7,702 nucleotides of DNA from a virus (taxonomy: Duplodnaviria > Heunggongvirae > Uroviricota > Caudoviricetes), in the IMG/VR virus record IMGVR_UViG_2698536535_000001, positions 1-7,702 of that record; one strand, written 5' to 3'. Of the stretch, positions 1 through 7,702 are shown one piece after another. Position numbers and translations under genes: made by a program. Each line of letters begins with the position of its first letter. Position 1 is the first letter of the stretch. The notes beneath the pieces were generated by a model. It saw only the letters and a list, made by a program, of their open reading frames with translations, searched no databases and was not told where the DNA came from.

Positions 1-318
1 GATTATCCGTGGCGATTCACCTCTCTTGCTGATACCACTCCGGTAAACGTTCTGAACGTGGCAACAACCACCGCTAATGTGTTCTGGGCTGATGACTCAA
101 TCCGTCTGCTGTCTCAGCCGATCCCGGTAACCCATGAACTGTTTGCTGGCATGAAAACGTCTTCCTTCAGCATTCCTGGTATTGGTGTTAACGGCATCTT
201 CGCAACGCAGGGTGATATCAACACTCTGTCTGGTAAGTGCCGTATTGCTGTGTGGTATTCAGCATGTGCTGTACGACCAGAGGCAATTGGTGTTGGTCTG
301 CCTAACCAGACCGCGTGA
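1..318 (+). CDS. Probable major capsid (coat) protein, C-terminal fragment; 5' end lies upstream of the window
   Basis: Frame 1 is open from position 1 to TGA at 316-318 (translation [17 protein letters not shown]...[16 protein letters not shown]). The listed ORF 58-318 is only the part after an internal GTG. Assignment rests on synteny (immediately upstream of the adaptor and tail-hub genes) and on the strong terminator that follows; I do not confidently recognise the sequence itself. Confidence 0.6.
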
Positions 319-324
319 TAACCA

Positions 325-348
325 GAGGGAGCTTCGGCTCCCTTTTTT
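325..348 (+). terminator. Rho-independent terminator hairpin downstream of the coat gene
   Basis: Seen directly: GGGAGC (327-332), loop UUCG (333-336), GCUCCC (337-342), then a T6 tract (343-348). The closing pair gives a C(UUCG)G tetraloop. It sits 9 nt after the coat stop and before the next RBS. Confidence 0.7.
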
Positions 349-362
349 ATCTGGAGACAAGC

Positions 363-594
<232 letters not shown>

Positions 595-617
<23 letters not shown>

Positions 618-1095
618 TTTAGTCCTTGCGGCATTACGTAAGCTCGGTGTGGCATCAAATGCCACGTTAACCGATGTCGAACCGCAGTCTATGGAAGACG
701 GCGTCAACGACCTTGAAATGATGATGGCTGAATGGCTTGGAGGTGATGCGTCACCTGGTATCAACGTTGGCTACATTTTCGCTGATGCAGATGTCGCTCC
801 GGATCCTGGCGATGAGCACGGTTTGTCAAATAACGCTATCAATGCCGTCATTTTCAACCTTGCCTGCCGCATTGCTCCAGATTATGCGCTGGAAGCGTCT
901 GCAAAACTTATAACCACTGCCAGATACGGGAAAGAGCGACTCGTCAAACTGTCTGCAATGGACAGAGCAAAAGCCGCTAAATGTAAGTCCGGTTATCCAA
1001 ACCGTATGCCTGTTGGTAGCGGTAACCAGTTGGCGAAGTGGAACGGTTGGAATTACTTCCACCGAAAGGAACCTTGCGATAACGGGAGCGAATAA
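595..1095 (+). CDS. 4: Head-to-tail adaptor / tail accessory factor, P22 gp4-like (166 aa)
   Basis: ATG at 595, stop TAA at 1093-1095. The N-terminus [47 protein letters not shown] closely matches my recollection of P22 gp4, and the length matches. The listed ORF 502-1095 is this frame extended upstream to an earlier ATG. Confidence 0.9.
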
Positions 1096-2514
1096 ATGCC
1101 GATTCAGCAACTTCCGCTTATGAAAGGTGTCGGCAAAGACTTTCGAAACGCCGACTATATCGACTATCTGCCAGTGAATATGTTGGCTACACCCAAAGAA
1201 ATCCTTAACAGCAGCGGATATCTTCGCTCATTCCCGGGCATTGCCAAACGTTCTGATGTGAACGGTGTATCGCGCGGAGTCGAGTACAACATGGCGCAGA
1301 GTGCTGTTTATCGCGTGTGTGGTGGCAAGCTCTACAAAGGGGAAAGTGAAGTCGGTGACGTCGCCGGAAGTAGTCGTGTATCAATGGCGCATGGTCGGAC
1401 ATCACAGGCGGTAGGCGTTAACGGGAAACTGGTCGAGTATCGCTATGATGGCACGGTTAAAACCGTCTCAAACTGGCCTACAGACAGCGGATTCACGCAG
1501 TATGAGTTAGGCTCAGTCCGCGACATTACGCGATTACGTGGGCGTTATGCGTGGTCAAAAGACGGCACCGATTCATGGTTTATCACTGACCTTGAAGACG
1601 AATCGCATCCTGACCGCTACAGCGCACAATATCGTGCCGAGTCTCAGCCGGACGGCATCATCGGTATCGGAACATGGCGAGACTTCATCGTCTGCTTTGG
1701 TTCATCGACGATTGAATATTTCTCCCTGACAGGCGCAACTACCGTTGGTGCTGCTTTGTATGTCGCGCAGCCATCACTGATGGTGCAAAAAGGCATCGCC
1801 GGAACTTACTGCAAAACGCCGTTTGCTGATTCCTATGCTTTCATCAGCAATCCGGCAACAGGTGCGCCGTCTGTGTATATCATCGGCTCCGGGCAGGTGT
1901 CACCAATCGCCAGCGCGAGCATTGAGAAAATCCTCCGCTCCTACACTGCTGATGAACTGGCTGATGGCGTGATGGAATCGCTGCGATTTGATGCGCATGA
2001 GTTGCTGATTATCCACCTTCCGCGCCATGTTCTAGTATACGACGCATCTTCAAGTGCCAATGGTCCGCAATGGTGTGTGCTGAAAACAGGCCTGTATGAC
2101 GATGTGTACCGCGCTATCGACTTCATTTACGAAGGCAATCAGATAACGTGCGGCGATAAGCTTGAATCGATGACAGGAAAATTGCAGTTCGATATCAGCA
2201 GCCAGTACGACAAGCAACAGGAACACCTGCTGTTTACTCCGTTGTTCAAAGCGGATAACGCCAGAGTTTTCGACCTTGAAGTTGAATCGTCAACTGGAGT
2301 TGCGCAGTACGCCGACCGCCTGTTCCTCTCTGCAACCACTGACGGCATAAATTATGGTCGTGAGCAGATGATTGAGCAGAATGAACCGTTCGTTTACGAC
2401 AAACGCGTTTTGTGGAAGCGAGTTGGGCGCATCAGGAAAAACATTGGCTTCAAATTGCGCGTTATCACGAAGTCACCTGTCACTCTGTCTGGTGCTCAGA
2501 TAAGGATTGAGTAA
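1096..2514 (+). CDS. 10: Tail hub protein, P22 gp10-like (472 aa)
   Basis: ATG at 1096 directly after the gp4-like stop, with GGGAG at 1084-1088. Length 472 aa equals P22 gp10; N-terminus [16 protein letters not shown] and C-terminus ...[14 protein letters not shown] match recalled gp10; position between adaptor and needle genes. Confidence 0.92.
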
Positions 2515-3362
2515 TGGCGGATTCTAATCTCAATGTGCCGGTAATCATTCAGGCTACACGGCTCGACACATCAGTCCTTCCACGCAATATCTTCTCGCAG
2601 TCGTATCTGCTTTACGTTATCGCACAGGGCACTGATGTTGGTAACGTGGCTAACAAGGCCAACGAGGCCGGACAGGGCGCTTATGATGCACAGGTCAGGA
2701 ACGATGAGCAGGATGTGATTCTCGCTGACCATGAGCAGCGAATTTCTGCTGCGGAAGCAACGCTTGTTAATCATGAGGAGCGAATCAGCCAGGCAGAATC
2801 AACTCTTCAGGAACATGAAACACGAATAGCTCAGAATGAAAGCGATATTGCGTCGCTTGATACCAGAGTTCAGTCGCTGGAATCGCAGGTTTCAGACCAT
2901 GAAACGCGCATCGATGCTCTGGAGTATGCCACTACTCGCAAGAAGTCAGAGGTTGTTTACTCTGGCGTATCTGTAACCATCCCGACAGCGCCGACAAACC
3001 TTGTTAGCCTGCTGAAAACGCTCACGCCGTCATCCGGCACGTTGGCACCATTCTTCGACACCGTTAACAACAAGATGGTTGTGTTCAACGAGAACAAAAC
3101 CTTGTTCTTCAAGCTGTCGATTGTCGGGACGTGGCCCAGTGGAACCGCCAACAGGTCAATGCAACTAACATTTTCCGGTTCTGTTCCTGACACACTGGTA
3201 AGCAGTCGCAACTCGGCGACAACGACCGATAACATCCTGTTAGCTACGTTTTTCAGCGTGGATAAAGACGGCTTTCTTGCCACAAATGGCAGTACGTTAA
3301 CCATCCAGTCAAATGGTGCGGCGTTTATTGCCACAACCATCAAGATAATCGCGGAGCAGTGA
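2514..3362 (+). CDS. 26: Tail needle (cell-envelope-penetrating plug), P22 gp26 family, 282 aa, with a C-terminal knob-type domain
   Basis: ATG at 2514 overlaps the gp10-like stop (TAATG); AGGA at 2503-2506. The N-terminal ~70 aa ([18 protein letters not shown]...[13 protein letters not shown]...[11 protein letters not shown]) match the recalled gp26 hub-binding domain. A coiled-coil repeat region follows, then a ~135 aa C-terminal domain where I recall P22 gp26 being shorter (233 aa) with a different tip; the 282 aa length matches what I recall for the Sf6-type needle. Confidence 0.88.
2727..2936 (+). repeat. Five imperfect tandem 42-nt (14-codon, two-heptad) repeats encoding the needle coiled coil
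   Basis: Protein units [14 protein letters not shown] / [14 protein letters not shown] / [14 protein letters not shown] / [14 protein letters not shown] / [14 protein letters not shown]. The DNA periodicity is imperfect; the conserved core catgag-agcgaat recurs. Confidence 0.6.
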
Positions 3363-3817
3363 TGATTCAGTTCAAACCAACGCGAAACATCGACCTGATC
3401 GAAGCAGTCGGAAATCACCCTGACATTATTGCCGGGAGCAACAACGGTGATGGATACGACTACAAACCTGATTGCCGTTACTTTGAGGTGAACGTGCACG
3501 GACAGTTCGGCGGCATTGTTTACTATCAGGAGATTCAGCCGCTAACCTTTGATTGCCACGCCATGTACCTGCCAGAGATTCGCGGCTTCAGCAAGGAAAT
3601 CGGTCTGGCGTTCTGGCGATACATTCTGACTAACACCACCGTTCATTGCGTCACATCGTTCGCTGCACGCAAATTCCGCCACGGGCAGATGTACTGCGCA
3701 ATGATTGGCCTTAAGCGTGTAGGAACTATCAAGAAATACTTCAAAGGCGTGGATGACGTGACGTTTTACAGCGCCACACGTGAAGAACTAATCGACTTCC
3801 TGAATAACGGGAGATAG
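3362..3817 (+). CDS. P22 gp14-like small protein (about 151 aa), function poorly defined
   Basis: ATG at 3362 overlaps the needle stop (TGATG); GGAG at 3353-3356. An in-frame GTG at 3359 is an alternative start. Stop TAG at 3815-3817. Assigned by synteny only (between needle and gp7-like genes); I do not recognise the sequence. Confidence 0.7.
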   Translation: MIQFKPTRNIDLIEAVGNHPDIIAGSNNGDGYDYKPDCRYFEVNVHGQFGGIVYYQEIQPLTFDCHAMYLPEIRGFSKEIGLAFWRYILTNTTVHCVTSFAARKFRHGQMYCAMIGLKRVGTIKKYFKGVDDVTFYSATREELIDFLNNGR

Positions 3818-3819
3818 CC

Positions 3820-4512
3820 ATGTTATATGCATTTAAGCTGGGCAGAAAACTGCGCGGCGAGGAACCTTATTGCCCTGAAAAAGGCGGGAAAGGTGGTAGC
3901 TCTGATAAAAGCGCAAAGTATGCCGCAGAAGCTCAGAAGTATGCAGCAGACCTGCAAAATCAGCAGTGGCAGACGATCATGAAAAACCTTGCTCCGTTCA
4001 CGCCTCTTGCGGAGCAGTATGTTAACCAGCTTCAGAACCTTTCCAGTTTAGAAGGTCAGGGGCAGGCACTTAATCAGTATTACAACTCTCAGCAGTATAA
4101 AGACCTTGCAGGTCAGGCTCGTTACCAGAGTCTTGCTGCTGCGGAGGCTACGGGAGGACTTGGTTCGACAGCCACAAGCAATCAACTGGCTACGATCGCG
4201 CCGACTCTCGGTCAGTCTTGGTTATCAAACCAGATGAGCAATTACAACAATCTGGCAAACGTTGGGCTTGGTGCTCTGCAAGGTCAGGCAAACGCCGGGC
4301 AGACGTACGCCAACAACATGAGCAGCATTGCACAGCAAAGCGCAGCTCTTGCCGCTGCTAATGCCAACAAACCATCAAGTCTTCAGACAGCAATTAGTGG
4401 CGGAACGTCTGGTGCGATTGCCGGTGCAGGTCTTGCCAGCCTTTTGGGAACATCAACACCTTGGGGCGCTGGCATTGGTGCTGGTATCGGATTGCTTGGC
4501 TCGTTGTTTTAA
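3820..4512 (+). CDS. 7: Ejection (injection) protein, P22 gp7-like (230 aa)
   Basis: ATG at 3820 with GGGAG at 3808-3812. Length is close to P22 gp7 (229 aa as I recall). Basic N-terminal leader, Q/N/A-rich middle, Gly/Ala-rich hydrophobic C-terminus. Position matches the 14-7-20-16 order. Confidence 0.82.
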   Translation: MLYAFKLGRKLRGEEPYCPEKGGKGGSSDKSAKYAAEAQKYAADLQNQQWQTIMKNLAPFTPLAEQYVNQLQNLSSLEGQGQALNQYYNSQQYKDLAGQARYQSLAAAEATGGLGSTATSNQLATIAPTLGQSWLSNQMSNYNNLANVGLGALQGQANAGQTYANNMSSIAQQSAALAAANANKPSSLQTAISGGTSGAIAGAGLASLLGTSTPWGAGIGAGIGLLGSLF

Positions 4513-4521
4513 GGGGTAATC

Positions 4522-5817
4522 ATGGCTACTTGGCAAGGATCAAATGGCGGATTGTTAGCTGGTATCGGCGGCGTCAACTCAAACGCTCCGAGCGTAAATG
4601 ACATCGGCAATACGCTTCAGTTTATCAGGCAGAACAATGATATTGAGCGTTCAGGCGCTAACAATGTTGGGCTGACTGCTTTGCAAGGCCTTTCAGGTAT
4701 TGCGGGGGTGTTTCAGCAGGAAAAGCAGGCTCAGCGGCAGAAAGAATTTCAGCAGGCATACGCTAATGCTTATGCGTCTGGTGATCGCGGTGCTTTGCGT
4801 CAGTTGGCTACTCAATATCCAGACCAGATTGAATCCGTTCGTAAAGGCATGGGATTCATTGATGAAGAGCAGCGTAATTCTATCGGCACCTTAGCGGCTG
4901 GCGCACGCCTTGCATCATCGTCTCCAGAAGCAATGCAATCATGGCTGCAAAACAACGCCAAGGAACTGACTCGCGTCGGTGTTGACCCTAATAACGTTGC
5001 TCAGATGTATCAGCAGAACCCTTCAGGATTTGGTGAGTTTGTTGATCACCTTGGGATGGCTGCTCTCGGTCCGATTGACTACTTCAATGTTCAGGACAAG
5101 ATGGCTGGTCGTGAGATTGACCGAGGCAGACTGGCAGAGACAATCCGCAGCAATCAGGCAGGAGAAGCTCTAACAGCTCGAGGTCAGGACATCCAGATAC
5201 GTGGACAGAACATCAGCGCACAGAATGCTGCTCTTTCCCGTGAAATACAAAGAGCAGAATTACAAGAAAAGGCTCTGGACAGACAGATAGCCAGAGAAAG
5301 CAATCAGTTAAAACTTGAAGAGCTAAAACAGAAACAGGCAGATGTTCGGCAAAAGGCTGACATAGCACGCGCTGACAGGCAGGCCGCCGCTCAGGGTGCA
5401 GTTGATACGTTCAGCACCGCGCTTGATTCTCTCAACGAGATAGAGCAAAGCCCCGGCCTTTCAAAAGCAGTAGGAATTCGCTCCGCGTTTCCGACAGTTC
5501 CTGGTTCTGATGCGGCTAACTTTGAAGCAAGGCTCGACACCTTTAAAGCTCAAACATTCCTTCCTATGGTGCAGTCCCTGAAGGGTATGGGCGCTCTTTC
5601 AGATGCTGAGGGTAAAAAACTATCCGATGCGGTTGGTGCCCTAAGTCCCAAAATGAGTGAAAAGGCTTTTCGTGACTCTATCGGAAAGATTAGAAATCAG
5701 CTTGAAAGCAAGTTGAGCACTGTTAAAAAACAGTTTGATTATCAGGAGCCGGTGCAGAATATGCCAGGGCAACAATCTACTACTGGCAGTAACTTTTCTT
5801 CACTATGGGGTGATTAA
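4522..5817 (+). CDS. 20: Ejection protein, P22 gp20-like (431 aa)
   Basis: ATG at 4522 with AAGGGG at 4511-4516. Glycine-rich N-terminus, central charged coiled-coil-like segment; lies between the gp7-like and gp16-like genes. Confidence 0.82.
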   Translation: MATWQGSNGGLLAGIGGVNSNAPSVNDIGNTLQFIRQNNDIERSGANNVGLTALQGLSGIAGVFQQEKQAQRQKEFQQAYANAYASGDRGALRQLATQYPDQIESVRKGMGFIDEEQRNSIGTLAAGARLASSSPEAMQSWLQNNAKELTRVGVDPNNVAQMYQQNPSGFGEFVDHLGMAALGPIDYFNVQDKMAGREIDRGRLAETIRSNQAGEALTARGQDIQIRGQNISAQNAALSREIQRAELQEKALDRQIARESNQLKLEELKQKQADVRQKADIARADRQAAAQGAVDTFSTALDSLNEIEQSPGLSKAVGIRSAFPTVPGSDAANFEARLDTFKAQTFLPMVQSLKGMGALSDAEGKKLSDAVGALSPKMSEKAFRDSIGKIRNQLESKLSTVKKQFDYQEPVQNMPGQQSTTGSNFSSLWGD

Positions 5818-7702
5818 TGGCTAAAGCATGGAAAGATGTTATCGCCTCTCCACAGTATCAGGCGTTAGCACCAGAACAAAAAGCGCAGGCTCAGGAGCAA
5901 TACTTCAATGAAGTCGTGGCCCCGCAAGCCGGAGAAAATGCAGAGCAGGCTAAGCAAGCTTTCTATGCTGCCTATCCATTGCCATCTGTGCAGCAAGTGG
6001 AGACACAGCAACCAGTAGCACAGCAACAACCACAGCAAAGTGGATTTATGTCTGATCTTGGCGAAGCAGTAAAAGAGACTGGTCGCGGACTGGTGCAGGC
6101 TGGCGTGAACGTGGCAAACATACCTGCATCAGTTGCAGATGCTGTAACAAGCGCGGCGGCTTGGGCTGGCGGTAAACTCGGAATTGGCGATGGGACATAT
6201 CACCCTGCGCCACGAGTAACAACGCAGGGATTAGAGCAGGACTTTGGCCTTCAGCAAGGCGCGCTGACTCCACAAACTACAGAGGGAAGGGTATTTGCTG
6301 AGGCATTGCCTTACCTCACTCCTGCTGGCATTGAGAGAGCGGCAACACAGGCACCAACACTCGCTGGTAGAATCGCTCAGGGTGCAACTCGCCTTCTCGC
6401 TGAAAACGCAGTCGGGTCACTTGCTGCAAATAGTGCGAAAGATGATGCGGAAGCACTCGCTACCGATTTAGGCGTTGGCGTTCTGGCTGGCGGCGCTATT
6501 AACGCTGCCGGACGTGGATTAGGCGCTGCTTATCGTGGCGTTCGTGGTGCTATTGCACCAGAAGCGCAGCAAGCTATCAGATTTGCAGAGCGTGAAGGAG
6601 TGCCTCTGCACACCACAGACCTGTTACAGCCTACTTCCCGCGTCGGAAAAATGGCGCAAACGACAGCAGAAAATATCCCCCTGGCTGGCACAAGCGGAAT
6701 GAGAGCAACGCAACAGGAAGCGAGAAGCCAGTTGGTTCAGAGATTTGCTGATAAATTCGGTGAGTATGATCCAGCGGTTGTTATTGACAGCCTTAAAGCG
6801 AAAACATCAGGAATTCGTCGCGCTGCAGGAAATCGACTGGAGCAGGTTCAGAATGCTATGGCGGGAATAAACATTCAGCCTGCAAGAGCAATTCAGCAGA
6901 TTGATACAGAAATATCTAACCTGCAGAAGCTTGGTAAGGTTGCTGATAACGAGACTATTTCAAAACTTCAGTCCTATCGTGATGAGCTTGTTCGCAATGC
7001 TGGTCCTGATGGTCCGGTAAATCTGGATTTGAAGCAATTAAGCGATCTGCGCAGCCAGTTCAGAATGGACGTGAAGGGGGAGCGACCAGTGTTACCAAAC
7101 CGTTCCGATGCTGCCATTCAGCGCGTTTACAAGGCAATGACCGACGATATCAATGGTGCCATTGGTCAGAATCTTGGCAACGATACTCTCCGTAAATATC
7201 AGCAGGCCAATGCCGTCTACGCTGACGAAGCGGCGAAACTAAAGAATACCAGGCTGAAGAATGTTCTCATGAAAGGCGACCTGACGCCGGAAGTTGTCAA
7301 CAACATGCTATTCAGCAAGAACAAATCGGAAATTAAGACTCTCTATAACTCAGTTGGTCGTGTTGGCAGGGCGCAAATGCGCAATGGCATCATTGGAAAG
7401 GCGATGGAGAAATCAGGTGGTTCCCCTGACCAGTTCCTTCGGCAGCTTAACATCCTGCAAAACCAGACTGGCATCACATTTAAAGGTCAGGAAGCCGCTT
7501 ATCTGAAAGGATTGAAAAACTACCTGCAATCCACGCAGCAGGCTGCAAAAGCGGCAGTAACAACACCCACAGGGCAGCAAACTATCCCGTTCATTATTGG
7601 GTATGGGACGGCAATGAACCCGGCGACAACTGGCGCAGCAGTAAGCTACGGACTTCTTACTCGCGCCTATGAGAGCGAGCCATTGAACCGCCCCGGGTTT
7701 CC
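5817..7702 (+). CDS. 16: Ejection protein, P22 gp16-like; 3' partial, continues beyond the window
   Basis: ATG at 5817 overlaps the gp20-like stop (TAATG). The frame stays open to the window end (at least 628 codons), which is why it is absent from the closed-ORF track. N-terminus MAKAWKDVIASPQYQALAPEQKAQAQEQYF matches recalled gp16. Confidence 0.85.
   Translation, partial: MAKAWKDVIASPQYQALAPEQKAQAQEQYFNEVVAPQAGENAEQAKQAFYAAYPLPSVQQVETQQPVAQQQPQQSGFMSDLGEAVKETGRGLVQAGVNVANIPASVADAVTSAAAWAGGKLGIGDGTYHPAPRVTTQGLEQDFGLQQGALTPQTTEGRVFAEALPYLTPAGIERAATQAPTLAGRIAQGATRLLAENAVGSLAANSAKDDAEALATDLGVGVLAGGAINAAGRGLGAAYRGVRGAIAPEAQQAIRFAEREGVPLHTTDLLQPTSRVGKMAQTTAENIPLAGTSGMRATQQEARSQLVQRFADKFGEYDPAVVIDSLKAKTSGIRRAAGNRLEQVQNAMAGINIQPARAIQQIDTEISNLQKLGKVADNETISKLQSYRDELVRNAGPDGPVNLDLKQLSDLRSQFRMDVKGERPVLPNRSDAAIQRVYKAMTDDINGAIGQNLGNDTLRKYQQANAVYADEAAKLKNTRLKNVLMKGDLTPEVVNNMLFSKNKSEIKTLYNSVGRVGRAQMRNGIIGKAMEKSGGSPDQFLRQLNILQNQTGITFKGQEAAYLKGLKNYLQSTQQAAKAAVTTPTGQQTIPFIIGYGTAMNPATTGAAVSYGLLTRAYESEPLNRPGF

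Follow-up and report, generated by a model that had tools for sequence, protein, structure and literature searches.

In P22-like phages the N-terminus of the trimeric tail needle plugs the hexameric tail hub (PMC9728967), and the needles differ in what they carry at their other end. In P22 and HK620 the needle is gp26 (2POH, 3C9I, 5BU5), a protein of 233 aa with its gene between those for gp10 and gp14; the HK620 needle has been assigned to the P22-type subtype A (PMC3741392). The Sf6 needle, gp9, has 282 aa and a three-domain layout, and its C-terminal part is a knob that in the published boundary begins at residue 140 (PMC3741392). The crystal structure of the Sf6 knob is 3RWN (Bhardwaj et al. 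2011, as cited in PMC9728967), and that of the HS1 prophage is 4K6B. Each forms a homotrimer with a TNF-like jellyroll fold built from seven antiparallel strands, and binds three L-glutamates and one phosphate (PMC3741392). Besides these two structures (3RWN, 4K6B), the domain has its own Pfam family and is included in the 2022 cryo-EM model of the Sf6 tail; what the knob does is weakly defined in the literature.

The window, by which we mean the whole stretch of 7,702 nucleotides analysed here, carries a needle gene among late genes of the P22 kind. The features to which we refer are these:

502-1095, ORF, P22 gp4 homologue (Pfam PF11650)
1096..2514, + strand, tail hub / head-closure protein plugged by the needle, homologue of P22 gp10 and Sf6 gp8 (Pfam PF11134 Phage_stabilise, 992 bits)
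2514..3362, + strand, tail needle gene, homologue of Sf6 gene 9 and P22 gene 26 (282-aa ORF plus stop)
2514..2720, + strand, N-terminal tail-hub-plugging domain, aa 1 to ~69, common to P22-type needles
2721..2930, + strand, trimeric coiled-coil shaft, aa ~70-139, with repeated 'HE-RI' heptad motifs read from the sequence
2931..3359, + strand, C-terminal knob domain, residues 140-282 (PDB 3RWN/4K6B and Pfam PF16532 matches)
3362..3817, + strand, P22 gp14 / Sf6 gp10 homologue, DUF2824 (Pfam PF11039, 178.7 bits)
3820-4512, ORF, P22 gp7 homologue (Pfam PF25688)
4522-5817, ORF, P22 gp20 homologue (Pfam PF16928)

This order is the standard one for P22-like phages and is collinear with Sf6 genes 8-9-10. 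As in the gp26 family, the needle gene sits between the gp10 homologue (upstream, PF11134) and the gp14 homologue (downstream, PF11039). It is joined to each by a one-base stop/start overlap, TAATG at the gp10/needle junction (2512-2516) and TGATG at the needle/gp14 junction (3360-3364), which suggests translational coupling. The ORF listing starts the gp14 homologue at a GTG at 3359; the start annotated in Sf6 is equivalent to the ATG at 3362. Downstream of the gp20 homologue, a frame that is open from 5817 up to the end of the window lies at the position of P22 gene 16, an assignment made by position only.

When the whole needle protein was searched against PDB sequences with phmmer, the highest similarity was to the knobs, that is, to the Sf6 'Gene 9 protein' (3RWN, E 7.1e-90) and to HS1 (4K6B, E 2.1e-89), in both cases over query residues 130-282. 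The P22 gp26 chains 4LIN, 4ZXQ, 2POH, 4ZKP and 3C9I gave E values of ~1e-43 to 1e-47 and covered only query residues 1-131 to 1-144, the 'DNA stabilization protein' chain 5BU5 matched only the N-terminal part of the query (E 4e-42), and the N-terminus matched 8EAP, which holds P22 gp26 residues 1-62 (E 1.7e-27). In this search no P22 or HK620 chain aligned past query residue 144-146. The plug domain and shaft are thus homologous to those of P22/HK620 gp26 (2POH, 3C9I, 5BU5; E ~1e-42 to 1e-44 over residues 1-131/144), and the P22-like N-terminal region proposed earlier was confirmed, with residues 1-144 aligning to P22 gp26 (2POH/3C9I/4ZKP, E about 1e-43 to 1e-44). The C-terminal part, in contrast, had no alignable counterpart in the needles of P22, HK620, IME10 or Dewey; the window needle does not end in a P22-type tip, the kind shared by P22, HK620 and epsilon34, since it has no homology to P22 gp26 residues ~141-233. 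The gp26 tip is accordingly an unrelated one, and it is not as short as had been supposed, because the 233-aa P22 protein extends ~90 aa beyond the shared region, compared with ~140 aa in the window needle. Pfam placed the protein in PF16532, 'Sf6-type phage tail needle knob' (Phage_tail_NK), with 388 bits against a gathering score of 27; the match runs over aa 108-282 and profile positions 1-175 of 175, and so takes in part of the shaft as well. The shaft also gave weak Pfam coiled-coil matches to Tropomyosin, XhlA and DUF7310.

The window needle equals Sf6 gp9 in length (282 aa), gene position and three-domain layout. After translation of both genes, 277 of the 282 residues were identical, the five substitutions being R92S, D100E, S113A, S270A and T272I; residues 1-60 are 100% identical. 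Only the last two changes fall in the knob, where 141 of 143 residues agree. At Sf6 position 270 the HS1 knob has Ala, as does the window, and T272I is the only knob difference between them (4K6B, PMC3741392). The residues that contact L-glutamate, E146, K200, S248, D250, L255 and K277 (Sf6 numbering), are all kept in the window needle, and so is the S231-R232-N233 triad, which includes phosphate contacts (both lists of residues from PMC3741392). The needle gene shares 97.5% DNA identity with that of Escherichia phage Louie and 96.7% with Sf6 gene 9. Taken together, we are highly confident that ORF 2514-3362 is a tail needle gene from a temperate phage or prophage of E. coli/Shigella that belongs to the Sf6-like group (P22-like, Lederbergvirus), and that residues 140-282 of its product are the known knob.

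The original prediction had singled out positions 2946-3359 as a long C-terminal domain rich in Ser, Thr and Asn, beta-rich, and of the knob-bearing type found in Sf6-like phages. These positions are exactly residues 145-282 and contain both quoted peptides (34 and 21 letters), Ser, Thr and Asn make up 34.8% of them, and the 3RWN/4K6B and PF16532 matches establish the knob type; the difference between a boundary at 145 and the published 140 is trivial. HK620 had been named beside Sf6 as a needle of the same type. Of the comparison proposed with these two, the Sf6 half held, and the HK620 half did not, as HK620 gp26 is a P22-type needle of 233 aa that aligns in the N-terminal part only. We also considered the Dewey gene annotated 'tail needle knob' as a divergent knob, and rejected it, its product being a 233-aa needle of the HK620/P22 type. 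Dewey_CDS0010 (Dewey record 1501-2202) is without a knob domain, and the public annotation is an error.

Because it is 98.6% identical to the crystallised proteins, we safely infer that the window knob would adopt the TNF-like jellyroll fold. A beta-rich domain had been predicted, consistent with the seven-strand jellyroll of the Sf6/HS1 knob (PMC3741392). AlphaFold2, run on the single sequence of residues 130-282, gave a model that was mostly beta strand but of low confidence (pLDDT 56.6), and for that reason it was set aside as independent evidence of the fold. In a Foldseek search with this model 3RWN/4K6B came top (TM 0.66, E ~1e-17), a ranking driven by sequence identity; the matches below them, to PRD1 P5, Eiger TNF and plant-virus jellyrolls, all had E > 0.03 and are only suggestive.

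The annotation of this protein in NCBI predates our analysis, and the Sf6-type needle knob of the window was in that sense already known. NCBI and UniRef list the exact 282-aa sequence under the name 'tail needle knob protein [Escherichia coli]'; it occurs on 8 contigs, the largest of 291 kb, and the 90%-identity cluster to which it belongs has 3620 members. The cluster also includes 'DUF2824 family' proteins of 153-159 aa (MEIKLIDNPV...), which are not needles; their presence looks like a clustering artefact or a fusion-bridged cluster in the database.

To locate the joints of the needle gene, we aligned it, with 300 nt on each side, with the corresponding regions of Sf6, Gally, HK620, IME10, Dewey and P22, and followed identity in 60-nt windows. 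Against HK620 and Dewey, DNA identity was 86-100% from gene 10 to ~2720 (codon ~70). From ~2720 through the shaft and tip, identity to the P22-type needles (HK620, Dewey, IME10, P22) dropped to noise, with 15-40% in 2780-3360, and it was back at 93-98% to HK620, IME10 and Dewey, with 93-97% for HK620 and Dewey, from the start of gene 14 at 3362. The block exchanged relative to P22-type needles is therefore shaft plus knob, and the break that separates the window needle from them lies N-terminal of the coiled coil. A different picture emerged against Gally, which has a knob needle of 317 aa: identity was 97-100% to ~2720, low in 2720-2915, where Gally has 105 additional nt (35 aa, five heptads), and 83-100% from ~2915 to the end. 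Only against this 317-aa type is a joint visible at the coil/knob boundary (~2915, codon ~134).

The needle thus consists of a plug domain, a coiled-coil shaft and a tip, three blocks that can each be exchanged, with joints at ~codon 70, ~codon 134 and the stop codon, so that the coil/knob boundary is only one among its joints. A module swap at that boundary had been proposed. The swap is real, but its placement was imprecise, since against P22-type needles the break falls at ~2720, upstream of the coiled coil, and the proposed position applies to the Gally comparison; one sole recombination joint at the coil/knob boundary is ruled out by the sliding DNA-identity analysis. The HS1 needle shows the same pattern, with an N-terminus 98% identical, a shaft 67% identical and one difference in the knob (PMC3741392). 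Like that of Gally, the HS1 coiled coil is 35 aa longer (HS1 numbering is Sf6 numbering plus 35), whereas the window shaft has the Sf6 length. Knob-type needles accordingly come with two shaft lengths, 282 aa in Sf6 and the window and 317 aa in Gally, JEP4, vB_EcoP-720R6 and HS1; the two forms differ by a divergent coiled coil and are near-identical in N-terminus and knob.

Another mosaic joint was observed at the boundary of genes 4 and 10. Window positions 1090-7684 share 96.5% DNA identity with Sf6, and the similarity starts only at 1090; upstream of ~1090 the coat end, the orf69-like ORF and gp4 are not Sf6-like. Positions 18-1090 (coat C-terminus, orf69-like ORF, gp4) resemble instead phages of the IME10, Dewey, Louie and CurroJimenez type. 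The window is therefore a hybrid, in which the end of an HK620/IME10-like head module is followed by an Sf6-like tail and ejection module. The upstream part also contains a perfect hexanucleotide tandem repeat, CAGAGC, at 508-543 (508-547 in the TRF row), with 6 full copies, where phage IME10 has 8. In the small ORF 315-617, which resembles P22 orf69, the repeat encodes (EP)n close to the C-terminus; in another frame it encodes (SQ)n within the gp4 ORF, when that ORF is taken in its long form from 502. Copy number varies in multiples that preserve both frames. The start at 502 is the one annotated in IME10. It is probably too far upstream, because the Pfam gp4 match and P22 gp4 itself both begin at the ATG at 595.

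Does the gene still belong to a working phage? In more than 100 E. coli genomes the Sf6-type needle gene is part of a several-gene P22-like remnant (PMC3741392), and of 5426 complete E. coli genomes we found 821 (15%) with knob DNA, annotated alike there; O26 and other STEC strains are numerous among them. The gene could thus sit in a decayed prophage remnant, no longer used and encoding a domain without current function in its genome. We regard this as decidedly unlikely here, because the late genes for gp4, gp10, needle, gp14, gp7 and gp20 are intact, tightly coupled and without frameshifts in the window, the gp16 frame is open, and the region is collinear with Sf6 at the identity given above. 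At 7.7 kb the window is too short to tell an inducible prophage from a remnant; it most likely derives from an Sf6-type E. coli prophage.

Of 50,697 phage records searched with the knob by tblastn, 291 matched. Eleven of them had at least 95% identity, all P22-like or close relatives, and 276 had less than 60% and were Vi01-like (Ackermannviridae) and T4-like myoviruses and phages of Klebsiella, Edwardsiella, Vibrio, Aeromonas and Dickeya. The homologues in non-P22-like phages match about 90-100% of the knob domain at 36-57% identity. They have other N-terminal parts or are nearly standalone, are not P22-like tail needles, and are mostly annotated as hypothetical. This distribution matches and extends the picture drawn in 2013, in which the knob would have been recently imported into P22-like phages.

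Codon 272 (3327-3329) encodes Ile in the window and Thr in Sf6, HS1, Gally and 12 of the 12 other full-length cluster members read. The Ile272 needle is thus a rare allele, found on the 8 contigs mentioned above; nearby position 270 is variable (A, S, E or P). T272I lies five residues from the glutamate-contact residue K277. That it changes ligand binding or knob stability, and thereby ejection kinetics, seems to us extremely improbable.

The best-supported reading of the needle, by analogy with its relatives, is that of a plug and membrane-contacting needle whose tip would tune ejection kinetics. The steps are drawn from established work on P22 gp26 and Sf6 gp9. Three needle chains would assemble into one needle, whose N-terminal ~60-70 residues would enter the channel of the tail hub (the gp10 homologue) and plug it, keeping the packaged DNA in the head. 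Residues ~70-139 would form the trimeric coiled-coil shaft, and the C-terminal 143 residues the homotrimeric TNF-like jellyroll knob, with three L-glutamates, one in every interface between subunits, and a phosphate bound at the distal tip. During infection the needle would touch the cell surface and then be lost, and the ejection proteins (gp7, gp20 and gp16 homologues) and the DNA would exit thereafter. The tip domain would tune the rate of DNA delivery and would not dictate host specificity. While the identity of the protein, its domains, the conservation of ligand contacts, the gene context and the mosaic joints are observed directly, we infer from the literature that the window needle would trimerise, bind glutamate, act as a plug and have this kinetic role.

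The knob had also been put forward as a candidate host-range determinant, that is, as a module for receptor binding or envelope recognition that is specific to the host and decides the species or strains that can be infected. Its fold does resemble the receptor-binding knobs of adenovirus and PRD1 P5 (PMC3741392), as echoed by the weak PRD1 P5 matches of our low-confidence model, and among P22-like phages the Sf6-type knob is confined to those of Escherichia/Shigella (PMC3741392), with which our searches agree. Such a role is nevertheless very unlikely. The chimeric needle swaps suggested in the original prediction were already published in 2013: Salmonella is infected efficiently by P22 phages that bear the HS1 or Sf6 knob, and in P22 the knob confers no host specificity (PMC3741392). 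Moreover, the mutations that expand the host range of Sf6 all map to the tailspike and none to the needle (PMC9400499), and knob sequences within P22-like phages vary by no more than 4.9% over many hosts whose O-antigens differ (PMC3741392), the opposite of what a diversifying receptor-binding domain would show.

The same low diversity suggests a recent arrival, and raises the question of whether the knob does anything beyond keeping the needle folded, as a stable trimerisation cap that came by horizontal transfer and is carried as a near-neutral passenger. Single and double mutants of the glutamate site were normal in both yield and K+ release, the P22 tip is non-essential in the laboratory (PMC3741392), and homologues occur at the C-termini of unrelated proteins in the 276 other phage records with less than 60% identity. 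However, several alterations of the needle tip slow K+ release during DNA delivery (PMC3741392), and the L-glutamate contacts are fully conserved, in the window as well as, reportedly, in distant knob homologues (PMC3741392), implying selection on a specific property. We therefore consider a passenger role unlikely, and favour the tip as a modulator of ejection kinetics. P22 remained viable with swapped knobs, with glutamate-site mutations and with tip deletions, and these experiments concern P22 on Salmonella rather than an Sf6-type phage on its native host; the authors note that a specific role of the knob in native Shigella/E. coli infection remains possible (PMC3741392).

The native role of the knob and of its bound L-glutamate is a recognised question for Sf6-type knobs generally, and is not specific to this sequence. 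What our analysis provides is the correct annotation of the window, and it raises no new question: the needle is a textbook component of Sf6-like phages, and exemplifies the mosaic evolution of needles among the P22-like phages.
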